DNA of 64,000 bases, taken from NCBI RefSeq assembly GCF_056746865.1, contig NZ_CM163382.1; one strand, 5' to 3'. The notes below the pieces were generated by a model. The model was not told the origin of the DNA. It saw only the letters and a program-made list of their open reading frames with translations, and ran no database searches. The position numbers and the translations under genes are program-made. How positions within the stretch are numbered: position 1 is the first letter of the stretch; each line of letters opens with the position of its first letter. Shown piece by piece: positions 1 through 64,000 of this stretch.

Positions 1-9962: not shown

Positions 9963-11665
9963 TACAGAACCTTCACTGAAACCACTTCGTTGCCGTCAGC
10001 ATCCACTACGTGTACCGCACAGGCCATGCACGGGTCAAAGGAGTGAATGGTACGCACCACTTCCAGCGGTTTATTCGGATCGGCAACCGGTGTACCCACC
10101 AGCGACTGCTCGTAAGGACCGACGTCATCATTGAAGTTACGCGGACCAGAGTTCCAGGTTGATGGAACAACCGCCTGGTAGTTGCTGATGATACCGTCTT
10201 TAATAACCATCCAGTGAGAGAGCATACCGCGCGGCGCTTCGAGGAAGCCAACACCTTTGAATTCACCCGTTGCCGGAATGTTCGGCTTCACAAAGGTGGT
10301 GTGATCGCCTTTGCCGATATTGGTGATCAGTGCACTGTATTGGTTTTGCAGGATATCCTGCAATTCACAGCAGTGAACGGTACGACCAATAATACGGCCC
10401 AGCGTGGAGTGCAGCTGTGCCACTTCCAGCGTGTTGCCAGTCAGTTTCTGATAAATCGCAACGATTTCATTCAGTTTGTTCTGGGTAGATTCGCGACCTG
10501 CCGCCAGTTTCACCAGCATATTAGCCAGTGGCCCCACTTCTACCGTTTTGCCGTAGAAAGTCGGTGATTTCACCCAGGAATATTTCCCGTCGTCAGACCA
10601 ACCATCATAAGCCGGAATGGTGGTGCCTTCCCACGGTGCCTGCGGCGCTTCGTCTTTATACCAGGAGTGCTTCGCGCTTTCCTGAATGCCTTTGATCAGG
10701 TATTCATCGGAATGAGAAGTGATCGGACGATACGAGGACAGATCCGCATTCTCAATGTAGCCGCCCGGGAACAGGAAGCTGCCGTTTTTACTGTCGGTCG
10801 GGAATTCCGGCACGCTCAGGTAGTTCACCGCACCTTTACCGCGTGTCAGCCATTCCGGGTAGAACGCGGCAATAACTGCGGTATCAACCTTATAAACCTG
10901 CTCAACAAAGTCGCTCAGTTTGTCGATGAAAGACTTGATGTACATCAGGCGCTCAAGGTTCAGCACGCCCAAACCGTCGAGGTTGATCGGGTTCGCGACA
11001 CCACCTACCGCCAGGTTCTGAATGTGCGGCGTTTTACCGCCCAGCAGCGCCACGACGCGGTTAGCGTCACGCTGGCACTCCAACGCTTGCAGGTAGTGCG
11101 CTACCGCAATCAGGTTCACTTCCGGCGGCAGTTTCATCGCCGGATGACCCCAGTAGCCATTAGCGAAAATACCCAACTGACCGCTGGCAACCAGATCTTT
11201 GATCTTGTTCTGAACTTTGGTGAACTCTTCCGGACTGTTCAGGTGCCAGGTCGAAACGCCTTTCAGCATTTCGGAGGCTTTGGTTGGGTCAGCTTGCAGT
11301 GCAGAAGTGATGTCCACCCAGTCCAGCGCCGAAAGCTGATAGAAATGAACAATATGGTCATGCGTGGTGTGCGCAGCCAGAATGATGTTACGGATGTATT
11401 GCGCGTTAACCGGAACGTCGATATTCAGCGCACTTTCTGCCGCACGAACGGAAGACAGCGCGTGAGTGGTAGTACATACGCCACAGATACGTTGCACAAT
11501 CATCCATGCATCGCGCGGATCGCGGTTTTTCACGATCTCTTCCATGCCGCGCCACATGGTACCGGAAGCCCATGCTTTCGAAACGACGCCATTTTCGATT
11601 TCGCAATCGATGCGTAAATGCCCCTCAATACGGGTTACCGGATCAATAGTAATTCTCTGGCTCAT
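9962..11665 (-). CDS. hybC: [NiFe] hydrogenase 2 large subunit
   Basis: 567 aa; N-terminal RIEGH and C-terminal DPCMACAVH Ni-binding motifs. Confidence 0.95.
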   Translation of the reverse strand: MSQRITIDPVTRIEGHLRIDCEIENGVVSKAWASGTMWRGMEEIVKNRDPRDAWMIVQRICGVCTTTHALSSVRAAESALNIDVPVNAQYIRNIILAAHTTHDHIVHFYQLSALDWVDITSALQADPTKASEMLKGVSTWHLNSPEEFTKVQNKIKDLVASGQLGIFANGYWGHPAMKLPPEVNLIAVAHYLQALECQRDANRVVALLGGKTPHIQNLAVGGVANPINLDGLGVLNLERLMYIKSFIDKLSDFVEQVYKVDTAVIAAFYPEWLTRGKGAVNYLSVPEFPTDSKNGSFLFPGGYIENADLSSYRPITSHSDEYLIKGIQESAKHSWYKDEAPQAPWEGTTIPAYDGWSDDGKYSWVKSPTFYGKTVEVGPLANMLVKLAAGRESTQNKLNEIVAIYQKLTGNTLEVAQLHSTLGRIIGRTVHCCELQDILQNQYSALITNIGKGDHTTFVKPNIPATGEFKGVGFLEAPRGMLSHWMVIKDGIISNYQAVVPSTWNSGPRNFNDDVGPYEQSLVGTPVADPNKPLEVVRTIHSFDPCMACAVHVVDADGNEVVSVKVL

Positions 11666-12840
11666 GCTTTGCTCGCCTCATGACGATTATGATCGTTTTG
11701 TTTTAAAGGAGGAAGTATCGGCAGTAGACGAATGAGTACGATGTAAGCGCAAATCTCAATAGCCACAAAACCAATAGAAATCAACAGTTCTTCCCAGGTC
11801 GGGAAGTAGGCGTAACCGCCGCCCGGGTTGAATGCCACCAGCGAATAGGTCAGACGCCAGGTTGCACAACCTAACAGTGCGCTCAGTGCTGACAGGAACA
11901 GCATGCGGGAATCATTACGCAGCTTCGCCACACGCAGAACGACCAGCGGGAAGAGCATCAGCAGGACTTCAATCCAGAACATCACGGAGTAGAAGTCACC
12001 GGCAAACGCTAACGACAGCTTGTCGCGATAGATAAGCTCGCCAAAGCGCAGCACGATGAAAATCGCCAGCAACACACTGATGGTGTTGGTCAGCTTAACA
12101 AACAGACTCTTTTCATCCGGACCGTTGCCACGCAGACCCGCCTGCACCAGCGAACCTTCAAAGATGACAATCGAGAAGCCCATGATGAACGCCGTCAGCA
12201 GCGAGAACAGCGGCAACATTTCATAGCTCTGCCACAACGGATGCACCTTGTAGCCCGCCGAGATCATCAGCGACCCCATTGAAGACTGGTGCATGGTCGG
12301 CAGCAGCGCACCGAGCGCGATGATGAAGAACATCACCTTATTTAGTCGCTGTAGCGACACCTTCCACCCCAGACGTTCAAACAGTGCCGGAGCAAACTCC
12401 AGTGCCATCACGCCGATATAGATGGTCATACAGACCGCCGTCTCGAACAGTACCGAGTTCACGTTGAAGTGACCCGGAATGTAGAAGTACGGCAGGTTCC
12501 AGTAGCGACCCACGTCGATAGTGATCGACAAGCCACCCAGTGAGTAACCAAACAGACTCGCCAACAGCGCCGGACGCACCAGCGGATGGTATTGCCCACG
12601 GTTAAAGACGTATACCGCCCACGCCAGCGCCCAGCCGCCACAGGCAAAGCCGGTGCCAATCAGCAGGTCAAACGCGATCCACACGCCCCACGGGAAGCCG
12701 CCGTTCAGGTCAGAGACAGAGCCCAGACCGAACACCAGACGCTTCACAATCAGGAGCATACAGATGACGATTAACGGTCCAAAAATCATGACCGGTTTAC
12801 TGATGATTTTGCCGCCCAGCGGTTGTGGATCATGACTCAT
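11662..12840 (-). CDS. hybB: Hydrogenase 2 integral membrane subunit
   Basis: 392 aa polytopic membrane ORF; 4-nt overlap with hybC. Confidence 0.9.
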
Positions 12841-13816
12841 GATCGTCTCCTCCGTCGTGATGGTCGTTTTTGGTGTTGCGACGAACCAGCACGGTTAAGC
12901 CCGCCAGCACAGCCAGTGGTAGCATCATGCCTTTATACAGGGTGTGTTGAATATTTTCGGAACGCGCACCGGTAGAAAGATCGTCCAGTTTCGGCAGGTC
13001 GAGATTTTCATAAGGCACACCCGTCAGTACCAGAACCTGAGTACCGCCGCCCTCTTTCTCGCCGTACAGATGCGGATAATATTTCGGCACCGTATGCAGG
13101 TAAGTGTCGCCAGATTTCAGCGTCTGACGCGGATAGTGGTATTCGCTGCCAGGCTTCAGCGCCAGACGTTTTTTCGCCTCCGCCATCAGCTCTTCACGCG
13201 TACCGAAAATCACCGCGCCCGCCGGGCACACTTCTACGCAGCCAGGTAGACCGCCTTTATCGAGACGTTCCACACCTTTCTGGTTGCACAGCTCGCACTT
13301 ATGCAGCGCACCAAACGGGTTGTTGTAGTCGTACTTCGGCACGTTGTACGGACAGGCGACCATGCAGTAACGGCAGCCGGTGCACACATCTTTGTCGTAA
13401 TGGACAATGCCGGTTTTCGGATCTTTTTTCAGTGCAGAGACCGGGCACACAGAGACACAGTTCGGATCGACGCAGTGCATACACTGTTTCTTAATGTACG
13501 CGTAGCCGTTCTCCTCCTGGTCTTTGTTGACCCCTGTGCCGCTGGTCCACACCTGAATGATGTTATTGGTATACGGCGACAGTTTGTCGTTGTTCGACCA
13601 GGTCTGTTCCCCTTGCGGGTTACGTTCAGGGAAATTGATATCCTGACACTTGGTGACGCAAGCCTGGCAGCCTACGCACAAGGTCGAGTCGTACAACATC
13701 CCCAGCGATCCCGGAATTGGCGGGCGGTTTTCAGCAGCCGCATGACTGACAGACGGCAGCGCGCCCGTCAGCAATGCCCCGCAGGAGGCTGCTTTAATAA
13801 AATTACGTCTGTTCAC
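12830..13816 (-). CDS. hybA: Hydrogenase 2 ferredoxin-type 4Fe-4S subunit (Tat signal)
   Basis: 328 aa; RRNFIK twin-arginine motif; multiple CxxCxxCxxxCP clusters. Confidence 0.9.
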
Positions 13817-13818
13817 GG

Positions 13819-14937
13819 TTATTCTCCCCGTGAGTCAGCGTTATCTTTCTTTTGCTGACGACCCAGTTCACGCACCGCCATCACGCTGACACCGGCAACC
13901 AACCCAACCACACCGCCGAGCAAACCAATAGCGCCTGCAGAGACGTTGCCGCCCTCTTTAGCGTTAACATCCGGTTTCTGTGAACGCGGAGTTTGATTTT
14001 CGACGTTGGCAAGCTGATGGATGCCTTTATGGAAGCCGATACCTTCTTCGTTACAGCCATAGCACGGGTGACCAATCGCCACCGGCCACACACCGCCAAC
14101 ATCGCAGAATTGCAGCGTTGAGCAGTTGCCGTAAGTTTCTGGCCCTTTACAGCCGAGGTGGTACAGGCACCAGCCTTCGCGGTGGCCTTCATCACCGAAC
14201 TCTTTGGCAAAACGACCAGCATCGAAGTGCGGGCGACGTTCGCAGTGTTCGTGAATCAGACGGCCATAGGCGAAGGTCGGACGGTTTTTGTCATCCAGTT
14301 TCGGCGGTTTGCCGTAAGTGATGATGTGCGCAACGGTCGCGAGGAAGTTGTGCGGGTTCGGCGGGCAGCCCGGAATATTGATAACGGTTTTGCCTGGCAG
14401 AACTTCTTGCAGGCTGACTGCGCCAGTTGGGTTAACTCCAGCTGCGGCAACACCGCCCCACGCAGAGCAGGAACCGATAGCGATAATGGCTGCTGCGCCT
14501 TCCGCCGCTTTGCGGATGTGATCCACAATCGGCTCACCGGCAACCATGCAATAAATACCGTTATCTTTTAATGGGATGGAACCATCCACCACTAACACAT
14601 ACTGCCCTTTGTACTTCTCGAGAGCGTTATGTTTGTTCTCTTCGACCTGATGACCGAAGGCGGCGGAAAGCACTTCGTGATACTCCAGAGAGATAGTCTC
14701 CAGTACGAGGTTTTCTACCGTTGGATGCGTTGCACGAAGCAGAGATTCCGTACAACCGGTGCACTCCTGCGCGCCAATCCAGATAACTGGCGGACGCTGC
14801 GGGTTAGTAACCGATTCGGCCATCTCTGCAGCGGCTTTGCTACTTAACCCCATGGTGGCGGCTAATGCTGCACAAAGCTTCATGAAATCACGACGGTTAA
14901 TGCCGTGAGAATGGATGAGGGTGTTATCTCCAGTCAT
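13819..14937 (-). CDS. hybO: [NiFe] hydrogenase 2 small subunit (Tat signal)
   Basis: 372 aa; RRDFMK twin-arginine motif; Fe-S cysteine ligands. Confidence 0.9.
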
Positions 14938-15125
14938 TTATAGTTATTCCGTTGCGAAGACCTGGCATATATTTTGCCTCAATCGCAAAATCAATAATGC
15001 GATCGATGCGCCATTTACCACACATTTATTATGGTTATCGATATCATGATACTGCGGCGGGGCGCTAAAACGAAGGGAAGAAGCATTAGTGTAATTAATT
15101 AAAGCAAGATAATACGTATGTTTGA

Positions 15126-15413
15126 TCAATTTTCGAGGCGATAACCGGCCATAAAAAAGCGCAACGTAGAACAGGAATTATTCTCACGAAAGAAATCCAT
15201 TACCATCTCTTTATCCAGTCCATAGCGGCGCGTCAGAATACCCGCTTCCCAGGCGCTAAGCTGGCGATCTCCGGTCTTTTCGTACATCCGGTGTGAGTAG
15301 CCTAATACAAAACCGCGTTTATAATCGGCACAGAATTTTGTCACATTAACCGCACTGTCGGCATGCGTTGCTTTTAATCCCGCCATTAAGCCTTTACCAA
15401 AATGGTTATTCAT
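15126..15413 (-). CDS. yghW: Conserved small protein of unknown function
   Basis: 95 aa ORF matching remembered YghW. Confidence 0.8.
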
Positions 15414-15531
15414 CGTTCACCTCATTCGCTATATATTGTCATATATAGCGATATTTTAGGCAAAGAACGACTTTTGCGCACGCTATTTTTTCATGCTTGT
15501 TTAAGACGTAATCCCGTAAGAGATAAACCTA

Positions 15532-16416
15532 TCAGGAGAGATATTTATCGAACCATTTCAGTGTCCTTTGCCAGGCAAGATCGGCGGCAGATTTGTCATA
15601 ACGGGGCGTGGAATCATTATGGAATCCGTGATTAACCCCCGGATAGATATACGCCTCATAAACCTTATTATTGGCTTTCAACGCCGCCTCGTAAGCAGGC
15701 CAGCCCTCGTTGATTCGGGTGTCCAGTTCCGCGAAGTGGAGTAGTAAAGGCGCTTCAATCTTCGCCACATCGGCAGTGGGTGCCTGACGACCATAAAACG
15801 GCACCGCGCAGGCCAGTTCCGGATACGCGACAGCCGCCGCGTTCGATACGCCACCGCCATAGCAAAATCCGGTAATACCCACTTTGCCTGTCGCTTGCGG
15901 ATAGCGTTGCATAAACTCAATTGCGGCAAAGAAATCATTCATCAGTTTGTTGGATCAACCTGCTGTTGCAGCTCACGACCTTTATCATCATTTCCCGGAT
16001 AACCTCCAACGGAACTTAAGCCGTCAGGTGCCAGGGCGATATACCCCGCCTTCGCCACTCGCCGTGCCACATCTTCGATATACGGATTCAGTCCACGATT
16101 CTCATGCACCACCACTACGGCTGGCGTTTTGCCGCTCATCTTTGCGGGCTTCACCAGATAACCCCGCACCTCGCCGTGACCATTTGGCGAAGGATACGTG
16201 ATGTACTCAGCAACAATTTCCGGGTCGGTAAACTCTACCTGAGTCGCCAGCGCATAATTTGGCTTGAGCAAATCAAACAACGCTAATGCCGTCATCCCGC
16301 CTACTGCACTTCGCCGCAAGGTTGAGGAACTCACGTTTCGAGATTTTCCCGTGAGCGTAATAGTCATAGTAATCCAGCAACTCTTGTGGGAAATCTTTGG
16401 CGGTTAAACGCGGCAT
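15532..16416 (-). pseudogene. yghX: Dienelactone hydrolase-family gene disrupted by two frame changes (three consecutive ORF fragments)
   Basis: Track ORFs 16273-16461, 15942-16367 and 15532-15942 are contiguous pieces of one hydrolase read in different frames; frame breaks near 16307 and 15942. Confidence 0.75.
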
Positions 16417-16572
16417 CGTTGCACTCCTCAGTTGGTGTTTTTTTAAGCAAAGCATAAGCACGTGTTTTTGCCCAGTTTTTCGTCACTCTGTGAGCCAGAC
16501 TACGGGATACGCGCTGGCGAATCGCTAAACTAGAAACATTGTTTCGAAATTGAACGGTGGAAAGGAGAGGTC

Positions 16573-17613
16573 ATGGTCTGGTTAGCGAATCCCGAACGTT
16601 ACGGGCAGATGCAATACCGCTATTGCGGAAAAAGTGGTTTACGCCTGCCCGCGTTATCGCTCGGTTTATGGCACAATTTCGGTCACGTTAACGCGCTGGA
16701 ATCACAGCGTGCGATCCTGCGTAAAGCGTTTGATTTGGGCATTACGCACTTTGATTTAGCCAACAATTACGGGCCGCCTCCAGGAAGCGCAGAAGAGAAC
16801 TTTGGTCGCCTGCTGCGGGAGGATTTTGCCGCTTATCGCGATGAACTGATTATCTCTACCAAGGCTGGCTACGATATGTGGCCCGGCCCTTACGGCTCTG
16901 GCGGTTCACGTAAATACCTGCTCGCCAGCCTCGACCAAAGCCTGAAGCGTATGGGGCTTGAGTATGTCGATATCTTTTACTCTCATCGCGTCGATGAAAA
17001 TACGCCGATGGAAGAAACCGCCTCTGCGCTGGCTCATGCGGTACAAAGCGGTAAGGCGCTGTATGTCGGGATCTCCTCTTACTCGCCAGAGCGGACGCAA
17101 AAAATGGTCGAGTTGCTGCGCGAGTGGAAAATTCCGCTGTTAATTCATCAACCTTCGTACAATTTACTGAACCGCTGGGTGGATAAAAGCGGCCTGCTGG
17201 ATACTCTGCAAAATAACGGCGTGGGCTGTATTGCCTTTACTCCTCTGGCTCAGGGATTGCTGACCGGAAAATATCTCAACGGCATTCCGCAAGATTCACG
17301 GATGCATCGTGAAGGGAATAAAGTTCGTGGTCTGACACCGAAAATGCTTACCGAAGCCAACCTCAACAGCCTGCGCTTATTGAATGAAATGGCACAGCAG
17401 CGTGGACAATCAATGGCGCAAATGGCGTTAAGCTGGTTGCTGAAAGATGATCGCGTGACGTCGGTATTGATTGGTGCCAGCCGCGCGGAGCAACTAGAGG
17501 AGAACGTGCAGGCGCTGAATAATCTGACATTTAGCACCAAGGAGCTGGCGCAGATTGATCAGCATATCGCCGATGGCGAGCTGAATCTGTGGCAGGCGTC
17601 TTCCGATAAATGA
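16573..17613 (+). CDS. yghZ: Aldo-keto reductase (L-glyceraldehyde 3-phosphate reductase)
   Basis: 346 aa AKR-family ORF. Confidence 0.9.
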   Translation: MVWLANPERYGQMQYRYCGKSGLRLPALSLGLWHNFGHVNALESQRAILRKAFDLGITHFDLANNYGPPPGSAEENFGRLLREDFAAYRDELIISTKAGYDMWPGPYGSGGSRKYLLASLDQSLKRMGLEYVDIFYSHRVDENTPMEETASALAHAVQSGKALYVGISSYSPERTQKMVELLREWKIPLLIHQPSYNLLNRWVDKSGLLDTLQNNGVGCIAFTPLAQGLLTGKYLNGIPQDSRMHREGNKVRGLTPKMLTEANLNSLRLLNEMAQQRGQSMAQMALSWLLKDDRVTSVLIGASRAEQLEENVQALNNLTFSTKELAQIDQHIADGELNLWQASSDK

Positions 17614-17652
17614 CCTGTTAATAACGGGCGCGCGAACCGCGCCCGAATCAGA

Positions 17653-18216
<564 letters not shown>

Positions 18217-18337
18217 TCAACATATACGTTAAACCTTTGTCGCATAATTCTGAGGTTTAGGGATCTTCCTGGTTCCCTTATCAACGCATCGAGAACGTCT
18301 ACCCTTAAAGGACGTTGAACCTGAAGGGAGAAAAACG

Positions 18338-19222
18338 ATGTCTCATTTAAAAGACCCGACCACGCAGTATTACACTGGTGAATATCCCAAACAGAAACAA
18401 CCGACGCCAGGCATCCAGGCGAAGATGACACCGGTACCGGATTGCGGCGAGAAAACCTATGTTGGTAGCGGTCGCCTGAAAGATCGTAAAGCACTGGTGA
18501 CAGGGGGCGATTCCGGAATAGGTCGCGCTGCCGCCATCGCTTACGCGCGTGAAGGGGCTGACGTGGCGATCAGTTATCTTCCCGTGGAAGAAGAAGACGC
18601 TCAGGATGTGAAAAAGATCATTGAAGAATGCGGACGCAAAGCCGTTCTGCTGCCAGGCGATTTAAGCGATGAGAAATTTGCCCGTTCGCTGGTTCACGAA
18701 GCGCACAAGGCGTTAGGCGGGCTGGATATTATGGCGCTGGTCGCCGGGAAACAGGTTGCCATTCCGGATATTGCAGACCTCACCAGCGAACAGTTTCAAA
18801 AGACCTTTGCCATTAACGTTTTCGCGCTGTTCTGGCTAACCCAGGAAGCGATCCCCCTGCTACCGAAAGGTGCAAGTATCATCACCACTTCGTCAATCCA
18901 GGCATACCAGCCAAGTCCGCATTTACTGGACTATGCGGCTACGAAGGCGGCGATTCTGAACTACAGCCGTGGCTTGGCAAAACAGGTCGCGGAGAAAGGT
19001 ATTCGGGTGAATATTGTCGCGCCAGGCCCGATCTGGACAGCACTGCAAATTTCCGGCGGACAAACGCAGGATAAGATCCCGCAGTTTGGTCAGCAAACGC
19101 CGATGAAACGTGCGGGGCAACCGGCGGAACTGGCCCCTGTATATGTTTATCTGGCAAGTCAGGAGTCGAGCTACGTCACCGCAGAAGTGCACGGCGTGTG
19201 CGGCGGCGAGCATTTAGGTTAA
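18338..19222 (+). CDS. yghA: Short-chain dehydrogenase/reductase, NADP-dependent
   Basis: 294 aa; GGDSGIGRA Rossmann motif. Confidence 0.9.
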
Positions 19223-19231
19223 AATAAATAT

Positions 19232-19256
19232 CCTCCGGCATAGCCGGAGGTTTTTC
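19232..19256 (+). terminator. Rho-independent terminator of yghA
   Basis: cctccggcatagccggagg hairpin followed by ttttt. Confidence 0.7.
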
Positions 19257-19257
19257 A

Positions 19258-19935
19258 AATGCGCCTATAAGGCTCTCTTACCAGCCGCGCCCTAACAGGC
19301 GCACACGATCTGACATTTGCATCCAACTTCGTTACTTACGGCCCGTAAACGGGCTGCCCGGATAGGGAATCGATAACTGCTCTCCCATTTTATCCTCTTC
19401 AAGCTGGTGCTTTATGTAATCCTGTATCTTCGCCGTGTTCTTACCCACCGTATCGACGTAGTACCCTCTGCACCAGAACTCCCTGTTCCTGTATTTGAAT
19501 TTCAAATCACCAAACTGCTCGTAAAGCATCAGACTGCTTTTCCCTTTCAGATATCCCATAAAGCCGGATACGCTCATTTTGGGCGGGATCTCCACAAGCA
19601 TATGGATATGATCTGCACAGCATTCAGCTTCCAGAATCCGTACACTTTTCCACTCACACAGCTTTCTCAAAATACTGCCTATTGCTCTACGCTTCTCTCT
19701 GTAGAACACCTGTCTTCGGTATTTTGGCGCAAATACTATGTGATATTTACAGTTCCATCGGGTGTGCGCTAAGCTCTTTTCGTTCCCCATTGGGACCCCC
19801 TTTTGATTTCTTGTTTGACACTTGCAGTTGCCAGACCGCAAGGTGTTTTAACAAATCAAAAGGGGTTTTAATAACTGGCTTAAAGCTGAAAGCTTTCCGG
19901 AACCCCCAGCCTAGCTGGGGGTTTTCTGTGCACAA
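19258..19935 (-). mobile_element. IS200-group insertion sequence (IS200/IS605 family); boundaries approximate, about +/-40 bp
   Basis: Contains a 152-aa IS200 TnpA ORF plus upstream hairpins (cccccagcctagctggggg at 19893-19911) typical of IS200 left end; no terminal inverted repeats, as expected for this family. Confidence 0.7.
19332..19790 (-). CDS. tnpA: IS200 transposase TnpA (Y1 HUH single-strand transposase)
   Basis: 152 aa from ATG at 19790 (MGNEKSLAHTRWNCKYHIVFAPKYRR...); HIH motif and C-terminal catalytic Tyr (GYYVDTVG); near-identical to remembered Salmonella IS200 TnpA. Confidence 0.9.
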   Translation of the reverse strand: MGNEKSLAHTRWNCKYHIVFAPKYRRQVFYREKRRAIGSILRKLCEWKSVRILEAECCADHIHMLVEIPPKMSVSGFMGYLKGKSSLMLYEQFGDLKFKYRNREFWCRGYYVDTVGKNTAKIQDYIKHQLEEDKMGEQLSIPYPGSPFTGRK

Positions 19936-19985
19936 AAATGCCCGGTTGTGAAAAGCAACCGGGCATCATTGTGAATTCACTCTTA

Positions 19986-20195
19986 CCTGATGTGGCGAAA
20001 ACGCCTTATCCGCCTACAAACGCATGAAGATTCAACATGTTGCAATAGATTTTGTAGGCCTGATAAGCGTAGCGCATCAGGCATTGAGCACCTAATGCCG
20101 GATGCGTCGTGAACGCCTTATCCGGCCTACAAACGCACGAAGATTCAACATGTTGCAATAGATTTTGTAGGCCTGATGAGCGTAGCGCATCAGGC
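19986..20195. repeat. Two tandem copies of a roughly 90-bp REP-IHF-REP (RIP/BIME-like) unit downstream of exbD
   Basis: Unit gccttatccgcctacaaacgcatgaagattcaacatgttgcaatagattttgtaggcctgataagcgtagcgcatcaggca repeated with 3-4 mismatches. Confidence 0.75.
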
Positions 20196-20204
20196 AATTC
20201 TACT

Positions 20205-20630
20205 TTACTTCGCTTTGGCGGTTTCTTCGCCGACCAGACCTATCTTCAGGTAACCCGCCTGATGCAGCGTATCCATTACCTTCATCAACGTCTCGTAATC
20301 GACGGTTTTGTCCGCTCGGAAGAAGATGGTGGTGTCTTTCTTGCCTTCGGTTAACGCATTCAACGCCGTAATCATTGTTTCATCGGTGACCGGATCGTTA
20401 CCGATAAACATCGAGTTGTCTGCCTTCACCGACAGATAAACCGGTTTTTCCGGGCGCGGCTGCGGCGTGCTGGTAGAAGCAGGCAAGTTCACCTTCACAT
20501 CTACCGTCGCTAACGGTGCCGCCACCATAAAGATAATCAGCAGAACCAACATCACGTCGATAAACGGCGTCACGTTGATATCATGCATTTCGCCGTTATC
20601 GTCGAGGTTTTCGTTAAGATGCATTGCCAT
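20205..20630 (-). CDS. exbD: TonB-system energiser, biopolymer transport protein ExbD
   Basis: 141 aa. Confidence 0.95.
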   Translation of the reverse strand: MAMHLNENLDDNGEMHDINVTPFIDVMLVLLIIFMVAAPLATVDVKVNLPASTSTPQPRPEKPVYLSVKADNSMFIGNDPVTDETMITALNALTEGKKDTTIFFRADKTVDYETLMKVMDTLHQAGYLKIGLVGEETAKAK

Positions 20631-20636
20631 CGGATA

Positions 20637-21371
20637 TTATCCTGCGCGTAATTTTTGTGCGACACGAACCGGATGCGCAGCGGCGCTGGCTTCCAGATCC
20701 AGGTCACGGCTTTGCAGCAACAATACCTGCGCTGCAACATCACCCAGCATCGCTTTAAAGCCGCCAATCTGGCGTGCAAATACGTTATAGATAACGACCG
20801 CAGGAATCGCTGCCACGAGGCCGATTGCCGTTGCTAACAGAGCTTCTGCGATACCCGGCGCAACGACTGCCAGGTTAGTGGTCTGCGTTTGCGCGATACC
20901 AATAAAGCTGTTCATGATGCCCCAGACCGTACCAAACAGACCAACGAACGGAGAAATCGCGCCGATGGTTGCCAGATAGCCGTTACCGCGGCCCATTTGA
21001 CGACCCACTGCGGCGACCCGACGCTCCAGACGGAAGCTGGTACGTTCTTTAATACCTTCGTTATCGTCGCTGCCTTCTGACAGTTCCAGCTCATTCTGCG
21101 CTTCATTGAGCAAATGCAGGCTTAAGCTTTTGCTACCAAAATCAGCGGCGATATCGTTGGCCTGGTTTAAGGAACGCGCTTCAGCCAGCAGTTGCTGCTC
21201 GCGCTTAAGGCGACGCTTCTGATTGAAGAACTCTACGCTCTTACTGAAGAAGATTGCCCAGGTGACTACGGAGGCCAAAATAAGCCCAATCATCACGCAC
21301 TTAACGACAATATCGGCGTGCTGATACATACCCCAGACGGAAAGGTCCGTCTGCATTAAATTATTACCCAC
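20637..21371 (-). CDS. exbB: TonB-system proton channel ExbB
   Basis: 244 aa. Confidence 0.95.
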   Translation of the reverse strand: MGNNLMQTDLSVWGMYQHADIVVKCVMIGLILASVVTWAIFFSKSVEFFNQKRRLKREQQLLAEARSLNQANDIAADFGSKSLSLHLLNEAQNELELSEGSDDNEGIKERTSFRLERRVAAVGRQMGRGNGYLATIGAISPFVGLFGTVWGIMNSFIGIAQTQTTNLAVVAPGIAEALLATAIGLVAAIPAVVIYNVFARQIGGFKAMLGDVAAQVLLLQSRDLDLEASAAAHPVRVAQKLRAG

Positions 21372-21435
21372 TGTGTATCTCCAGGACGCAAGTCACAAAA
21401 TCTGCGCATAATAATATCAAAACGACGTCGAATTG

Positions 21436-21454
21436 ATAGTCGTTCTCATTACTA
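21436..21454. promoter_or_regulatory. Fur-box-like sequence upstream of exbB
   Basis: tgatagtcgttctcattac partially matches the gataatgataatcattatc consensus (about 13/19); exbB is known to be iron regulated. Confidence 0.35.
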
Positions 21455-21580
21455 TTTGCATACTGCCGTACCTTTGCTTTCTTTTCCTTGCGTTTACGCA
21501 GTAAAAAAGTCACCAGCACGCCATTTGCGAAAATTTTCTGCTTTATGCCAATTCTTCAGGATGCGCCCGCGAATATTCAT

Positions 21581-21604
21581 GCTAGTTTAGACATCCAGAC
21601 GTAT
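21581..21604 (+). promoter_or_regulatory. Tandem MetJ boxes (agacatcc agacgtat) in metC promoter
   Basis: Two adjacent 8-mers closely matching the AGACGTCT metbox, about 20 bp upstream of metC ATG. Confidence 0.55.
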
Positions 21605-21622
21605 AAAAACAGGAATCCCGAC

Positions 21623-22810
21623 ATGGCGGACAAAAAGCTTGATACTCAACTGGTGAATGCAGGACGCAGCAAAAAATACACTCTCGGCGCGGTAAATAGC
21701 GTGATTCAGCGCGCTTCTTCGCTGGTCTTTGACAGTGTAGAAGCCAAAAAACACGCGACACGTAATCGCGCCAATGGAGAGTTGTTCTATGGACGGCGCG
21801 GAACGTTAACCCATTTCTCCTTACAACAAGCGATGTGTGAACTGGAAGGTGGCGCAGGCTGCGTGCTATTTCCCTGCGGGGCGGCAGCGGTTGCTAATTC
21901 CATTCTTGCTTTTATCGAACAGGGCGATCATGTGTTGATGACCAACACCGCCTATGAACCGAGTCAGGATTTCTGTAGCAAAATCCTCAGCAAACTGGGC
22001 GTAACGACATCATGGTTTGATCCGCTGATTGGTGCCGATATCGTTAAGCATCTGCAGCCAAACACTAAAATCGTGTTTCTGGAATCGCCAGGCTCCATCA
22101 CCATGGAAGTCCACGACGTTCCGGCGATTGTTGCCGCCGTACGCAGTGTGGTGCCGGATGCCATCATTATGATCGACAACACCTGGGCAGCCGGTGTGCT
22201 GTTTAAGGCGCTGGATTTTGGCATCGATGTTTCTATTCAAGCCGCCACCAAATATCTGGTTGGGCATTCAGATGCGATGATTGGCACTGCCGTGTGCAAT
22301 GCCCGTTGCTGGGAGCAGCTACGGGAAAATGCCTATCTGATGGGCCAGATGGTCGATGCCGATACCGCCTATATAACCAGCCGTGGCCTGCGCACATTAG
22401 GTGTGCGTTTGCGTCAACATCATGAAAGCAGTCTGAAAGTGGCTGAATGGCTGGCAGAACATCCGCAAGTTGCGCGAGTTAACCACCCTGCTCTGCCTGG
22501 CAGTAAAGGTCACGAATTCTGGAAACGAGACTTTACAGGCAGCAGCGGGCTATTTTCCTTTGTGCTTAAGAAAAAACTCAATAATGAAGAGCTGGCGAAC
22601 TATCTGGATAACTTCAGTTTATTCAGCATGGCCTACTCGTGGGGCGGGTATGAATCGTTGATCCTGGCAAATCAACCAGAACATATCGCCGCCATTCGCC
22701 CACAAGGCGAGATCGATTTTAGCGGGACCTTGATTCGCCTGCATATTGGTCTGGAAGATGTCGACGATCTGATTGCCGATCTGGACGCCGGTTTTGCGCG
22801 AATTGTATAA
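21623..22810 (+). CDS. metC: Cystathionine beta-lyase (PLP-dependent)
   Basis: 395 aa from ATG at 21623 ([10 protein letters not shown]...). Confidence 0.9.
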
Positions 22811-22949
22811 CATTGCCACTTTTGGACAATTTTGCAGACATTTTATTGTGAAAAGTCTTAAATTGTTGCGTCCGGGATCAAGGCGTCCCGGACGATTCAG
22901 GAGTACAATAGGCAGATAAAGGCTTAAACGCTGTTCCACAGGAAAGTCC

Positions 22950-23609
22950 ATGGCTGTTATTCAAGATATCATCGCTGCGCTCTGGCAACACGACTTTGCC
23001 GCGCTGGCGGATCCTCATATTGTTAGCGTTGTTTACTTTGTCATGTTTGCCACGCTGTTTTTAGAAAACGGCCTGCTGCCCGCCTCATTTTTGCCAGGCG
23101 ACAGCTTGTTGATACTGGCAGGCGCATTGATTGCCCAGGGGGTTATGGATTTTCTGCCTACGATTGCGATTCTGACCGCCGCAGCAAGTCTGGGCTGCTG
23201 GCTAAGTTATATTCAGGGGCGCTGGTTAGGGAATACCAAAACGGTGAAAGGCTGGCTGGCACAGCTTCCTGCTAAATATCACCAGCGCGCCACCTGCATG
23301 TTTGACCGCCACGGTCTGCTGGCGCTGCTGGCTGGACGTTTTCTTGCATTTGTCCGTACGCTGCTGCCAACCATGGCGGGAATTTCCGGTCTGCCAAACC
23401 GCCGCTTCCAGTTTTTCAACTGGTTAAGTGGATTGCTGTGGGTCAGCGTGGTAACCAGTTTTGGCTATGCCTTAAGTATGATTCCGTTCGTTAAACGCCA
23501 TGAAGATCAGGTAATGACGTTCCTGATGATCCTGCCAATTGCCTTGTTAACCGCTGGCTTGTTAGGCACGCTGTTTGTGGTGATTAAAAAAAAATACTGT
23601 AACGCCTGA
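22950..23609 (+). CDS. yghB: DedA-family inner membrane protein
   Basis: 219 aa. Confidence 0.9.
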
Positions 23610-23617
23610 CGATTTTC

Positions 23618-23645
23618 CCCGTTCCCGGTTGCTGTACCGGGAACG
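23618..23645. terminator. Hairpin terminator between convergent yghB and yqhC
   Basis: cccgttcccggttgctgtaccgggaacg stem-loop followed by T-rich tract. Confidence 0.5.
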
Positions 23646-23648
23646 TAT

Positions 23649-24605
23649 TTAATTCCCCTGCATCGCCCGCATTCTTGCCGCATCTTCCCCCGGCGTCACA
23701 CCGAAGTAACGTTTAAACTCACGGCTAAATTGCGATGCGCTTTCATAGCCGACGCGCATCGCTGCTGCGCTGGCCTTCATGCCGTCATGGATGATCATCA
23801 TCCGCGCCTTATGCAGACGGTAATTCTTCAAATACTGCAACGGCGAGGTACTGGTGACAGACTTAAAATTATGGTGGAACGCCGATACGCTCATGTTGGC
23901 TTCTGCCGCCAGTTGCTCGACGCTCAGGTTTTCGGTGTATTTATTCTCAATCCGTTTCAGCACGCGGCTAATCAGACTGAAGTGAGTCTGGCGACTGACC
24001 AGCGCCAGTAACGCGCCGCCGCAAGGTCCGGTCAGCACGTAGTACAGAATTTCGCGGATGATCTGTTTGCCGAGAATACGCGCATCCAGTGGTCGCTCCA
24101 TCACGTCGAGTAACCGCTCCGCCGCGCATAAAATCTCTTCTGATAACGTGGCGGAGTTAATCCCGCTGGCTGCCATCGACGGCTGGAAATGCTCATCTTC
24201 GCCAATGTCCATCAACAGTTCCTGTAACTGCAAAATATCGACATTGAGACGCAACCCTGCCAGCGGCACCTCTGACGTGGCATAGGTTTCGCACTCAAAC
24301 GGCAACGGCACCGTCAGCAGCAGGTATTCATTGGCATCATAACGAAACACGCGTTCATTGATATAACCGATTTTATGCCCGGAAAAGAGAATTATGATGC
24401 CAGGCTCGTACATCACCGGTGTACGTGCGAAAGGCGTCTCGCCATACAACAAACGCACATCGGGCAACAGTTCTGACAAACTATTTTCTTTATTTTTCAG
24501 TTTATTAACTTTATCCGCCAGCAAGCGGCAAATCTCTTCACGTTTCATATCGCGTAATTTCTTAGGAATAATGCGGCAATTTGATTGTGCGCAATTTTGT
24601 AGCAT
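23649..24605 (-). CDS. yqhC: AraC/XylS-family transcriptional activator of yqhD-dkgA
   Basis: 318 aa from ATG at 24605 (MLQNCAQ...); C-terminal AraC HTH. Confidence 0.85.
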
Positions 24606-24627
24606 TTCTCCAGCACTCTGGAGAAAT
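24604..24627. promoter_or_regulatory. Perfect 10-bp inverted repeat (atttctccag-cact-ctggagaaat) in the yqhC/yqhD divergent control region
   Basis: Read directly; abuts yqhC start codon; candidate operator. Confidence 0.55.
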
Positions 24628-24741
24628 AGGCAAGACATTGGCAGAAATGAGCATTGAGAGCCAGGGCGCTGGCGATCACAATGAAAAACATCAGGCAGAT
24701 CGTTCTCTGCCCTCATATTGGCCCAGCAAAGGGAGCAAGTA

Positions 24742-25905
24742 ATGAACAACTTTAATCTGCACACCCCAACCCGCATTCTGTTTGGTAAAGGCGCAATCGC
24801 TGGTTTACGCGAACAAATTCCTCACGATGCTCGCGTATTGATTACCTACGGCGGCGGCAGCGTGAAAAAAACCGGCGTTCTCGATCAAGTTCTGGATGCC
24901 CTGAAAGGCATGGACGTGCTGGAATTTGGCGGTATTGAGCCAAACCCGGCTTATGAAACGCTGATGAACGCCGTGAAACTGGTTCGCGAACAGAAAGTGA
25001 CTTTCCTGCTGGCGGTTGGCGGCGGTTCTGTACTGGACGGCACCAAATTTATCGCCGCAGCGGCTAACTATCCGGAAAATATCGATCCGTGGCACATTCT
25101 GCAAACGGGCGGTAAAGAGATTAAAAGCGCCATCCCGATGGGCTGTGTGCTGACGCTGCCAGCAACCGGTTCAGAATCCAACGCAGGCGCGGTGATCTCC
25201 CGTAAAACCACAGGCGACAAGCAGGCGTTCCATTCTGCCCATGTTCAGCCGGTATTTGCCGTGCTCGATCCGGTTTATACCTACACCCTGCCGCCGCGTC
25301 AGGTGGCTAACGGCGTAGTGGACGCCTTTGTACACACCGTGGAACAGTATGTTACCAAACCGGTTGATGCCAAAATTCAGGACCGTTTCGCAGAAGGCAT
25401 TTTGCTGACGCTAATCGAAGATGGTCCGAAAGCCCTGAAAGAGCCAGAAAACTACGATGTGCGCGCCAACGTCATGTGGGCGGCGACTCAGGCGCTGAAC
25501 GGTTTGATTGGCGCTGGCGTACCGCAGGACTGGGCAACGCATATGCTGGGCCACGAACTGACTGCGATGCACGGTCTGGATCACGCGCAAACACTGGCTA
25601 TCGTCCTGCCTGCACTGTGGAATGAAAAACGCGATACCAAGCGCGCTAAGCTGCTGCAATATGCTGAACGCGTCTGGAACATCACTGAAGGTTCCGATGA
25701 TGAGCGTATTAACGCCGCGATTGCCGCAACCCGCAATTTCTTTGAGCAATTAGGCGTGCCGACCCACCTCTCCGACTACGGTCTGGACGGCAGCTCCATC
25801 CCGGCTTTGCTGAAAAAACTGGAAGAGCACGGCATGACCCAACTGGGCGAAAATCATGACATTACGTTGGATGTCAGCCGCCGTATATACGAAGCCGCCC
25901 GCTAA
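24742..25905 (+). CDS. yqhD: NADPH-dependent aldehyde reductase (iron-type alcohol dehydrogenase fold)
   Basis: 387 aa from ATG at 24742 ([10 protein letters not shown]...). Confidence 0.95.
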
Positions 25906-26009
25906 GCTTTTTACGCCTCAAACTTTCGTTTTCGGGCATTTCGTCCAGACTTAAGTTCACAACACCTCACCGGAGCCTGCTCCGGTGAGTTCATATAAAG
26001 GAGGAACGT

Positions 26010-26837
26010 ATGGCTAATCCAACCGTTATTAAGCTACAGGATGGCAATGTCATGCCCCAGCTGGGACTGGGCGTCTGGCAAGCAAGTAATGAGGAAGTAA
26101 TCACCGCCATTCAAAAAGCGTTAGAAGTGGGTTATCGCTCGATTGATACCGCCGCGGCCTACAAGAACGAAGAAGGTGTCGGCAAAGCCCTGAAAAATGC
26201 CTCAGTCAACAGAGAAGAACTGTTCATCACCACTAAGCTGTGGAACGACGACCACAAGCGCCCCCGCGAAGCCCTGCTCGACAGCCTGAAAAAACTCCAG
26301 CTTGATTATATCGACCTCTACTTAATGCACTGGCCCGTTCCCGCTATCGACCATTATGTCGAAGCATGGAAAGGCATGATCGAATTGCAAAAAGAGGGAT
26401 TAATCAAAAGCATCGGCGTGTGCAACTTCCAGATCCATCACCTGCAACGCCTGATTGATGAAACTGGCGTGACGCCTGTGATAAACCAGATCGAACTTCA
26501 TCCGCTGATGCAACAACGCCAGCTACACGCCTGGAACGCGACACACAAAATCCAGACCGAATCCTGGAGCCCATTAGCGCAAGGAGGGAAAGGCGTTTTC
26601 GATCAGAAAGTCATTCGCGATCTGGCAGATAAATACGGCAAAACCCCGGCGCAGATTGTTATCCGCTGGCATCTGGATAGCGGCCTGGTGGTGATCCCGA
26701 AATCGGTCACACCTTCACGTATTGCCGAAAACTTTGATGTCTGGGATTTCCGTCTCGACAAAGACGAACTCGGCGAAATTGCAAAACTCGATCAGGGCAA
26801 GCGTCTCGGTCCCGATCCTGACCAGTTCGGCGGCTAA
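26010..26837 (+). CDS. dkgA: 2,5-diketo-D-gluconate / methylglyoxal reductase (AKR family)
   Basis: 275 aa. Confidence 0.95.
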   Translation: MANPTVIKLQDGNVMPQLGLGVWQASNEEVITAIQKALEVGYRSIDTAAAYKNEEGVGKALKNASVNREELFITTKLWNDDHKRPREALLDSLKKLQLDYIDLYLMHWPVPAIDHYVEAWKGMIELQKEGLIKSIGVCNFQIHHLQRLIDETGVTPVINQIELHPLMQQRQLHAWNATHKIQTESWSPLAQGGKGVFDQKVIRDLADKYGKTPAQIVIRWHLDSGLVVIPKSVTPSRIAENFDVWDFRLDKDELGEIAKLDQGKRLGPDPDQFGG

Positions 26838-26962
26838 CATGCAAATTCTCCCGGTGGCGGTAATGTTCCGCTACCGGACTTTTCAGAAATCATTTATTCC
26901 CCTCGCGTCCCGCCCGTTGTTACTCTTCCTTGTTCAGGAATGCCAAATATAAGGACATCATC

Positions 26963-27040
26963 ATGCAGAGCCGGAAGCTCTTAAAAGAACAACTCATCTA
27001 TATCCGGGATAAACGCAACGGAGAGGTGAAAAACAGATGA
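26963..27040 (+). CDS. Candidate 25-aa upstream ORF (MQSRKLLKEQLIYIRDKRNGEVKNR) whose TGA overlaps the yqhG ATG (ATGA)
   Basis: ATG preceded by aagga 7 nt upstream; stop overlaps downstream start; hypothetical. Confidence 0.3.
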   Translation: MQSRKLLKEQLIYIRDKRNGEVKNR

Positions 27041-27963
27041 AAATAATACTTCTGTTTTTAGCAGCCCTGGCAAGTTTTACCGTACACGCACAGCCCCCCT
27101 CACAGACCGTAGAACAAACAGTCCGGCATATTTATCAGAACTATAAATCAGATGCCACTGCCTCTTATTTTGGTGAAACCGGAGAGCGGGCGATAACTTC
27201 TGCGCGTATTCAACAGGCGCTTACCCTGAACGACAATCTTACGCTGCCGGGCAATATTGGCTGGCTGGATTATGATCCGGTTTGTGATTGTCAGGATTTT
27301 GGCGATCTGGTGCTAGAAAGCGTCGCGATAACCCAAACTGACGCCGATCATGCCGATGCCGTTGTGCGCTTTCGTATCTTTAAAGATGATAAAGAAAAGA
27401 CCACGCAGACACTGAAAATGGTGGCGGAAAATGGTCGTTGGGTCATTGACGATATTGTCAGCAATCATGGCAGCGTCTTACAAGCAGTTAATAGCGAGAA
27501 TGAAAAAACGCTGGCCGCTTTAGCTTCGTTGCAAAAAGAACAGCCGGAAGCCTTTGTTGCCGAACTCTTTGAACATATTGCTGATTATAGCTGGCCGTGG
27601 ACGTGGGTGGTTTCCGACTCTTACCGCCAGGCGGTTAATGCCTTCTATAAAACCACCTTCAAGACGGCCAATAATCCCGATGAAGATATGCAAATAGAAC
27701 GGCAATTTATTTACGACAATCCGATCTGTTTTGGCGAAGAGTCGCTATTTTCACGCGTTGATGAAATTCGAGTCCTGGAGAAAACCGCCGATTCCGCCCG
27801 CATTCATGTTCGTTTTACGCTGACCAATGGCAACAACGAAGAGCAAGAACTGGTTTTACAGCGGCGCGAAGGCAAGTGGGAAATCGCTGATTTTATCCGC
27901 CCGAACAGCGGCAGCCTACTTAAGCAGATTGAGGCAAAAACTGCCGCCAGATTAAAGCAATGA
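27037..27963 (+). CDS. yqhG: Secreted protein of unknown function (signal peptide)
   Basis: 308 aa with N-terminal signal sequence. Confidence 0.85.
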   Translation: MKIILLFLAALASFTVHAQPPSQTVEQTVRHIYQNYKSDATASYFGETGERAITSARIQQALTLNDNLTLPGNIGWLDYDPVCDCQDFGDLVLESVAITQTDADHADAVVRFRIFKDDKEKTTQTLKMVAENGRWVIDDIVSNHGSVLQAVNSENEKTLAALASLQKEQPEAFVAELFEHIADYSWPWTWVVSDSYRQAVNAFYKTTFKTANNPDEDMQIERQFIYDNPICFGEESLFSRVDEIRVLEKTADSARIHVRFTLTNGNNEEQELVLQRREGKWEIADFIRPNSGSLLKQIEAKTAARLKQ

Positions 27964-28013
27964 GCTGAATTAAATAACAATTAGCCGGAACAATAAATAA
28001 AAGGGAACACTAT

Positions 28014-28271
28014 ATGAAAACGATTTTCACCGTGGGAGCTGTTGTTCTGGCAACCTGCTTGCTCAGTGGCTGCGTCAATGAGCAAAAGGTCAATCAGCTG
28101 GCGAGCAATGTGCAAACATTAAATGCCAAAATCGCCCGGCTTGAGCAGGATATGAAAGCACTACGCCCACAAATCTATGCTGCCAAATCCGAAGCTAACA
28201 GAGCCAATACGCGTCTTGATGCTCAGGACTATTTTGATTGCCTGCGCTGCTTGCGTATGTACGCAGAATGA
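28014..28271 (+). CDS. yqhH: Small outer-membrane lipoprotein, Lpp-like coiled coil
   Basis: 85 aa; lipobox LSGC. Confidence 0.85.
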
Positions 28272-28272
28272 T

Positions 28273-28315
28273 AAAAAAATCCCCGGTAGCGTGTCAGTTG
28301 CCGGGGATATTTTTT
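28273..28315. terminator. Bidirectional rho-independent terminator between yqhH and ygiQ
   Basis: A-run, atccccgg...ccggggat stem, T-run. Confidence 0.7.
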
Positions 28316-30533
28316 AACGTCCAACCGCCGCTTTAGGCCGTTTCTTCGCACCAGCATTCACCGGACGAGATTGCGTAGACGACGCTTTTTTTGCCGTAGC
28401 AGGCGTCTGACGCTGGGTCGCCATCGGCGTATGTTTCGTCAACGCCGGACGGGTATTGCGGTTCTGGCGACGAGCTTCACGCATCTCTTCAATGGTTGGC
28501 GCAGGCACTAAGCAATCGCGACGGCTGCCAATCAGATGCTTTTTGCCCATCGCTTCCAGCGCCTGGCGGATTAACGGCCAGTTTGCCGGATCGTGGTAAC
28601 GCAACAACGCTTTATGCAAACGACGCTGTTTGTCGCCCTTCGGTACGAAGACGTCTTCGCTCTTATAACCAATCTTCGCCAGCGGGTTTTTCCCGGTGTA
28701 ATACATGGTGGTTGAGTTCGCCAGCGGCGACGGATAGAAGTTCTGCACCTGGTCGAGGCGGAAGCGGTGCTTTTTCAGCCACAGCGCCAGATTCACCATA
28801 TCTTCATCACGCGTACCGGGGTGCGCGGAGATGAAATAGGGGATCAGATACTGCTCTTTACCTGCCTGTTTTGAGTAAGTATCGAACAGCTCTTTAAAGC
28901 GGTCATAGCTGCCCATGCCCGGCTTCATCATCTTCGATAACGGCCCTTCTTCGGTATGTTCCGGGGCAATCTTCAGATAACCGCCGACGTGATGGGTCGC
29001 CAGTTCTTTGATATAGCGCGGATCTTCTACGGCTATGTCATAGCGCACACCAGAGGCAATCAGGATCTTTTTAATGCCTTTCAGATCACGCGCACGGCGA
29101 TAGAGGTTGATCGTTGGTTCGTGGTTCGTGTCCATGTGCGGACAAATATCCGGATAAACGCACGACAAACGGCGACAAGTTTGTTCAGCGCGTGGCGATT
29201 TGCAGCGCAACATATACATGTTGGCAGTTGGCCCACCAAGATCGGAAATCACGCCCGTAAAACCTGGAACGGTGTCGCGGATCGCTTCGATCTCATTAAT
29301 GATCGAATCTTCGGAACGGCTCTGAATAATGCGCCCTTCGTGCTCGGTGATAGAACAGAAAGAGCAGCCGCCAAAGCAGCCACGCATAATGTTGACCGAA
29401 AAACGGATCATTTCGTAAGCCGGAATACGGGCATTGCCATAGGCCGGATGTGGCACGCGCTTGTATGGCAGCGCAAAAACGCTGTCCATCTCTTCGGTAG
29501 AAAGCGGAATAGCAGGCGGGTTGATCCACACATAGCGGTCGCCGTGTTTTTGCATCAATGCGCGGGCACAGCCTGGGTTGGTTTCGTGGTGCAGAATACG
29601 CGAAGCATGGGCGTACAGCACTTTATCGCCCTTCACTTTCTCGAAAGAAGGCAGCAACACGTAGGTTTTTTCCCACGGTTTCGGGCGCGGTGGCTGCACG
29701 GTTACGGCTTTGGCTTCCTGCTTTTTCGGTGCCACCGGTTTGTTATCCGCGCACGGCAAATCTTCACCATACGGATGCGGGATTGGGTCGATTTTTCCAG
29801 GGGTATCAAGACGGGTGGAATCCACGCCGCTCCAGCCAGGCAGCGCCTCTTTCACGATAATCGCGGTATTACGCACATCGCGGATTTCACTAATTGGCTC
29901 GCCCATCGCCAGACGATGCGCCACTTCCACCAGCGGACGCTCACCGTTACCAAACATCAGCATGTCGGCTTTCGAATCCACCAGCACGGAACGGCGCACG
30001 GTATCGGACCAGTAATCATAATGCGCGGTACGGCGCAGACTAGCCTCAATACCGCCGAGGATCACCGGTACATCTTTCCACGCCTCTTTACAACGCTGGG
30101 TATAAACCAGTGTGGCGCGATCCGGGCGCTTACCCGCGACGTTATCCGGCGTGTAGGCATCGTCATGACGTAAACGGCGATCGGCGGTATAACGGTTGAT
30201 CATCGAATCCATGTTGCCAGCAGTAACACCGAAAAACAGATTCGGTTTACCCAGACGCATAAAGTCGTCTTTGCTGCTCCAGTCCGGCTGGGCGATGATC
30301 CCGACGCGAAAGCCCTGCGCTTCCAGCATACGACCGCAAATCGCCATCCCGAAGCTTGGGTGATCGACATACGCGTCGCCAGTAACCAAAATGATGTCGC
30401 AGCTATCCCAGCCAAGTTGATCCATCTCTTCACGAGACATCGGCAAAAACGGTGCCGGTCCAAAACAGGCGGCCCAGTACTGCGGCCAGGAGAACAGGTC
30501 GCGATCCGGTTGGATCAGGGAGATAGAGCTCAT
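28314..30533 (-). CDS. ygiQ: Radical SAM family protein (UPF0313)
   Basis: 739 aa; CFGGCSFC radical SAM cysteine motif. Confidence 0.9.
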
Positions 30534-30643
30534 TTTGCTTCCAGAAATGATAAAAAAATAATCAAAGGCCGGGGATTATAAGCCGGAACGAAAGAGAAAT
30601 CGAAAGGTATTCCATACTCGCCCTCCTCGGGCGAGTATGAAGA

Positions 30644-32056
30644 TTACGGTACCGGATTGACCAACAGTTGCCCAATCGAGCCACGGTCCGCCATTTCCAG
30701 CGTCTGACTGTTGAAGTAGAACGGGAAGTGCGCCCAGGAAGGCTGACCGAAATAAACAAGCAGCTCCACTTGTCCGTCAACCCAAACGGTATCTTTCCAG
30801 CCTCTGTCTTCCGGGAACGGCATCGCGCCATTCACGTTACGGATCTGGAACATTACGCCTTCAATATGGAACGCTTGCGGCTCGTCCGCGCGTACCGTCC
30901 AGCGTTCCCACGTTCCTTGCTGCGCGGTGACATCAATACGGTTGACGTCCCACAGCTGTCCATTAATACCCGGGTCATCACCCAGACTGATATCGCGACT
31001 GCGAATTGGCGAACCAGCCATGATTTCAGTTGGCAGCAAGCGCATCGGAAGACTGTCTGTGACCAGCGGCAGAAGGCCGGTTGGGCGCAGCGTTAGCACC
31101 AGGGTAGAAACCAGAATACTGGATGGCTCAAAGAAGCCACGAATACGATCAACAATGCTCGCCGCTTCGCCACAGGTGATCGACACTTCATCGCCGTTGC
31201 TCATATCCACCAGAATCTCGCGGCGCTCGCCCGGTGCCAGCGAAAGTTGCTTCACCGATACAGGAGCAGGCAGGAATCCCTGATCGCCAGAAATCACATG
31301 TAACGGGCGACCATCGTTCATCTGTAGTTGATAGCGACGAGAGTTCGACGCGTTCAGCAGTCGCAAGCGCACCCAGCCACGCGAGACTTCAACGTACGGG
31401 CTTTGTACACCGTTAACCAGCAGCGTATCACCAACAAAGCCGCCGCTTCCCGGTTCGTTGTATTCTGGCGTACCAAAGTTATCCAGCCGTTTATCCTGGA
31501 TAATGACCGGAAAATCATCCACACCATAATGGTTGGGGATAGGCAGCGACTTGCTGACTTCATCTTCCACCAGCCACATTCCGGCAAGGCCGTTATAGAC
31601 CTGCTGAGCCGTGCGGTTGGGAGTATTGGCGTGATACCACAGAGTAGCTGCGTTCTGGCGAATGGGCAGTACGGGTGCCCAGTCAGCGTTTGGCGACATC
31701 ATCCGTGCCGGACCGCCCATCAGCGGGCCTGGTACCTGTAGCCCGGCCACCGTCATTGAGACATTTTCTGTCAGGCGGTTGCTGTAAATAAGCTTAACAT
31801 CGTCGCCCTTCCAGACGCGGATAGTCGGCCCCAGGTAACGACCATTGATTCCCCAGACCGACGCGCGTGTCCCTGGCGTAAATGACCAGTGCGCACGTTG
31901 TACAGTCATAAACAGCGGTTGCCCACGGCGAGATTCAAGTAGCGGCGGAACGGGTAGCGGTTGCTGTTGCCCGGCTGCGCTGGCCTTCAGGGGAACAGCG
32001 CCTGCACAAAGTGCAATCCCCGATGCCTGAATGAACTGACGCCGACTGAGTGACAT
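30644..32056 (-). CDS. ftsP: Cell division protein FtsP (SufI), multicopper-oxidase-like, Tat substrate
   Basis: 470 aa; SRRQFIQ twin-arginine signal. Confidence 0.95.
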   Translation of the reverse strand: MSLSRRQFIQASGIALCAGAVPLKASAAGQQQPLPVPPLLESRRGQPLFMTVQRAHWSFTPGTRASVWGINGRYLGPTIRVWKGDDVKLIYSNRLTENVSMTVAGLQVPGPLMGGPARMMSPNADWAPVLPIRQNAATLWYHANTPNRTAQQVYNGLAGMWLVEDEVSKSLPIPNHYGVDDFPVIIQDKRLDNFGTPEYNEPGSGGFVGDTLLVNGVQSPYVEVSRGWVRLRLLNASNSRRYQLQMNDGRPLHVISGDQGFLPAPVSVKQLSLAPGERREILVDMSNGDEVSITCGEAASIVDRIRGFFEPSSILVSTLVLTLRPTGLLPLVTDSLPMRLLPTEIMAGSPIRSRDISLGDDPGINGQLWDVNRIDVTAQQGTWERWTVRADEPQAFHIEGVMFQIRNVNGAMPFPEDRGWKDTVWVDGQVELLVYFGQPSWAHFPFYFNSQTLEMADRGSIGQLLVNPVP

Positions 32057-32130
32057 ATTTGCTCCATGTAAAACTGGCTAAAGTAATACCGTGCAGGAAA
32101 GTGTTCCCCGCAAAAATACAGATTGCCGAC

Positions 32131-32868
32131 TTAAACTTTTCCGGCGGCTTCGCGTTCTGCGACTTCTTTATCGAGCTCGGCGATTTTTTGTTCCATTATC
32201 GAACGACAATGGGCAGCCAGCTCACGAACCTGATCTTTGCCATACTGACTGACGTCAATTGGCGGCAGCATTTCGACAATCACCAGACCGTTGTGCAGTC
32301 GATTAAGATTAATCTTATTCGAAGTTGTAGAGACGCACACGGGAATAATCGGGACGCCCGCCGCAATTGCCGCGTGAAATGCTCCAGTCTTGAACGGTAG
32401 CAGGCCGCGACCACGGCTGCGGGTTCCTTCCGGGAACATCCAGATGGAAATACGGCGTTTTTTGAAGTGATTCACTACTTCCGCAATGGTGCCGTGAGCT
32501 TTAGTGCGATTGTTTCTGTCGATCAATAAGTTGCCGGTTAACCAGTACAACTGCCCGAAGAAGGGGATCCACAGCAAGCTCTTTTTACCTACCGTCACCG
32601 TCGGCGGTTGCACGATGTTCGATGCTGTCACCATGTCATAGTTGTTCTGGTGGTTAGCGATATAGATAGCATTGCCGTAGCTTTCAGCGTCTGTAGGTTT
32701 ACGGCACTCAACTTTCAGGCCAAACAGCGGCGCAAGACGGCCAAACATATGCCCAAAGGTGGCCACATGTTTCGGGTTACGCGGGCTGAAAAGGCAGTAA
32801 ATGGAGCCGAATACACAGACTAAGATGCTGTAAATCACGGTAATAATAAGACGAAAGATATATAGCAT
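32131..32868 (-). CDS. plsC: 1-acyl-sn-glycerol-3-phosphate acyltransferase
   Basis: 245 aa; HX4D acyltransferase motif (NHQNNYD). Confidence 0.95.
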   Translation of the reverse strand: MLYIFRLIITVIYSILVCVFGSIYCLFSPRNPKHVATFGHMFGRLAPLFGLKVECRKPTDAESYGNAIYIANHQNNYDMVTASNIVQPPTVTVGKKSLLWIPFFGQLYWLTGNLLIDRNNRTKAHGTIAEVVNHFKKRRISIWMFPEGTRSRGRGLLPFKTGAFHAAIAAGVPIIPVCVSTTSNKINLNRLHNGLVIVEMLPPIDVSQYGKDQVRELAAHCRSIMEQKIAELDKEVAEREAAGKV

Positions 32869-33101
32869 AACACCCTCTGAAGGTCTGAGAGACTGGCATT
32901 GTACGTCACCTGAAATCAGGTTAGGGCATTGTTAAAAGCCGCTCTCTGGAAAAGCGTATTGTTAATCGCAACGCATGAATAAACAACGGTTTCAAGGGAA
33001 TTTTTATCGTTTCCGGGGGTTGAATACGCTGCCGGATGACGACTTAACGTTTCATCCGGCGTTCCTTGCAAGCGGGAGGAAACAGCGCCCTCCCCGGCAT
33101 A

Positions 33102-35360
33102 TTACTCTTCGCTATCACCGCTGCTGGCACGGCGAGGAGAGTCGATCTCAACACGATCGATACGCTGCAAACCGCGCATCAACGTACCGCGGCGTCCACG
33201 TTCGCCAGTGACTTTCTGTAACTCTTCCGGGCGCAGTTTAATTTTGCGTTTCCCAACATGAATGGTCAGCGTGCTTTGCGGCGGCAGAACGTACAATTGC
33301 GCCAGACCATCTTCTCCACGCGCGGCTTCTGCCGATGGAATGTTGATAATCTTGTTGCCTTTGCCCTTCGACAGCTGCGGCAGATCACTTACCGGGAACA
33401 TCAACATACGGCCTGCCTGAGTGATTGCCAGCAGCATATCGGAAGCATCTTCAATCACCACCGGCGGCATAACATGGGCATTTTCCGGTAAGGTGATCAA
33501 AGCCTTACCTGCACGGTTACGCGCCACCAGATCGTTAAAGGTGCAGACGAAACCGTAACCCGCATCGGAAGCCATCAGCAGTTTCTGATCGTCGCTTTCC
33601 ATCAGCATATGGTCAACGGTCGCCCCAGGCGGCAACGTTAATTTGCCGGTGAGCGGCTCGCCCTGACCACGCGCCGACGGCAGCGTAATCGGGTCAATGG
33701 CATAGCTACGACCGGTGGAATCAACAAACACTACCGGTTGGTTGCTCTTACCTTTCACCGCCGCTTTGAAGCTATCACCCGCTTTATAATTCAGGCCCGG
33801 CGCGTCGATATCATGGCCTTTAGCGCTGCGTACCCAGCCCATCTGCGACAGCACAATGGTGACAGGTTCAGACGGCAGCATGTCGTGCTCGCTCATCGCT
33901 TTCGCTTCTTCGCGTTCCTGCAACGGCGAACGACGATCGTCACCGTAGGCTTGCGCGTCTGCCTGCAGTTCTTTCTTCAGCAGGTTATTCATTTTACGCT
34001 CGGAAGCCAAAATGCCCTGCAACTGGTCGCGCTCTTTTTCCAGTTCACTCTGCTCACCGCGAATCTTCATCTCTTCCAGTTTGGCAAGATGACGCAGTTT
34101 CAGTTCGAGGATCGCTTCCGCCTGGGTTTCCGTAAGGCCAAACCGCGACATCAGCGCCGGTTTCGGTTCATCTTCATTACGAATGATCTCAATCACTTCG
34201 TCGATATTGAGAAACGCCACCAGCAAACCTTCGAGGATATGCAGGCGCTTGAGGACTTTCTCCAGACGATAGTTCAGTCGGCGGCGCACGGTATCGCGGC
34301 GGAACACCAGCCATTCGGAGAGGATTTCCAGCAGGTTTTTCACCGCCGGACGACCATCCAGACCGATCATATTAAGGTTAATACGATAGCTCTTTTCCAG
34401 ATCGGTGGTAGCGAAGAGGTGGTTCATCACCTGATCCATATCCACGCGGTTGGAACGCGGCACAATCACCAGGCGGGTCGGGTTCTCGTGGTCAGATTCA
34501 TCGCGCAGATCGTCAACCATCGGCAGCTTTTTGTTGCGCATTTGCGCAGCAATTTGCTCCAGTACGCGCGCACCTGAAACCTGATGCGGCAATGCGCTGA
34601 TAACCACCGCGCCATCTTCTTTCTTCCACACCGCGCGCATACGCACTGAACCACGTCCGTTCTCGTAGATTTTACGGATCTCGGCGCGCGAAGTGATAAT
34701 TTCCGCTTCAGTCGGATAATCCGGCCCCTGCACGATATCCAGCAGCTGATCGAGCGTGGTTTTCGGCTGGTCGATTAATGCGATTGCCGCCTGAGCCACT
34801 TCACGCAGGTTATGCGGTGGAATATCGGTCGCCATGCCGACGGCAATACCGGTGGTGCCGTTAAGCAAAATGTTTGGCAGACGGGCAGGTAGCATTTTCG
34901 GCTCCTGCAAAGTGCCGTCGAAGTTTGGCACCCAGTCAGCCGTCCCCTGCCCCAGCTCGCTCAATAGCAGCTCGGAATATTTCGACAACCGGGATTCGGT
35001 GTAACGCATTGCCGCGAACGATTTCGGATCGTCCGGCGCGCCCCAGTTCCCCTGACCATCAACCAGCGGATAACGGTAAGAGAACGGTTGCGCCATCAGG
35101 ACCATCGCTTCATAACAGGCGATATCGCCGTGCGGATGGTATTTACCCAGTACGTCACCGACGGTACGGGCCGATTTTTTAAATTTGGCGCTGGCATTCA
35201 GGCCCAGTTCAGACATCGCATACACAATGCGGCGCTGAACAGGTTTCAGACCATCACCAATAAACGGCAACGCACGGTCCATGATCACGTACATGGAGTA
35301 GTTTAAGTAGGCGTTTTCCGTAAATTCATGTAGCGCAAGGCGCTCTGCCATATCGCTCAT
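33102..35360 (-). CDS. parC: DNA topoisomerase IV subunit A
   Basis: 752 aa. Confidence 0.95.
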
Positions 35361-35497
35361 TAATTCTGATTCCTCAACTTATTCGCCAGCCTTCAAAGGG
35401 GCAATATTGCCGGAGATACTACATTATCTGCCGCGTCGAGTCACAGGAGATCAGCGTGAATAGCGCCGCCGGACGTGCTCCGACGGCGATAAAGGCA

Positions 35498-37105
35498 TCA
35501 ATGTGCCTTGATATACAACTCTTTGCTGTAGACATAATCCTGGGGATTATGCAGCGGAAAACCGCCAACGTAGGGTTTAAGCAGTTTGATTAACGGCTGA
35601 TAGTAGATAGGAATCAGCGGTGCCTGTTGGTTGATGATCACTTCTGCCTGCTGATACAACGCATTACGCTTTGTCGCATCAGTGATCTGCGTGGCCTGGT
35701 TTAGTAAGGCGTCATACTGCGCATTTTTCCAGTGACCGACGTTTTCTTCACTATCGCTTTTGAGCGTGTTCAGGAAGCTGGAAGCATCATTGTACGTCGC
35801 ATCCCACGACTGCCGAGACAGCATGAAATCACCGGCTCGTCGGGCATCAAGATAGGTTTTCCACTCCATTGTGCGCAGCGTCACCTGTGCACCCAGCCAT
35901 TTTTTCCATTCGGAAGACAACGCTATCGCGGTCTTTTCATGCAGATCGTACTTGTTGTAGAACAGCTCAAAGCGTAGCGGATGAGAGGCGTCGTATCCCG
36001 CCTGTTTCAGCAAGGCTTTTGCCATCGCGACGCGCTCACTCATTGGCTTTTGCAGTTCATCGAACGTCGTCGCGCTAAAGCCTTTTACCTCTGGCGGCGT
36101 CAGCGTGGTTGCGGGCGTTCTCAACCCCAGTACCTTTTGCGCAATAAGCTGTCGATCAACCGTAAGATATAGCGCCCGACGCACTCGCACATCGTTAAAT
36201 GGCGGTTTCTCAAGGTTGAAGTTGTAATATTCGCTGTTCAGACGCGGAATAATTCGTAGCTCGCCAGGCAGTGATTTTTCAATGGCGGGAATTTGCTGCG
36301 CCGGAACCCAGGTGAGATCGACCTCTCCCGCGCGATAGCGGTTATAGCCGGTGACCGAATTATCTAGCGCCAGATACTCAACCTGTTGCAATACTGTATG
36401 TTGCGCATCGCGGTACTTTGGATTTTTGCGTGCAGTAATCTTTTCGTTAACTACCCACTGATCAAGCACAAAGGCACCGTTGTAAACCATGTTCTCTGGC
36501 TTACTCCAGCTATCGCCATGTTTAGCGATGACATGATGAGGAACCGGGAACAGCGTCGGCCAGGCGAGCATCGTCGTGAACCAAGGAACCGGCTGCTCAA
36601 GCGTAACTTCAAGAGTACGATCATCCGTCGCTTTGACACCCAGCGATGTAACATCTGCTTTACCCGCAACAATAGCTGCGGCATTGTTAATGTGCGCCTG
36701 TGCCAGATAGCCAGCAAAAGGGCTTGCCGTTTTCGGGTCAACCGCGCGCTGCCAGCCGAGGACAAAATCCTCTGCCGTCAGAGGCTGACCGTCGGACCAC
36801 TGCAAACCGCTACGCAGATGGAAAATATAGCGCTTGCCGCCGTCCAGTATCTCCCAGCGTTCAGCCTGAGCGGGCTGCACCTGGCCTTCACCGTCCATCC
36901 ATACCAGACCTTCAAACAGATCCAGCACAATCTGCGCGGCAGTATTCTCCTCCACCTTTTGCGGGTCGAGCGTACCTGGGTCGCTATGATTGTTGTAACG
37001 AAAGACTTGTTGCGGGGCGAGCGGTGTGTTGGCGGGAACGTCAGCAGCGTAGAGAGGAGCCGCACTTACCAGGCTGACCAGCCATAATAAATTTCGCGTA
37101 TACAT
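35498..37105 (-). CDS. ygiS: Periplasmic solute-binding protein (oligopeptide ABC family 5)
   Basis: 535 aa from ATG at 37105 (MYTRNLLWLVSL...) with signal peptide. Confidence 0.85.
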   Translation of the reverse strand: MYTRNLLWLVSLVSAAPLYAADVPANTPLAPQQVFRYNNHSDPGTLDPQKVEENTAAQIVLDLFEGLVWMDGEGQVQPAQAERWEILDGGKRYIFHLRSGLQWSDGQPLTAEDFVLGWQRAVDPKTASPFAGYLAQAHINNAAAIVAGKADVTSLGVKATDDRTLEVTLEQPVPWFTTMLAWPTLFPVPHHVIAKHGDSWSKPENMVYNGAFVLDQWVVNEKITARKNPKYRDAQHTVLQQVEYLALDNSVTGYNRYRAGEVDLTWVPAQQIPAIEKSLPGELRIIPRLNSEYYNFNLEKPPFNDVRVRRALYLTVDRQLIAQKVLGLRTPATTLTPPEVKGFSATTFDELQKPMSERVAMAKALLKQAGYDASHPLRFELFYNKYDLHEKTAIALSSEWKKWLGAQVTLRTMEWKTYLDARRAGDFMLSRQSWDATYNDASSFLNTLKSDSEENVGHWKNAQYDALLNQATQITDATKRNALYQQAEVIINQQAPLIPIYYQPLIKLLKPYVGGFPLHNPQDYVYSKELYIKAH

Positions 37106-37237
37106 GGTATTCCTTACCGGAGAAATTATAAGCCCAACAACAATACGCCTGTGGCATTGTTCGCTCAAACTTATCGCGAGTGATTTGGCTCACACTCCGG
37201 TAAAGAAAAAAGCGAGTTGCCCCCGCTTTTCCATTAA

Positions 37238-37633
37238 TTAACGGATTTCATTCAATAGTTCTGGATGCTTATCCAGAACACGTAAAAGTTTGATTGTGGA
37301 AGGATGAGGTTGGGCATTGCCTTTTTCGTAACGCGAAAACGCATTTACACCTCCCCCAAAAATTTCGCTTGCCTCTTTTTGGGTAAGAGAGAGCTTTTTT
37401 CGAACCTTCACTATAAATTCAGGTGCCACTGTTTCGGCATTCACCGAAGCCCGAAATGCCTTTACTTGCGCCATGAAAGCATCTGACTCTTCTTTATTCA
37501 TGATGCTCTCTTCGCAATGGACACAATATAAACCGTGGATACCTTTCAATACTGTTTTTCGTCCACGGAAGGTGTATGGAATATCTTTAATGCCAGAAAC
37601 CATTTCTCCCTGGTGGCAAACCGGACATTTCAT
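37238..37633 (-). CDS. mqsA: Antitoxin MqsA (zinc-binding N-domain, HTH-XRE C-domain)
   Basis: 131 aa; CPVCHQ...CVHCEE zinc site. Confidence 0.95.
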   Translation of the reverse strand: MKCPVCHQGEMVSGIKDIPYTFRGRKTVLKGIHGLYCVHCEESIMNKEESDAFMAQVKAFRASVNAETVAPEFIVKVRKKLSLTQKEASEIFGGGVNAFSRYEKGNAQPHPSTIKLLRVLDKHPELLNEIR

Positions 37634-37634
37634 A

Positions 37635-37931
37635 TTACTTCTCCTTAAACGAGACGATCAGTACGTCATGAATTACCGTAATTTTAAGATAAACCTGGCC
37701 TGTAACAAGCCTGGGTCTGTAAACATCCTGCCAGATAGTATGATCAGAGTAGGTGGTCATGCTTTTATAAAAGTCGCTCTCTGATAATCCAATGATAACA
37801 TTACACATACCATCAAAATCCAAACCTAACTCATCTGCATTTAACAGGGCACTACGTGTTGTACGAACTTGCCCGGCATTGACAAGTTTTTTAACCTGAC
37901 TCAAACGTGTATGTGGTGTGCGTTTTTCCAT
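37635..37931 (-). CDS. mqsR: Toxin MqsR (RelE-like mRNA interferase)
   Basis: 98 aa; 1-nt gap to mqsA. Confidence 0.95.
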   Translation of the reverse strand: MEKRTPHTRLSQVKKLVNAGQVRTTRSALLNADELGLDFDGMCNVIIGLSESDFYKSMTTYSDHTIWQDVYRPRLVTGQVYLKITVIHDVLIVSFKEK

Positions 37932-37961
37932 AACCCCCGCCTCCCTGTTACTTTAGTTATA

Positions 37962-38004
37962 ACCTAAAAGGTTAATTACAGCAATGAAAAAGCACCTAAA
38001 AGGT
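37962..38004. promoter_or_regulatory. Two MqsA operator palindromes (acct-aaaa-ggt) in the mqsRA promoter
   Basis: acctaaaaggt at 37962-37972 and 37994-38004, immediately upstream of mqsR. Confidence 0.7.
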
Positions 38005-38135
38005 TAGTTAGATGTACGGAGATAGTGACCACACAAAACGTATTCTTTAAGGAAAGTGATTGACCATATAAGAAAGTGGCGCATTAGTAGCGCCAGTTTG
38101 AAGCAGGAATTTATAAGGGAAGCTGGAGTCAGGCA

Positions 38136-38618
38136 TCACGCCAACGGCACATAAACATCCGTTTCCAGTCGCTGCTCTGTCACCCCTTCGGCAAGATTGG
38201 TGTAGTGAAACAGAATCGGTGCTTTACGCATTTTCTCGCCGCTTGCAGGCAGCCAGTGGCGAATGATGCCCCATACCGTGTGTGAAATATCGTCCAGCTC
38301 GCCAACGTGGCGGGCCACGGCATAACGTCCACCGGTAAGTTCACCATTGCTCACACCATAACGATTATCGGGAATCGGTTCGCTAACGCTGCCGCAGATA
38401 TCAAAGCGAAACGCTTCCGGTGCGGTGGTGGCAGGGTCGTCCCAGGCGACGCCAAAAGTCTGGCTTTGGTTAACAGGAGAAAGCCCCGTCTCTTTACGCC
38501 ACATGATAAATTTCGCCACGCTGTAGTTGAGCAATTCAGGGCTACAGCGGTGCGGCAACATCGCCACAGGTATTGATGGGAAATCGATAATGTTTACATC
38601 CAGTGTCAGGTTTGTCAT
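38136..38618 (-). CDS. ygiV: GyrI-like/AraC effector-domain transcriptional regulator
   Basis: 160 aa. Confidence 0.85.
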   Translation of the reverse strand: MTNLTLDVNIIDFPSIPVAMLPHRCSPELLNYSVAKFIMWRKETGLSPVNQSQTFGVAWDDPATTAPEAFRFDICGSVSEPIPDNRYGVSNGELTGGRYAVARHVGELDDISHTVWGIIRHWLPASGEKMRKAPILFHYTNLAEGVTEQRLETDVYVPLA

Positions 38619-38670
38619 TTTGCCTCCCTGCGAAATTATTCCCGGGAACGCGTCCCGGGAGCGGTAACAA

Positions 38671-39063
38671 TTACGGATTTACTTTGCGGATCTGTTTGAC
38701 GTCAATTTCAACAGAATTCCAGTCTTTATCGACTTCACCCTGAATCTCAACCGTATCTTTCGGCGTCACCGTCACGCCGTTCCAGCGTTTGTGGTCGATA
38801 TCAACATTGATAGTACCGCTGGCATCTTTGAACACGTAGAGATCGTCAGAGATGCGTTCAACGATATTGCCGCGCAGGGTTACCCAGGTGTCGTCACGCA
38901 GGGATTTTGCGCTTTCTACAGTCGTTACGCTGCCGTTCGGCCCCTGGAATCCTCCGGCCTGACTTTGCGTTGCCGATGGGCCAGAAAAACCGCCCTGCTC
39001 TGCTGCCATCACCGGTGCGCTGCACAGGGCCATTACTGCGATTACTGCTGCGAATTTTTTCAT
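38671..39063 (-). CDS. ygiW: Periplasmic BOF (OB-fold) family stress protein
   Basis: 130 aa from ATG at 39063 (MKKFAAVIAV...). Confidence 0.85.
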   Translation of the reverse strand: MKKFAAVIAVMALCSAPVMAAEQGGFSGPSATQSQAGGFQGPNGSVTTVESAKSLRDDTWVTLRGNIVERISDDLYVFKDASGTINVDIDHKRWNGVTVTPKDTVEIQGEVDKDWNSVEIDVKQIRKVNP

Positions 39064-39214
39064 GTTTATTACTCCCTTTAATGTCTGTTTCCGAGCATTT
39101 AACAAGATAGTCCTTAACAACTTCTTAAGGGAAAAAAATAAAATTTAGTGCTGTACAGAGCGCGTTACAACACGGTTTACTGGCAGCAAATACGGTTATC
39201 GCAGGGATGAAAAA

Positions 39215-39874
39215 ATGCGAATTTTACTGATAGAAGATGACATGCTGATTGGCGACGGCATCAAAACGGGCCTTAGTAAAATGGGTTTTAGCGTCGACTG
39301 GTTTACACAAGGTCGTCAGGGAAAAGAGGCGCTTTATAGCGCACCTTATGATGCGGTGATCCTGGATTTAACCTTACCAGGCATGGATGGTCGCGATATT
39401 TTGCGCGAATGGCGAGAAAAAGGTCAGCGTGAGCCGGTACTGATCCTGACCGCGCGCGATGCGCTGGCGGAACGTGTAGAAGGGCTGCGTCTGGGAGCTG
39501 ACGATTATCTGTGTAAACCTTTTGCGTTGATAGAAGTCGCCGCCAGGCTGGAAGCTCTGATGCGCCGAACCAACGGCCAGGCCAGCAACGAGCTGCGCCA
39601 CGGTAACGTCATGCTCGACCCCGGCAAACGTATCGCCACGCTGGCTGGCGAACCCTTAACACTGAAACCAAAAGAATTTGCCCTGCTGGAATTACTGATG
39701 CGTAACGCTGGTCGGGTACTGCCGCGCAAACTGATTGAAGAGAAACTGTATACCTGGGACGAAGAGGTCACCAGTAATGCCGTTGAAGTGCATGTGCATC
39801 ATCTGCGACGCAAACTCGGTAGTGATTTTATTCGTACCGTGCATGGTATTGGTTACACATTAGGTGAGAAATGA
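39215..39874 (+). CDS. qseB: Two-component response regulator (OmpR family)
   Basis: 219 aa. Confidence 0.95.
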
Positions 39875-41220
39875 AATTTACCCAACGTCTTAGTCTGCGC
39901 GTCAGGCTGACGCTAATCTTTTTAATTCTGGCCTCGGTGACCTGGCTGCTTTCCAGCTTTGTCGCCTGGAAACAAACAACGGATAACGTCGATGAATTGT
40001 TCGACACCCAACTGATGCTGTTTGCCAAGCGGTTAAGTACGCTCGATCTCAACGAAATCAACGCGGCGGATCGCATGGCACAGACGCCAAATAGATTAAA
40101 ACACGGTCATGTTGATGACGATGCGCTGACCTTTGCCATCTTTACCCACGACGGCAGAATGGTCCTTAATGATGGCGATAACGGAGAAGATATTCCCTAT
40201 AGCTATCAACGGGAAGGTTTTGCTGACGGGCAACTGGTCGGTGAAGACGATCCTTGGCGTTTTGTCTGGATGACCTCACCTGATGGCAAATATCGCATCG
40301 TTGTTGGCCAGGAATGGGAATACCGTGAAGACATGGCGCTGGCGATTGTTGCCGGGCAATTGATCCCGTGGCTGGTCGCACTGCCGATTATGTTAATCAT
40401 CATGATGGTACTACTGGGTCGTGAACTCGCGCCGCTGAACAAACTGGCGCTGGCACTACGTATGCGTGACCCTGACTCGGAAAAACCACTAAACGCGACT
40501 GGCGTACCCAGCGAAGTGCGGCCACTGGTTGAGTCGCTAAATCAACTGTTCGCCCGCACACATGCGATGATGGTTCGTGAACGACGCTTTACCTCCGACG
40601 CAGCTCACGAACTTCGTAGCCCGTTAACGGCGCTGAAAGTGCAAACCGAAGTTGCGCAGCTCTCTGACGATGATCCGCAGGCGCGGAAAAAAGCACTGCT
40701 CCAATTACATTCCGGGATCGATCGCGCTACTCGTCTGGTTGATCAACTGCTCACGCTATCGCGGCTGGACTCACTGGATAACCTTCAGGACGTCGCGGAG
40801 ATCCCGCTTGAAGATCTCCTGCAATCGTCGGTGATGGATATTTACCACACGGCGCAGCAGGCGAAAATTGACGTGCGACTGACACTCAATGCCCACAGCA
40901 TCAAACGCACCGGGCAACCGCTATTGCTAAGTTTGTTGGTGCGAAATTTGCTGGATAACGCCGTGCGCTACAGTCCACAGGGCAGCGTGGTAGACGTCAC
41001 GCTGAATGCTGATAATTTCATCGTGAGGGATAACGGCCCCGGTGTGACACCAGAGGCACTGGCGCGAATTGGCGAACGCTTCTATCGCCCACCCGGACAA
41101 ACCGCTACCGGCAGCGGGCTTGGGCTATCGATTGTCCAGCGAATCGCCAAATTGCATGGCATGAATGTTGAATTTGGGAATGCGGAACAAGGTGGATTTG
41201 AGGCGAAGGTAAGCTGGTAA
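39871..41220 (+). CDS. qseC: Two-component sensor histidine kinase
   Basis: 449 aa; H-box HELRSPLT; 4-nt overlap with qseB. Confidence 0.95.
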
Positions 41221-41229
41221 CTTCTCTGT

Positions 41230-41266
41230 CTATGAGAGCCGTTAAAACGACTCTCATAGATTTTAC
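41230..41266 (+). terminator. Rho-independent terminator after qseC
   Basis: ctatgagag...ctctcatag hairpin then attttact. Confidence 0.6.
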
Positions 41267-41598
41267 TAATAGCAAAATATAAACCGTCCCCAAAAAAGCC
41301 ACCAACCACAAACCAGACAAATACCGAGCGAGAATACATATACCCAAAACTCGAACATTTCCCGCATAAAGAGTTTTCTTAAGATAAGAATAATAAGTGG
41401 CGTAAGAAGAAAAAATGCTGCAATCATTGCTTGCAATATACGATCTTCGCCTGAAACGGAAGGTATACTGCAAATATTTCCTCCCGACTCAAGCATCCAG
41501 TCATACTTATTGAAAGCAAAAAAAGAATCTATTAACCAATAAGTAAGCATTATATATAGCAATGCTTCAAATATTGTTTTAATTTTCTGCTTTAACAT
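41266..41598 (-). CDS. ygiZ: Small inner membrane protein
   Basis: 110 aa hydrophobic ORF in AT-rich context. Confidence 0.75.
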   Translation of the reverse strand: MLKQKIKTIFEALLYIMLTYWLIDSFFAFNKYDWMLESGGNICSIPSVSGEDRILQAMIAAFFLLTPLIILILRKLFMREMFEFWVYVFSLGICLVCGWWLFWGRFIFCY

Positions 41599-41925
41599 AT
41601 ATCAGTACGCTCATAAAAATCCATTTATAATTATCAACATGACACGTTGATACTTTCATCTTTTACTTATTCAAAGCCATATTTTCAATCCCCAAAAAAA
41701 CCGAACCAAACGTGTAAATTATTCCGGTGCGAGTAAGAATTGTAAGAATTATGAGGAATGGCTATCAGTATTGTCATTTTCAGAAAATATTTATCCTGCA
41801 TCGGTGAGTCAGAGTAAGATCAGACTTTTGCTAAATTCGCAAAAGACTTTGCACATTTTGCTAATTTCACCGTACCGCTCTGTGACGTACTATAGTCGGC
41901 AAACGTCTCACCTTGAGGTTAAAAA

Positions 41926-42507
41926 ATGAGCAACATCCTGATTATCAACGGCGCGAAAAAATTCGCCCACTCCAATGGTCAACTGAACGACACCCTGACC
42001 GAAGTCGCGGATGGCACACTGCGCGACCTTGGGCATGATGTCCGCATCGTTCGCGCCGACAGCGACTACGATGTCAAAGCGGAAGTACAAAACTTTCTCT
42101 GGGCTGATGTGGTGATCTGGCAGATGCCAGGCTGGTGGATGGGCGCGCCGTGGACAGTGAAAAAATACATTGATGATGTATTCACCGAAGGTCACGGGAC
42201 GCTGTATGCCAGCGATGGTCGTACCCGCAAAGATCCGTCGAAAAAATACGGTTCCGGCGGCCTGGTACAGGGCAAAAAATATATGCTTTCTCTGACCTGG
42301 AACGCACCAATGGAAGCCTTCACCGAAAAAGATCAGTTCTTCCACGGCGTTGGCGTTGACGGTGTGTATCTGCCGTTCCATAAAGCAAACCAATTCCTCG
42401 GTATGGAACCGCTGCCGACATTTATCGCTAATGACGTGATAAAAATGCCTGATGTTCCCCGCTATACTGAAGAATATCGCAAGCATCTTGTGGAAATTTT
42501 TGGTTAA
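41926..42507 (+). CDS. mdaB: NADPH:quinone oxidoreductase (flavodoxin-like)
   Basis: 193 aa. Confidence 0.95.
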   Translation: MSNILIINGAKKFAHSNGQLNDTLTEVADGTLRDLGHDVRIVRADSDYDVKAEVQNFLWADVVIWQMPGWWMGAPWTVKKYIDDVFTEGHGTLYASDGRTRKDPSKKYGSGGLVQGKKYMLSLTWNAPMEAFTEKDQFFHGVGVDGVYLPFHKANQFLGMEPLPTFIANDVIKMPDVPRYTEEYRKHLVEIFG

Positions 42508-42537
42508 CTAGAGCTCAGGCTTTAGAAGGAGTTAACC

Positions 42538-42852
42538 ATGCTTACCGTAATCGCAGAAATCCGTACTCGTCCTGGTCAACATCACCGTCAGGCGGTATTG
42601 GATCAGTTTGCTAAAATCGTTCCAACCGTACTGAAAGAAGAAGGTTGCCACGGCTATGCGCCAATGGTGGATTGCGCAGCTGGCGTGAGTTTCCAGTCTA
42701 TGGCACCGGATTCTATCGTGATGATTGAGCAGTGGGAAAGCATCGCGCATCTTGAAGCGCATCTGCAAACCCCGCACATGAAGGCGTATAGCGAAGCCGT
42801 AAAAGGTGACGTGCTGGAGATGAATATCCGTATTCTGCAGCCAGGGATTTAA
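42538..42852 (+). CDS. ygiN: Quinol monooxygenase (ABM domain)
   Basis: 104 aa. Confidence 0.9.
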   Translation: MLTVIAEIRTRPGQHHRQAVLDQFAKIVPTVLKEEGCHGYAPMVDCAAGVSFQSMAPDSIVMIEQWESIAHLEAHLQTPHMKAYSEAVKGDVLEMNIRILQPGI

Positions 42853-42899
42853 TCCTGCCTTGTTTGCCCGGCCATCCTGACCGGGCAATGTTCTTTCCT

Positions 42900-44795
<1,896 letters not shown>

Positions 44796-44820
44796 TTAAG
44801 TTAGCAATTCGAGTTGATCG

Positions 44821-45402
44821 TCAGAGATGGTGCAGACCAAGAAAATCGACGATCGGGTTGAAATAATCTTCGAAGCCCGTGAATGCGTGGTTGCCGCCTT
44901 CTATGACAGTCTGGCGGCAGGAAGCGTAGTACGCCACCGCCTGGCGGTAATCCAGCACTTCATCTCCCGTCTGTTGCAGCAGCCAGATCAAATCCGGCGC
45001 TTCCAGCGGGTCAATCTGCATGACTTTGAGATCGTAAATATGGCGTGACTCTAGCACATATTGCTGCCCGGTGTAGGGGTTCTCGTTCTGACCGAGATAG
45101 TCCGTCAGCAGTTCAAACGGGCGTACCGCCGGGTTTACCACCACTGCGGGCAGCATAAAACATTGCGACAACCAGGTGGCGTAATATCCCCCCAGTGACG
45201 AACCGACAATACCCAGCGAATCGCCGCCATGTTCCAGGACAATGGATTCCAGCAGTTCTGCCGCATCGGAAGGATACGGCGGCAACTGCGGAATGATCAT
45301 CTCTACGTCAGGGTGATGTTCCGCCAACCAGTTTTTTAACAAGCTCGCTTTTGCAGAGCGCGGCGAGCTGTTGAAACCGTGTAAATAAAGAAGCGTAGAC
45401 AT
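44821..45402 (-). CDS. yqiA: Alpha/beta-hydrolase esterase
   Basis: 193 aa. Confidence 0.9.
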
Positions 45403-46229
45403 CAGTAGCCTTCTGAAGCGGTATCAGGTTGGAAACGTGTGTCCGCCAGGCGATGCACCTCGGTGGTCAGCGTGCCATCAGCATGTAACTCGAGAGTACG
45501 CCAGCCGGGCGCGATGGTGTCCAGCGTAAAGTTGGAACAGTGCTGCTTAAACTGCACACAGGTCGACGGCGTTGCCAGCAGGCGGCGACCGTTCCAGTCG
45601 AGATCCAGCTCCTGATGAATATGACCGCACAGCAAGTATTTGACGTGCGGAAACTTCGCCAGCACGGTATCCAGTTCGCCCGCGTTACGCAGGCTGTGTT
45701 GATCAAGCCAACTACAACCCGCAGGTAGCGGATGATGATGTAGCAGCAGCAACGTATGGCGTTCTGGCGCATCGGCCAGTTTACGTTCCAGCCACTCAAG
45801 CTGAAACTCGCTCAGCTCACCGTGCGGCACGCCAAACACCTGGCTATCCAGCAACAGGATTTGCCATTGCTCACCAATAAACACCCGCTTCGCCGGGGAG
45901 ATACCCGCATCCTGTAACGCGCTGTACATCGCGGGCTGGAAATCGTGGTTGCCCGGCAGCCAGACGCAGGGCGCACGAAAACTTGCGATGCCTTCAGCGA
46001 AATGCTGATAGGCCGCAGAGGATTGATCCTGCGCTAAATCACCTGTCGCGACAATCAGGTCGAATTCGTGCTGGTGTGGCCGAATCGCCTCCAGCACCGC
46101 CTGGTAGCTTTCCCAGGTGTTTACCCCCAACAGGGCTTCGTGCTTTTGCGCAAACAGGTGAGTGTCGGTAATTTGTAAAATCCTGACTCTGGCCTCACCA
46201 GCCAGAGGAAGGGTTAACAGGCTTTCCAA
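45402..46229 (-). CDS. cpdA: 3',5'-cyclic AMP phosphodiesterase (metallophosphatase)
   Basis: 275 aa; GDLAQD and GNHD metallophosphoesterase motifs. Confidence 0.95.
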
Positions 46230-46253
46230 ATGGTGTCCTTAGGTTTCACGACG

Positions 46254-46676
46254 CTAATAAACCGGAATCGCCATCGCTCCATGTGCTAAACAGTATCGCA
46301 ACCAGTCCGCTAAAAACTGATTAATTTGATGCTTTTCGTCGCGTTGATGCAACTTTTTATTAGGATAATCATACCGCGCTTTGAAGCGAAAAATCTGCTG
46401 GCTTGAACACACTTCAGCCACCATCGCGTCATGATACAGACGCACCGTCATTGACGGAAGGCTCCAGTAACTGATCGCGGGCGCAGTCTGTTCTATTGTC
46501 ACCAGGGTAGTGTATCGGGTCGATTCCACAATCGTCAGCCGATATTGTGCGTTTGCCACCTGATAGCTTACAGTTTCGCCGGGTGCGTCATTGCGCGGTA
46601 ACAAACGGCGCAATTGTGAAAAGTTCATCTCGCACAGGCGCATCATTTCAGGAAAGTCAGGTGTGTAACGCTTCAT
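46254..46676 (-). CDS. yqiB: DUF1249 family protein
   Basis: 140 aa. Confidence 0.85.
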
Positions 46677-47306
46677 TTATGCCCACTCATTTTTTAACGC
46701 TTGATGATGCAGCTGCAGCCATTGCAAAGCGATGACCGACGCTGCGTTGTCGATTTTCCCCTCTTCTACCCACTGGTATGCCTGTTCCCGGCTTACCACA
46801 TGAACGCGAATATCTTCGTTTTCATCAGCCAGACCGTGAATACCGCTTGCGGTCGTGGCGTCCACTTCGCCCACCATAATTGACGAACGCTCACTGGTGC
46901 CCCCCGGGCTTGCCAGGAAACTTAACACCGGTTTGGTCCGTTTGACTATCAGTCCCGCCTCTTCAATCGCTTCGCGACGGGCAACATCTTCCACACTTTC
47001 ACCCTCTTCAATCATCCCGGCAACCATCTCCAGTAGCCAGGGGGTTTCGCTGGTGTCGTACGCGGCAATCCGAATCTGCTCAATCAGCACAACTTCATCA
47101 CGCACTGGGTCAAAGGGTAGCAAGACTGCGGCGTGACCGCGCTCAAAAATTTCCCGCCGTACCTCATGACTCATTTGCCCGTTGAATAGACGATGACGAA
47201 ATCTATAAAGATCTAATGAAAAAAAGCCGCGATAAAGTGTTTCTCGTGCAATAATTTCTACATCGTTTTTGCCAAATGTAACGGGCAGGTTGTCTGGCTT
47301 AAGCAT
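46677..47306 (-). CDS. nudF: ADP-ribose pyrophosphatase (Nudix)
   Basis: 209 aa; Nudix box G-x5-E-x7-REAIEEAG. Confidence 0.95.
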
Positions 47307-47510
47307 TGTTAATGTCCTGGCACTAATAGTGAATTAAATGTGAATTTCAGCGACGTTTGACTGCCGTTTGAGCAGTCATGTGTTAAATTGAGGCACATTA
47401 ACGCCCTATGGCACGTAACGCCAACCTTTTGCGGTAGCGGCTTCTGCTAGAATCCGCAATAATTTTACAGTTTGATCGCGCTAAATACTGCTTCACCACA
47501 AGGAATGCAA

Positions 47511-48992
47511 ATGAAGAAATTGCTCCCCATTCTTATCGGCCTGAGCCTTTCTGGGTTCAGTTCGTTGAGCCAGGCCGAGAACCTGATGCAAGTTTATCAG
47601 CAAGCACGCCTTAGTAACCCGGAATTGCGTAAGTCTGCCGCCGATCGTGATGCTGCCTTTGAAAAAATTAATGAAGCGCGCAGTCCATTACTGCCACAGC
47701 TAGGTTTAGGTGCAGATTACACCTATAGCAACGGCTACCGCGACGCGAACGGCATCAACTCTAACGCGACCAGTGCGTCCTTGCAGTTAACTCAATCCAT
47801 TTTTGATATGTCGAAATGGCGTGCGTTAACGCTGCAGGAAAAAGCAGCTGGGATTCAGGACGTCACGTATCAGACCGATCAACAAACCTTGATCCTCAAC
47901 ACCGCGACCGCTTATTTCAACGTGTTGAATGCTATTGACGTTCTTTCCTATACACAGGCGCAAAAAGAAGCGATCTACCGTCAATTAGATCAAACCACCC
48001 AACGTTTTAACGTGGGCCTGGTAGCGATCACTGACGTGCAGAACGCCCGCGCACAGTACGATACCGTGCTGGCGAACGAAGTGACCGCACGTAATAACCT
48101 TGATAACGCGGTAGAGCAGCTGCGCCAGATCACCGGTAACTACTATCCGGAACTGGCGGCGCTGAATGTCGAAAACTTTAAAACCGACAAACCACAGCCG
48201 GTTAACACGCTGCTGAAAGAAGCCGAAAAACGCAACCTGTCGTTGTTACAGGCGCGCTTGAGCCAGGACCTGGCACGCGAGCAAATTCGCCAGGCGCAGG
48301 ATGGTCACTTACCGACTCTGGATTTAACGGCTTCTACCGGGATTTCTGACACCTCATATAGCGGTTCGAAAACCCGAGGTGCCGCTGGTACCCAGTATGA
48401 CGATAGCAATATGGGCCAGAACAAAGTTGGCCTGAGCTTCTCGCTGCCGATTTATCAGGGCGGAATGGTTAACTCGCAGGTGAAACAGGCCCAGTACAAC
48501 TTTGTTGGTGCCAGCGAGCAACTGGAAAGCGCGCATCGTAGCGTCGTACAAACCGTACGTTCCTCCTTCAACAACATTAATGCTTCTATCAGTAGCATTA
48601 ACGCCTACAAACAAGCCGTAGTTTCCGCTCAAAGCTCATTAGACGCGATGGAGGCGGGCTACTCGGTCGGTACGCGTACCATTGTTGATGTGTTGGATGC
48701 GACCACCACGTTGTACAACGCCAAGCAAGAGCTGGCGAATGCGCGTTATAACTACCTGATTAATCAGCTGAATATTAAGTCAGCTCTGGGTACGTTGAAC
48801 GAGCAGGATCTGCTGGCACTGAACAATGCGCTGAGCAAACCGGTTTCCACTAATCCGGAAAACGTTGCCCCGCAAACGCCGGAACAGAATGCTATTGCTG
48901 ATGGTTATGCGCCTGATAGCCCGGCACCCGTCGTTCAGCAAACATCCGCACGCACTACCACCAGTAACGGTCATAACCCTTTCCGTAACTGA
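47511..48992 (+). CDS. tolC: Outer membrane efflux channel TolC
   Basis: 493 aa from ATG at 47511 (MKKLLPILIGLSLSGFSSLSQA signal). Confidence 0.95.
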   Translation: MKKLLPILIGLSLSGFSSLSQAENLMQVYQQARLSNPELRKSAADRDAAFEKINEARSPLLPQLGLGADYTYSNGYRDANGINSNATSASLQLTQSIFDMSKWRALTLQEKAAGIQDVTYQTDQQTLILNTATAYFNVLNAIDVLSYTQAQKEAIYRQLDQTTQRFNVGLVAITDVQNARAQYDTVLANEVTARNNLDNAVEQLRQITGNYYPELAALNVENFKTDKPQPVNTLLKEAEKRNLSLLQARLSQDLAREQIRQAQDGHLPTLDLTASTGISDTSYSGSKTRGAAGTQYDDSNMGQNKVGLSFSLPIYQGGMVNSQVKQAQYNFVGASEQLESAHRSVVQTVRSSFNNINASISSINAYKQAVVSAQSSLDAMEAGYSVGTRTIVDVLDATTTLYNAKQELANARYNYLINQLNIKSALGTLNEQDLLALNNALSKPVSTNPENVAPQTPEQNAIADGYAPDSPAPVVQQTSARTTTSNGHNPFRN

Positions 48993-49139
48993 TGACGACG
49001 ACGGGGCTTCGGCCCCGTCTAAACGTAAGGCAACGTAAAGATACGGGTTATCTGCCGCATTCTTCCCCCTTCTCGCTTCAATTTCGACCAGCCATCCTCT
49101 ATTCTGATGGGTATTTACCACTGGTCCCGGAAGACAAAA

Positions 49140-49811
49140 ATGAAACGGACAAAATCCATACGCCACGCATCGTTCCGCAAAAACTGGAGCGCACGCCATC
49201 TGACACCAGTCGCTCTCGCGGTTGCCACTGTTTTTATGCTGGCTGGCTGTGAAAAGAGTGATGAAACAGTGTCTCTCTATCAAAATGCTGACGACTGTTC
49301 AGCTGCAAACCCAGGCAAAAGCGCCGAATGTACCACCGCGTACAACAATGCGCTGAAAGAAGCCGAACGTACTGCGCCGAAATACGCCACCCGTGAAGAC
49401 TGTGTTGCTGAATTTGGTGAAGGTCAGTGCCAGCAGGCACCAGCCCAGGCTGGTATGGCACCAGAAAACCAGGCGCAGGCCCAGCAATCCAGCGGAAGTT
49501 TCTGGATGCCGCTGATGGCCGGTTACATGATGGGGCGTCTGATGGGCGGCGGCGCGGGATTTGCACAGCAGCCGCTGTTCTCCTCGAAAAACCCAGCCAG
49601 CCCGGCTTACGGTAAATATACCGACGCGACGGGTAAAAACTATGGCGCAGCGCAGCCAGGCCGCACCATGACCGTACCGAAGACGGCAATGGCACCAAAA
49701 CCGGCGACCACCACCACCGTTACTCGTGGCGGTTTTGGTGAATCTGTTGCCAAACAAAGCACTATGCAGCGTAGCGCAACCGGCACCTCTTCTCGTTCAA
49801 TGGGTGGCTGA
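49140..49811 (+). CDS. ygiB: DUF1190/UPF0441 family protein, co-oriented downstream of tolC
   Basis: 223 aa from ATG at 49140. Confidence 0.85.
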
Positions 49812-49816
49812 TACCG

Positions 49817-50977
49817 ATGGAAAGAGTCAGTATTACCGAGCGCCCGGACTGGCGCGAAAAAGCCCACGAATACGGTTTCAATTTTCACACCATGTACGGC
49901 GAACCGTACTGGTGTGAAGATGCTTACTACAAGTTGACCCTCGCCCAGGTTGAAAAGCTGGAAGAAGTCACCGCCGAACTGCACCAGATGTGCCTGAAAG
50001 TGGTTGAAAAAGTGATCGCCAGCGATGAGCTGATGACCAAATTCCGCATTCCAAAACACACCTGGAGTTTTGTGCGCCAGTCATGGCTGACTCACCAGCC
50101 ATCGCTTTATTCGCGTCTTGATCTGGCGTGGGATGGTACTGGCGAACCTAAACTTCTGGAAAATAACGCCGATACGCCAACGTCACTGTATGAAGCCGCA
50201 TTCTTTCAGTGGATCTGGCTGGAAGATCAGCTTAACGCCGGTAACCTGCCGGAAGGCAGCGACCAGTTTAACAGTCTGCAAGAAAAGCTAATCGATCGCT
50301 TTGTCGAGTTGCGTGAACAGTATGGCTTCCAGTTGCTGCATCTCACCTGCTGTCGCGACACGGTGGAAGATCGCGGAACCATTCAGTATTTGCAGGACTG
50401 CGCGACAGAAGCTGAAATCGCTACTGAATTCCTCTACATCGACGATATCGGTTTAGGCGAAAAAGGTCAGTTCACGGATTTACAAGATCAGGTGATTTCT
50501 AACCTGTTCAAGCTGTATCCGTGGGAATTTATGCTGCGTGAGATGTTCTCCACCAAGCTGGAGGATGCAGGCGTACGCTGGCTGGAACCGGCGTGGAAGA
50601 GCATTATCTCCAACAAAGCGCTTCTACCGCTGTTGTGGGAGATGTTCCCGAATCACCCGAACCTGCTGCCCGCTTATTTTGCGGAAGATGATCATCCGCA
50701 AATGGAAAAATATGTGGTTAAACCGATCTTCTCCCGTGAAGGCGCAAACGTGTCGATCATTGAGAACGGCAAAACCATTGAAGCAGCGGAAGGTCCGTAT
50801 GGCGAAGAAGGGATGATTGTTCAGCAATTCCACCCGTTACCGAAATTCGGCGACAGCTATATGCTGATTGGTAGCTGGCTGGTTAACGATCAACCTGCCG
50901 GAATTGGCATTCGTGAAGACCGTGCATTGATCACCCAGGATATGTCTCGGTTTTATCCGCATATTTTTGTTGAGTAA
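49817..50977 (+). CDS. ygiC: ATP-grasp protein homologous to the synthetase domain of glutathionylspermidine synthetase
   Basis: 386 aa; similar to C-terminal half of gss product in same window. Confidence 0.9.
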
Positions 50978-51461
50978 TACTGTTCAATATTGCCCCGTTT
51001 ACCGGGGCAATTTATTATACTTCGCAAATCATCACCCCCATCTATATATAATCAATCACATCCATCACTTTTATTTAACATTAATTCCTAATTTAATATT
51101 AAATCGTCATATGTAAGCGATACTGTAATTAAATTAATCAATAAAATCACTTGGTAACCTATTGTTTTATGAGTTTATTTATATCCAACACCGCATCAAA
51201 AATAGATTTAATAATTAAAAAACAATGTCGCTGGGATCACACTACACAATATTGAATATTGTTATTGATATATTGCCCACCTAGTATCGACCAAAAGAAA
51301 ATATTTGTTACAGAGAAATACAAAAATTCTAAAACCAGTAAAAAATATTCATAACGATTATTATTAATACATTTTAATTCACAAAACAAATTTATTAGCA
51401 CCACCTCAACAGTCGATATTCATCATTATTATATATTTGCGTTATATAAGGAGATATATCC

Positions 51462-53258
51462 ATGTTTGATAAATATAGAAAAACTCTGGTAGCCGGAGCT
51501 GTGGCGATAACTCTGGGTTTGTCAGCACCGGGGGTGATGGCAGCAGGTTTTAAACCCGCACCACCTGCCGGGCAACTGGGTGCAGTCATTGTCGATCCCT
51601 ACGGCAATGCACCACTGACCGCTTTGGTTGACTTAGATAGCCATGTCATTTCTGATGTCAAAGTTACCGTCCATGGGAAGGGCGAAAAAGGCGTAGAAAT
51701 CAGCTATCCCGTGGGTCAGGAATCACTAAAAACTTATGATGGTGTACCGATTTTTGGTCTTTATCAGAAATTTGCTAACAAAGTGACCGTTGAGTGGAAA
51801 GAAAACGGCAAGGTCATGAAAGATGATTATGTGGTGCACACTTCGGCCATCGTCAATAATTACATGGATAACCGCTCTATCTCCGATTTACAACAGACCA
51901 AAGTTATTAAAGTCGCACCGGGTTTTGAAGATCGCCTCTATCTGGTTAATACCCACACCTTTACCGCCCAAGGTTCCGATCTCCACTGGCATGGTGAGAA
52001 AGATAAAAATGCCGGTATCCTTGATGCGGGTCCGGCAACCGGCGCACTACCTTTTGATATCGCGCCCTTTACTTTCATTGTCGATACCGAAGGTGAATAC
52101 CGCTGGTGGCTGGATCAAGACACTTTCTACGATGGTCGTGACCGCGATATCAACAAGCGTGGTTATCTGATGGGTATCCGCGAAACACCACGCGGCACCT
52201 TTACCGCTGTACAAGGTCAGCACTGGTACGAGTTCGACATGATGGGGCAGGTGCTCGAAGATCACAAACTACCGCGCGGATTTGCTGACGCCACTCATGA
52301 GTCCATTGAGACGCCTAATGGCACAGTATTGTTGCGCGTAGGTAAGAGCAATTACCGTCGCGATGACGGCGTACACGTCACCACCATTCGTGACCATATC
52401 CTCGAAGTCGATAAATCTGGTCGCGTTGTCGATGTATGGGATCTGACCAAGATCCTCGATCCGAAACGCGATGCACTGCTCGGCGCGCTGGATGCAGGTG
52501 CAGTTTGCGTTAACGTTGACCTTGCCCATGCAGGACAACAGGCAAAACTGGAACCGGATACACCGTTCGGCGACGCGCTGGGTGTAGGGCCAGGTCGTAA
52601 CTGGGCGCACGTTAACTCAATCGCCTATGACGCAAAAGATGACTCAATCATCCTCTCCTCTCGCCACCAGGGTGTTGTGAAAATTGGTCGTGATAAGCAA
52701 GTGAAATGGATCCTTGCGCCCTCTAAAGGTTGGGAAAAACCGCTGGCCAGCAAGCTGCTGAAACCGGTTGATGCTAACGGTAAGCCAATTACCTGTAACG
52801 AAAATGGCCTGTGCGAAAACTCAGACTTCGACTTTACCTACACCCAGCATACCGCCTGGATTTCCAGCAAAGGAACGCTCACCATTTTTGATAATGGCGA
52901 TGGGCGTCATCTGGAACAACCTGCCTTACCAACCATGAAATACTCCCGCTTTGTGGAATATAAGATTGATGAGAAGAAAGGCACCGTTCAGCAAGTGTGG
53001 GAATACGGTAAAGAACGTGGCTACGATTTCTATAGCCCGATTACCTCCATCATTGAATATCAAGCCGACCGTAACACCATGTTTGGCTTCGGTGGTTCTA
53101 TTCATTTGTTCGATGTCGGGCAGCCAACCGTCGGTAAGTTGAACGAAATCGATTACAAAACCAAAGAAGTGAAAGTGGAAATCGACGTGCTGTCAGATAA
53201 ACCCAATCAGACTCACTATCGTGCACTGTTAGTCCGTCCACAACAGATGTTCAAATAA
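51462..53258 (+). CDS. assT: Periplasmic arylsulfate sulfotransferase (ASST)
   Basis: 598 aa with Sec signal peptide; matches remembered AssT of uropathogenic E. coli. Confidence 0.85.
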   Translation: MFDKYRKTLVAGAVAITLGLSAPGVMAAGFKPAPPAGQLGAVIVDPYGNAPLTALVDLDSHVISDVKVTVHGKGEKGVEISYPVGQESLKTYDGVPIFGLYQKFANKVTVEWKENGKVMKDDYVVHTSAIVNNYMDNRSISDLQQTKVIKVAPGFEDRLYLVNTHTFTAQGSDLHWHGEKDKNAGILDAGPATGALPFDIAPFTFIVDTEGEYRWWLDQDTFYDGRDRDINKRGYLMGIRETPRGTFTAVQGQHWYEFDMMGQVLEDHKLPRGFADATHESIETPNGTVLLRVGKSNYRRDDGVHVTTIRDHILEVDKSGRVVDVWDLTKILDPKRDALLGALDAGAVCVNVDLAHAGQQAKLEPDTPFGDALGVGPGRNWAHVNSIAYDAKDDSIILSSRHQGVVKIGRDKQVKWILAPSKGWEKPLASKLLKPVDANGKPITCNENGLCENSDFDFTYTQHTAWISSKGTLTIFDNGDGRHLEQPALPTMKYSRFVEYKIDEKKGTVQQVWEYGKERGYDFYSPITSIIEYQADRNTMFGFGGSIHLFDVGQPTVGKLNEIDYKTKEVKVEIDVLSDKPNQTHYRALLVRPQQMFK

Positions 53259-53275
53259 TTAAGAAGGGAATAAAA

Positions 53276-53944
53276 ATGTCGAAATTAGGGATCTCATCAC
53301 TATTTAAAACCATACTGCTTACCGCAGCTTTGGCTGTTTCATTTACCGCTTCTGCATTTACCGAAGGCACGGATTACATGGTTCTGGAAAAACCTATTCC
53401 GAATGCCGACAAAACGCTGATTAAGGTATTTAGCTACGCCTGCCCGTTCTGTTACAAGTACGACAAAGCGGTTACCGGTCCGGTATCGGAAAAAGTGAAA
53501 GATATCGTTGCTTTTACTCCATTCCATCTGGAAACAAAAGGTGAATACGGCAAACAAGCAAGCGAAGTCTTTGCGGTCTTGATCAATAAAGATAAAGCAG
53601 CAGGTATTTCATTATTTGATGCTAACTCTCAGTTTAAGAAAGCCAAGTTTGCTTATTACGCGGCTTATCATGACAAAAAAGAACGCTGGTCTGATGGTAA
53701 AGATCCGGCTGCCTTTATCAAAACCGGACTGGACGCCGCAGGTATGAGTCAGGCCGATTTTGAAGCCGCGCTGAAAGAGCCTGCAGTTCAGGAAACGCTG
53801 GAAAAATGGAAAGCCTCTTATGAAGTTGCAAAAATCCAGGGCGTTCCGGCGTATGTCGTCAATGGTAAATACCTGATCTACACCAAGAGTATTAAATCTA
53901 TTGACTCAATGGCAGACCTTATCCGCGAGTTAGCAAGCAAATAA
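53276..53944 (+). CDS. dsbL: Periplasmic thiol:disulfide oxidoreductase, DsbA paralog (CPFC active site)
   Basis: 222 aa; signal peptide; CPFC motif read directly. Confidence 0.85.
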
Positions 53945-53958
53945 CAGGGAAACAGGCT

Positions 53959-54630
53959 ATGGGTATTAAGGGAATGTGGAAAGACCTTCGCACTTCACCG
54001 GTGGACACGCTGGTAAGATGGCAAGAACAACGTTTTTTGTGGTTGTTAATGGCCATTGCGATGGGCGCGTTAATTATCCTGGCGCACTCTTTCTTCCAGA
54101 TCTATCTCTACATGGCACCCTGTGAGCAATGTGTATACATTCGCTACGCCATGTTTGTGATGGTTATTGGAGGATTGGTTGCAGCGATCAACCCAAAGAA
54201 CATCATCCTAAAGCTAATTGGCTGCGTGATGGCATTTTACGGCAGCATTTTGGGACTGAAGTTTTCGCTCAAACTGAACGATATCCACCATGCAGTACAT
54301 AATCCGGATCCCGATTCACTGTTTGGCGTACAGGGTTGCTCTACCGATCCAACTTTTCCCTTTAACCTGCCGCTGGCACAGTGGGCACCAAATTGGTTCA
54401 AGCCTACCGGGGATTGTGGCTATGACGCACCAATCGTTCCTGATGGCGTCACACTGAGCAGCACGCAACAGTGGTTTGTGGAAATGTATCAGCAATCTGA
54501 AGGCTGGTATCTGCTACCACCATGGCATTTTATGAATATGGCTCAGGCTTGTATGCTGGCTTTTGGTATGTGTCTGGTGCTGCTGGTCATTATGAGTGGC
54601 GCATGGGCGCTTAAAATCATCAGAGGCTAA
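53959..54630 (+). CDS. dsbI: Membrane disulfide-bond oxidoreductase, DsbB paralog
   Basis: 223 aa; periplasmic-loop Cys pairs CEQC and C...C; multiple TM helices. Confidence 0.85.
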
Positions 54631-54638
54631 CTCAGCAA

Positions 54639-54675
54639 CACCCGAAGCCAGTCGTTCTGGCTTCGGGTTCTTTTA
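54639..54675. terminator. Bidirectional terminator between dsbI and ygiD
   Basis: acccgaagccagtcgttctggcttcgggt hairpin then tcttttatt. Confidence 0.7.
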
Positions 54676-55464
54676 TTAACCTATCTGCACCGACAGCATA
54701 CTTAAACTGCCCATTTCTATACCATCGACCGGAATGGTAATTGGCTCCTGCCCATCCCACGCACCTAAGACATACAACAACGGCAGATAGTGCTCTGGCG
54801 TTGGATTCGATAACGCGCCACCTTCATGGTCGAGATAATTCACCAGAGGATGCTGCTCTACCGGCCCTTGCCACGTCAGATTCGCTTTCACATACTCATT
54901 AAACGACATCGCCCACGGATACGGTGAACTATCACCGTGCCACTTCACCGTACGCAGGTTATGCACCACGTTACCGCTGGCGACCAACATTATTCCTTCA
55001 TCCCGCAGCGCTGCCAGTTTGCGCCCCATTTCGAAATGCCAGGCGGCAGGTTTGCTACTGTCGATACTCAACTGCACCATCGGGATATCCGCTTGCGGAT
55101 ACATCTTAATCAGCACGCCCCACGAGCCGTGGTCAAAGCCCCAGGCTTCTTTATCCAGCGTCACCGGGACCGGCGCTAACAGCTCAACCAGATGCTGTGC
55201 CAGCGCAGGCGAACCCGGAGCAGGATAATGCGTGTCGTACAGCGCCTGCGGGAAGCCACCAAAGTCATGAATCGTGGGCGGCGTCTCCATCGCGGTCACT
55301 CCTGTTCCACGGGTAAACCAGTGAGCCGAAACCACCACAATCGCTTGCGGGCGTGGCAATGTCATCCCCAACTTCTGCCAGCTGCGGGTATACAAATTAT
55401 CTTCCAGCACGTTCATCGGACTACCGTGACCTAAAAACAATGCTGGCATACGTGTTGAAGACAT
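54676..55464 (-). CDS. ygiD: Extradiol ring-cleavage dioxygenase, 4,5-DOPA dioxygenase-like
   Basis: 262 aa from ATG at 55464 (MSSTRMPALFLGHGSPMN...). Confidence 0.9.
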   Translation of the reverse strand: MSSTRMPALFLGHGSPMNVLEDNLYTRSWQKLGMTLPRPQAIVVVSAHWFTRGTGVTAMETPPTIHDFGGFPQALYDTHYPAPGSPALAQHLVELLAPVPVTLDKEAWGFDHGSWGVLIKMYPQADIPMVQLSIDSSKPAAWHFEMGRKLAALRDEGIMLVASGNVVHNLRTVKWHGDSSPYPWAMSFNEYVKANLTWQGPVEQHPLVNYLDHEGGALSNPTPEHYLPLLYVLGAWDGQEPITIPVDGIEMGSLSMLSVQIG

Positions 55465-55606
55465 GATGATATCCTTAACTAAAGGTGTCATTTTGATATC
55501 CTCACAATACGCTTGTTCGGCGGAGTAAGAACCCGGATAACAATGATGATGATCATCAGTTATTTTGACGATCTGCCTGAAGGTGAAGATTTATAAGGAG
55601 TTGTCG

Positions 55607-56380
55607 ATGTCAGTACCTCTCATTCTGACCATACTGGCGGGGGCAGCCACGTTTATTGGCGCGTTTCTCGGCGTTCTCGGGCAAAAACCCTCGAACCGCT
55701 TACTGGCGTTTTCGCTAGGATTTGCGGCGGGGATCATGTTGCTCATCTCATTAATGGAAATGCTTCCTGCCGCACTAGCAGCTGAAGGAATGTCGCCTGT
55801 GTTGGGTTATGGAATGTTTATCTTCGGTCTGCTTGGCTATTTTGGCCTGGACCGCATGTTGCCACATGCGCATCCGCAGGATTTAATGCAAAAATCGGTG
55901 CAGCCGTTGCCAAAATCGATCAAGCGCACAGCCATTCTGCTCACTCTCGGCATCAGTCTGCATAACTTCCCGGAAGGGATTGCCACCTTTGTCACTGCGA
56001 GCAGCAACCTGGAGCTGGGCTTTGGCATCGCACTGGCCGTTGCGTTACACAATATTCCTGAAGGTCTGGCGGTTGCAGGCCCGGTTTACGCGGCAACGGG
56101 GTCTAAACGCACCGCGATTCTGTGGGCGGGGATTTCTGGACTGGCAGAAATTCTTGGTGGTGTGCTGGCGTGGTTAATCCTCGGTAGCATGATTTCCCCG
56201 GTGGTCATGGCGGCAATCATGGCGGCGGTTGCAGGAATTATGGTGGCGCTCTCGGTTGATGAATTAATGCCGCTCGCCAAAGAGATTGACCCTAATAATA
56301 ACCCCAGCTATGGCGTACTATGTGGAATGTCAGTGATGGGATTCAGTTTAGTGCTGCTACAAACGGCGGGAATTGGTTAA
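55607..56380 (+). CDS. zupT: ZIP-family zinc (divalent metal) transporter
   Basis: 257 aa from ATG at 55607 ([10 protein letters not shown]...). Confidence 0.95.
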
Positions 56381-56437
56381 AAACAACATCAGAAGTTGTC
56401 CAGCGCATGGACAACTTCTGCCAGCTTCACGAAAGCC

Positions 56438-56608
56438 TTATTCTACCTTTTCGGCTGTCTCTTCTCTCGTACTGTTTAAGTATTTGTTCCGCGCTTCAAG
56501 CAGTGCGTCTCTGTCCTGGCGAAACGCCCGACAATAACGTTTCAAATGCAGGAAATAACCCACCACAACCAGAGCAATCAATACAATCCAGTACCAGGCG
56601 ATAAACAT
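56438..56608 (-). CDS. Candidate small single-pass membrane protein, 56 aa from ATG (track ORF starts at upstream TTG)
   Basis: N-terminal hydrophobic helix MFIAWYWIVLIALVVVGYFL then charged tail; aagggtaaaagg precedes ATG; AT-rich upstream region. Confidence 0.45.
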   Translation of the reverse strand: MFIAWYWIVLIALVVVGYFLHLKRYCRAFRQDRDALLEARNKYLNSTREETAEKVE

Positions 56609-56802
56609 CCTTTTACCCTTAATATTTAACAATACTAAACATTTAGCGCATAAATTTCACATATCCTTTTTCGGATATATTCATATGGTCGCATAATAAC
56701 GGAACAATTATATGATTTTGATCATAATGAAAAAGAATGCCTGATATTAATGAAATTTTCTCATAGAAAGAGAAGCGGAATTAACATCTTGCATAGCAGG
56801 GA

Positions 56803-56840
56803 AAAATAAAAACCGAAGCCTGCTACAACTTCGGTTTCTT
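56803..56840 (-). terminator. Rho-independent terminator downstream of ribB
   Basis: aaccgaagcctgctacaacttcggtt hairpin with flanking A/T runs. Confidence 0.65.
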
Positions 56841-56869
56841 GATTAAGGCAGTAAATTAAGCAGCGGTTT

Positions 56870-57523
56870 TCAGCTGGCTTTACGCTCATGTGCCTGACGA
56901 TAAGCCACCAGGTCTTCAATAGTCACGAGCGCCATATTGTGTTTATTGGCAAACTCAATGCACTCTGGTGCACGCGCCATCGTGCCATCGTCATTAGTCA
57001 GCTCACACAGCACACCAGCCGGTTTAAAGCCTGCCAGCGTCATCAGATCAATAGTCGCTTCAGTATGGCCGCCACGCGTCAGTACACCACCAGCCTGAGC
57101 GCGAAGTGGGAAAACGTGGCCCGGGCGATTCAGATCAGAAGGTTTTGCGTCATCGGCAATCGCTGCGCGAACGGTCGTAATACGGTCAGCGGCAGAAACA
57201 CCGGTAGTCACACCTTCAGCCGCTTCAATGGTCACGGTAAAACCGGTGCCATAGGCGCTGGTGTTATTTTCTACCATCATTGGCAGATCAAGTTGTTTAC
57301 GGCGATCTTCAGTAATGCACAGGCAAACAATACCGCTACCGTGGCGAATGGTCAGCGCCATCTGCTCAACGGTCATGGTTTCTGCCGGGAAGATCATATC
57401 GCCTTCGTTTTCACGGTCTTCATCATCAAGCACCATTACACCGCGTCCTTCACGCAGCGCAGCCAGTGCATTTTCAACACGTTCGAAAGGCGTACCAAAA
57501 GAGGAAAGTAGCGTCTGATTCAT
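56870..57523 (-). CDS. ribB: 3,4-dihydroxy-2-butanone 4-phosphate synthase
   Basis: 217 aa. Confidence 0.95.
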
Positions 57524-57599
57524 GGTAAAAAAACCTCACTAAAATTATGGTTACCAGAATCAGGGCAGTCTTAGGAGTGGCGGCATATAGCCAAAATAA

Positions 57600-57770
57600 C
57601 GTGAGCGGGTCCATGCCCGACAGAATCGTTACTCTCTCCCATCCGGACTCTAACCGTCGGCCCCGGAATTACACCGGATCTGCTGTCCTTTGAGTTCGCA
57701 CCCAAAGCGCTCGCGGGCTTTCAACTGAGTTGATTTACCGCCGGTGGGGAATTTCGCCCCGCCCTGAGAA
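57600..57770 (-). promoter_or_regulatory. FMN riboswitch (RFN element) in the ribB leader
   Basis: Minus-strand leader contains conserved RFN segments gggcggggcgaaattccccaccggcgg ... ccgggg ... ggatgggagag upstream of ribB; boundaries approximate. Confidence 0.8.
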
Positions 57771-57896
57771 TAAGCGGATTCACTATAACGCTAATGATTA
57801 GCGCCAGCAACGCATAGCTTCACATAATTCTGGTTTATGACTTACCCTTATCGCACTACAATGGCACTCAACACCTATCAGTACAGGGAAACTACA

Positions 57897-58196
57897 ATGA
57901 TTGACCCGAAAAAAATTGAGCAAATCGCTCGCCAGGTTCACGAATCAATGCCTAAAGGAATCAGGGAGTTCGGGGAAGATGTGGAGAAAAAAATCCGCCA
58001 AACCCTACAAGCGCAACTGACGCGTCTCGATCTGGTGAGCCGCGAAGAATTCGACGTACAGACGCAAGTCCTGTTACGGACTCGTGAGAAACTGGCATTA
58101 CTGGAGCAGCGCATCAGTGAACTGGAAGCGCGCAATAATTCGGTAGCAGATCTTCAATCTCCTCCGGCTATCCCGCCTATTGATAAAGCAGAATAA
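57897..58196 (+). CDS. ubiK: Ubiquinone biosynthesis accessory factor (BMFP/YqiC coiled-coil family)
   Basis: About 99 aa from ATG at 57897 ([13 protein letters not shown]...). Confidence 0.85.
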
Positions 58197-58204
58197 AGCA
58201 ACAC

Positions 58205-58228
58205 AAAAACGGGCCAGACGGCCCGTAA
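58205..58228. terminator. Hairpin terminator between convergent ubiK and glgS
   Basis: acgggccagacggcccgt stem with T-run on minus strand. Confidence 0.6.
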
Positions 58229-58230
58229 TA

Positions 58231-58431
58231 TCAGTGTTCTAATTCAAGTTCTCTGGTTTGCATCATCTGTTGGCAATACCAGGCATAACGTGCGCAAAAC
58301 CAGGTTCTATGTTCTTCATCCATGTTACCAGTAACGGCCAGAATATCGACCGGGCGACCTTCTGCGTGCATTCTGGCAAAACTACGCGCCAGGAAATCGA
58401 AATTATTTAAAGAATTAAGACTATGATCCAT
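58231..58431 (-). CDS. glgS: Surface-composition regulator GlgS
   Basis: 66 aa from ATG at 58431 ([16 protein letters not shown]...). Confidence 0.9.
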
Positions 58432-58699
58432 AAGCACATCCTCCGGTTATCGCATACCTTTTAAGGCCATATGCTTTTTCTGATTTCAGTATTCCCCAAT
58501 CAGTGTAGTGCCTTTAAACATAACGTGCGTAAATATATTGTCCCCGATCACACTTTTTAGTGAAAAATAAAAAACCATATTAAAAGACTTTCTCTTCCAG
58601 AACTTCTCTAACATGTGTTATTATTAACAAAGATAAATGTAAGCAAGGAAACTATCCTAAAGTAAATATTGCGTCACTAAATGGACATTGGAGTGACAT

Positions 58700-59329
58700 A
58701 TGATTTTATTCGCCGACTATAACACCCCTTATCTTTTCGCTATTTCCTTTGTACTGTTGATCGGCCTTTTAGAAATTTTTGCGCTTATCTGCGGTCATAT
58801 GCTCTCCGGTGCTCTTGATGCACATCTTGACCATTATGATTCCATAACCACAGGTCATATTAGCCAGGCACTTCATTATCTCAATATCGGAAGATTGCCA
58901 GCTCTCGTCGTTCTCTGCTTACTGGCTGGTTTTTTTGGTCTTATTGGCATCCTGTTGCAGCATACCTGCATCATGGTCTGGCAATCACCACTCTCGAACC
59001 TGTTCGTGGTTCCTGTCAGTTTACTGTTTACGATTATTGCGGTGCATTATACCGGTAAAATAGTTGCGCCCTGGATTCCACGCGACCATAGTTCAGCTAT
59101 TACAGAAGAAGAATATATTGGTAGCATGGCGTTAATTACCGGACATCAAGCGACTTCAGGTAATCCCTGCGAAGGAAAACTCACCGATCAATTTGGCCAA
59201 ATACATTATTTACTACTGGAGCCTGAAGAAGGAAAAATTTTCACTAAAGGAGACAAAGTGTTAATTATTTGCCGACTTTCTGCAACGCGATATTTGGCGG
59301 AAAACAATCCCTGGCCCCAAATATTGTAA
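58700..59329 (+). CDS. yqiJ: NfeD-like inner membrane protein
   Basis: 209 aa with N-terminal TM helices and C-terminal OB-like domain. Confidence 0.85.
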
Positions 59330-59355
59330 TTTATTAATCAAAAGGAAATTTAATA

Positions 59356-61017
59356 ATGGATGATATTGTTAATTCTGTGCCCTCCTGGATGTTTACCGCA
59401 ATTATTGCCGTATGCATTCTGTTTATTATTGGAATTATTTTCGCCAGGCTCTATCGTCGCGCTTCGGCAGAGCAAGCTTTTGTTCGTACTGGTTTAGGTG
59501 GGCAAAAAGTGGTAATGAGCGGTGGCGCAATCGTGATGCCGATCTTTCATGAAATAATCCCCATCAATATGAATACCCTGAAGCTGGAAGTCAGCCGCTC
59601 AACCATTGATAGCCTGATTACGAAAGATCGTATGCGCGTCGATGTCGTGGTCGCTTTCTTTGTGCGGGTAAAACCTTCAGTTGAAGGGATTGCCACCGCC
59701 GCCCAGACGCTGGGACAACGCACCCTGTCGCCTGAAGACTTACGTATGTTGGTTGAAGATAAATTTGTCGATGCCCTCCGTGCAACAGCTGCACAAATGA
59801 CCATGCATGAGTTACAGGATACCCGCGAGAACTTCGTGCAGGGAGTACAAAATACCGTAGCTGAAGATCTGTCGAAAAACGGCCTGGAACTGGAAAGCGT
59901 TTCACTTACCAACTTTAACCAGACGTCGAAAGAACATTTCAATCCTAACAACGCCTTTGACGCCGAAGGTTTAACCAAGCTGACGCAGGAGACGGAGCGC
60001 CGTCGTCGCGAACGTAACGAAGTTGAACAGGATGTAGAAGTTGCGGTGCGTGAGAAAAACCGTGATGCGCTTTCGCGCAAGCTGGAGATTGAACAACAAG
60101 AAGCGTTTATGACGCTTGAGCAGGAGCAGCAGGTTAAAACCCGTACCGCTGAGCAGAATGCGAAAATTGCGGCTTTTGAGGCCGAGCGTCGTCGGGAAGC
60201 AGAGCAGACGCGAATTCTGGCTGAACGACAGATTCAGGAAACGGAAATCGACCGCGAACAGGCCGTCCGTTCCAGAAAAGTTGAAGCTGAACGTGAAGTT
60301 CGCATTAAAGAGATCGAACAGCAGCAGGTCACCGAAATCGCCAACCAGACGAAATCGATCGCTATTGCCGCCAAATCGGAACAGCAGTCACAAGCGGAAG
60401 CGCGTGCCAACCTTGCACTTGCAGAAGCGGTAAGCGCCCAGCAAAACGTTGAAACCACTCGCCAGACCGCAGAAGCCGATCGTGCTAAACAAGTTGCCCT
60501 AATCGCTGCCGCGCAGGACGCGGAAACCAAAGCAGTCGAACTGACCGTCCGGGCGAAAGCTGAAAAAGAAGCCGCAGAGATGCAGGCGGCGGCAATCGTT
60601 GAGTTAGCCGAAGCTACGCGTAAAAAGGGTCTGGCGGAAGCAGAAGCGCAACGTGCGCTGAACGACGCTATCAACGTACTTTCTGACGAGCAAACCAGCC
60701 TTAAATTCAAACTGGCGCTATTACAATCATTACCTGCGGTAATAGAGAAATCCGTTGAGCCGATGAAGTCCATTGACGGCATCAAGATTATTCAGGTCGA
60801 TGGATTAAACCGAGGTGGCGCTGCGGGGAATGCGGCATCAGGCAGCGTTAGTGGCGGAAACCTGGCAGAACAGGCATTGTCTGCCGCCCTTTCTTACCGC
60901 ACACAGGCACCACTGATTGACTCCTTGCTCAATGAAATCGGTGTTTCTGGCGGCTCGCTGGCGGCATTGACTTCACCCTTAACATCAACAACTCCCGTCG
61001 AAGAAAAAACAGAGTAA
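59356..61017 (+). CDS. yqiK: SPFH/band-7 (flotillin-like) membrane protein with long Ala/Glu/Arg-rich coiled coil
   Basis: 553 aa; N-terminal TM helix, SPFH domain, extended EAE/AEA-rich region. Confidence 0.9.
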   Translation: MDDIVNSVPSWMFTAIIAVCILFIIGIIFARLYRRASAEQAFVRTGLGGQKVVMSGGAIVMPIFHEIIPINMNTLKLEVSRSTIDSLITKDRMRVDVVVAFFVRVKPSVEGIATAAQTLGQRTLSPEDLRMLVEDKFVDALRATAAQMTMHELQDTRENFVQGVQNTVAEDLSKNGLELESVSLTNFNQTSKEHFNPNNAFDAEGLTKLTQETERRRRERNEVEQDVEVAVREKNRDALSRKLEIEQQEAFMTLEQEQQVKTRTAEQNAKIAAFEAERRREAEQTRILAERQIQETEIDREQAVRSRKVEAEREVRIKEIEQQQVTEIANQTKSIAIAAKSEQQSQAEARANLALAEAVSAQQNVETTRQTAEADRAKQVALIAAAQDAETKAVELTVRAKAEKEAAEMQAAAIVELAEATRKKGLAEAEAQRALNDAINVLSDEQTSLKFKLALLQSLPAVIEKSVEPMKSIDGIKIIQVDGLNRGGAAGNAASGSVSGGNLAEQALSAALSYRTQAPLIDSLLNEIGVSGGSLAALTSPLTSTTPVEEKTE

Positions 61018-61211
61018 ACCCTCTTCTATGAATAATCCCTGGCCCAAAAAGCCGGGGATTTTTTATATCTGCGTTCCGCTAAAAGGTGCAAATGATCAGG
61101 CTGTTGCAGCATTTTGCGTGACCGCTCGGGGAAGGGAAAACTGCCTCTGGGAAAGCGTTGCGCGGGGTCTGGCGCTCATCAACAATCGGGGAGTCAGCAG
61201 GGGGCTGAAAC

Positions 61212-61352
61212 GGGAAAGCCCCTCCCGAAGAAGGGGCCTTATAGAAGGAAAGGGTTATGATGAAGCTCGTCATCATACTGATTGTGTTGTTACTAGTAAG
61301 TTTCCAGGCTTATTAACAACCAATTCAGAGGGGGGAGAAATCCTCCCTTACC
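61212..61352 (-). ncRNA. sibD: Sib antisense sRNA (antitoxin), copy 1; ends approximate
   Basis: Antisense to ibs ORF; minus-strand terminator hairpin gccccttcttcgggaggggc plus T-run at about 61217-61240. Confidence 0.55.
61257..61316 (+). CDS. ibsD: Ibs type I toxin, 19 aa (MMKLVIILIVLLLVSFQAY)
   Basis: Hand-translated; hydrophobic 19-mer typical of Ibs; ggaaaggg SD-like sequence upstream. Confidence 0.7.
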   Translation: MMKLVIILIVLLLVSFQAY

Positions 61353-61588
61353 CTTGTTCCTTTACTTTAGGTTGAAAAAAAATCAGCGTCAAGAAGGTTT
61401 CTCTATCCCACATCCCTGGCCCAAAAAGCCGGGGATTTTTTATATCTGCGTTCCGCTAAAAGGTGCAAATGATCAGGCTGTTGCAGCATTTTGCGTGACG
61501 GCTCGGGGAAGGCAAAACTGCATCAGGGAAAGCATTGCGCGGGGTCTGGCGCTCATCAACAATCGGGGAGTCAGCAAGGGGCTGAAAC

Positions 61589-61729
61589 GGGAAAGCCCCT
61601 CCCGAAGAAGGGGCCTTGTATAAGGAAAGGGTTATGATGAAGCTGGTCATCATACTGATTGTGTTGTTACTCGTAAGTTTCGCAGCTTATTAACAGCCAA
61701 TCAGAGGGGGGAGAAATCCTCCCTCACCC
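61589..61729 (-). ncRNA. sibE: Sib antisense sRNA (antitoxin), copy 2; ends approximate
   Basis: Same architecture as copy 1. Confidence 0.55.
61634..61693 (+). CDS. ibsE: Ibs type I toxin, 19 aa (MMKLVIILIVLLLVSFAAY)
   Basis: Hand-translated; differs from copy 1 by Q17A. Confidence 0.7.
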   Translation: MMKLVIILIVLLLVSFAAY

Positions 61730-61812
61730 TTGTTCCTTTACTTTAGGTTGAAAAAAAAACAGCGTCAATAGGCCTGCCAGGTTCGAAGCGAGATCTGTGA
61801 ACCGCTTTCCGG

Positions 61813-63246
61813 TTAGCCTTTTTTATCCTGTTGGATCTTCTTGATGATGTTGGTCGTCGAGCAACCGTCTTCAAAGTTGAGCACCAACACTTCGCCACCG
61901 TTGGCCCAGACTTCTTTACTCCCGGCAATCTCTTCTGGTTTATAGTCGCCGCCTTTCACCAGCAGGTCTGGCAAGATCCCGGCGATCAGGCGCTGCGGCG
62001 TGTCTTCTTCAAACGACACCACCCAGTCGACCGCTTCCAGTGCACCCAGCACAATCATACGCTGCTCGAGAGGGTTAACGGGGCGGGAATCCCCTTTCAG
62101 CCGTTTGGTGGAAGCATCGCTGTTGACGGCGACAATCAAACGGTCACCCAGTTTACGGGCATTTGCCAGATAAGAGACGTGCCCGGCGTGCAGGATGTCA
62201 AAGACGCCATTGGTCATTACCACCTTTTCGCCGCGTTTACGCGCCGCCGCCACAGCAAGCTTCAGTTCCTCTTCGGTCATCACACCAAAGCCGGTATCTG
62301 CACGTCCACGTACTGCGTTTTCCAGCTCGATCGGCGAAACCGTGGATGTCCCCAGTTTGCCGACCACTACGCCTGCCGCCGCATTAGCAAAGAAGCAGGC
62401 TTCTTCCAGCGAATTACCCGCCGCCAGCGTTGCCGCCAGGACACCAATCACCGTGTCGCCCGCACCGGTAACGTCATACACTTCCTGCGCCTGAGTTGGC
62501 ATATGCAGCGGCGTTTTGCCCGGTTGCAGCAGCGACATACCCTGTTCGGAACGGGTCACTAACAGAGCCGAGAGTTCGTAATCGGCAATCAGTTTCATGC
62601 CGCGTTCAACAATCTCTTCTTCGGTCTTACATTTACCGACAACAGCTTCAAATTCCGAGAGATTCGGCGTTAACAGCGTAGCGCCGCGGTAGCGCTCAAA
62701 ATCGGTGCCTTTTGGATCAATCAGCACCGGAACGCCCGCTTTACGCGCCAGTTGGATCATCTGCTGCACGCTTGCCAGCGCACCTTTCGCGTAGTCAGAG
62801 AGCACCAGCGCGCCAATCGAACTCAGCGCCTGATTAATCCGCTCGTGCAGCGGCTGCGGATCAACCCCTTCGAAACCTTCTTCAAAATCCAGACGGATCA
62901 GCTGTTGGTTGCGGGAAAGTACCCGTAATTTGGTGATGGTCGGATGCGTCGGTACAGAAACGAAGTCGCATTTGACGTTGACGTCGGCCAGAGATTTACT
63001 CAGCGCGCGCGCTGCATCGTCAATGCCCGTCAACCCGACCAGGCGTGCATTAGCACCGAGAGAAGCGATATTCATCGCCACGTTAGCCGCGCCGCCCGGA
63101 CGTTCTTCGATGGTATTCACTTTAACCACGGGCACCGGCGCTTCCGGCGAGATACGACTGGTGGGGCCGTACCAGTAACGATCCAGCATCACATCACCAA
63201 CCACCATCACTCCTGCACGTTCAAACTCTGGCAGCGTTACTTTCAT
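61813..63246 (-). CDS. hldE: Bifunctional D-beta-D-heptose 7-phosphate kinase / D-beta-D-heptose 1-phosphate adenylyltransferase
   Basis: 477 aa; N-terminal ribokinase-like and C-terminal cytidylyltransferase-like domains. Confidence 0.95.
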
Positions 63247-63293
63247 TCCTGTCTCCTGAGAGATTCAAAATTTGCGCGCGATAATACCATACT

Positions 63294-64000
63294 TCATTCT
63301 TCCACCAGCCACTTCTGCCAGCTTGCCCGCACCAGTTCACGCTCTGCGGTGAAGCAATCCTCCGACACATGGCCCGGCAATTCCTGTAATGCCAGATGAT
63401 GAAGTTCATCGCGCAGCGTCGTGTAAGCACGGGTCAGCGCCATCGCTTCCTGCTCTTCCATAATGTCGTTTTGCGCCAGTAGTTCCAGAATGCGCACGTT
63501 GTCTGACCAGCGCGTTAACTTCGGTTTTTCATGAGCGTAGCGCAACACCAGATATTGAGTAATAAATTCGATATCGGTAATTCCGCCTTCATCGGCTTTG
63601 ATATCAAAGCGATCGCGATGTTTATTGCCGAGATGGGCACGCATTTTCTCGCGCATTTCCCGCACTTCTGTTTGCAGGGTTTTGCCTTCGCGCGGCAGCG
63701 TCATAATCTCCCGGCGTACTGCGTCAAAGTGCGCGGTGAGCTGCGGATCGCCGTACACTACACGCGCACGCACCAGCGCCTGATGTTCCCACGTCCAGGC
63801 CTCGTTTTTCTGATAATCGGCAAACGCTTCTGCGGAGGTAACCAGCATTCCCGCCGCCCCGGACGGACGCAGTCTAGCATCCACTTCATACAAAATGCCG
63901 GAAGAGGTTCGCGTACTGAACAGATGCATAATGCGTTGCGCCAGACGCAGATAAAACTGTCGCCCGTCGATTTCCCGCTCGCCGTCAGTCATCGCATCCA
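63294..64000 (-). CDS. glnE: Glutamine synthetase adenylyltransferase, C-terminal part (gene continues beyond window end)
   Basis: Open minus-strand frame to window edge; track ORF 63294-63992 is an internal Met of a longer protein. Confidence 0.85.

Follow-up and report, generated by a model that had tools for sequence, protein, structure and literature searches.

Two small deletions interrupt the yghX hydrolase gene of an Escherichia coli chromosome

Results and Discussion

Three open reading frames from one hydrolase gene

On the minus strand of a 64,000-nt stretch of the E. coli contig NZ_CM163382.1 (assembly GCF_056746865.1; hereafter the window, to which all positions refer), three consecutive and collinear open reading frames (ORFs) at 15532-16416 jointly span one 295-aa YghX-family protein of the dienelactone hydrolase (DLH) type. 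This arrangement raises the question of whether a functional hydrolase can still be made here and, if not, how the gene was lost. With a probability of about 0.95, we consider the region to be the yghX pseudogene, a recently inactivated copy of the gene for the 295-aa YghX-family hydrolase that carries two small deletions. The broken state of yghX is already known, as the gene is a long-annotated pseudogene of K-12-like E. coli, termed "frameshifted" by RefSeq in strain 7/2 and in MG1655 and "pseudogene" in NC_000913.3. A sequence-only reading of the window had arrived at a decaying yghX pseudogene of the DLH family, and both the public annotation and our lesion alignment agree with it. Nowhere in the sequence analysis did we find evidence against the pseudogene reading.

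The locus is flanked by yghW and gpr and adjoins the hyb operon, with the same neighbours in the window and in all loci retrieved; in the window, hybO and yghW follow downstream, and gpr, which is on the opposite strand, lies upstream. Strain 7/2 is identical to the window over 15400-16600, and the same coordinates are annotated there as "YghX family hydrolase, frameshifted". The features of the locus are compiled in Table 1. Fragment 1 consists of the native start and 36 native codons, followed by 11 out-of-frame codons and a TGA. Fragment 2 contributes the N-terminal part of the DLH domain and also contains a signal-like hydrophobic segment. The nucleotide losses sum to 3 nt (-2 and -1 giving -3, with a span of 885 nt = 3 x 295) and therefore fragments 1 and 3 share one frame, and the gene is spread over two reading frames. 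The description of the gene as broken into three frames thus has to be corrected.

Table 1. Features of the yghX locus in the window, with the strand and the basis of each assignment.
Feature	Position	Strand	Description	Basis
yghX pseudogene, whole	15532..16416	-	885 nt vs 888 nt in intact alleles	aligned to intact alleles
Fragment 1 (sORF yqhI)	16273-16416	-	47 aa from ATG at 16416	translation; Pfam PF23678
Fragment 2 ORF	15942-16367	-	141 aa; homologous part from ~16307	ORF list, translation
Fragment 2, homologous part	15942..16307	-	ancestral residues 38-156 (...QQQVDPT), then Asn and TGA	translation
Fragment 3	15532-15942	-	136 aa; ancestral residues 160-295 from Met160, original frame regained	ORF list, translation
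Stop/start overlap TGATG	15940-15944	-	TGA of fragment 2 overlaps native Met160 ATG of fragment 3	
Lesion 1, 2-bp "TA" deletion	between 16309 and 16308	-	intact AAG TAT GCG -> AAGTGC	alignments, allele 30-mers
Lesion 2, 1-bp C deletion	~15949/15948	-	intact CCA ACC AAA CTG -> CCAACAAACTG	alignments
G>A substitution	16305	-	gene position 112; not in K-12	alignment
Cys186 codon	15862..15864	-	predicted nucleophile, motif GFCYGG	aligns with ClcD residue 123 (4u2c_A)
Asp233 codon	15721..15723	-	predicted triad acid	aligns with ClcD Asp171
His264 codon	15628..15630	-	predicted triad base	aligns with ClcD His202

Searches with family profiles tied the three pieces together. The NCBIfam model NF041440 (YghX family hydrolase) matched fragment 1 over model positions 1-36 (E = 3.7e-15, 55.8 bits), fragment 2 over 34-155 (E = 2e-69, 233.9 bits) and fragment 3 over 158-292 (E = 5e-78, 262.2 bits). 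Taken separately, each of the window pieces falls below the curated cut-off of 460 bits, whereas the intact SBF22 orthologue reaches 587.3 bits. In Pfam, the YqhI-like family PF23678 matched fragment 1 (E = 1.1e-21), and the DLH family (PF01738) matched fragment 2 with its positions 1-50 and fragment 3 with its positions 79-217 (E = 1.2e-32). The intact orthologue matches the full DLH profile (1-217 of 217, E = 2.7e-48), whereas the match in the window is split across two frames. Since the three pieces are collinear on NF041440 and on the Pfam profile, they are parts of one gene; these matches lie far beyond chance and bear out the proposal that the three minus-strand ORFs derive from one alpha/beta hydrolase. 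Judged by its profile matches, the window copy belongs to the NF041440 family as a broken member, a pseudogene.

Two deletions relative to uninterrupted alleles

Alignment with intact orthologues had been named beforehand as a check for this locus. We aligned the window gene with that of MG1655, with the single-lesion genes of EC931 and PEC408, and with four uninterrupted 888-nt alleles (O157 644-PT8, SBF22, PS_131_S11 and SCU-111). Relative to the uninterrupted alleles, the window gene contains exactly two indels, one of 2 bp and one of 1 bp. The 2-bp deletion (lesion 1) destroys codon Tyr37 and shifts the frame, and the 1-bp deletion (lesion 2) hits codon Thr157, where the intact CCA ACC AAA has become CCAACAAA, and results in a stop at 15942-15944. 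The earlier placement of the frame changes near 16307 and 15942 was off by no more than a few bases; the lesions proper are those given in Table 1, and 15942 marks the point where the new stop overlaps the next ATG, not lesion 2 itself. With the 3 nt restored, the window gene encodes a 295-aa protein that equals the SBF22 protein and is 2 residues off the O157 protein.

The K-12 locus yghX/yqhI (NC_000913.3) has the same location, the same two deletions at the same positions and the same length of 885 nt as the window copy. The two differ at yghX by a single substitution, the G>A at 16305, which replaces Gly38 of YqhI by Ser (G38S), is silent in the ancestral frame and is a variant common to 253 genomes.

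Distribution of the lesions among E. coli genomes

The locus was found in 5,425 of 5,426 complete E. coli genomes with a query of 1,201 nt. Alleles were counted with probes of 30-31 nt centred on each lesion, which can match only via an exact 28-mer spanning the junction; probes of 60 nt were dropped for counting, as nearby SNPs mixed with indels in the identity bands. At site 2, the allele-specific probes assigned the 1-bp deletion to 1,197 and the intact sequence to 4,220 of the 5,426 complete genomes, jointly 5,417. At site 1, the 2-bp deletion occurred in its window variant in 253 genomes and in its K-12 variant in 1,248, in total 1,501 of the 5,426. By subtraction, about 72% of the complete E. 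coli genomes carry the intact gene and hence lack the yqhI sORF. All divergent haplotypes (95-98% identity) are intact, and the breaks are confined to a haplotype group of at least 99% identity. Uninterrupted orthologues occupy the same locus in close relatives, and the disruptions are the derived state.

These counts bear directly on the possibility that errors of sequencing or assembly created the frame breaks and that the gene is intact in this strain. Both lesions are small indels, a type that some platforms produce, and lesion 2 falls within a CC dinucleotide. However, exactly the same two lesions recur in complete genomes that were sequenced and assembled independently (1,197 and 1,501 of them), including the MG1655 reference; in addition, genomes with a single lesion exist, and neither site is a long homopolymer. 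The hedge in the sequence-only reading that the breaks might be sequencing errors is refuted by this recurrence, and we regard the probability of such errors as practically nil. Both lesions are real and inherited.

Approximately 300 genomes (about 304, by subtraction) contain the 2-bp deletion alone, EC931 and PEC408 being examples. Conversely, the 1-bp deletion never occurred without the 2-bp deletion in a sample of 40 rows drawn at even intervals from the ranked genome matches. From the allele counts and this sample we infer that the 1-bp deletion is nested within the 2-bp deletion. The loss of TA in codon 37 was probably the first event, because some genomes carry the 2-bp deletion alone, and the loss of C in codon 157 would be a later second hit in an already dead gene. 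The counts of 1,501, 1,197 and ~304 make yghX a clean case of stepwise decay and provide a marker for the haplotype group.

Some further observations concern the distribution of the locus. A strain of ST69 (O15:H18) carries the K-12-type double-lesion allele with 99.9% identity, and the pseudogene haplotype may, judging from this allele, have moved between lineages by recombination. One of the ~6,100 matching places in the search of the E. coli genomes was on a plasmid, and some genomes had 2-3 places. In E. coli IAL7255 (NZ_CM130730.1; L009 3001-3229), only the last ~229 bp of the query are present, comprising the end of yghX and the spacer; this remnant has moved to the interval from brnTA to mdtM, beside a copy of IS1, and points to rearrangement or deletion of the locus by an IS.

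Programmed frameshifting as an alternative

A different explanation would leave the gene functional: programmed frameshifting, +1 near 16308 and -1 near 15948, might fuse the pieces into an active hydrolase. The shifts cancel to a multiple of three, and one +1 plus one -1 event would give back nearly the whole protein; the 5' end of the gene is known to be translated. Such recoding would need a +1 (or -2) shift within gene positions 14-144 and also a -1 (or +2) shift within a window of only 10 nt, gene positions 463-472 (TCCAACAAAC), and two independent events of low efficiency would multiply. We searched both windows for suitable signals. An X XXY YYZ heptamer was present neither in the site-2 rescue window 463-472 nor in the site-1 window 14-144, and no prfB-like CUU UGA or comparable +1 motif was found in the site-1 window before the frame-0 stop or at site 2. 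At site 2, one can conceive only of a -1 slip in which the tRNA-Asn, with the AAC in the P site beside the UGA stop, moves from AAC to AAA, and the product would continue as ...PT-N-LMN...; no such signal is known.

Programmed recoding sites are conserved. Among the yghX orthologues, in contrast, neither the aligned intact alleles nor the counts over 5,426 genomes revealed conservation of the frameshifts: the uninterrupted gene is the ancestral state and the majority form (at site 2 in 4,220 of 5,426 genomes), and the derived breaks occur in some lineages only. The likeness to prfB (+1) and dnaX (-1) of E. coli is superficial and limited to an ORF that continues in another frame; unlike these two genes, yghX has neither a conserved shift site nor a slippery sequence, and its intact orthologues prevail. 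Moreover, the size of the tagged YqhI product corresponds to that of the truncated ORF (PMC6001520). A fused product by programmed frameshifting had been called unlikely from the letters; with most genomes uninterrupted and without a slippery motif, it is very unlikely indeed, and we see hardly any chance for it. Inactivation by two deletions is retained as our explanation of the frame breaks.

The protein that was lost

The intact protein consists of a YqhI-like region (residues 1-36) and a DLH domain (residues 84-294), and its residues 59-294 match PDB entry 4ZV9, the solved structure of the mature domain, which was deposited as "Uncharacterized protein". In intact YghX (NF041440), of which WP_001302757.1 (O157) and WP_001137768.1 (SBF22) are examples, the YqhI-like region precedes DLH, as it does in the window gene. 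For the prediction of catalytic residues, ClcD of Pseudomonas (PDB 1DIN and 4U2C; PF01738) was aligned over chain residues 6-227 of 236 (E ~4e-15), and its positions 123, 171 and 202 align with positions 186, 233 and 264 of YghX. In chain 4u2c_A, position 123 is Ser; the nucleophile of wild-type ClcD we take to be Cys123 (1DIN). The codons of all three predicted triad residues are still present in fragment 3. ClcD is, however, a distant relative that lacks the extra N-terminal region of ~58 residues of YghX (the YqhI-like part and the hydrophobic segment), and "dienelactone hydrolase" is for YghX a family label, not a demonstrated activity.

The N-terminal region has features that resemble an export signal. 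Residues 26-32 of the intact protein read S-K-R-E-F-L-N and are followed by a hydrophobic stretch and then by ALA at 56-58, directly before TQ starting at 59. Tat signals have the motif S/T-R-R-x-F-L-K, then a hydrophobic region, and then an AxA site for cleavage; the candidate motif in intact YghX contains KR, not RR. The construct of PDB 4ZV9 starts at about residue 57-59, right behind the signal-like segment. No Tat-signal model of NCBIfam matched at E <= 1. Read by eye, residues 26-58 may be a Tat signal of the KR type or another export signal.

As it is interrupted twice, the window copy, read from its sequence, cannot encode the 295-aa protein. Presumably, no functional hydrolase is made, as fragment 3 would bear the triad without the N-terminal half of the fold and without any export signal. 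The locus would be drifting neutrally, and the single extra substitution in the window fits such drift. Where the gene is intact, selection has apparently preserved it: the repaired window gene and the O157 allele differ by 15 nucleotide changes, 13 of them synonymous, and SCU-111 shows dozens of nucleotide differences and only a handful of amino-acid changes. Differences among the intact alleles are therefore mostly silent, and the intact gene appears to be under purifying selection. In W3110, yghX has been used as a neutral site for integration under the label "pseudogene" (PMC7677707), and the locus is routinely replaced in production strains with no cost reported.

The YqhI remnant and residual activity of the locus

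Although it is a pseudogene, the locus is not silent; it is still transcribed and its 5' end is translated. The RNA of yghX is detectable and responds to conditions. YqhI, of 47 aa, was detected via a chromosomal SPA tag in MG1655, and Table 1 of that study places yqhI between "yghX_2" and gpr (PMC6001520). Its sequence shows this small protein to be the N terminus of YghX (36 native residues) with an 11-residue frameshift tail, and the G38S difference between the window and K-12 makes the tail already variable. According to published work, transcription and translation from the native ATG would yield only the 47-aa YqhI in K-12.

YqhI was also among 17 small proteins with increased ribosome footprints in Mg2+ starvation, and yqhI RNA likewise rises in low Mg2+ (PMC11429745). 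In the same study, deletion of yqhI lowered the growth yield in low Mg2+, a defect that a YqhI plasmid failed to complement; its authors suspect a cryptic ORF or regulatory element within the yqhI sORF, and their summary table lists "no effect" for YqhI (PMC11429745). The name yghX does not occur in that paper. The uncomplemented defect of the yqhI deletion leaves room for some residual role of the locus, and phenotypes of yqhI should be interpreted with its pseudogene context in mind, as well as with the ~72% of complete genomes that do without the sORF.

One could imagine that the locus was partly repurposed, so that YqhI or another product of the broken gene, such as the ORF in the +1 frame with its start at 16367 within yqhI or a re-initiated fragment 3, has a role of its own, for instance in Mg2+ limitation. 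YqhI is made from the chromosome, its footprints and RNA increase in low Mg2+, the yqhI deletion shows the growth-yield defect, and a cryptic ORF or regulatory element has been suggested (PMC11429745). The stop of fragment 2 and the start of fragment 3 overlap as well (TGATG), a geometry typical of translational coupling by which fragment 3, with the whole predicted triad, could in principle be re-initiated. Yet YqhI itself did not complement and was tabulated with "no effect"; 11 of its 47 residues are by-products of the frameshift, one of them already changed (G38S); the lesions are too young for selection to show; and production strains from which the locus was removed showed no reported cost. 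We regard such repurposing as a long shot. A slim chance can be given to co-option of the YqhI remnant, or of a cryptic product or regulatory element within it, such as the +1-frame ORF running from 16367 into fragment 2. If true, co-option would account for the growth defect of the yqhI deletion in low Mg2+ that YqhI did not complement, and would make YqhI a very young small protein, born from a frameshifted signal-peptide region. Our preferred reading remains that of a decaying pseudogene.

A scan for consensus promoters and terminators over 15000-16700 was uninformative: the sites were no more numerous than in shuffled sequence, and none lay upstream of yghX. No Rfam family matched in or beside yghX.

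Relation of the window to K-12 and other features

The window does not represent K-12, from which it differs by the SNP at 16305, an IS200-like insertion and an assT-dsbL-dsbI island. Up to position 19,229, it shows only two base differences to strain 7/2. A segment of ~705 bp between yghA and exbD (19229-19934) is missing from this near-identical strain. It contains a transposase ORF at 19332-19841 (-), which appears IS200-like by eye from its translation, and a match to the Rfam family STnc490 at 19800-19923 (146 bits); REP-type naRNA4 matches flank the insertion at 20057-20127. Between ygiC and ygiD, the window has a segment of 3.7 kb (50977-54673) with three ORFs of 598, 222 and 223 aa that strain 7/2 does not have at that place; we take these (genes 51462-54630) to be AssT (arylsulfate sulfotransferase), DsbL and DsbI. 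The fimbrial ygiL-yqiI region of strain 7/2 has no counterpart at the matching place downstream in the window.

Further matches at the Rfam gathering level were located at 8300-8376, 25908-25971, 57627-57775, 61242-61392 and 61619-61768. They comprise naRNA4 (REP-derived), the ES173 sRNA within dkgA, the FMN riboswitch that lies upstream of ribB and, opposite ibs toxin genes, the SIB antitoxin RNAs sibD and sibE. All of them are expected in this region of the E. coli chromosome.

Follow-up and report, generated by a model that had tools for sequence, protein, structure and literature searches.

The window, a stretch of 64,000 nucleotides, includes a region where two transcription units, yghA and exbBD, converge. 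From left to right this region holds yghA (plus strand), a copy of the insertion sequence IS200C, a strong hairpin, a repeat spanning positions 19986-20196, the exbD stop codon (20207-20205, the gene being on the minus strand) and, next beyond exbD, exbB. Hence, the repeat, which is made of REP sequences, lies within a 3' region common to both units. The exbBD genes are Fur-regulated and energise TonB-dependent uptake. Positions 19700-20500 are 100% identical to strain 118UI, which assigns the DNA to Escherichia coli. Similarly, 19934-20300 is 100% identical in K-12 MG1655, and alignment of the intergenic region agrees. The A-run that the IS200C copy entered lies past the yghA stop codon and before the terminator hairpin; the copy contains an Rfam STnc490 match (19800-19923, minus strand, 146 bits). 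Note that this is a rare and separate insertion, since only 30 genomes cover at least 80% of 19700-20500. Two open reading frames that run through the repeat (63 and 81 amino acids) have no Pfam match and were treated as spurious. The coordinates of all features are listed in Table 1.

Table 1. Features of the yghA-exbD intergenic region, in positions of the window.
Feature	Position	Strand	Description
yghA	18338-19222	+	ORF listing and RefSeq annotation of the identical region in 118UI; convergent neighbour
IS200C	~19225-19933 (boundaries approximate)	-	tnpA annotated in 118UI, minus strand; outside the BIME
Bidirectional terminator-type hairpin	19931-19973		Inverted repeat with a 12-bp GC-rich stem; common to yghA and exbBD
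BIME block, 233 bp	19971-20203		Missing as one piece from the zero-unit allele; right boundary on CTAC (20200-20203)
Unit 1, left palindromic unit	19986-20017	+	Y type, degenerate; 30/35 to the Y REP sequence, 1 gap
Unit 1, tail-to-tail linker	20018-20053	+	L-like, 36 nt; 25/36 columns identical to the L consensus of 40 canonical elements
Unit 1, right palindromic unit	20054-20083	-	Short Z (Z1), inverted; 30/30 to canonical inverted Z, 29/30 to the published short Z REP
Head-to-head linker TTGAGCACCTAATG	20084-20097		Last two bases countable as part of the Y unit also
Unit 2, left palindromic unit	20096-20130	+	Y type, intact; 33/35 to the Y REP sequence
Unit 2, tail-to-tail linker	20131-20166	+	L-like; 24/36 columns identical to the L consensus; IHF-like core at 20143-20155
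Unit 2, right palindromic unit	20167-20196	-	Short Z (Z1), inverted; 29/30 to canonical inverted Z, 28/30 to the short Z REP
exbD	20205-20630	-	ORF listing and RefSeq annotation of the identical region in 118UI; BIME block in its 3'UTR

The repeat belongs to a BIME block that the window shares with K-12 and with about two thirds of E. coli genomes. The Y and short Z REP reference sequences used for Table 1 are those quoted in the methods of PMC11208160. When compared with the canonical consensus instead, the Y units match at 33/35 and 29/35 positions and the Z units at 30/30 and 29/30. In the Y unit of unit 1, the third base is T rather than G and the tail has lost 1 nt. In the tail-to-tail linker of unit 1, the IHF-like core ATTCAACATGTTG occupies 20030-20042 and a palindrome, CAACATGTTG, occupies 20033-20042. 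The linker of unit 2 differs from that of unit 1 by one base. Both linkers contain the IHF-like core ATTCAAnnnnTTG, and no other site in the linkers has one mismatch or fewer to the IHF consensus. An exact match to that consensus was not found in the block. Each of the right Z1 units includes the IS621 target, ATCAGGCCTAC. The naRNA4 model of Rfam derives from the BIME-2 cluster REP325, and the head-to-head linker can be aligned with the linker in that model.

To see what usually accompanies the 'attcaa...ttgc' core, the genome collection was searched with GMARATTCAAYATRTTGC. Among the matches listed, there were at least 15 in E. albertii, at least 7 in a genome labelled E. coli and at least 20 in two Pseudocitrobacter genomes. 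Nearly all other genomes had a single match each among those listed, and most of the non-enterobacterial ones are chance. We took 40 canonical Y-L-Z elements, with full flanks, from E. albertii, the E. coli-like genome and Pseudocitrobacter. Their shared architecture is a left flank CAAAGTGCGCTTTGTTCA, a Y REP, the linker AAAATCnTGCAAATTCAATATATTGCAGAAATCTT, an inverted short Z and a right flank ATnTTGCGTTTGTCATCAGTCTCA. Z is short in 31 of the elements and long in 1, and none of the 40 is arranged in tandem. The single-copy Y-L-Z1 element is the BIME-1 of the literature (PMC3333891). These comparisons also settle which form of Z the window contains. Relative to the Z2 hairpin of the Rfam naRNA4 model, the Z units are shorter by 7 nt. 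The naRNA4 alignment accordingly lacks 7 positions in its second hairpin, and the Z units in the window are therefore not Z2. Furthermore, in the canonical elements it is the short form that accompanies the L linker, and the short form must therefore be Z1. On both grounds, we rejected 'Z2' as a label for the short Z units.

A direct-repeat search returned two pairs of sequences. The first, 20012-20083 and 20125-20196, is 72 nt long and 97% identical, with starts 113 nt apart. The second, 19986-20012 and 20098-20124, is 27 nt long and 81% identical, with starts 112 nt apart. In a gapped alignment of 19986-20083 with 20098-20196, 91 of 99 columns are identical and there is one 1-nt indel. The local alignment score of the repeat is 81, and 500 shuffles gave 7.7 +/- 1.3 (maximum 16). 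The direct repeat is real and far beyond chance. There are 8 differences between the units, 6 of which fall in the degenerate left REP of unit 1. Tandem Repeats Finder, run with a minimum score of 30, reported no array, and the low copy number, about 1.9, is presumably the reason. The original prediction was of a tandem direct duplication after exbD at these positions, and the alignment and its score against shuffles bear this out. The proposed arrangement of REP, IHF-like core and inverted REP, occurring twice, agrees with the alignments of the Y, Z1 and linker parts. Likewise, the core attcaacatgttg does appear twice, at 20030-20042 and 20143-20155, with 1 mismatch to WATCAANNNNTTR. Two details require correction. 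The unit was said to be about 90 bp, and in fact measures 98-99 nt with a period of 112-113 nt. In addition, the copies are not strictly back to back, as had been supposed, because a linker of 12-14 nt (20084-20097) separates them.

The occurrence of the units was followed across 5,426 complete E. coli genomes. Two units or one are found in 3,605 genomes, which cover at least 80% of 19934-20300. Of these, approximately 3,510 have two, as judged by coverage of at least 80% for a query placed across the junction between the units. By difference (3,605 - 3,510), about 95 genomes have one unit. Strain EC5 has a one-unit allele in which the left part comes from unit 1 and the right part from unit 2, and at least 40 genomes match it at 100% identity. 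Such an allele is the product that recombination between the copies would be expected to leave. No three-unit allele was found; a synthetic three-unit query best matched two-unit genomes, split in two pieces. Zero units were present in about 28% of 60 evenly spaced records, including ST131, NC101, APEC O1 and O104:H4, which corresponds to roughly 1,500 genomes. Zero-unit genomes lack a clean block of 233 bp, equivalent to positions 19971-20203 of the window. For example, in the zero-unit strain 2D, the terminator hairpin is followed directly by ...gcatcattTTTAtttcgc, where TTTA is the exbD stop codon. The match to this strain covers 334 bp in the record versus 567 bp in the window.

Within the two-unit form, length is constant in all of the two-unit genomes sampled and the sequence is nearly invariant. 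Single substitutions, each limited to one unit, separate closely related strains. The locus is disrupted in 3 of the 60 sampled records, and also in STEC384, from another sample; overall, a few percent of genomes have IS621 in a Z1 REP. In the three disrupted alleles inspected, IS621 sits within a Z1 unit, between ATCAGGCC and CTAC. The natural target of IS621 is the Z1 insertion site found here (PMC11208160; PMC1525189).

How did two units arise at this site? When the junction was used as a query against zero-unit genomes, there were only partial matches elsewhere in the genome, with no more than 75% coverage and no more than 89% identity. Hence, the linker variant, which occurs just twice within the window, is private to the locus. 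Since this private variant is in both units, the two most probably arose by local duplication of one unit, not by two separate insertions. Strain N96 is informative because it is about 10% diverged across the region, with the two-unit layout and the inter-unit linker the same. Both tail-to-tail linkers are GCAAATTCAATATG in N96 and both are GAAGATTCAACATG in K-12. Thus, the same three linker positions differ in both units, and the positions specified by the IHF consensus are all kept. Within one genome, the units are 91.9% identical to each other in the window and 88.9% in N96. Corresponding units, compared between the window and N96, are 83.8% and 89.9% identical. Identity of the units within a genome being equal to or above that between genomes, these values suggest concerted evolution. 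Briefly, the probable history is as follows. One unit was duplicated locally to give two, homologous recombination between the units has since produced the one-unit allele, and gene conversion has probably kept the two linkers alike.

Transcribed in the exbD direction, the region runs from the stop codon through 9 nt, Z1, a linker, Y, the short linker, Z1, a linker and the degenerate Y to the terminator hairpin. The Z1 of unit 2 begins 8-9 nt past the stop codon, with 20195 as its first stem base. The terminator hairpin has a predicted fold of -26.7 kcal/mol (z -7.0). On the exbD strand it is followed by a U-tract, which is U5 in the window and U7 in genomes that lack IS200. Predicted RNA hairpins of the REP units are -15.3 kcal/mol (z -5.2) for Z1 of unit 2, -17.0 kcal/mol (z -4.1) for Y of unit 2 and -13.2 kcal/mol for Z1 of unit 1. 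The degenerate Y of unit 1 has a weak predicted fold (-9.4 kcal/mol, z -1.8). The whole 3'UTR region of 291 nt is predicted to fold at -117 kcal/mol (z -7.2), which is far beyond shuffled sequence. Note that RNA from the block is also predicted to fold as one long hairpin, centred on the short linker. This is possible because a near-palindromic unit, when repeated directly, forms an inverted repeat as well.

The arrangement in the yghA direction is different. On this strand, the sequence after the hairpin is ATCATTGTGAATTC / AUCAUUGUGAAUUC in block-bearing alleles and ATCATTTTTATTT / AUCAUUUUUAUUU in the zero-unit allele. Hence, the block removes the U-tract on the yghA side. Such a loss fits the published extension of yghA transcripts into the REP region (PMC10100675).

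The element is already known. It is an ordinary, catalogued E. coli REP/BIME cluster, named REP222 in K-12. Clusters of this type have been described since the 1980s and 1990s. A study from 2023, citing EcoCyc, assigns REP222 to yghA, exbB and exbD, and lists 5 REPs, REPt222a-e (PMC10100675). Our own count of REP units in the block is 4, versus the 5 (a-e) of that study. When ATP was depleted with NaF, all three genes ranked among the 50 transcripts raised most, with log2 fold changes of 2.41 for exbB, 1.87 for exbD and 1.77 for yghA (PMC10100675). Northern analysis of yghA, with a probe for the REP region, detected two RNAs, one of about 1000 nt with a half-life of 2.8 min and the other, a decay intermediate, of about 300 nt with a half-life of 6.2 min (PMC10100675). 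Both RNAs were stabilised by NaF, by inactivation of RNase E in an rne-ts strain and by deletion of the degradosome scaffold (PMC10100675). The original prediction had suggested that the repeat might act as a terminator or mRNA stabiliser, and here it has direct published support, for the same element, from K-12 (PMC10100675). It had also suggested variation in copy number at this locus, as is apparent from the 0-, 1- and 2-unit alleles among the 5,426 genomes.

We consider it probable that the element, REP222, is a locally duplicated BIME-1-like pair that, in the 3'UTRs of both transcription units, impedes RNA decay and aids termination in both directions. Transcription from exbD would reach the block after the stop codon and before the intrinsic terminator, and transcription from yghA would reach it past a hairpin that is without its U-tract. 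Transcribed from either side, the REP hairpins would assist pausing and termination, and would obstruct 3'-to-5' exonucleases. Fragments with REP-containing 3' ends would then persist until cleared by the RNase E degradosome, with its ATP-dependent RhlB helicase. For exbBD mRNA, we infer the same RNA effect, and the effect may also depend on copy number. Note that NaF could raise exbB and exbD through transcription instead of RNA stability. The NaF-raised list also includes fhuF, a Fur-regulated gene (PMC10100675).

A genome-wide preprint on REPs speaks both for and against this explanation. REPs are described there as combined terminators and stabilisers that act locally, and convergent gene pairs with a REP between them were more highly expressed. 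However, the half-life of genes having a terminal REP did not differ in general, which counts against the stabiliser reading. Furthermore, since about 28% of the sampled genomes are without the block, any function that it has must be dispensable.

Dispensability is what would be expected if the block had no selected function at all. It would then be a non-autonomous BIME, inserted or amplified by a REP-associated transposase or by recombination, that now drifts, recombines and serves as a landing pad for insertion sequences. BIMEs have been proposed to be non-autonomous mobile elements (PMC2817692; PMC3333891), and presence or absence as one clean 233-bp block, with its right end on CTAC, has this character. 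The one-unit deletion allele, repeated insertion of IS621 in Z1 units and decay of the left Y, which retains 30/35 positions and has a weak predicted hairpin, also point this way. Set against this are the constant length and near invariance of the two-unit form in sampled two-unit genomes. In addition, two units have been kept in N96, a lineage about 10% diverged across the region. The REP region also measurably affects decay intermediates of yghA RNA (PMC10100675). Overall, we regard an absence of selected function as possible, and hold this view only tentatively.

An action of the block as DNA, rather than as RNA, must also be weighed. The two linkers would provide IHF sites 113 bp apart, between REPs prone to form cruciforms, and would bind IHF, and perhaps gyrase or Pol I. 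Bound in this way, the DNA would bend and a topological barrier would separate yghA from exbBD, which converge here. Both linkers keep ATTCAAnnnnTTG, and the single mismatch to WATCAANNNNTTR is that of the canonical BIME-1 linker, which is described as often carrying an IHF site (PMC3333891; PMC2817692). Retention of all consensus-specified IHF positions in N96, where the linkers differ from K-12 at three others, is in keeping with this. For these reasons, IHF binding to the diverged linker is plausible. Other observations are less favourable. The block has no exact IHF consensus, the linker is only 67-69% identical to the canonical one and its central four bases are CATG, versus the AT-rich TATA. 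In the literature, gyrase cleavage is enriched in BIME-2 (Y and Z2), and the block has no Z2; gyrase sites also correlate negatively with IHF sites. Absence of the block from about 28% of sampled genomes counts against a DNA-level role too. We think it unlikely that this is what the block does. Note that a role for IHF at the DNA level and a role for the RNA are not mutually exclusive.

A more elaborate version, in which selection itself maintains the pair of bends, seems improbable. Here, gene conversion of the linkers would preserve a selected pair of IHF-type bends, 113 bp apart, that insulates yghA from exbBD. If this were so, the 0/1/2-unit polymorphism would tune ExbBD in the different lineages, and through ExbBD also their TonB-dependent uptake of iron and their sensitivity to phages and colicins.

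The position of the block after exbD raises a further possibility, that the Z1 hairpin near the stop codon stalls terminating ribosomes, triggering rescue by tmRNA and so reducing ExbD. Liang, Rudd and Deutscher (2015) reportedly described such a mechanism for REPs that lie within 15 nt of a stop codon. Here, Z1 has its first stem base (20195) 9 nt past the stop codon and the predicted hairpin, at -15.3 kcal/mol, is of appreciable strength. Conversely, the zero-unit allele places a stronger hairpin, that of the terminator (-26.7 kcal/mol in the window), 7 nt past the same codon. Hence, the block creates no new situation in which a hairpin is near a stop, and we judge ribosome stalling to be very unlikely.

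Finally, the head-to-head Z1-linker-Y segment matches Rfam naRNA4 (RF02564; 20057-20127, minus strand, 61.0 bits versus a gathering score of 59.5), the original model of which has Y and Z2 hairpins (PMC4550694), but it is scarcely credible that this segment is processed to a small RNA that binds HU and helps to condense the nucleoid, given that the match is generic to head-to-head REP pairs (44.9 bits on the complementary strand), that another BIME in the window scores 92.6 bits, that the second hairpin is Z1 not Z2, with 7 model positions missing, and that a 2026 preprint reports no measurable chromosome compaction by REP325 and naRNA4, and local 3'UTR action instead.

As a discovery, the element carries little weight, being both catalogued in K-12 and already used experimentally. 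The value of the locus is modest, and lies in its clean natural series of 0-, 1- and 2-unit alleles, alongside IS621-disrupted alleles, in the 3'UTRs of exbBD and yghA. This allelic series is suited to testing how REP copy number relates to termination, mRNA decay and expression.

Where does the element belong among known systems? In the published scheme, BIME-1 combines Y, Z1 and L in a single copy, while BIME-2 combines Y, Z2 and S in tandem (PMC3333891). Atypical BIMEs are chimeras, in several copies, of BIME-1 and BIME-2 motifs (Y, Z1, Z2, L, S, s, l, r), and the copy number of tandem BIMEs differs between strains (PMC3333891). The closest resemblance of each unit is to BIME-1, also called RIP or RIB. 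The Y REP, long tail-to-tail linker and inverted Z1 occur in the same order and orientation, and linker length is nearly equal (36 nt here, 35 nt in the canonical element). The IHF-like core ATTCAAnnnnTTGC agrees with the canonical one in register, in strand and in its single mismatch. The differences are in linker sequence, flanks and copy number. Thus, the linker is identical to the canonical one at only 24-25 of 36 columns, with GAAGATTCAACATG here and GCAAATTCAATATA in the canonical form. The canonical outer flank motifs are missing, flank matches being only 9/21 to 13/26 columns. Moreover, the unit is present twice, head to tail, whereas BIME-1 is defined as single copy.

The similarities to BIME-2, as represented by REP325, the source of naRNA4, are in layout and location. 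Both have tandem REPs of alternating orientation, and the head-to-head pair here matches Rfam naRNA4. Both also occupy a 3'UTR, and an action as terminator and stabiliser has been shown for REP325. Unlike REP325, the block has Z1 rather than Z2, a long L-type linker of 36 nt rather than the short S, and 4 REPs rather than 12. Gyrase cleavage is reported for BIME-2 and not for the combination of Y and Z1. The doublets known as REPINs, associated with RAYT (TnpA-REP), share with the block an inverted pair of REPs with a spacer, and presence or absence as a clean block. In addition, one block boundary is on CTAC/GTAG, a tetranucleotide reportedly used by TnpA-REP. In contrast to such systems, a transposase gene is not nearby and the left boundary of the block is not at GTAG.

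The features of an atypical BIME are those that match best. Y, Z1 and the L-like linker are parts of BIME-1, and they stand together with a short head-to-head linker alignable with that of a BIME-2 cluster. As in atypical BIMEs, there is tandem repetition and strain-variable copy number, and the copies at the locus are well conserved. There are only two copies, with no larger allele found, and this does not conflict with the published definition. We conclude, from its sequence, that under the published classification the element is an atypical BIME, comprising two BIME-1-like units.

Linkers of the two REP units downstream of exbD were compared between strain N96 (record L004, 853-1062) and the window (19986-20196). 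The same three positions set both N96 linkers apart from both K-12/window linkers (GCAAATTCAATATG vs GAAGATTCAACATG). These shared differences suggest that the tandem units have undergone gene conversion. The left Y unit is intact in N96 and degenerate in the K-12 type.

A second, simpler BIME in the window scores 92.6 bits to Rfam naRNA4 and was used as the comparator for Z type. By this in-window comparison, the Z type of the exbD cluster is shorter than the Z2 of the second element. Note that tandem arrangements of another kind occur in Pseudocitrobacter sp. (record L108, ~3491, minus strand; record L114, ~12046). Here, the linker core runs straight into the left-flank motif, after which come a new Y unit and a second linker; the Z unit is absent between linker core and new Y unit. 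Further coordinates are listed below, together with four further window matches above the Rfam gathering score.

Features of the window and of records from other genomes (L-numbers)
Feature	Record	Position	Remark
Second BIME	Window	8300-8376	Head-to-head Y and long Z (Z2) pair
IS200C	Window	19225-19933	In A-run, yghA stop codon to terminator hairpin
63-aa ORF	Window	20006-20197	Minus strand, through REP units
81-aa ORF	Window	20109-20354	Plus strand, through REP units
ES173 sRNA	Window	25908-25971	Rfam
FMN riboswitch	Window	57627-57775	Rfam
Sib antitoxin RNA	Window	61242-61392	Rfam
Sib antitoxin RNA	Window	61619-61768	Rfam
IS621 at exbD cluster	L003	800-805	
IS621 at exbD cluster	L007	1329-2500	
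IS621 at exbD cluster	L008	2600-2610; 3895-3905	
exbB, thioesterase name	L001	2438-3172	RefSeq (PGAP); same gene in L002-L004, L007-L009

Neither ORF crossing the REP units had any match in Pfam. K-12 locus tags pass from b3003 (yghA) to b3005 (exbD), and this gap suggests an ORF call, formerly in the repeat, that was withdrawn. For exbB, the product WP_000527844.1 is named 'tol-pal system-associated acyl-CoA thioesterase', a name that belongs to YbgC, not ExbB. The K-12 protein is called 'Ton complex subunit ExbB'. Hence, the thioesterase name looks like a propagated misannotation.

Insertion of IS200C left the exbBD-side terminator with a U-tract of 5 instead of 7, and is common to only 30 of the 5,426 complete E. 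coli genomes searched. The 5' region of IS200 gives a 146-bit match to Rfam STnc490, at 19800-19923 on the minus strand. Within this match, a perfect 10-bp hairpin (19901-19923) faces incoming exbBD read-through.

IS621 is a bridge-RNA recombinase IS, and a short Z (Z1) REP of the exbD cluster is its insertion site in several genomes. In STEC384, the allele has two units and IS621 sits in unit 1; the allele that carries it in OkiPb01681 has a single unit. Left of IS621 in strain 120899, hyb genes replace yghA, indicating rearrangement. The junctions read ATCAGGCC, IS, CTAC. Both Z1 units of the window contain the target ATCAGGCCTAC (20054-20064 and 20167-20177, minus strand), and the junctions agree with this published natural target of IS621.

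Follow-up and report, generated by a model that had tools for sequence, protein, structure and literature searches.

What is the function of the inverted repeat that lies between the divergent genes yqhC and yqhD, and is it an operator of YqhC? A preliminary description of this DNA had proposed that a perfect repeat of 10-bp arms, abutting the yqhC start codon and about 115 bp upstream of yqhD, is the site through which the AraC-type regulator YqhC controls the aldehyde reductase genes yqhD-dkgA. We analysed the repeat in its window (the whole 64,000-nt stretch of DNA, to which all coordinates refer unless a locus is named) and in related genomes. The genes had been named correctly. Both yqhD (24742-25905) and dkgA (26010-26837), the regulated genes on the plus strand (24742-26837 together), are above the NCBIfam equivalog cut-offs, and the AraC-type ORF on the minus strand (23649-24548 in its 299-aa form), encoding an AraC_N domain (PF06719) and two AraC-type HTH motifs, is annotated as YqhC: among 5,426 complete E. 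coli genomes, 5,412 match a 501-bp stretch around the palindrome and annotate the genes on its two sides as yqhC and yqhD. Further perfect inverted repeats lie in the neighbouring gaps. One, in the 39 bp that separate yghB from the convergently oriented yqhC, has 10-nt arms (CGTTCCCGGT) with a 6-nt loop (23620-23645) and is probably a shared bidirectional terminator, and the yqhD-dkgA spacer has 11-nt arms (CTCACCGGAGC) with a 2-nt loop (25966-25989), which could be a terminator, an attenuator or an intra-operon processing site.

The palindrome consists of a left arm ATTTCTCCAG (24604-24613), a 4-nt gap CACT (24614-24617) and a right arm CTGGAGAAAT (24618-24627), none of them assigned to a strand. 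The arms are 100% complementary, and ATTTCTCCAG-CACT-CTGGAGAAAT is thus indeed a perfect inverted repeat of the E. coli chromosome. From its end at 24627 to the yqhD ATG at 24742 there are 115 bp, as had been described, and its centre is at -73.5 if 24689 is taken as the start site of yqhD. A search of the 64-kb window for the 24-mer pattern, with up to three mismatches allowed, gives one match (and none in 100 shuffles), and the palindrome is found at a median of one place per genome across the 5,412 E. coli genomes. When perfect inverted repeats are counted (arms of 10 nt or more, loops of 10 nt or less), the window has 21 nested matches (11 places), as compared with 1.06 +/- 1.46 in 100 first-order Markov simulations; because of this excess over the Markov expectation the 24-bp palindrome is not a product of chance, though real sequence is generally enriched in such repeats. 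We regard a chance palindrome, or a copy of a repeated or mobile element, as a negligible possibility: short palindromes do arise by chance, which is all that speaks for it, and besides the uniqueness just described, the conservation of the palindrome at a fixed position in 78 species (see below) refutes it. A repetitive or mobile element (REP, MITE or IS end) was accordingly rejected, given that the window has one copy and E. coli genomes a median of one place each. An intrinsic terminator was rejected as well: there is no T-run after the palindrome on either strand, and the terminator scan did not report the palindrome.

The palindrome itself is not new, being already in print in 2018 and 2021 as a putative YqhC site beside a SoxS-like box. 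It is shown in the yqhD promoter region by Frazao et al. 2018 (PMC6115493, Fig. 1), who list the SoxS-like box as a separate element, and a 2021 paper (PMC10991953) gives a "24-bp palindrome consisting of two 10-bp repeating units" as a predicted YqhC binding sequence, with reference to Lee et al. 2010 and Frazao et al. 2018; later papers name EcoCyc beside these two as a source of the 24-bp palindrome. The published sequence is the same as 24604-24627, with no difference in identity. Published experiments also bear on the region. Purified YqhC shifts a 151-bp probe with the palindrome inside (its primers correspond to 24591-24741) and does not shift a control fragment (about 24714-24855) (PMC8262776), and genomic SELEX gave a single YqhC peak, located in the yqhC/yqhD spacer (PMC8249747). 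What is added here is the conservation pattern, the degeneracy of the half-sites, a 21-bp direct repeat, an overlap with a predicted yqhC -35 and a correction of the start codon.

Scanning species-representative genomes for YqhC gave 80 loci from about 20 genera, with yqhD divergent from yqhC in 79 of them. We aligned the DNA from yqhC codon 25 to the yqhD start in 78 sequences (the window plus 77 of the 80 loci). The palindrome is present at a fixed position at all 78 usable yqhC loci, and it is also found in Yersinia and Serratia. Mean identity to the column consensus is 0.57 in the yqhC leader, 0.90 in a -10-like hexamer of yqhC, 0.66 in the 14 bp after this hexamer, 0.95 in the left arm, 0.55 in the 4-nt gap, 0.89 in the right arm, 0.93 in 24628-24660, 0.57 in the spacer of the yqhD promoter and 1.00 in the yqhD -10 (all for the 78 sequences). 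The arms, at 0.89-0.95 against 0.55-0.66 for the gap and the flanks, thus form a phylogenetic footprint with fixed spacing, and from the yqhC ATG to the yqhD -10 the alignment is free of indels except for two that occur in single sequences. None of the 78 Enterobacteriaceae species varies in the core TTCTCCAG (24606-24613) of the left arm; the gap is free in sequence and constant in length; and in the right arm the outer AGAAA(T/C) is conserved, with a variable inner CTG plus fourth base (G/T/A). The palindrome is an ordinary regulatory site: real, functional and strongly conserved. Since identity stays high and spacing fixed up to the yqhD -35, it is the distal end of a larger conserved block of 57 bp (24604-24660, plus strand), which begins with the left arm and extends through the whole yqhD -35 region, and which we propose as a composite YqhC operator.

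Conservation of the arms does not extend to their pairing. The palindrome is perfect (10/10) in only eight out of the 78 sequences, the others having six to nine complementary positions, and all breaks of symmetry within the Enterobacteriaceae are changes of the right arm, with no compensation in the left arm. Covariation counted over 67 distinct sequences gives a score of 0.020 as compared with 0.018 in shuffles; one pair is doubly changed, 370 out of 500 shuffles do as well, and the fraction of paired cells (83.6%) equals the shuffled value. More distant lineages show what is retained instead. With synteny conserved, Yersinia has TTTTCTACAG / CTGGAGAAAT, so that the change sits in the left arm, and Serratia has TTTTCTACAA / TTGTAGGAAT, in which two positions are altered on both arms; in Pectobacterium and Dickeya only the outer TTTCT/AGAAA is left and the inner palindrome is degenerate (6/10). 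(In these two genera, the operon begins with a nitroreductase gene, placed after the conserved operator and before yqhD, at 1509-2249 of locus L087 and 1584-2324 of locus L088.) At pair 7 the combinations are C/G in E. coli, C/T in Citrobacter, Enterobacter and others, A/G in Yersinia and A/T in Serratia; that is, each arm, read on its own strand, carries G or T independently of the other. Because all four combinations occur once Yersinia and Serratia are added, the comparison indicates that the arms are degenerate half-sites for a protein, with the putative consensus yTGKAGRAAY, and not the stem of a hairpin. The persistence of two-fold symmetry across lineages argues that the inverted arrangement itself has been under selection.

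The start codon that the palindrome was said to abut is that of the legacy annotation of K-12 MG1655 (318 aa; 24603-24605, minus strand), which overlaps the left arm by 2 nt. This ATG (24605-24603) is limited to Escherichia and two Klebsiella species (and is ATA in one genome labelled E. coli), and the GGAG that precedes it is spaced from it by only 2 nt. By contrast, the conserved start, which is also the RefSeq/PGAP start, lies 57 nt downstream, at Met20 in K-12 numbering (24546-24548, minus strand). Its ATG is conserved in 78 out of the 80 loci as aligned, always 65 nt from the left arm; it has a GGAG-type Shine-Dalgarno sequence before it in 52 out of 80; and YqhC is annotated as 299 aa long in the orthologues and, with its start at 24548, in RefSeq/PGAP non-K-12 E. 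coli genomes. Moreover, 60 out of the 80 species have a stop codon in frame after the palindrome and before the conserved start. The legacy K-12 start is thus probably wrong or specific to Escherichia, and as the conserved start is Met20 at 24548, the abutting position is an artefact of the legacy annotation.

We infer a promoter of yqhC from the alignment. A -35-like hexamer TGGAGA (24607-24612, minus strand) is found inside the left arm in 78/78 species, and 17 bp from it there is a -10-like hexamer CACAAT (24584-24589, minus strand), which takes the form CAnnnT in 78/78 species (CACAAT, CACACT and CACTAT are among the variants; A2 and T6 are the most conserved positions, at 97% or above). 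The arrangement TGGAGA-17-CAnnnT mirrors that of the yqhD promoter, TTGAGA-17-CACAAT, and the layout of -35-like hexamer, 17 bp and -10-like hexamer is retained in Yersinia and Serratia. From this predicted promoter transcription would start near 24577 (NC_000913.3, about 3,155,190, minus strand), with a leader of about 29 nt; the palindrome, centred at about -38.5 of yqhC, would then be outside the yqhC mRNA. The published Kim 2012 supplement has no yqhC entry for the start site. In constitutive yqhC mutants yqhC expression is up, and a GFP fusion of 24603-24819, which does not contain the predicted -10, still showed higher expression in such mutants (PMC8262776). A GFP signal without the predicted -10 means that some E. 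coli transcription starts upstream of the palindrome, or that it comes from the vector.

It is on the yqhC transcript that the palindrome could act as RNA, by forming a hairpin in the leader that sequesters the GGAG and the AUG of the K-12 start, for translational control or stabilisation of the mRNA. Such a hairpin would be stable on the yqhC strand (-14.3 kcal/mol, z = -4.5), it would bury the GGAG and two bases of the annotated AUG, and the signal of the GFP fusion at the legacy AUG implies that some E. coli transcripts cross the palindrome (PMC8262776). We nevertheless consider this reading very improbable. There is no covariation (the 83.6% of paired cells being the shuffled value), and a stable C-T or A-G mismatch is kept inside the stem in about 25 species. 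The AUG to be sequestered is missing from most genera and is just 2 nt from the GGAG, and the in-frame stop in 60/80 species comes before the conserved start. The palindrome is upstream of the yqhD start site, and the yqhC -10 that the comparison predicts lies downstream of the palindrome. A transcript across the palindrome is probably missing in most species as well. The wider 121-nt leader fold is unremarkable (z = -1.25), and a search of Rfam gave no family match (no matches at E <= 1 in 24300-24900).

On its other side, the palindrome runs into the yqhD promoter. This promoter has its -35 TTGAGA at 24654-24659 and its -10 CACAAT at 24677-24682 (plus strand), both from a promoter scan and from the literature, which gives the start as a C (PMC6115493 and PMC10991953, both citing Lee 2010) that we take as about 24689; the -10 is found in 77/78 species. 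Site b, AGAAATAGGCAA (24622-24633, plus strand), is made up of the right arm's outer half and the GGCAA that follows it, and is centred at about -62 from the yqhD start. A direct repeat of it, site c, AGAAATGAGCAT (24643-24654, plus strand), is found 21 bp downstream, centred at about -41 and abutting the yqhD -35. The pattern AGRAAT-NN-GCA thus occurs twice on the same strand in the 57-bp block, as AGAAAT-AG-GCA (24622-24632) and AGAAAT-GA-GCA (24643-24653). A PWM of site b was built across species and scanned over 127,974 window positions. Within +/-100 bp, and leaving site b itself aside, the best match is site c (+21 bp, same strand), at rank 13 of 127,974 for a motif that was defined post hoc; the next best in the same scan is the left arm on the opposite strand, at rank 81, the left half being without GGCAA. 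The repeat of sites b and c is a post hoc find with modest support (for the region, roughly p = 0.04). The two sites, at about -62 and -41 of yqhD, are in helical register with the promoter, and the proximal one touches the -35. These are classical positions for an activator, and 21 bp is the spacing of the AraC I1-I2 half-sites.

Farther downstream, the yqhD leader has a hairpin of its own, GGCAGA...TCTGCC (about -9 kcal/mol; 24693-24712, roughly +5 to +24), which is found in nearly all 78 species with differing stem sequences and which is followed by a run of at least four Ts in 57 out of 78, Escherichia not among them. It may serve as an attenuator in the leader or stabilise the 5' end. RNAalifold gave no consensus structure for this leader, where the alignment is poor. 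On the minus strand, the same stem together with GATGTTTTTC scores as terminator-like and would stop antisense transcripts towards yqhC.

The GGCAA part of site b is found in more distant YqhC homologues than the palindrome. YqhC homologues at 45-57% identity have AGGATT(A/G)GGCAA or AATAGGCAA facing the regulated or neighbouring gene, with AGRAWT-rGGCAA as the motif common to the distant homologues, and the promoter-proximal part of the block (GGCAA ... GCAGRAATGWGCATTGAGA) is more deeply conserved than the palindrome, Burkholderiales homologues included. Three Burkholderiales loci (Roseateles and relatives), in which yqhD and the yqhC homologue are co-oriented, keep ATAGGCAAAACAC-GGGCAG...GTGCATTG upstream of yqhD, and one of them (L081) has a CACAAT -10 at the matching position. 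They also have an inverted repeat TTGCCyrTTC-N16-rAATrGGCAA upstream of yqhD (L081, 865-905; L091, 1041-1080; L092, 1066-1105), whose N16 geometry is that of ATTT-N16-AAAT in E. coli and which is without the inner CTCCAG/CTGGAG. Both halves of this repeat carry the GGCAA sub-site, whereas the left half in E. coli lacks it. As the inner arms are degenerate in Pectobacterium and Dickeya and absent in Burkholderiales, they are dispensable for some members of the family. The homologues L082-L084 (45-52% identity) say little on the palindrome, since their neighbouring genes are different and they have only a GGCAA-type motif.

Taken together, we think it likely, on balance, that the divergent yqhC and yqhD-dkgA promoters share a composite YqhC operator of about 57 bp whose promoter-distal part is the palindrome. 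Its two arms, yTG(G/T)AGRAAY placed head to head with a fixed 4-bp gap, would each be a protein half-site, and the right arm would extend through GGCAA into a full monomer site, site b. Sites b and c would then provide the direct-repeat arrangement for an AraC-type dimer that activates the weak sigma-70 promoter of yqhD. As the left arm overlaps the -35-like hexamer of yqhC, YqhC bound at the palindrome would also set the transcription of yqhC; occupancy of the left arm would in this way couple YqhC to its own synthesis, which fits the reported self-regulation. The sequence, its conservation, the fixed geometry and, from the literature, in-vitro binding of YqhC to a fragment with the palindrome are observed; direct contact of YqhC with the arms, the sites filled under given conditions and the position of the yqhC promoter are inferred. 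The earlier proposal of a YqhC operator is borne out in part. A protein-binding regulatory element in a region controlled by YqhC is supported by the conservation, the shifted 151-bp probe and the sole SELEX peak; its perfect symmetry, however, is specific to Escherichia (8/78), and the palindrome is only the distal third of the 57-bp block. As the left arm also holds the -35-like hexamer of yqhC, the role of the palindrome in autoregulation of yqhC may outweigh its role in the control of yqhD.

Some observations count against a composite operator. The two halves are not equivalent, the GGCAA sub-site being missing from the left one. Also, Lee et al. 2010 reportedly state in their abstract that YqhC binding is abolished by a mutation in the SoxS-like box. 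This box is a separate element in PMC6115493. A marbox for MarA, SoxS or Rob was rejected here: the consensus AYnGCACnnWnnRYYAAAY is unmatched within three mismatches anywhere in 24550-24740, and its 119 matches in the whole window are no more than those in shuffles (136.7).

The arms could also do separate jobs, the left one as the -35 region of yqhC and the right one as the upstream half of site b, with complementarity as a by-product and no function for the palindrome as such. This fits the left-arm TGGAGA, invariant and exactly 17 bp from CAnnnT in 78/78 species in a mirror image of the yqhD promoter, in a layout that is also kept in Yersinia and Serratia; full invariance is seen in the left arm only, and the inner arm sequence is absent from the co-oriented Burkholderiales loci, where there is no divergent promoter. 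We still hold it to be unlikely, as complementarity at 8-10 out of 10 positions is very unlikely to arise by chance between unrelated elements and non-consensus -35 hexamers are not normally 100% invariant along with two to three flanking bases. Serratia, in addition, altered two positions on both arms together, and the Burkholderiales have an inverted repeat with the same N16 geometry.

Is the protein at the palindrome YqhC? A different dimeric regulator could bind there alongside YqhC, e.g. a repressor or the factor behind the negative effect of CRP, which has been reported as a negative regulator of both yqhC and yqhD (PMC5297802). Dimeric HTH repressors have a 10-4-10 inverted repeat more typically than AraC-type activators do, and Enterobacterales alone have the inner arm sequence, whereas the GGCAA motif tracks YqhC homologues much further. 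The arms, however, are unlike the CRP consensus TGTGA-N6-TCACA; the right arm runs on into the YqhC motif that is shared across the family; the palindrome and yqhC co-occur in all 78 usable loci; and the literature on the yqhC/yqhD spacer, as far as found, names no further factor there. We therefore judge a second regulator quite unlikely.

If the composite operator is filled by YqhC, the three half-sites suggest a local switch, which we offer tentatively and regard as rather doubtful: a YqhC dimer could exchange half-sites in the manner of AraC, between the inverted pair (off) and the direct pair b and c (on), without a DNA loop. With no inducer, the dimer would sit on the left and right arms, covering the yqhC -35 and leaving site c empty, so that yqhD would be off and yqhC self-limited. 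Under aldehyde stress it would re-seat on sites b and c, activating yqhD from -41/-62 and freeing the yqhC promoter. If true, the switch would account for the rise of yqhC along with yqhD in constitutive YqhC mutants, and for a left arm whose invariance is limited to loci with divergent genes.

YqhC and yqhD are widely used in metabolic engineering (tolerance to furfural, glyoxal and glutaraldehyde; aldehyde biosensors). Knowing the bases that YqhC binds, and the promoter and start codon of yqhC, would help the rational design of sensors and promoters and would explain the autoregulation of yqhC. As a discovery the palindrome is of small value, because it has already been described and its proposed role is what is expected for a local AraC-family regulator.

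How does this arrangement compare with known systems? The closest parallels are AraC at araI1-araI2/araO2 (pBAD) and the class II arrangements of MelR, RhaS and XylS; YqhC is likewise an AraC-type protein with two HTH motifs and an N-terminal domain for sensing and dimerisation. These systems and the yqhC/yqhD region are alike in having direct repeats 21 bp apart (putative half-sites in the case of YqhC), of which the proximal one touches the -35, and in having a divergent regulator gene with its own promoter (predicted, for yqhC) in the same control region. The third half-site could permit an alternative placement of the dimer here. It differs from araO2, which is about 210 bp away: the putative third half-site of YqhC is adjacent, inverted and separated by a 4-bp gap, and implies no DNA loop. 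The N-terminal domain of YqhC is AraC_N (PF06719) and not the arabinose-binding cupin of AraC, and its induction, unlike that of AraC, has been reported as probably indirect. MarA, SoxS and Rob have a DNA-binding fold homologous to that of YqhC (with weak sequence matches to the MarA and SoxS chains), and part of the YqhC site has been called SoxS-like in the literature; MarA and SoxS, however, recognise an asymmetric box as monomers, and the element found between yqhC and yqhD is an inverted repeat.

Follow-up and report, generated by a model that had tools for sequence, protein, structure and literature searches.

A 25-codon reading frame overlapping the start of Escherichia coli yqhG is probably the relic of a lost upstream gene

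What is the short open reading frame that ends on the start codon of yqhG in Escherichia coli: a leader peptide, a small protein, or something inherited from an older gene order? The frame, called here the stub, lies in the 199-nt spacer between dkgA and yqhG, within a window (the whole stretch of 64,000 nt of DNA that was analysed) covering the E. coli yqhD-dkgA-yqhG-yqhH-ygiQ region, and the corresponding NC_000913.3 coordinate is the window position + 3,130,613. The sequence-only reading of this DNA had described a frame of 25 codons with AAGGA 7 nt 5' of its ATG and a TGA overlapping the yqhG ATG, and all these elements are found as described, the stub TGA sharing its TG with the yqhG ATG (27037-27039) to form ATGA at 27037-27040, so that the stub and yqhG have the upstream stop overlapping the downstream start, as coupled pairs do. 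When the 199-nt spacer was shuffled 5,000 times with its dinucleotide composition preserved, 9.4% of the shuffled spacers had an ATG-initiated frame of 20 or more codons that stopped on the yqhG-overlapping TGA, and 1.1% had such a frame together with an SD-like tetramer. The combination of frame, Shine-Dalgarno sequence (SD) and overlap is, therefore, mildly to moderately unusual against chance, and ancestry is a better explanation for it than a dedicated function. It is considered quite probable that the stub is the relic of a lost gene, named here X, with the start signals and the yqhG junction kept, and that its peptide is functionless; some ribosomes may be handed from it to yqhG. The features of the region and of X in the relatives are collected in Table 1.

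Table 1. Features of the stub region in the window, and gene X in related genomes (positions of the locus named)
Feature	Locus	Position	Strand	Remarks
dkgA	window	26010-26837		annotated, like yqhG, in 5,423 E. coli genomes and in MG1655
Terminator-like hairpin of dkgA	window	26851..26877	+	CCGGTGGCGG-TAATGTT-CCGCTACCGG, then ACTTTT; kept in E. albertii-type loci (alignment A2)
Conserved upstream block	window	26880..26905	+	TTTTCAGAAATCATTTATTCCCCTCG; presumed regulatory region of the X/yqhG promoter
Extended -10-like element	window	26918..26926	+	TGTTACTCT (TGnTAnnnT); 7/8 loci, several genera
Stub SD	window	26951..26955	+	AAGGA, 7 nt to the ATG; the ancestral SD of X
Stub ORF	window	26963..27040	+	MQSRKLLKEQLIYIRDKRNGEVKNR, then stop; 25 sense codons; ATG 26963-26965, TGA 27038-27040
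X-start-derived 5' segment	window	26963..26977	+	codons 1-5; possibly to 26983 if a 6-nt gap is allowed
Middle segment	window	26978..27012	+	source not traced to any X gene compared
X-end-derived 3' segment	window	27013..27040	+	...EVKNR and stop; includes the yqhG SD and the ATGA overlap
yqhG SD	window	27020-27026	+	GGAGAGG; inside the X-derived 3' segment of the stub
yqhG	window	27037..27963	+	DUF3828, YbjP/YqhG family; predicted periplasmic protein
yqhH	window	28014..28271	+	Lpp-like lipoprotein; downstream operon member
X, E. albertii (named NCBI genome)	L021	2501-3397		yqhC-yqhD-dkgA-X(298 aa)-yqhG-...-ygiQ; junction TAATG
X, E. albertii-like contig	L008	1141-2043		dkgA-X-yqhG; junction ATGA
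X, E. albertii-like contigs	L009, L023			dkgA-X-yqhG; junction ATGA
X, E. albertii-like contig	L007			dkgA-X-yqhG
X, more distant taxon	L026	2314-3213		dkgA-X-yqhG; junction ATGA
X, same as in L026	L027			X-yqhG; junction ATGA
X, Superficieibacter	L025	1584-2504		X-yqhG; junction ATGA
X, Salmonella	L006	1538-2446		different genomic context; X precedes a yqhG homologue, with a 54-nt gap between them

Gene X, which E. albertii and several further enterobacteria have between dkgA and yqhG, is a signal-peptide gene of about 300 amino acids, and the pair X-yqhG is taken for the ancestral arrangement because it is found in several genera. The relatives were reached by protein search and contig look-ups; a single-protein contig scan gave four loci only, because YqhG diverges fast. 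The X protein is without a Pfam, NCBIfam or PDB sequence match, and its N-terminal third (about 130 residues) is weakly similar to YqhG/DUF3828 (tblastn E 1e-3 to 5e-8). Both ends of the stub are homologous to this gene. At the 5' side, window 26700-26974, spanning the dkgA 3' end, the spacer and X codons 1-4, aligns unbroken to L008 882-1152 (85.8% identity) and to E. albertii L021 2242-2512 (85.5%), with the ATGs coinciding in both; AAGGA, the distance to the ATG and the ATG itself are invariant columns in the E. coli clade, the E. albertii-type X, the locus L019 and the Salmonella X (alignment A2). The stub N-termini MQSRK (E. coli) and MQSWE (E69) correspond to MQRWQ of X, the E. coli codons ATG CAG AGC CGG AAG standing against ATG CAG CGC TGG CAA of the E. 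albertii gene, and the ancestral fourth codon TGG is kept in the E69 and E4742 lineages. At the 3' side, 19/24 of the last nucleotides before the yqhG ATG are identical to L008 X, and window 27011-27099, spanning the X 3' end and the yqhG 5' end, aligns to L008 2014-2102, L023 1206-1294 and L021 3371-3459 (also in alignment A3), the X proteins ending in ...RQDEVKNR or ...RQNEVKNR and the E. coli stub in ...KRNGEVKNR.

The best two-segment alignment has a single large gap of about 825-828 nt, placed after 26973-26976, and the net difference between the stub and L008 X is 825 nt (275 codons); since this is a multiple of three, both ends of X are read as one 25-codon frame. An intact homologue is thus present at the syntenic position (L021, L007, L008, L023 and L026), and the residual homology is confined to the 5' and 3' ends of the stub and absent from its middle 35 nt. 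The classic leader-peptide or coupling arrangement that had been proposed for the locus stands in part: the ATGA is a genuine coupling junction, the same as in the intact X-yqhG, but it belongs to the remnant left by a net 825-nt in-frame loss of X and not to a purpose-built leader. Variation of X itself was also encountered. In the E. albertii-type contig L007 (1606-2466), X measures only 286 aa because an A run near its 3' end has lost 1 nt (A8 to A7), and the overlap of X with yqhG is gone, which may be early decay or an assembly error. An X paralogue of 305 aa, with about 72.5% DNA identity to L008 X, occurs in 129/5,426 complete E. coli genomes; in E. coli O158:H23 CFIAFB20140388 (L010:4001-5457) it stands between yqhH and ygiQ beside a hypothetical gene of 115 aa, and it is also found at L002:4281-5159, while K-12 and the window have neither the paralogue nor the 115-aa gene.

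The event itself was not demonstrably a single clean deletion, because the middle segment of about 35 nt is unalignable to any X gene. Its identity to the corresponding part of X is about 27%, which is the chance level, and the chance level was likewise obtained in local alignments with eight X genes (both strands) and the X paralogue, and with the upstream region of the second yqhG locus of E. albertii (L004). The segment is 31% divergent between E. coli and E69, against 7-9% in the upstream spacer. The event may have consisted of two deletions, of one deletion accompanied by filler DNA, or of recombination involving paralogous X-yqhG cassettes. The E. coli YqhG (27037-27963) is 78% identical to the E. 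albertii second-locus paralogue (L004:1195-2130), which lies downstream of a Na/sulfate-symporter-family gene, but shares only 70.5% identity with the E. albertii copy at the syntenic position (L021:3397-4332), beside which dkgA has 90.7% DNA identity to E. coli; this pattern suggests cassette replacement or gene conversion in the region, with a hint of recombination between paralogous cassettes. A small perfect hairpin, AGAGC-CGGAA-GCTCT (26967-26981), starts 2 nt after the stub ATG, where the deletion junction is presumed to lie; 8/8 E. coli-clade sequences have identical stems, the loop and the following codons vary, and the hairpin could represent a palindrome of the junction, a 5' element of the mRNA or a matter of chance.

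The loss of X is old in E. coli and has recurred elsewhere. Every sampled member of E. coli and of the cryptic Escherichia clades has the deletion in common: 5,417/5,426 complete E. coli genomes contain 80% or more of the 121-nt region, and the 199-nt spacer is found without indels in Escherichia sp. MOD1-EC7003 (L002), in Escherichia sp. E4742 (L016) and in the E69-type lineage (L003, L017), whose dkgA is 91.7% identical to that of E. coli and, therefore, about as distant as that of E. albertii (90.7%). Since these groups share the spacer without indels, the loss predates the split of E. coli from the L002, L016 and E69-type clades. It had been asked whether the frame is conserved in related species, and the answer is divided: it is kept in E. 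coli and the cryptic clades, while elsewhere there is a gene of 300 codons, a different stub, or nothing. X was lost independently in at least two other lineages. In L019, a stub of 22 codons (MLRWYPHFFVLLLCLFSESAMQ, then stop) keeps the start and the signal-peptide codons of X, and its stop lies 8 nt before the yqhG ATG. In L024 (yqhC-yqhD-dkgA-yqhG-lpp-ygiQ), an in-frame X'-'yqhG fusion is composed of the dkgA 3' end, the spacer, about 27 X codons and yqhG from about codon 17, the L024 YqhG thereby bearing the X signal peptide (MKSLATW...). The promoter and start site of X are kept in 3/3 loss outcomes, consistent with yqhG as the former second gene of an operon, without a promoter of its own.

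Two further records concern the same stretch. In E. coli EP91B (NZ_CP149810.1, L011:3040-3802), IS1X2 is inserted inside the stub at about window 26968 and the yqhG N-terminus is absent, which makes it a natural yqhG knock-out strain. A 3.3-kb contig labelled Flavobacterium paronense CECT 8460 (L005, NZ_JAUFQN010000016.1) is identical to the window over the 231 nt aligned (26830-27060) and encodes a YqhG 98% identical to that of E. coli; it is almost certainly E. coli contamination of the Flavobacterium assembly.

The encoded residues evolve as would be expected of a remnant. Within E. coli, synonymous variants are found at K8 and Y13 and nonsynonymous ones at L11F, L11P, I14T and R18C; the E69-type stub reads MQSWELFNQQSLYNMDKHDGEVKNR and shares 14/25 residues with that of E. 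coli, and many further replacements occur in the deeper lineages. The parsimony count over the stub is about 7 synonymous against about 20 nonsynonymous changes. For the most divergent pair, E. coli and the E69 type, pN/pS is 0.53-0.58, with 0.13-0.17 in yqhG as a reference; the comparisons of E. coli with L002 and L016 give 0.17-0.20 from only 5-9 partly shared changes. The peptide evolves near-neutrally, its constraint being relaxed, with the small numbers to be kept in mind; purifying selection on the residues is lost, as in gene remnants, and the residue conservation that characterizes small proteins is not found. The best-kept residues, EVKNR, coincide with the yqhG SD and its spacer.

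That the stub encodes a functional small protein of 25 aa is, accordingly, regarded as very unlikely. Its good SD and ATG, its presence as an open frame in essentially all E. coli, and the low pN/pS in the two close comparisons speak for such a protein, but the residue changes are both frequent and radical, leucine 11 being polymorphic for proline within E. coli itself, nonsynonymous changes outnumber synonymous ones overall, the most conserved part overlaps the ribosome-binding site of yqhG, and outside the clade there is homology only to the two ends of X. The possible identity with a small protein from the ribosome-profiling studies did not hold up either. No feature is annotated between dkgA and yqhG in the RefSeq record of MG1655, which carries validated small proteins; the exact peptide of 25 aa and a TTG-start form of 36 aa are absent from a collection of 15 billion proteins; the peptide has no Pfam match, and its string is absent from the searchable literature full texts, where no experimental sign of stub synthesis was found, the ribosome-profiling supplements being only partly covered by that literature. 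Two named candidates were rejected by position, as yqhI, encoding 47 aa, is situated at 3147597 with yghX and gpr as its neighbours, while yqhJ runs antisense to yghE. YqhI and YqhJ are validated E. coli small proteins of the same size class and map neighbourhood as the stub, but they differ in locus and sequence and were detected by tagging, while the stub is known here from its sequence. In all, the stub peptide gives no sign of function.

A regulatory leader, with the stub sensing a metabolite, an antibiotic or a charged tRNA and controlling yqhG by attenuation or stalling, is still more improbable than a small protein. The position directly 5' of the supposedly regulated gene, with an overlap, resembles the known leaders. 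However, a terminator or antiterminator between the frame and yqhG is absent because the two overlap, no terminator-like site or Rfam family was matched in the region, and its RNA fold is not better than that of shuffled sequences (z = -1.1). The alignment yields no consensus structure with compensatory pairs or covariation. Neither a run of regulatory codons nor a conserved stalling peptide is present, the interior of the frame is free to vary, and descent from an ordinary gene pair explains the arrangement. Leader peptides of the trpL attenuator type, or toiL upstream of topAI (PMC12121999), are likewise short frames in the 5' region just before the main gene, but the stub is without their sensing codons, alternative RNA structures and conservation of peptide or structure, and its origin is different.

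Whether the stub is translated depends on where the yqhG transcript begins. The BglJ-RcsB-activated promoter of yqhG and yqhH, an operon called yqhGH there, has been mapped to the dkgA-yqhG spacer by 5' RACE (PMC3950696). The block at 26880..26905 is found beside X or yqhG in the E. albertii-type loci, Salmonella, L024, L025 and L026, even with a different upstream gene, and the conserved block TTTTCAGAAATCAT... precedes the TGnTAnnnT element, which occurs exactly once per spacer and 32-36 nt 5' of the X or stub ATG in 7/8 loci. From this element, transcription would start near 26932-26935, and the stub SD and ATG would then lie inside the mRNA. In Superficieibacter, the conserved promoter block recurs upstream of another gene (L025:5730-5805; 72% identity to window 26880-26958), which suggests that the block travels with duplicated X/yqhG-type cassettes. 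The scan of the region for canonical sigma-70 promoters and terminators gave no match, the hairpin after dkgA being missed by the terminator consensus because its T run is short.

This lack of a canonical sigma-70 promoter leaves some room, though little, for a silent relic, in which the yqhG mRNA starts at or after the stub ATG (e.g., from TATAAG at 26948-26953) or the start is occluded, and the stub is untranslated. TATAAG overlaps the SD, and the conserved 5-bp hairpin at 26967-26981 could hinder initiation, but it is AAGGA and not TATAAG that is invariant across genera, the same site must serve the translation of X in the relatives, and TGnTAnnnT is conserved upstream of the ATG. The stub is, therefore, probably translated at some level, because the ancestral SD and ATG, conserved across genera, are kept inside the predicted transcript.

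As a relic of X, the stub may also hand some ribosomes to yqhG. In the proposed course of events, the ancestor of Escherichia would have had the order dkgA, X, yqhG, with X encoding a secreted protein of about 300 aa and forming with yqhG one operon, translationally coupled through the X stop over the yqhG start. Nearly all of X (net 825 nt, 275 codons) would have been lost in the ancestor that E. coli shares with the cryptic clades, the survivors being the X promoter region, 5' UTR, SD, ATG, the first approximately 5 codons and the last approximately 8 codons with the overlapping stop. Transcription of yqhG would still proceed from the old X promoter; the ribosomes loading at the old X SD and ATG would translate the stub as far as the UGA within AUGA, and some of them would re-initiate on yqhG, besides the direct initiation at the yqhG SD GGAGAGG. 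Of this course, the synteny, the homology of the two ends, the deletion common to the clade and the relaxed constraint are observed, whereas the transcription start, translation of the stub and the passing of ribosomes to yqhG are predicted.

A stronger version of the hand-on, that the stub is a translation relay maintained by selection, in which the open frame ending at yqhG and not the peptide sequence is selected, is thought unlikely, if somewhat less so than a silent relic; on this reading, the expression of yqhG after the loss of X would still depend on ribosomes from the efficient initiation region of X, re-initiating at AUGA. All the E. coli and cryptic-clade sequences examined have the frame open, but as approximately 5-6% of random substitutions create a nonsense codon, about 27 neutral substitutions would leave it free of stops with a probability of 0.15-0.28, which is not significant, and the openness is, therefore, compatible with chance and no evidence of selection. 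The region of the SD, ATG and first codons (26951-26977) differs at 2/27 positions between E. coli and E69, against 11/35 in the middle of the frame, which would fit an initiation region still in use but equally a conserved 5' UTR or a promoter-proximal function. In 3/3 losses of X, ribosomes from the X ATG would end at, just before or inside yqhG; however, yqhG has its own strong SD, and its paralogue at the E. albertii second locus (L004) stands without a trace of the X start. The fold score and the lack of covariation give no support to a structure that would sequester the SD and make yqhG depend on upstream translation.

The preferred reading, a relic of X that may pass on some ribosomes, combines two known situations. 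Like the gene remnants formed by internal deletion, the stub has both ends homologous to an intact syntenic gene, most of the coding sequence gone and relaxed constraint, but its loss was in frame and the initiation region and stop were kept, resulting in a complete translatable frame joined to the next gene and too short for the annotation pipelines to flag, unlike the usual remnants. Like the many operon pairs coupled by overlapping stop and start codons (AUGA, UAAUG), of which mgtS-mgtT is one noted in PMC11429745, it has the junction geometry, here inherited from X-yqhG, but its upstream partner is of only 25 codons, without evident function, and yqhG possesses an SD of its own. Neither a functional peptide nor a sensing leader is likely. 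Newer RefSeq (PGAP) records name YqhG as 'YqhG/Tai3 family protein'; by Tai3 we understand a family of type VI secretion amidase-immunity proteins, and this would provide a functional lead for YqhG. The protein also has a marginal NCBIfam match to the Rv0361 C-terminal domain.

Gene relics and coupling by overlapping codons are well known, and the stub is a previously unannotated case of them; the main value of the locus is in the clean origin and in three independent, differently resolved losses of the same gene. A concrete and datable origin is given to an unannotated short frame in the best-studied bacterial genome. A good SD with an ATGA overlap, often proposed to mark a leader or a small protein, can be inherited from a deleted operon partner, and the case is a warning for ribosome-profiling catalogues that a relic may be translated without being a functional protein. 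The promoter and 5' UTR of yqhG in E. coli would be those of the lost gene X, which is relevant to the regulation of yqhG by BglJ-RcsB and to the role of yqhG in uropathogenic strains. If the frame were maintained as a relay, it would document the decay of a gene into an upstream ORF with a coupling function, and the recurrent losses of X would all have preserved the ribosome flow because yqhG expression needs such flow. The same gene lost three times with three outcomes is a natural experiment that could be used to test whether coupling constrains the deletion of operon genes.

Follow-up and report, generated by a model that had tools for sequence, protein, structure and literature searches.

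A complete K-12-type mqsR-mqsA toxin-antitoxin operon with two MqsA operator palindromes, carried as an accessory cassette in E. coli

Toxin-antitoxin (TA) modules are part of the accessory genome of E. coli, and horizontal transfer of the chromosomal ones has been discussed (PMC7167474 and its references). A pair of small open reading frames (ORFs) preceded by two short palindromes, found in a 64,000-nucleotide stretch of DNA that is referred to here as the window, raised the question of whether this locus is a complete and functional TA operon, whether the palindromes are its operators and what the module does for the cell. The initial annotation had proposed a two-ORF, toxin-first module. 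A six-frame ORF listing bore this out, as both ORFs were intact, lay on the minus strand inside 37238-38010 and were separated by 1 nt, with the toxin gene mqsR (37931 to 37635) preceding the antitoxin gene mqsA (37633 to 37238). The genes and their ribosome-binding sites were located as follows.

37635..37931, minus strand: mqsR (ygiU, b3022), 98 aa, ATG start; toxin, GC[U/A]-specific endoribonuclease; annotated as mqsR in MG1655.
37238..37633, minus strand: mqsA (ygiT, b3021), 131 aa, ATG start; antitoxin and repressor with an N-terminal zinc site (Cys4) and a C-terminal HTH-XRE domain.
37940..37946, minus strand: AGGGAGG, the mqsR Shine-Dalgarno sequence, at a distance of 8 nt from the start codon (ATG), as read from the sequence.
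37641..37646, minus strand: Shine-Dalgarno sequence of mqsA, AAGGAG, within the last codons of mqsR.

Alignment to K-12 mqsRA had been suggested as a check, and DNA comparison detected zero differences from MG1655 over positions 35455-39721, an interval covering the module and its flanks. Window positions are converted to NC_000913.3 positions by addition of 3130613. The RefSeq annotation of MG1655 gives the order ygiS - mqsA - mqsR - ygiV - ygiW - qseB, and in the window ygiS likewise lies downstream and ygiV upstream of mqsRA. Within the locus there was no difference from K-12 MG1655 in proteins, DNA of the cassette that carries the module (described below), flanks, palindromes, gene order or neighbours. 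The proposal of a complete chromosomal TA system was upheld by the two intact ORFs and by the identity of locus and flanks to MG1655. Overall, these results indicated that the locus is almost certainly the mqsR-mqsA (ygiU-ygiT, b3022-b3021) type II TA operon of the E. coli K-12 type, complete and in the form of the reference allele. The mqsRA module of this strain is very probably functional, a conclusion drawn from its identity to the tested K-12 allele. It is a textbook mqsRA locus, already known and ordinary.

The encoded proteins were compared with structures and family profiles. MqsR was identical at 98 of 98 residues to the K-12 protein in PDB 3HI2_B, and it matched the Pfam family PF15723 (MqsR_toxin) over the whole profile with a score of 120.1 bits versus a cut-off of 26.2. 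The residues implicated in activity in PMC4803016 (K56, Q68, Y81 and K96) were all present. MqsA was identical at 131 of 131 residues to the K-12 protein in PDB entries 2KZ8, 3GN5 and 3O9X, the last of which is a crystallised MqsA-operator complex, and it matched Pfam PF15731 (MqsA_antitoxin; 188 bits, cut-off of 30) and NCBIfam TIGR03830 and TIGR03831 (MqsA family and YgiT zinc finger). Also present in MqsA were N97 and R101, which we take, from Brown 2011, to be DNA-contact residues. The zinc cysteines C3, C6, C37 and C40 and the DNA contacts F22, R23, K58 and R61, as listed in PMC2791442 and PMC4803016, were likewise all retained. The description of the second gene product as a 131-aa zinc-binding HTH antitoxin was thus accurate on every count, and it agrees with the zinc site, HTH-mediated DNA binding and fully structured nature established for K-12 MqsA (PMC2791442). 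In K-12, induction of mqsR caused growth arrest that was rescued by mqsA (PMC2814082), and toxicity and neutralisation of this MqsR/MqsA pair were also demonstrated in PMC2791442.

The toxin had been described as RelE-like, a term which holds for the fold but not for the mechanism. The crystal structure of MqsR revealed a RelE/YoeB-like fold at 11-13% sequence identity (PMC2791442), and a Pfam search detected no match of MqsR to the RelE family at the sequence level. Cleavage by MqsR occurs at GC[A/U] and does not require translation (PMC2814082), unlike the ribosome-dependent A-site cleavage of RelE proper. The module therefore resembles the RelE/YoeB/HigB interferases and the higBA-type 'reverse' operons in its RelE-like alpha/beta fold, toxin-first order and HTH antitoxin, and the C-terminal domain of MqsA had a weak match to HigA-2 (E = 5e-4). 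In contrast to the RelE/YoeB/HigB toxins, MqsR is ribosome independent and specific for GC[U/A] (PMC2814082), and relative to these toxins and the higBA systems, MqsA is distinguished by being fully structured, binding zinc and contacting DNA through its C-terminal domain (PMC2791442). A further difference from these systems is that MqsR acts as a derepressor and not as a co-repressor, displacing MqsA from the operator, according to Brown 2013 as summarised in PMC4803016 and PMC7167474. Counts of GCU sites (1 in mqsR, 3 in mqsA and 43 in the 1,608 nt of ygiS) were consistent with the published contrast in GCU content between MqsR-resistant and MqsR-sensitive transcripts.

Two palindromes had been claimed to lie just upstream of the toxin gene and to match the known autoregulatory sites of MqsA. 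Inspection of this region located an 11-mer, ACCTAAAAGGT (ACCTTTTAGGT on the gene strand), at 37962-37972 and again at 37994-38004, and there was no other copy in the 64 kb of the window. The gene-strand sequence upstream of mqsR reads ...CTAACTAACCTTTTAGGTGCTTTTTCATTGCTGTAATTAACCTTTTAGGTTATAACTAAAGTAACAGGGAGGCGGGGGTTATG. The two sites and their contexts were as follows.

37960..37974, no strand assigned: promoter-proximal operator for MqsA (palindrome 1); its 15 bp, TAACCTTTTAGGTTA, form a perfect palindrome around the core ACCT-N3-AGGT at 37962-37972.
37994..38004, no strand assigned: distal operator for MqsA (palindrome 2), ACCTTTTAGGT, found in the context TAACCTTTTAGGTGC.

Relative to the ATG of mqsR, the palindromes occupy -41 to -31 and -73 to -63, so that they are 32 bp apart, and their spacers are identical. 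The initial annotation divided the motif as acct-aaaa-ggt, a detail that requires correction: read as a palindrome, the motif is ACCT-AAA-AGGT, with a spacer of N3 and not N4. Soo and Wood placed palindrome 1 at 3166595-3166609 and palindrome 2 at 3166629-3166639 of U00096.2 and tested both by EMSA (PMC4894380). A constant of +1978, converting U00096.2 to U00096.3, brought the two published palindromes onto 37960-37974 and 37994-38004. As one constant shift matched both sites, the palindromes of the window are the published, EMSA-tested operators, and the claimed match to the autoregulatory sites was confirmed by coordinates.

Diverged relatives of the module were sought by a distant blastn search of the cassette against plasmids. 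MqsR/MqsA-family modules with about 66-73% DNA identity were detected in Rahnella, Rouxiella, Pectobacterium, Herbaspirillum and other genera, and four of these homologues, including those of Rahnella aceris pRAHAQ02 and Rouxiella badensis, were retrieved for comparison. All four resembled the E. coli module in having a 98-aa toxin gene first, an antitoxin of 131-133 aa and a gap of 1-2 nt, and the plasmid antitoxins shared the CxxC...CxxC and HTH features of MqsA. They differed in location, as they were found near anti-restriction, DUF905 and DUF932 genes and not between ygiS and ygiV. Upstream of the toxin gene, the sites were TAACCTCAAAGGTTA and TAACCTTTGAGGTTA in Rahnella and TAACCTTTTAGGTTG and TAACCTTTTAGGTTA in Rouxiella, so that both of these homologues had two TAACCT-N3-AGGTTA palindromes at a distance of 31-34 bp, the proximal one being directly contiguous with a TATAAT sequence. 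This layout was retained at a DNA identity of about 69%. The arms of the homologue palindromes were conserved while the 3-nt spacer varied (CAA, TTG or TTT), as would be expected if the palindromes bind a protein but not if they are chance matches. In the Pectobacterium homologue, no palindrome was present within 130 nt upstream, where another ORF lies directly upstream of the module. Carriage of the present allele itself on a plasmid was considered and rejected, as the only near-identical 'plasmid' matches were records of 4.9 Mb and 354 kb that contained the whole chromosomal parC-ygiS-mqsRA-ygiV-qseBC block; these records are probably mislabelled or misassembled chromosome.

The arrangement of promoters and terminators was examined next to the operators. 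In K-12, the antitoxin represses a promoter located upstream of mqsR (PMC2814082), and this promoter, pRA, is weak and MqsA repressed (PMC6918082). Two constitutive promoters within mqsR, pA1 and pA2, drive mqsA outside this autoregulation and are jointly stronger than pRA (PMC6918082). The candidate elements in the window were as follows.

37956..37984, minus strand: inferred operon promoter pRA, with a -35 of TTGCTG (37984 to 37979), a 17-nt spacer in which the greater part of palindrome 1 lies and a -10 of TATAAC (37961 to 37956).
37681..37708, minus strand: sigma-70-like promoter inside mqsR, TTGTTA-16 nt-TAAAAT, a candidate for pA1; the only promoter-like match of the scan in 37100-38200.
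37792..37797, minus strand: -10-like hexamer TATCAT, a candidate for pA2, with an implied start at about 37784.
37206..37232, minus strand: terminator-like hairpin and U-run just past the mqsA stop codon; RNA folding gave an 11-bp stem and -17.5 kcal/mol in a 51-nt context (z = -3.3).
38077..38095, minus strand: terminator-like hairpin within the cassette, a scan match of TGGCGCTACTAATGCGCCA followed by CTTTCTTATA, located between ygiV, whose stop codon is 41 nt upstream, and the mqsRA promoter.

The -35 and -10 of pRA were assigned by eye with the support of the homologues, whose TATAAT occupies the same place and hence supports TATAAC as the probable -10 in E. coli; TTGCTG would be a poor -35. 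pRA was not among the matches of the consensus promoter scan, a result that fits its very low, near-background activity reported in PMC6918082. Starts placed 8 nt downstream of each internal -10 fell at about 37784 and about 37673, which are 111 nt apart. Because this equals the 111-nt spacing of the pA1 and pA2 start sites in PMC6918082, the TATCAT and TTGTTA/TAAAAT sites were taken to be the probable pA2 and pA1, respectively. The hairpin at 38077..38095 may insulate mqsRA from read-through out of ygiW-ygiV. No known RNA family was detected in 36900-38400 by a search against Rfam at E<=1.

The operation of the module has been established for the identical sequence in K-12. Transcription of mqsR and mqsA together starts from a weak sigma-70 promoter that lies upstream of mqsR, and an MqsA dimer, acting through its C-terminal HTH domains, binds the two ACCT-N3-AGGT palindromes and represses pRA. 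As palindrome 1 appears to fill the pRA spacer and to overlap the -10, bound MqsA would be expected to exclude RNA polymerase; palindrome 2 would lie just upstream of the -35. As also established in K-12, MqsR is held by the N-terminal zinc domain of MqsA in a non-toxic MqsR-MqsA2-MqsR complex, and competition between MqsR and DNA for MqsA relieves repression. Additional mqsA mRNA from the constitutive promoters inside mqsR keeps the antitoxin in excess despite the toxin-first order, and free MqsR cuts RNA at GCU (and GCA) with no need of the ribosome, leading to arrest of translation and growth.

The position of the module between ygiS and ygiV was as the initial annotation had given it, but the module proved to be an accessory cassette that the majority of E. 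coli genomes lack. The unit was defined as follows.

37207..38133, no strand assigned: whole mqsRA cassette, 927 bp, found entire or not at all between ygiS and the stop codon of ygiV.

Among 5,426 complete E. coli genomes, 5,414 matched the ygiS end of the query, and 2,282 (42%) matched at least 80% of the query and were counted as cassette carriers; about 58% of the complete genomes were without the cassette and had retained ygiS and ygiV. A junction alignment with JJ2434 and H10, which lack mqsRA, demonstrated that ygiS adjoins ygiV in these strains and that a 5-bp sequence, TTCCC, replaces 37207-38133. The right boundary of the cassette is 2 nt past the ygiV stop codon. No flanking direct repeats were seen at the cassette junctions in this alignment, and a distant blastn search of the cassette against a phage collection gave no match and hence no sign of a prophage origin. 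The cassette had a GC content of 41.1%, below that of ygiS and ygiV (52-53%) and of the window as a whole (50.8%), and this low value points to horizontal acquisition. A terminator-like hairpin was present at each end. From its composition and layout, the cassette appears to be a self-contained, horizontally acquired unit with its own promoter, operators and terminator. A more far-reaching proposal, that it is a minimal mobile unit moving by an unrecognised route and that its presence may rewire transcription between ygiW-ygiV and ygiS, is given little weight here; even if true, the mobile-cassette reading would be incremental, as horizontal transfer of TA modules is already discussed in the literature.

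The identification of the operators and of an active module was weighed against two alternatives. The palindromes could have been chance matches or sites of some protein other than MqsA. The pattern ACCTNNNAGGT is by itself not rare, as 2 copies were present in the window versus 0.42 expected and at least 2 copies occurred in 8 of 100 window shuffles. Furthermore, a search for ACCT-N2-4-AGGT elsewhere in the 64-kb window detected one extra match only, a site at 41910-41919 with an N2 spacer, which overlies the mdaB ribosome-binding site and looks like a chance-level occurrence. Clustering is a different matter, as an analytic estimate gave about 3e-4 expected pairs of ACCTNNNAGGT within about 50 bp per window, and the observed pair, with the same spacers, is directly upstream of mqsR. 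Together with the coincidence with the EMSA-tested sites (PMC4894380), the retention of both arms with changed spacers in the diverged plasmid homologues and the existence of the 3O9X complex, this leaves a chance origin or another binding protein with a very small probability, and the palindromes are read as MqsA operators. It was also conceivable that the module is decayed or silent in this strain, with intact ORFs that are unexpressed or non-toxic. Decay is frequent among chromosomal TA modules, the operon promoter is weak and was missed by the consensus scan, and one O121 genome had an IS1 within this stretch, indicating disruption of the locus in one lineage at least. Against this, 35455-39721 is equal to MG1655, where expression, toxicity and autoregulation of the module have been shown (PMC2814082, PMC6918082), and the key residues of both proteins are in place; a decayed or silent module is therefore considered highly improbable.

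The benefit of mqsRA to the cell is disputed, with stress and biofilm regulation, phage defence and selfish accessory persistence having been proposed. If mqsRA were a physiological regulator and not a neutral or selfish cassette, Lon-dependent loss of MqsA under stress would release rpoS, csgD and cspD from repression, and a reduction of ygiS mRNA by MqsR would raise tolerance to deoxycholate. Reports of these effects are summarised in PMC4894380 and PMC4803016, and ygiS, immediately downstream, would be an easy target for MqsR given its density of GCU sites in comparison to mqsR. [quoted passage not shown] The absence of the cassette from the majority of genomes that keep ygiS and ygiV argues against a core regulatory role, such that phenotypes ascribed to mqsRA cannot be core E. 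coli physiology, and its low GC content, as a mark of horizontal acquisition, also weighs against the regulator reading, which we regard as unlikely. A role in defence against phage was suggested by MqsRAC of E. coli C496_10, a tripartite MqsR/MqsA/MqsC system which strongly inhibits phage T2 and takes its name from the same families of toxin and antitoxin (PMC10783111). TA modules on accessory DNA are often defensive, and anti-restriction genes adjoin the plasmid homologues. MqsRAC differs from the present module in having a third gene, for a SecB-type chaperone, and the K-12 host used for its study was described as being without the tripartite system (PMC10783111). No SecB-like mqsC is present here, as the mqsA hairpin is followed by the cassette boundary at 37207 and the start of ygiS at about 37105, with no ORF between. 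A search with PADLOC defence models gave no match for MqsR and only weak, HTH-level matches for MqsA (RmrA, E = 2e-5), and an empty-vector MG1655 control, which carries chromosomal mqsRA, was killed by T2 (PMC10783111). An anti-phage function of this two-gene module is consequently judged quite improbable. The most defensible position is that mqsRA is an accessory, self-maintaining TA cassette without a demonstrated core function; a conditional role in regulation or defence may exist.

For the strain from which the window derives, identity to the reference allele of a type II TA module that ranks among the best characterised means that what was learned in K-12 about structure, operator binding, the internal promoters and specificity for GCU applies directly. 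Beyond correct annotation, the finding is of small importance. A full comparison ruled out the window being MG1655 itself. Outside the locus, an assT-dsbL-dsbI-like block of 3.7 kb is inserted between ygiC and ygiD, the K-12 ygiL-yqiGHI region is missing from the window and there is no IS5 at the left end. A further difference was observed in parC, two genes downstream of the module, which carries S80I (AGC to ATC at 35122), a classic quinolone-resistance change. This substitution shows that the window is from a quinolone-exposed lineage, and in clinical terms it says more than the TA module does.

The mqsRA cassette (37207-38133) was found to be a presence/absence block of 927 bp with a GC content of 41%. 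In a set of 5426 complete genomes of E. coli, it was carried by just 2282. In genomes lacking mqsRA, the cassette was replaced by TTCCC at the same junction, which lies 2 nt past the ygiV stop codon. Comparison of the ends of the cassette with the cassette-less junctions detected no flanking repeats. The cassette also contains a potential transcription signal:

38077-38095, minus strand: terminator-like hairpin with the sequence TGGCGCTACTAATGCGCCA and, after it, a T-rich tail, located between the ygiV stop codon and the mqsRA operators

This hairpin was missing from cassette-less strains, and hence read-through from ygiV to ygiS may differ between cassette-bearing and cassette-less loci.

The ygiS-mqsRA-ygiV region of an E. 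coli O121 genome (NZ_CP119441.1, 4078276-4080093) was matched in two pieces. These pieces were ~780 bp wider apart than expected and an IS1A transposase was annotated under the match, indicating that IS1 inserted naturally into, or next to, the mqsRA locus of this genome.

Plasmid-borne homologues of mqsRA included the following two:

1483-2300 of L007 (Rahnella aceris pRAHAQ02): mqsRA homologue
1494-2300 of L008 (a Rouxiella badensis plasmid): mqsRA homologue

Both homologues retained two TAACCT-N3-AGGTTA palindromes, 31 to 34 bp apart, with a TATAAT sequence fused to the proximal palindrome. Their neighbours were anti-restriction, DUF905, DUF932 and DUF5983 genes, a gene content characteristic of plasmid leading regions. 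Two further "plasmid" records, both from PLSDB (NZ_MG591698.1 and NZ_CP141089.1), contained the chromosomal region of mqsRA. One of these records is 4.9 Mb in size and the other, of 354 kb, bears parC-ygiS-mqsRA-ygiV-ygiW-qseBC. Each probably represents chromosomal DNA that was mislabelled or misassembled.

A palindrome with a shorter spacer was present elsewhere in the window:

41910-41919: palindrome ACCTTGAGGT with a 2-nt spacer, overlapping the mdaB Shine-Dalgarno sequence

This palindrome lies 7 nt 5' of the mdaB ATG (41926). Its frequency was at chance level, and nothing tied it to MqsA.

Identity to MG1655 was 99.6 to 99.9% across most of the window and 95 to 98% at the right end. Approximately 6.6 kb of MG1655 (ygiL-yqiG(IS2)-yqiH-yqiI) was missing at ~58127-58200, and the IS5 element of MG1655 was absent from the left end (1-15). 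These two differences indicated that the source of the window is a K-12-like strain, yet not K-12. Two other features were distinguished by comparison with MG1655:

50978-54672: block of 3.7 kb without an MG1655 counterpart, between ygiC and ygiD
33102-35360, minus strand: parC, with S80I at 35122

As the block encodes an arylsulfotransferase (598 aa) and DsbA-like (222 aa) and DsbB-like (223 aa) proteins, it looks like an assT-dsbL-dsbI locus. Codon 80 of parC was ATC (Ile) rather than the AGC (Ser) of MG1655, and this was the only difference between ParC and the K-12 protein; S80I is the classic fluoroquinolone-resistance substitution in topoisomerase IV.

Follow-up and report, generated by a model that had tools for sequence, protein, structure and literature searches.

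Two adjacent candidate activator sites upstream of mdaB-ygiN in Escherichia coli: a MarA/SoxS/Rob marbox beside a palindrome of the CrgA/YafC kind

Described promoters closest to that of mdaB

Two kinds of described promoter come close to the one that lies upstream of mdaB. In the class II promoters of the MarA/SoxS/Rob activators, such as micF (soxbox at -41.5), inaA and fumC, a forward box overlaps the -35 element with its centre near -41.5, which is how the published rules of orientation and position define the class; a Salmonella survey adds that the -35 of such promoters matches the consensus at no more than three of six positions. The mdaB promoter resembles them in its asymmetric 20-bp box, whose GCAC and YYAAA-type elements lie 9 bp from each other, in the forward placement of this box over a weak -35, about 42 bp upstream of the start (a predicted one at mdaB), and in its target, a redox or drug detoxification gene. 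It departs from them in the second recognition element, GCTAAT instead of GCTAAA, in the conservation of its box, far above what a degenerate marbox needs, and in a second, palindromic site alongside.

The other relative is the crgA-mdaB pair of Neisseria meningitidis. According to the CrgA structure paper, CrgA activates the divergently transcribed mdaB, and this CrgA-dependent expression is induced by alpha-methylene-gamma-butyrolactone. The CrgA footprint spans 63 bp and holds two adjacent T-N11-A sites, and the same paper sets out the textbook LysR-type layout, namely a palindrome with T-N11-A at -65 plus a site over the -35. It also names E. coli YafC as a close CrgA homologue, with 59% identity. 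E. coli has in common with Neisseria the target gene, the orthologous regulator, a nearly identical distal operator (GATTATTTC-N7-GCAAAAGTG in Neisseria, GATTATTGC-N7-GCAAAAGAC in enterics), a TTTGCAC in the proximal site and a palindrome beside the regulator's own start codon. In contrast to Neisseria, the E. coli regulator gene is not adjacent to mdaB and divergent from it but about 2.9 Mb away (yafC at 229967-230881, mdaB at 3172530), the two sites are 10 bp closer to each other, and the proximal site is a full marbox.

Two further known sites are useful for comparison. The tolC marbox (GCACGTAACGCCAAC, 47411-47425, between nudF and tolC) is a MarA ChIP-seq site (Sharma et al. 2017) and served as an internal positive control; unlike the mdaB marbox, it belongs to the training set of the matrix used below and has no palindrome alongside. 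The class I soxbox of zwf (forward, at -61.5) is similar in position and orientation to a stretch of the mdaB promoter that we call site A (41827-41846, forward, about -63.5). Unlike the zwf soxbox, site A is without the conserved A of GCA and is a palindrome with a free spacer.

A palindrome and a marbox between ygiZ and mdaB

The stretch of DNA analysed here, 64,000 nucleotides long and referred to as the window, has the E. coli gene order qseB, qseC, ygiZ (minus strand), mdaB, ygiN and parE, and its features of interest are collected in Table 1. The 401 bases around the site are 100% identical to many complete genomes. An 83-bp core, identical in K-12, occurs in 5425 of the 5426 complete genomes of E. 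coli, with an identity of at least 99% in 4768. The genes mdaB and ygiN are probably in one operon, and the pairing of mdaB with an ABM-domain gene is kept in distant loci. For comparison we used 80 enterobacterial mdaB loci, to which a few more distant loci were added later; two loci that have different genes upstream of mdaB (L014, L073) contain no LysR gene at that place.

Several other traits of this neighbourhood can be mentioned. The intergenic region between ygiZ and mdaB measures 327 bp and is identical to that of K-12 MG1655 except for a 9-bp tandem duplication, GTAAGAATT GTAAGAATT (41733-41750), where MG1655 carries the 9 bp once. A 13-nt inverted repeat, AATTATCAACATG / CACGTTGATACTT (41629-41655), with arms 1 nt apart and 85% complementary, immediately precedes ygiZ, which is on the minus strand. 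In most Enterobacteriaceae (loci L002-L080) the qseC stop codon lies directly 5' of the mdaB control region, and ygiZ (41266-41598) is an insertion that, among the loci compared, appears in the window and in E. whittamii (L001) alone. At least one genome labelled as E. coli (L002) is without ygiZ and has a different palindrome spacer, AATATTC.

Table 1. Positions of the features in and upstream of mdaB-ygiN, in window coordinates
Feature	Position	Strand	Remarks
Direct-repeat copy 1, TTTTGCTAAATTC	41826-41838	+	Left arm TTTTGC plus 7-nt spacer of the upstream palindrome
Direct-repeat copy 2, TTTTGCTAATTTC	41856-41868	+	Recognition element 2 of the marbox
Palindrome TTTTGC-N7-GCAAAA	41826-41844	.	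Centre 41835, about -65; T-N11-A from T41829 to A41841
Extended palindrome arms AGACTTTTGC / GCAAAAGACT	41822-41848
Marbox TTTGCACATTTTGCTAATTT, 20 bp	41848-41867	+	Recognition element 1 GCAC, 41851-54; recognition element 2 GCTAAT, 41860-65; centre about -42.5
Predicted weak -35, TTCACC	41866-41871	+	4/6 matches, 16-nt spacer; overlapped by the marbox; inferred from the -10
Predicted -10, TACTAT	41888-41893	+	Conserved 49-nt offset
mdaB Shine-Dalgarno, GAGG	41915-41918	+	TGAGG conserved in the alignment
mdaB, NADPH:quinone oxidoreductase	41926-42507	+
ygiN, putative quinol monooxygenase (ABM domain)	42538-42852	+	Starts 30 nt past mdaB

The region that carries the sites reads agacTTTTGCTAAATTCgcaaaagacttTGCACATTTTGCTAATTTCacc. 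Here the sequence-only reading had pointed out a direct repeat of tttgctaaatt and tttgctaattt, which lie at 41827-41837 and 41857-41867, 30 bp apart from start to start. The repeat is well founded: the two 11-mers extend to 13-mers with 12 of 13 positions identical, and since a 13-nt repeat as good (at most one mismatch, within 60 bp) turned up in no more than 5 of 500 shuffles that preserve the dinucleotides of the 327-bp intergenic region, it is more than chance. In its extended form it is restricted to most Escherichia sequences. What that reading did not contain is that copy 1 forms part of a 27-bp palindrome that is nearly perfect, AGACTTTTGCTAA-A-TTCGCAAAAGACT (41822-41848). The direct repeat exists because TTTTGC is common to the left half-site of this palindrome and to the proximal site; it is a shared half-site, and not a pair of marboxes. 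Of the Mar/Sox control proposed in that reading, the part that concerns the second copy is supported, by matrix score, orientation, position and the papers on the mar regulon, whereas the direct repeat itself is not accounted for by Mar/Sox, the first copy being half of a LysR-type palindrome.

A comparison of 84 mdaB promoters separates the two parts of copy 1. The arms of the palindrome are conserved, the left one as ATTATTGC (ACTTTTGC in Escherichia and Salmonella) and the right one as GCAAAAGAC, while the 7-nt spacer is free; the TTGC of copy 1 is kept and its TAAATTC spacer varies outside Escherichia. The TAAATT of copy 1 is thus non-conserved spacer, and the conserved unit is the palindrome TTGC-N7-GCAA. 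This inverted repeat carries the T-N11-A of LysR recognition sites, and given the predicted start, it lies at about -65 with a second TGC-N7-GC site overlapping the -35, which is the two-site arrangement of LysR-type promoters. Moreover, loci whose proximal site is not a marbox still have the palindrome, with an unchanged distance to the -10; these are Entomohabitans (L023), Shimwellia (L081), L082/L083/L085 and L086. The link between palindrome and mdaB is not universal, as the box is missing from the mdaB promoters of Acinetobacter-like loci (L084, L087, L088) and of a Neisseriaceae bacterium (L095), where there is no adjacent LysR gene either.

In those Acinetobacter-like loci another palindrome is conserved upstream of mdaB, of the type TTGATCAATA / TTATCAATAA and followed by TTTTGC, which suggests a different regulator of mdaB in that lineage.

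Exact copies of TTTTGC-N7-GCAAAA are expected 0.02 times per 64-kb window. The window holds two, and none of 300 shuffles reached two or more. The only copy besides that of mdaB (TTTTGCCTCAATCGCAAAA, 14972-14990) lies between genes and precedes by 35 bp the start codon of a minus-strand 372-aa ORF (13819-14937) that we take to be hybO. Judging from its sequence and place, it may be a second YafC-type operator, ahead of hydrogenase 2.

For the proximal site, the sequence-only reading had described a gcac...gctaa arrangement overlapping the second copy and resembling the MarA/SoxS/Rob box (GCAC at 41851-41854, GCTAA at 41860-41864), had called the match imperfect and had proposed a scan with a MarA/SoxS matrix. 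The match is indeed imperfect, with two mismatches to the 19-nt consensus AYnGCACnnWnnRYYAAAY and one to gcannwwntgnnaaa. Because the degenerate consensus at two or fewer mismatches is not enriched in the 64-kb window (16 found, 16.8 expected), a position weight matrix was built instead from the 32 chromosomal MarA ChIP-seq sites in Table 1 of Sharma et al. 2017. On this matrix GCACATTTTGCTAAT scores 14.0 bits and ranks second of about 128,000 window positions (p=6.6e-6 per position; expected 0.85 times per 64 kb and 0.01 times per intergenic region). It outscores 19 of the 32 real MarA sites, scored leave-one-out, and the tolC marbox of the same window (13.1 bits, rank 6). With a hit of this rank, the objection that no matrix match rises above background fails, and the reading of the second copy as part of a forward marbox is supported.

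The top match of the window to the MarA matrix is GCACGTTATGTTTAA (58514-58528, minus strand, 14.4 bits). The gene glgS (58231-58437, likewise on the minus strand) begins about 80 bp downstream of it, and the match is forward relative to glgS; Table S2 of PMC12052159 lists this sequence for glgS.

The proximal site is also unusually well preserved. The block 41839-41862 has an identity of at least 97.5% in 81 Enterobacteriaceae sequences, above that of the adjacent mdaB coding sequence, and in this alignment no variation is seen at the 'n' positions of the marbox either. The marbox score goes down to 8.2 bits in Klebsiella and Enterobacter, because recognition element 2 reads GCTCAT there. Kluyvera (L043, L057, L067, L077) has a perfect 9-bp tandem, TTTGCACAT TTTGCACAT, at the proximal site, which creates an exact T-N11-A (TGCACATTTTGCA) and lowers the marbox score to 6.6 bits; this would fit a LysR-type reading of the site in that genus.

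The promoter itself was predicted from comparative data, since a simple promoter scan of the mdaB strand gave no match. In 82 of 84 orthologous mdaB promoters the G of GCAAAAG is followed, at a distance of exactly 49 nt, by a TAnnnT hexamer, which drifts in sequence (TAAAAT, TAGAAT, TATCAT, TACTAT and others) in the manner expected of a real -10. The predicted start is then near 41899-41901, equivalent to NC_000913.3 3172503-3172505. The -35 given in Table 1 has an alternative in TTTCAC, with 2/6 matches and a 17-nt spacer. The marbox lies on the mdaB strand and over the -35, and its centre at 41857.5 corresponds to about -42.5 from the predicted start, as in class II promoters. A class II MarA/SoxS/Rob marbox, already known in outline, is therefore the assignment that the sequence supports for the proximal site.

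Published data agree with Mar/Ram control of mdaB in several respects. The gene is cited, after Martin and Rosner 2002, as a member of the mar regulon; vanillin raises MdaB 8.4-fold, in a source that calls MdaB MarA-controlled; overexpression of marA changes mdaB by a log2 fold change of 1.8; and in a Salmonella ramA mutant mdaB is 3.2-fold lower, along with nfsA, acrAB, tolC and yhbW. In addition, a computational screen from 2025 (PMC12052159, Table S2) counts GCACATTTTGCTAAT as well as GCTAAATTCGCAAAA among the candidate marboxes of mdaB. The starts that it pairs with these two boxes correspond to window positions 41819 and 41867 and misfit the conserved -10 and the predicted start at about 41900, which counts against our model. 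Furthermore, mdaB is absent from the 33 MarA ChIP-seq peaks in ETEC (Sharma et al. 2017), a list that by its authors' account recovers only about 20% of known targets, and from the high-quality EcoCyc MarA targets used in PMC12052159. The mdaB marbox is real and essentially known already, without high-grade evidence in the sources consulted.

YafC as the candidate factor at the palindrome

The comparison with Neisseria points to a regulator for the palindrome. In reverse complement, the CrgA footprint contains GATTATTTC-ATTTGAC-GCAAAAGTG, again with a 7-nt spacer, and the enteric consensus GATTATTGC-N7-GCAAAAGAC agrees with it at 15 of 18 positions with identical spacing; only 10 of 200,000 shuffled versions of the footprint agree as well. 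Site 1 of the CrgA footprint includes TTTGCAC too, 10 bp further off than in enterics. This Neisseria site scores 2.7 bits on the MarA matrix and is not a marbox.

The same palindrome also occurs at the gene for the proposed regulator. A perfect TTTTGC-AACAGGA-GCAAAA abuts the ATG of yafC in K-12 (NC_000913.3, 230882-230900), and the palindrome is found at the yafC start codon with another spacer in Citrobacter and Dickeya, and with one mismatch in Lelliottia; at the 5' end of Salmonella yafC it is absent. From its sequence and position, the copy beside the yafC ATG resembles an operator through which YafC would regulate its own gene. YafC is 84-90% identical across the enterobacterial homologues listed.

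One distant contig (L086) joins the two situations. Next to an mdaB whose product is 81% identical to that of E. coli, it carries a divergent LysR gene of 303 residues, preceded by an aldo-keto reductase gene, which is the dkgB-yafC arrangement of E. coli. The LysR protein scores 507 bits against NCBIfam NF040888, the YafC equivalog (cutoff 470), and is 75% identical to K-12 YafC. The intergenic region contains GATTATTGC-TGTATGA-GCAAAAG at the usual distance from a -10 in GTATTAT. A paper on albicidin resistance mentions, in the legend of a figure, a LysR gene next to genes like mdaB and ygiN in Yersinia, Serratia, Cronobacter and Erwinia. The divergent regulator-mdaB pairs of Neisseria and L086 suggest that in the core Enterobacteriaceae the marbox could have been added later, to a promoter that was already under LysR control.

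Except where the CrgA paper remarks on the homology, the open literature gave no paper linking yafC and mdaB in E. coli, and we found no earlier description of the sequence upstream of E. coli mdaB as an operator of the CrgA/YafC kind. YafC ChIP-exo data exist (Gao 2018), and mdaB may already be recorded there as a high-throughput YafC target. It counts against a role for YafC that its ChIP-seq was not modellable by BoltzNet. The quinone-related LysR regulator YhaJ was considered as the palindrome factor and set aside, as no paper that co-mentions YhaJ and mdaB was found.

Hayashi et al., in 1996, reportedly saw MdaB of E. coli induced by the electrophile 2-methylene-4-butyrolactone. In Neisseria the compound also induces the CrgA-dependent mdaB, and control by YafC would account for the induction in E. 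coli.

Readings of the promoter and what they imply

Taken as a whole, the data lead us to regard dual control of mdaB-ygiN as probable, with YafC at the distal palindrome and MarA/SoxS/Rob at the proximal marbox. In this model, 41822-41871 would be the activator-binding part of a sigma-70 promoter, with two adjacent sites 21 bp apart. The proximal class II marbox would overlap the weak -35, and the activator bound there would make contacts of the micF kind, with sigma region 4 and with the alpha C-terminal domain. The distal palindrome would be the binding site of YafC, which in E. coli is orthologous to the CrgA of Neisseria, with activation of mdaB as the outcome, and the marbox probably doubles as the promoter-proximal LysR activation site. 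Two activator families sharing the marbox would account for a conservation far above that of usual marboxes. In this scheme we infer the binding of YafC, the transcription start and the interplay of the two activators. It is also tempting to go further and propose, although we hold this only tentatively, that YafC is the CrgA counterpart that activates mdaB-ygiN directly from the -65 palindrome, that an ancestral proximal LysR site was reshaped into a class II marbox in the core Enterobacteriaceae, and that the regulon may include hybO.

Could the promoter instead carry two tandem marboxes and receive no LysR input? Site B, the proximal marbox, would then act as class II and site A as a second marbox 21 bp upstream, as in zwf, whose soxbox is forward at -61.5. 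Sites A and B do have the GC-N7-GC spacing in common, and site A passes gcannwwntgnnaaa at two or fewer mismatches, is in Table S2 of PMC12052159 and reaches 9.4 bits in the forward and 9.6 bits in the reverse direction in E. coli; its median over 81 species, read forward, is 9.6 bits. However, a 9.4-bit match is expected 0.2 times per intergenic region, and at the third marbox position, where 26 of 32 ChIP sites have A, no more than 5 of the 84 site A sequences do. The invariant ATTATTGC and GCAAAAGAC exceed what a degenerate marbox needs, while the AC positions of recognition element 1 vary freely. Site A is moreover kept where site B is not a marbox, it matches the Neisseria CrgA footprint, and its palindrome recurs at the yafC start codon. 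We consider the tandem arrangement unlikely. The opposite simplification would make 41822-41868 a recognition plus activation site of YafC and nothing else, with a coincidental likeness to a marbox and indirect Mar/Ram effects. Part of the marbox-like sequence may indeed predate marbox function, given the TTTGCAC in Neisseria CrgA site 1; the proximal site, too, is laid out as TGC-N7-GC, its invariance at marbox 'n' positions suggests a further constraint, and mdaB is neither a MarA ChIP-seq peak nor in the high-quality EcoCyc list. Yet the 14.0 bits include an invariant G at matrix position 10 that is missing in Neisseria, the orientation and position are those of class II, and mdaB rises on marA overexpression, moves together with nfsA, acrAB, tolC and yhbW in the ramA mutant and is cited within the mar regulon, so that control by a LysR protein only appears improbable to us.

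An explanation that involves no regulatory protein was weighed as well, in which the repeat is an incidental AT-rich one, an RNA hairpin or a terminator left over downstream of qseC. The region is AT-rich (35% GC), the qseC stop codon is just 5' of the palindrome in most genera, and the palindrome can form a 7-bp stem. The fold is nevertheless weak (-8.3 kcal/mol, z = -1.2), with 25 of 200 shuffles as good, and there is neither a terminator-like site nor an Rfam match. In E. coli, ygiZ intervenes between qseC and the element; the element stays at a fixed distance from the mdaB -10, and its conservation is above that of coding sequence. We give this explanation almost no weight, and return to dual control by YafC and MarA/SoxS/Rob.

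The marbox confirms no more than an accepted Mar control. The palindrome TTTTGC-N7-GCAAAA provides a concrete candidate operator, and with it a target, for the uncharacterised conserved regulator YafC, and it connects YafC to the well-studied CrgA-mdaB pair of Neisseria. The genes concerned, mdaB and ygiN, are a quinone redox-cycling pair tied to drug tolerance. If the further, tentative proposal on YafC is true, a LysR oligomer and monomers of MarA, SoxS or Rob would share, or compete for, the same 20 bp. Under dual control, the mdaB promoter would be a clean case in which activators of two unrelated families are overlaid on a single promoter.

Follow-up and report, generated by a model that had tools for sequence, protein, structure and literature searches.

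The ygiB-ygiC pair downstream of tolC as a probable envelope-stress module with a Gss-related ligase and its own candidate promoter

The ygiB-ygiC pair beside tolC has already been published for Escherichia coli, and finding it again in the window analysed here (the whole stretch of DNA under study, 64,000 nucleotides) in itself adds nothing new. What our analysis makes very probable is a combined view of this known pair, in which YgiC is a ligase other than a glutathionylspermidine synthetase (Gss), the expression of the two genes has two inputs, and the pair is a self-contained envelope-stress module. YgiB would be an envelope lipoprotein of the DUF1190 family that shares its message with YgiC, and YgiC would be a cytoplasmic ATP-grasp amide ligase of common origin with the synthetase half of Gss. 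As a candidate Cpx promoter and a partial Rho-dependent stop lie between tolC and ygiBC, it would be wrong to regard them as a single unit of regulation, and this bears on the interpretation of tolC reporter data and of the polar effects that tolC mutations exert.

The locus and the kinship of YgiC with Gss

The open reading frames of ygiB and ygiC were found exactly where the initial annotation had placed them, and both their Pfam matches and the annotation of E. coli agree with the identities proposed there. The transferred annotation likewise confirmed that tolC, ygiB and ygiC are co-oriented (Table 1). The orientation of gss, the paralogue used for comparison, had to be corrected, as this gene lies on the opposite strand and is not co-oriented with ygiC. 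The mechanical call of the ygiB reading frame begins at 49107, and the annotated and conserved start is at 49140. A gap of 5 nt separates the ygiB stop codon from the ygiC start codon. Upstream of tolC lies the divergent gene nudF, and ygiC is followed by a terminator-like hairpin (50989-51011) with a folding energy of -15.1 kcal/mol (z -3.6). Strain 118UI of E. coli and other strains share bases 47300-51300 at 100% identity, and among 5426 complete E. coli genomes 5425 carry the tolC-ygiB-ygiC segment.

Table 1. Positions in the window of the genes, RNA and promoter elements and protein features discussed in the text
Feature	Position	Strand	Description	Basis
gss	5339..7201	-	bifunctional glutathionylspermidine amidase/synthetase, comparison paralogue	ORF list; Pfam CHAP + GSP_synth
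tolC	47511..48992	+	outer membrane channel, upstream neighbour of ygiB	RefSeq annotation transferred from 100% identical record; Pfam OEP E 2e-62
Hairpin 3' of tolC	49000..49019	+	GACGGGGC-TTCG-GCCCCGTC then TAAACG	folding; no T-run
CpxR-type box	49025..49039	+	GTAAG-GCAAC-GTAAA = GTAAGGCAACGTAAA	consensus GTAAA-N5-GTAAA, one mismatch
Candidate ygiB promoter core	49075..49105	+	GCTTCAATTT, fixed 17-nt spacer, CTATTCT	invariant columns, gap-free spacing, 8 genera
ygiB	49140..49811	+	DUF1190 lipoprotein precursor, 223 aa	Pfam PF06693 E 3e-55
YgiB lipobox	49239-49250	+	L-A-G-C37	MLAG-C37 after basic N-region and hydrophobic region
YgiB hydrophobic segment	49497-49565	+	residues 120-142	family alignment
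YgiB RGGFG	49725-49739	+	residues 196-200	family alignment
YgiB C-terminal Gly-Gly	49803-49808	+		tail statistics
ygiC	49817..50977	+	stand-alone ATP-grasp amide ligase, glutathionylspermidine synthase family, 386 aa	Pfam PF03738
Terminator-like hairpin 3' of ygiC	50989..51018	+	ATTGCCCCG-TTTAC-CGGGGCAAT then TTATTAT	terminator scan

YgiC covers the GSP_synth profile PF03738 over its full length, from position 1 to 371 of 371, and scores 546.7 bits (cutoff 29.3). Its resemblance to the synthetase half of Gss, initially noted by eye, was borne out by pairwise BLASTP, in which residues 22-386 of YgiC aligned with residues 242-619 of Gss at 27% identity over 391 aligned positions (E = 2e-38). The absence of an amidase domain from YgiC was upheld as well, with a Pfam CHAP match present in Gss and none in YgiC. 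Residues R100, D102, E115 and N117 of YgiC are invariant in 27 diverse stand-alone members and likewise in 50 family sequences, and the pairwise alignment matches them to R316, D318, E330 and N332 of Gss (UniProt numbering); E184 and D185, nearly invariant in the 27 members, stand opposite Gss E391 and E392. We take these Gss residues to be its Mg-ATP/acyl-phosphate set, and YgiC would appear to have retained the residues required for Mg-ATP binding and acyl-phosphate formation. What YgiC shares with the synthetase domain of Gss, and also with trypanothione synthetase, is thus the pre-ATP-grasp/ATP-grasp fold of PF03738 with its R/D/E/N catalytic set and the type of chemistry, namely the ATP-dependent formation of an amide bond that links a peptide carboxylate to a polyamine. 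The orthologues of YgiC across Enterobacterales are 77-94% identical to it, and the stand-alone ligase family as a whole comprises 3248 cluster representatives at E values up to 0.001.

Membership of YgiC and Gss in one Pfam family with the same catalytic residues, together with database names that still read 'glutathionylspermidine synthase family protein', would fit a second, redundant glutathionylspermidine synthetase whose only loss is the amidase domain. We regard this as extremely improbable, on the same grounds that, besides the missing CHAP domain, set YgiC apart from Gss. Against the NCBIfam equivalog model of Gss (NF007801), YgiC scores 168 bits, below the cutoff of 882 bits; Gss residues S335, S337 and C338, presumably contacts of glutathione, are aligned with T, T and S in YgiC; and the stand-alone clade almost always has a DUF1190 partner gene, none of which stands beside gss. 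In addition, glutathionylspermidine synthetase activity was reported to be absent from YgiC (Sui 2012, as described in citing papers). The initial annotation had also held that the substrate of YgiC is not established. This no longer applies in vitro, where YgiC and YjfC are reported to have peptide-spermidine ligase activity (Pederick 2023, as described in citing papers, with crystal structures from 2023), and the YgiC sequence of the window is identical to that of PDB entries 7UK8 and 7UKA, 'putative acid-amine ligase YgiC'. It continues to apply to the physiological substrate, which is listed as unknown for both YgiC and YjfC in a 2025 review. YgiC would then be an enzyme that joins peptides to spermidine in vitro and not a second glutathionylspermidine synthetase.

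The tolC-ygiB junction and the expression of ygiBC

The spacer between tolC and ygiB is 147 nt long. A hairpin of 8 bp with a UUCG loop (GACGGGGC-UUCG-GCCCCGUC as RNA) starts 8 bases past the tolC stop codon and has a folding energy of -18.0 kcal/mol (z = -3.4 against shuffles). It had initially been described as weak and lacking a T-run; the T-run is indeed absent, but a hairpin of this folding energy is not weak. The consensus terminator scan did not flag it, and an Rfam scan of positions 47200-51300 with E values up to 1 returned no match and hence no known RNA element in the spacer. A hairpin was found in this spacer in each of the six genera with the tolC-ygiB arrangement, differing in sequence each time, and in Yersinia it is a full terminator with a T-run.

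Published Term-seq data of E. coli K-12 place a 'primary' 3' end of tolC at position 3179628, which by its offset from the tolC stop codon equals position 49024 of the window, 5 nt past the stem. The intrinsic-terminator score of this end is 1.32 (threshold 3), which, together with the terminator scan, upheld the view that no canonical intrinsic terminator lies between tolC and ygiB. Its Rho score is 2.16-2.30 with a significance of 1.6e-7, and it is located inside a Rho termination region. Term-seq reads in the 800 nt downstream and upstream of this end amount to 107/204 in untreated cells and 194/161 with bicyclomycin, so that the downstream/upstream ratio changes from 0.52 to 1.2 and read-through increases approximately 2.2-fold. 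Because of these ratios with and without bicyclomycin, we conclude that about half of the signal continues into ygiBC and that Rho explains the drop. A strong terminator at this junction in vivo had been named beforehand as the observation that would speak against read-through; such a stop is present in part, as a Rho-dependent stop maps to the junction but is partial. The hairpin probably stabilises the 3' end of the Rho-terminated tolC transcript. With its GC-rich stem not followed by a U-tract, a transcript end 5 nt further on and a read-through raised by bicyclomycin, the junction resembles Rho-dependent terminators that are trimmed to a protective stem-loop, and it differs from them in that termination is partial and a candidate promoter follows within 100 nt downstream.

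We aligned the spacer of Escherichia, Salmonella, Klebsiella, Cronobacter, Pantoea and Yersinia, together with the corresponding region of Serratia and Edwardsiella (8 genera). On the 3' side of the hairpin the conserved blocks follow in the order AACGTAAGGCAACGTAAAGAT, which is the CpxR-type box, GCTTCAATTT, exactly 17 nt and CTATTCT, in which TTCAAT at 49077-49082 is the candidate -35 element and TATTCT at 49100-49105 the candidate -10 element. The promoter-like block also precedes ygiB in Serratia and Edwardsiella, in which a gene other than tolC lies upstream, and therefore belongs to ygiB. The second half-site, GTAAA, of the CpxR-type box is invariant in the 8 genera, and E. coli and Salmonella have 10-11 extra bases between this box and the -35 candidate. 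The CpxR-type pattern was matched 5 times against 3.4 matches expected per 64 kb, so that over the whole window a match by itself carries no significance; by our own arithmetic, the number expected in the 147-nt spacer is approximately 0.008. A simple sigma-70 consensus scan did not call a promoter in the spacer because the -35 element of the candidate is weak. A sigma-E promoter based on TCTGA at 49103-49107 was considered and rejected, as this pentamer lacks conservation and GGAACTT is missing at the appropriate distance. Both the candidate promoter of the spacer and the tolC hairpin became visible only by folding and cross-genus alignment.

In Citrobacter rodentium, a preprint describes a putative CpxR site located 91 bp ahead of ygiB and a ygiB-lux reporter that is activated by CpxRA independently of tolC, tolC-lux behaving differently. 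From the sequence conservation, together with this reporter, we infer that the conserved spacer block would be an active CpxR-dependent promoter in E. coli as well. In the literature that we reached, CpxR-dependent expression of ygiBC was found for C. rodentium only and not for E. coli, and no transcription start of ygiB in E. coli was found there, the SMRT-Cappable-seq supplements making no mention of these genes.

Two inputs to ygiBC may thus be envisaged. Transcripts from the tolC promoters would form the first, of which roughly half would stop at the Rho-dependent site, with the hairpin holding their 3' end, and the rest would read through. The second would be the promoter of ygiB itself within the spacer, with its weak -35 element and the CpxR-type box upstream, and envelope stress could thereby raise ygiBC without raising tolC. 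Read-through as such, which had been proposed initially, is retained in this scheme: co-transcription of tolC and ygiBC as an operon has been described (Dhamdhere and Zgurskaya 2010, as related in citing papers). The Rho-dependent tolC 3' end, the conserved promoter block and the Cpx-activated ygiB-lux fusion limit it to a part of the expression.

It could be argued that read-through is the only source of ygiBC, the two genes having no promoter of their own and being the tail of tolC transcripts, so that their levels follow TolC and their products serve efflux. Three co-oriented genes, a 147-nt spacer without a T-run and the operon known from the citing papers are in keeping with this proposal, as are RNA-seq data from persister cells, in which ygiB and ygiC track tolC and which suggest that read-through may dominate in some conditions. 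We nevertheless consider it improbable, as it has to contend with the Rho-dependent 3' end behind tolC, with a promoter block that precedes ygiB even where tolC is absent, and with the active, Cpx-regulated ygiB-lux fusion that differs from tolC-lux in C. rodentium. Moreover, overproduction of BaeR raised tolC 1.9-fold and did not raise ygiB or ygiC, and, as described in citing papers, loss of ygiBC left the localisation, folding and activity of TolC unaffected but worsened the growth defect of tolC mutants on minimal glucose medium.

Genomic context of ygiBC and of the stand-alone ligases

Look-ups of exact proteins showed that the order tolC-ygiB-ygiC is kept in Escherichia, Salmonella, Klebsiella, Cronobacter, Pantoea and Yersinia, and that ygiBC lie apart from tolC in Edwardsiella and Serratia. 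For a wider view we collected 80 loci with the pattern LLE[YFC]NADTP, which captures YjfC-type relatives, mostly from alphaproteobacteria and including E. coli yjfC, and leaves out the true YgiC orthologues (LLENNADTP). A TolC homologue was found near the ligase gene in 0 of these 80 YjfC-type loci. Most of them have DUF1190 and DUF350 (YjfL) neighbours and often YjfI and the PspA-like YjfJ, and the same DUF1190/DUF350/PspA-type operon is described in a comparative study of PspA systems. The two-gene unit of DUF1190 gene and ligase gene spans alpha-, beta- and gamma-proteobacteria.

The functional coupling to an efflux channel that the initial annotation had implied is weakened by the separation of ygiBC from tolC in Serratia and Edwardsiella and by the 80 family loci without tolC. 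The pair is more probably an autonomous envelope-stress module that was placed behind tolC in some lineages of Enterobacterales; this position would be lineage-specific and would fit envelope-stress homeostasis better than efflux itself. A physiological role of ygiBC in envelope stress is what we infer from these observations.

The closest parallel is the yjfM-yjfC pair of the E. coli yjfIJKLMC operon, which also encodes the PspA-like YjfJ, the DUF350 protein YjfL and the DUF2491 protein YjfK, and in which, as in ygiBC, a DUF1190 gene is followed by a ligase gene. YjfC (structures 7UK6 and 7UK7) is 51% identical to YgiC, and the tail of YjfM is like that of YgiB, with SRGGYG and the end WGG. 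The two pairs differ in that yjfM-yjfC is part of a PspA-type membrane-stress operon and does not lie behind tolC, and in that the N-terminal anchor of YjfM looks uncleaved and has no lipobox Cys.

YgiB and its tail as a candidate partner of YgiC

YgiB matches DUF1190 in both Pfam (PF06693, 187 bits, cutoff 22) and NCBIfam (NF008655, 404 bits, cutoff 223). Its N-terminus carries a lipobox, which is listed as LAGC37E in a proteome study of E. coli O157, and YgiB is predicted from this motif to be a bacterial lipoprotein. DUF1190 proteins share a common plan, which opens with a basic, lipobox-bearing N-terminus and continues with an acidic four-Cys domain, a hydrophobic segment GGSxFMPLMxGYMxG, the motif QPLYR and a basic low-complexity tail. 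The median net charge is -8 for the Cys domain and +8 for the tail, and the hydrophobic segment is borderline on the Kyte-Doolittle scale (median 1.19). A second transmembrane helix in YgiB, which would leave the tail in the cytoplasm, was considered and is not supported, as a Hessa-type scale gave a median of +7.1 kcal/mol for the segment with none below 3. The charge asymmetry between Cys domain and tail would suit a cytoplasmic tail.

An open reading frame with the RGGFG tail stands beside the ligase gene in 71 of the 80 loci, and 62 of those 71 end in Gly-Gly; the other 9 loci are mostly on short contigs. Where DUF1190 seemed to be missing, as in Bradyrhizobium and others, an open reading frame ending in ...SRGGFGSFGH..GG was found just before the ligase gene. 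A Gly-Gly terminus is present in 43 of the first 51 DUF1190 homologues, and within the tail only R54, G56 and G58 of the RGGFG motif, G80 and G81 of the terminal Gly-Gly, and G32 are invariant (numbered along the tail), the remainder being of low complexity. As the terminal GGT-GGC codons of ygiB lie just before ygiC, they were considered as its ribosome-binding site. Gly-Gly is retained in all 16 divergent operons (16/16) and in 4 of 5 operons in which the DUF1190 gene is downstream of the ligase gene, and its conservation is therefore not a ribosome-binding-site constraint.

We used AlphaFold to model YgiC joined through a 30-residue linker to residues 143-223 of YgiB, with a paired alignment of 24 pairs and 26 unpaired ligases. 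The ligase part was modelled with pLDDT values above 90 and the linker with values below 40. Residues 187-206 of YgiB formed a short strand and a helix in the fusion model (pLDDT 92 and 83), in comparison with pLDDT values of approximately 62-65 and no secondary structure when the tail was modelled alone. The last 11 residues of YgiB, including the terminal Gly-Gly, had pLDDT values below 50. The model supports a predicted contact of YgiC with YgiB through the RGGFG motif and does not imply that the terminus enters the active site.

Because Gss activates the glycine of glutathione, and YgiC and YjfC ligate peptides to spermidine, the tail of YgiB is a candidate substrate or docking partner of YgiC. 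In the fullest form of this proposal, the tails of YgiB and other DUF1190 proteins would be the physiological partners of YgiC and YjfC, docking through T-x-T-V-x-R-G-G-F-G, with the carboxylate of the terminal Gly-Gly activated in the way Gss activates the glycine of glutathione and then capped with spermidine or another amine. We hold this only tentatively and think it rather unlikely as a whole. The modification would have to take place on a cytoplasm-facing tail or before export of the lipoprotein, and it would yield an envelope protein that carries a polyamine tag during Cpx or PspA-type stress. Microcin E492 is tailored at its C-terminus before secretion, which would be a precedent for modification prior to export. 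RimK, which acts on ribosomal protein S6, and tubulin-tyrosine ligase are ATP-grasp ligases that activate the C-terminal carboxylate of a specific partner. By analogy, YgiC might work like these enzymes, from which it differs in its ATP-grasp subfamily and in a nucleophile that would be a polyamine and not an amino acid. Two points stand against the tail as a substrate, the pLDDT below 50 at Gly-Gly and a hydrophobic segment that is not predicted to cross the membrane.

These two points instead suit a situation in which YgiB and YgiC share an operon and never touch, YgiB being exported as a metal-binding lipoprotein of the periplasm or outer membrane and YgiC making a soluble peptide-polyamine conjugate in the cytoplasm. 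We lean slightly towards this arrangement, for which the lipobox and the four conserved Cys of YgiB also speak, as does the label 'metal-chelating lipoprotein' in the comparative study. It leaves unexplained why RGGFG and Gly-Gly are the most conserved features of the tail in a family that is almost always beside the ligase, why the tail is strongly basic, and why the RGGFG stretch gains model confidence only with YgiC. The near-universal pairing of the ligase with an RGGFG/Gly-Gly tail makes that tail a specific and cheaply testable substrate candidate, and its modification, if true, would be a new kind of C-terminal polyamine tagging of bacterial proteins, tied to envelope stress. Two proteins of 569 aa in E. 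coli records appear as fusions of DUF1190 and ligase; they require a frameshift and are probable sequencing or annotation artefacts.

Genomic context of ygiBC and the yjf cluster

In Edwardsiella tarda, ygiBC lies apart from tolC and is convergent with genes for an Orn/Lys/Arg decarboxylase and an amino-acid permease. These two neighbours look like a polyamine production/exchange pair, and it is possible that they provide a second hint of a link between ygiBC and polyamines. In the E. coli yjf cluster, which carries the paralogous pair yjfM-yjfC, a membrane protein is encoded at the locus tabulated here and at nine others; K-12 is not known to have it.

Two E. coli assemblies contain a 569-aa protein call that unites the DUF1190 and ligase parts (P0001, P0002). 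As the ygiB and ygiC frames differ, such a joined product requires a frameshift. The call probably reflects an error of sequencing or annotation, or else a rare natural fusion.

Features of the ygiBC and yjf loci
Feature	Coordinates	Strand	Position
ygiBC locus, Edwardsiella tarda	L083:4326-9847		apart from tolC
356-aa membrane protein	L016:3070-4140 (E. coli yjf cluster)		between yjfJ and yjfK
86-aa ORF	window 48992-49252	+	spans tolC-ygiB spacer, overlaps ygiB start
assT-dsbL-dsbI block	window 50978-54900		between ygiC and ygiD in this strain

The tolC-ygiB spacer

Cross-genus alignment revealed that the stretch separating the -35 candidate from the CpxR-type box (window 49040-49075) is 10-11 bases longer in E. 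coli and Salmonella than in the other genera. This addition is about one helical turn, so the box would still face the same side of the helix. The 86-aa ORF is the old 'ygiA', a name retained in some data sets. Since spacer length differs between genera by amounts that break the frame, 'ygiA' is unlikely to be a real gene.

The AUG of ygiB is preceded, at a distance of 6 nt, by an ACA (window 49134-49136). According to a published study of MazF, ygiB is cleaved 6 nt before the start codon and ygiC 66 nt upstream; the cut at ygiB would give a nearly leaderless message under stress.

The region downstream of ygiC

The assT-dsbL-dsbI block encodes an aryl-sulfate sulfotransferase with a dedicated disulfide system, and GC content at its junction (51000-51399) is 26%. 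In K-12, by contrast, ygiC and ygiD are directly convergent, so the sequence following ygiC, terminator hairpin included, is strain-variable.
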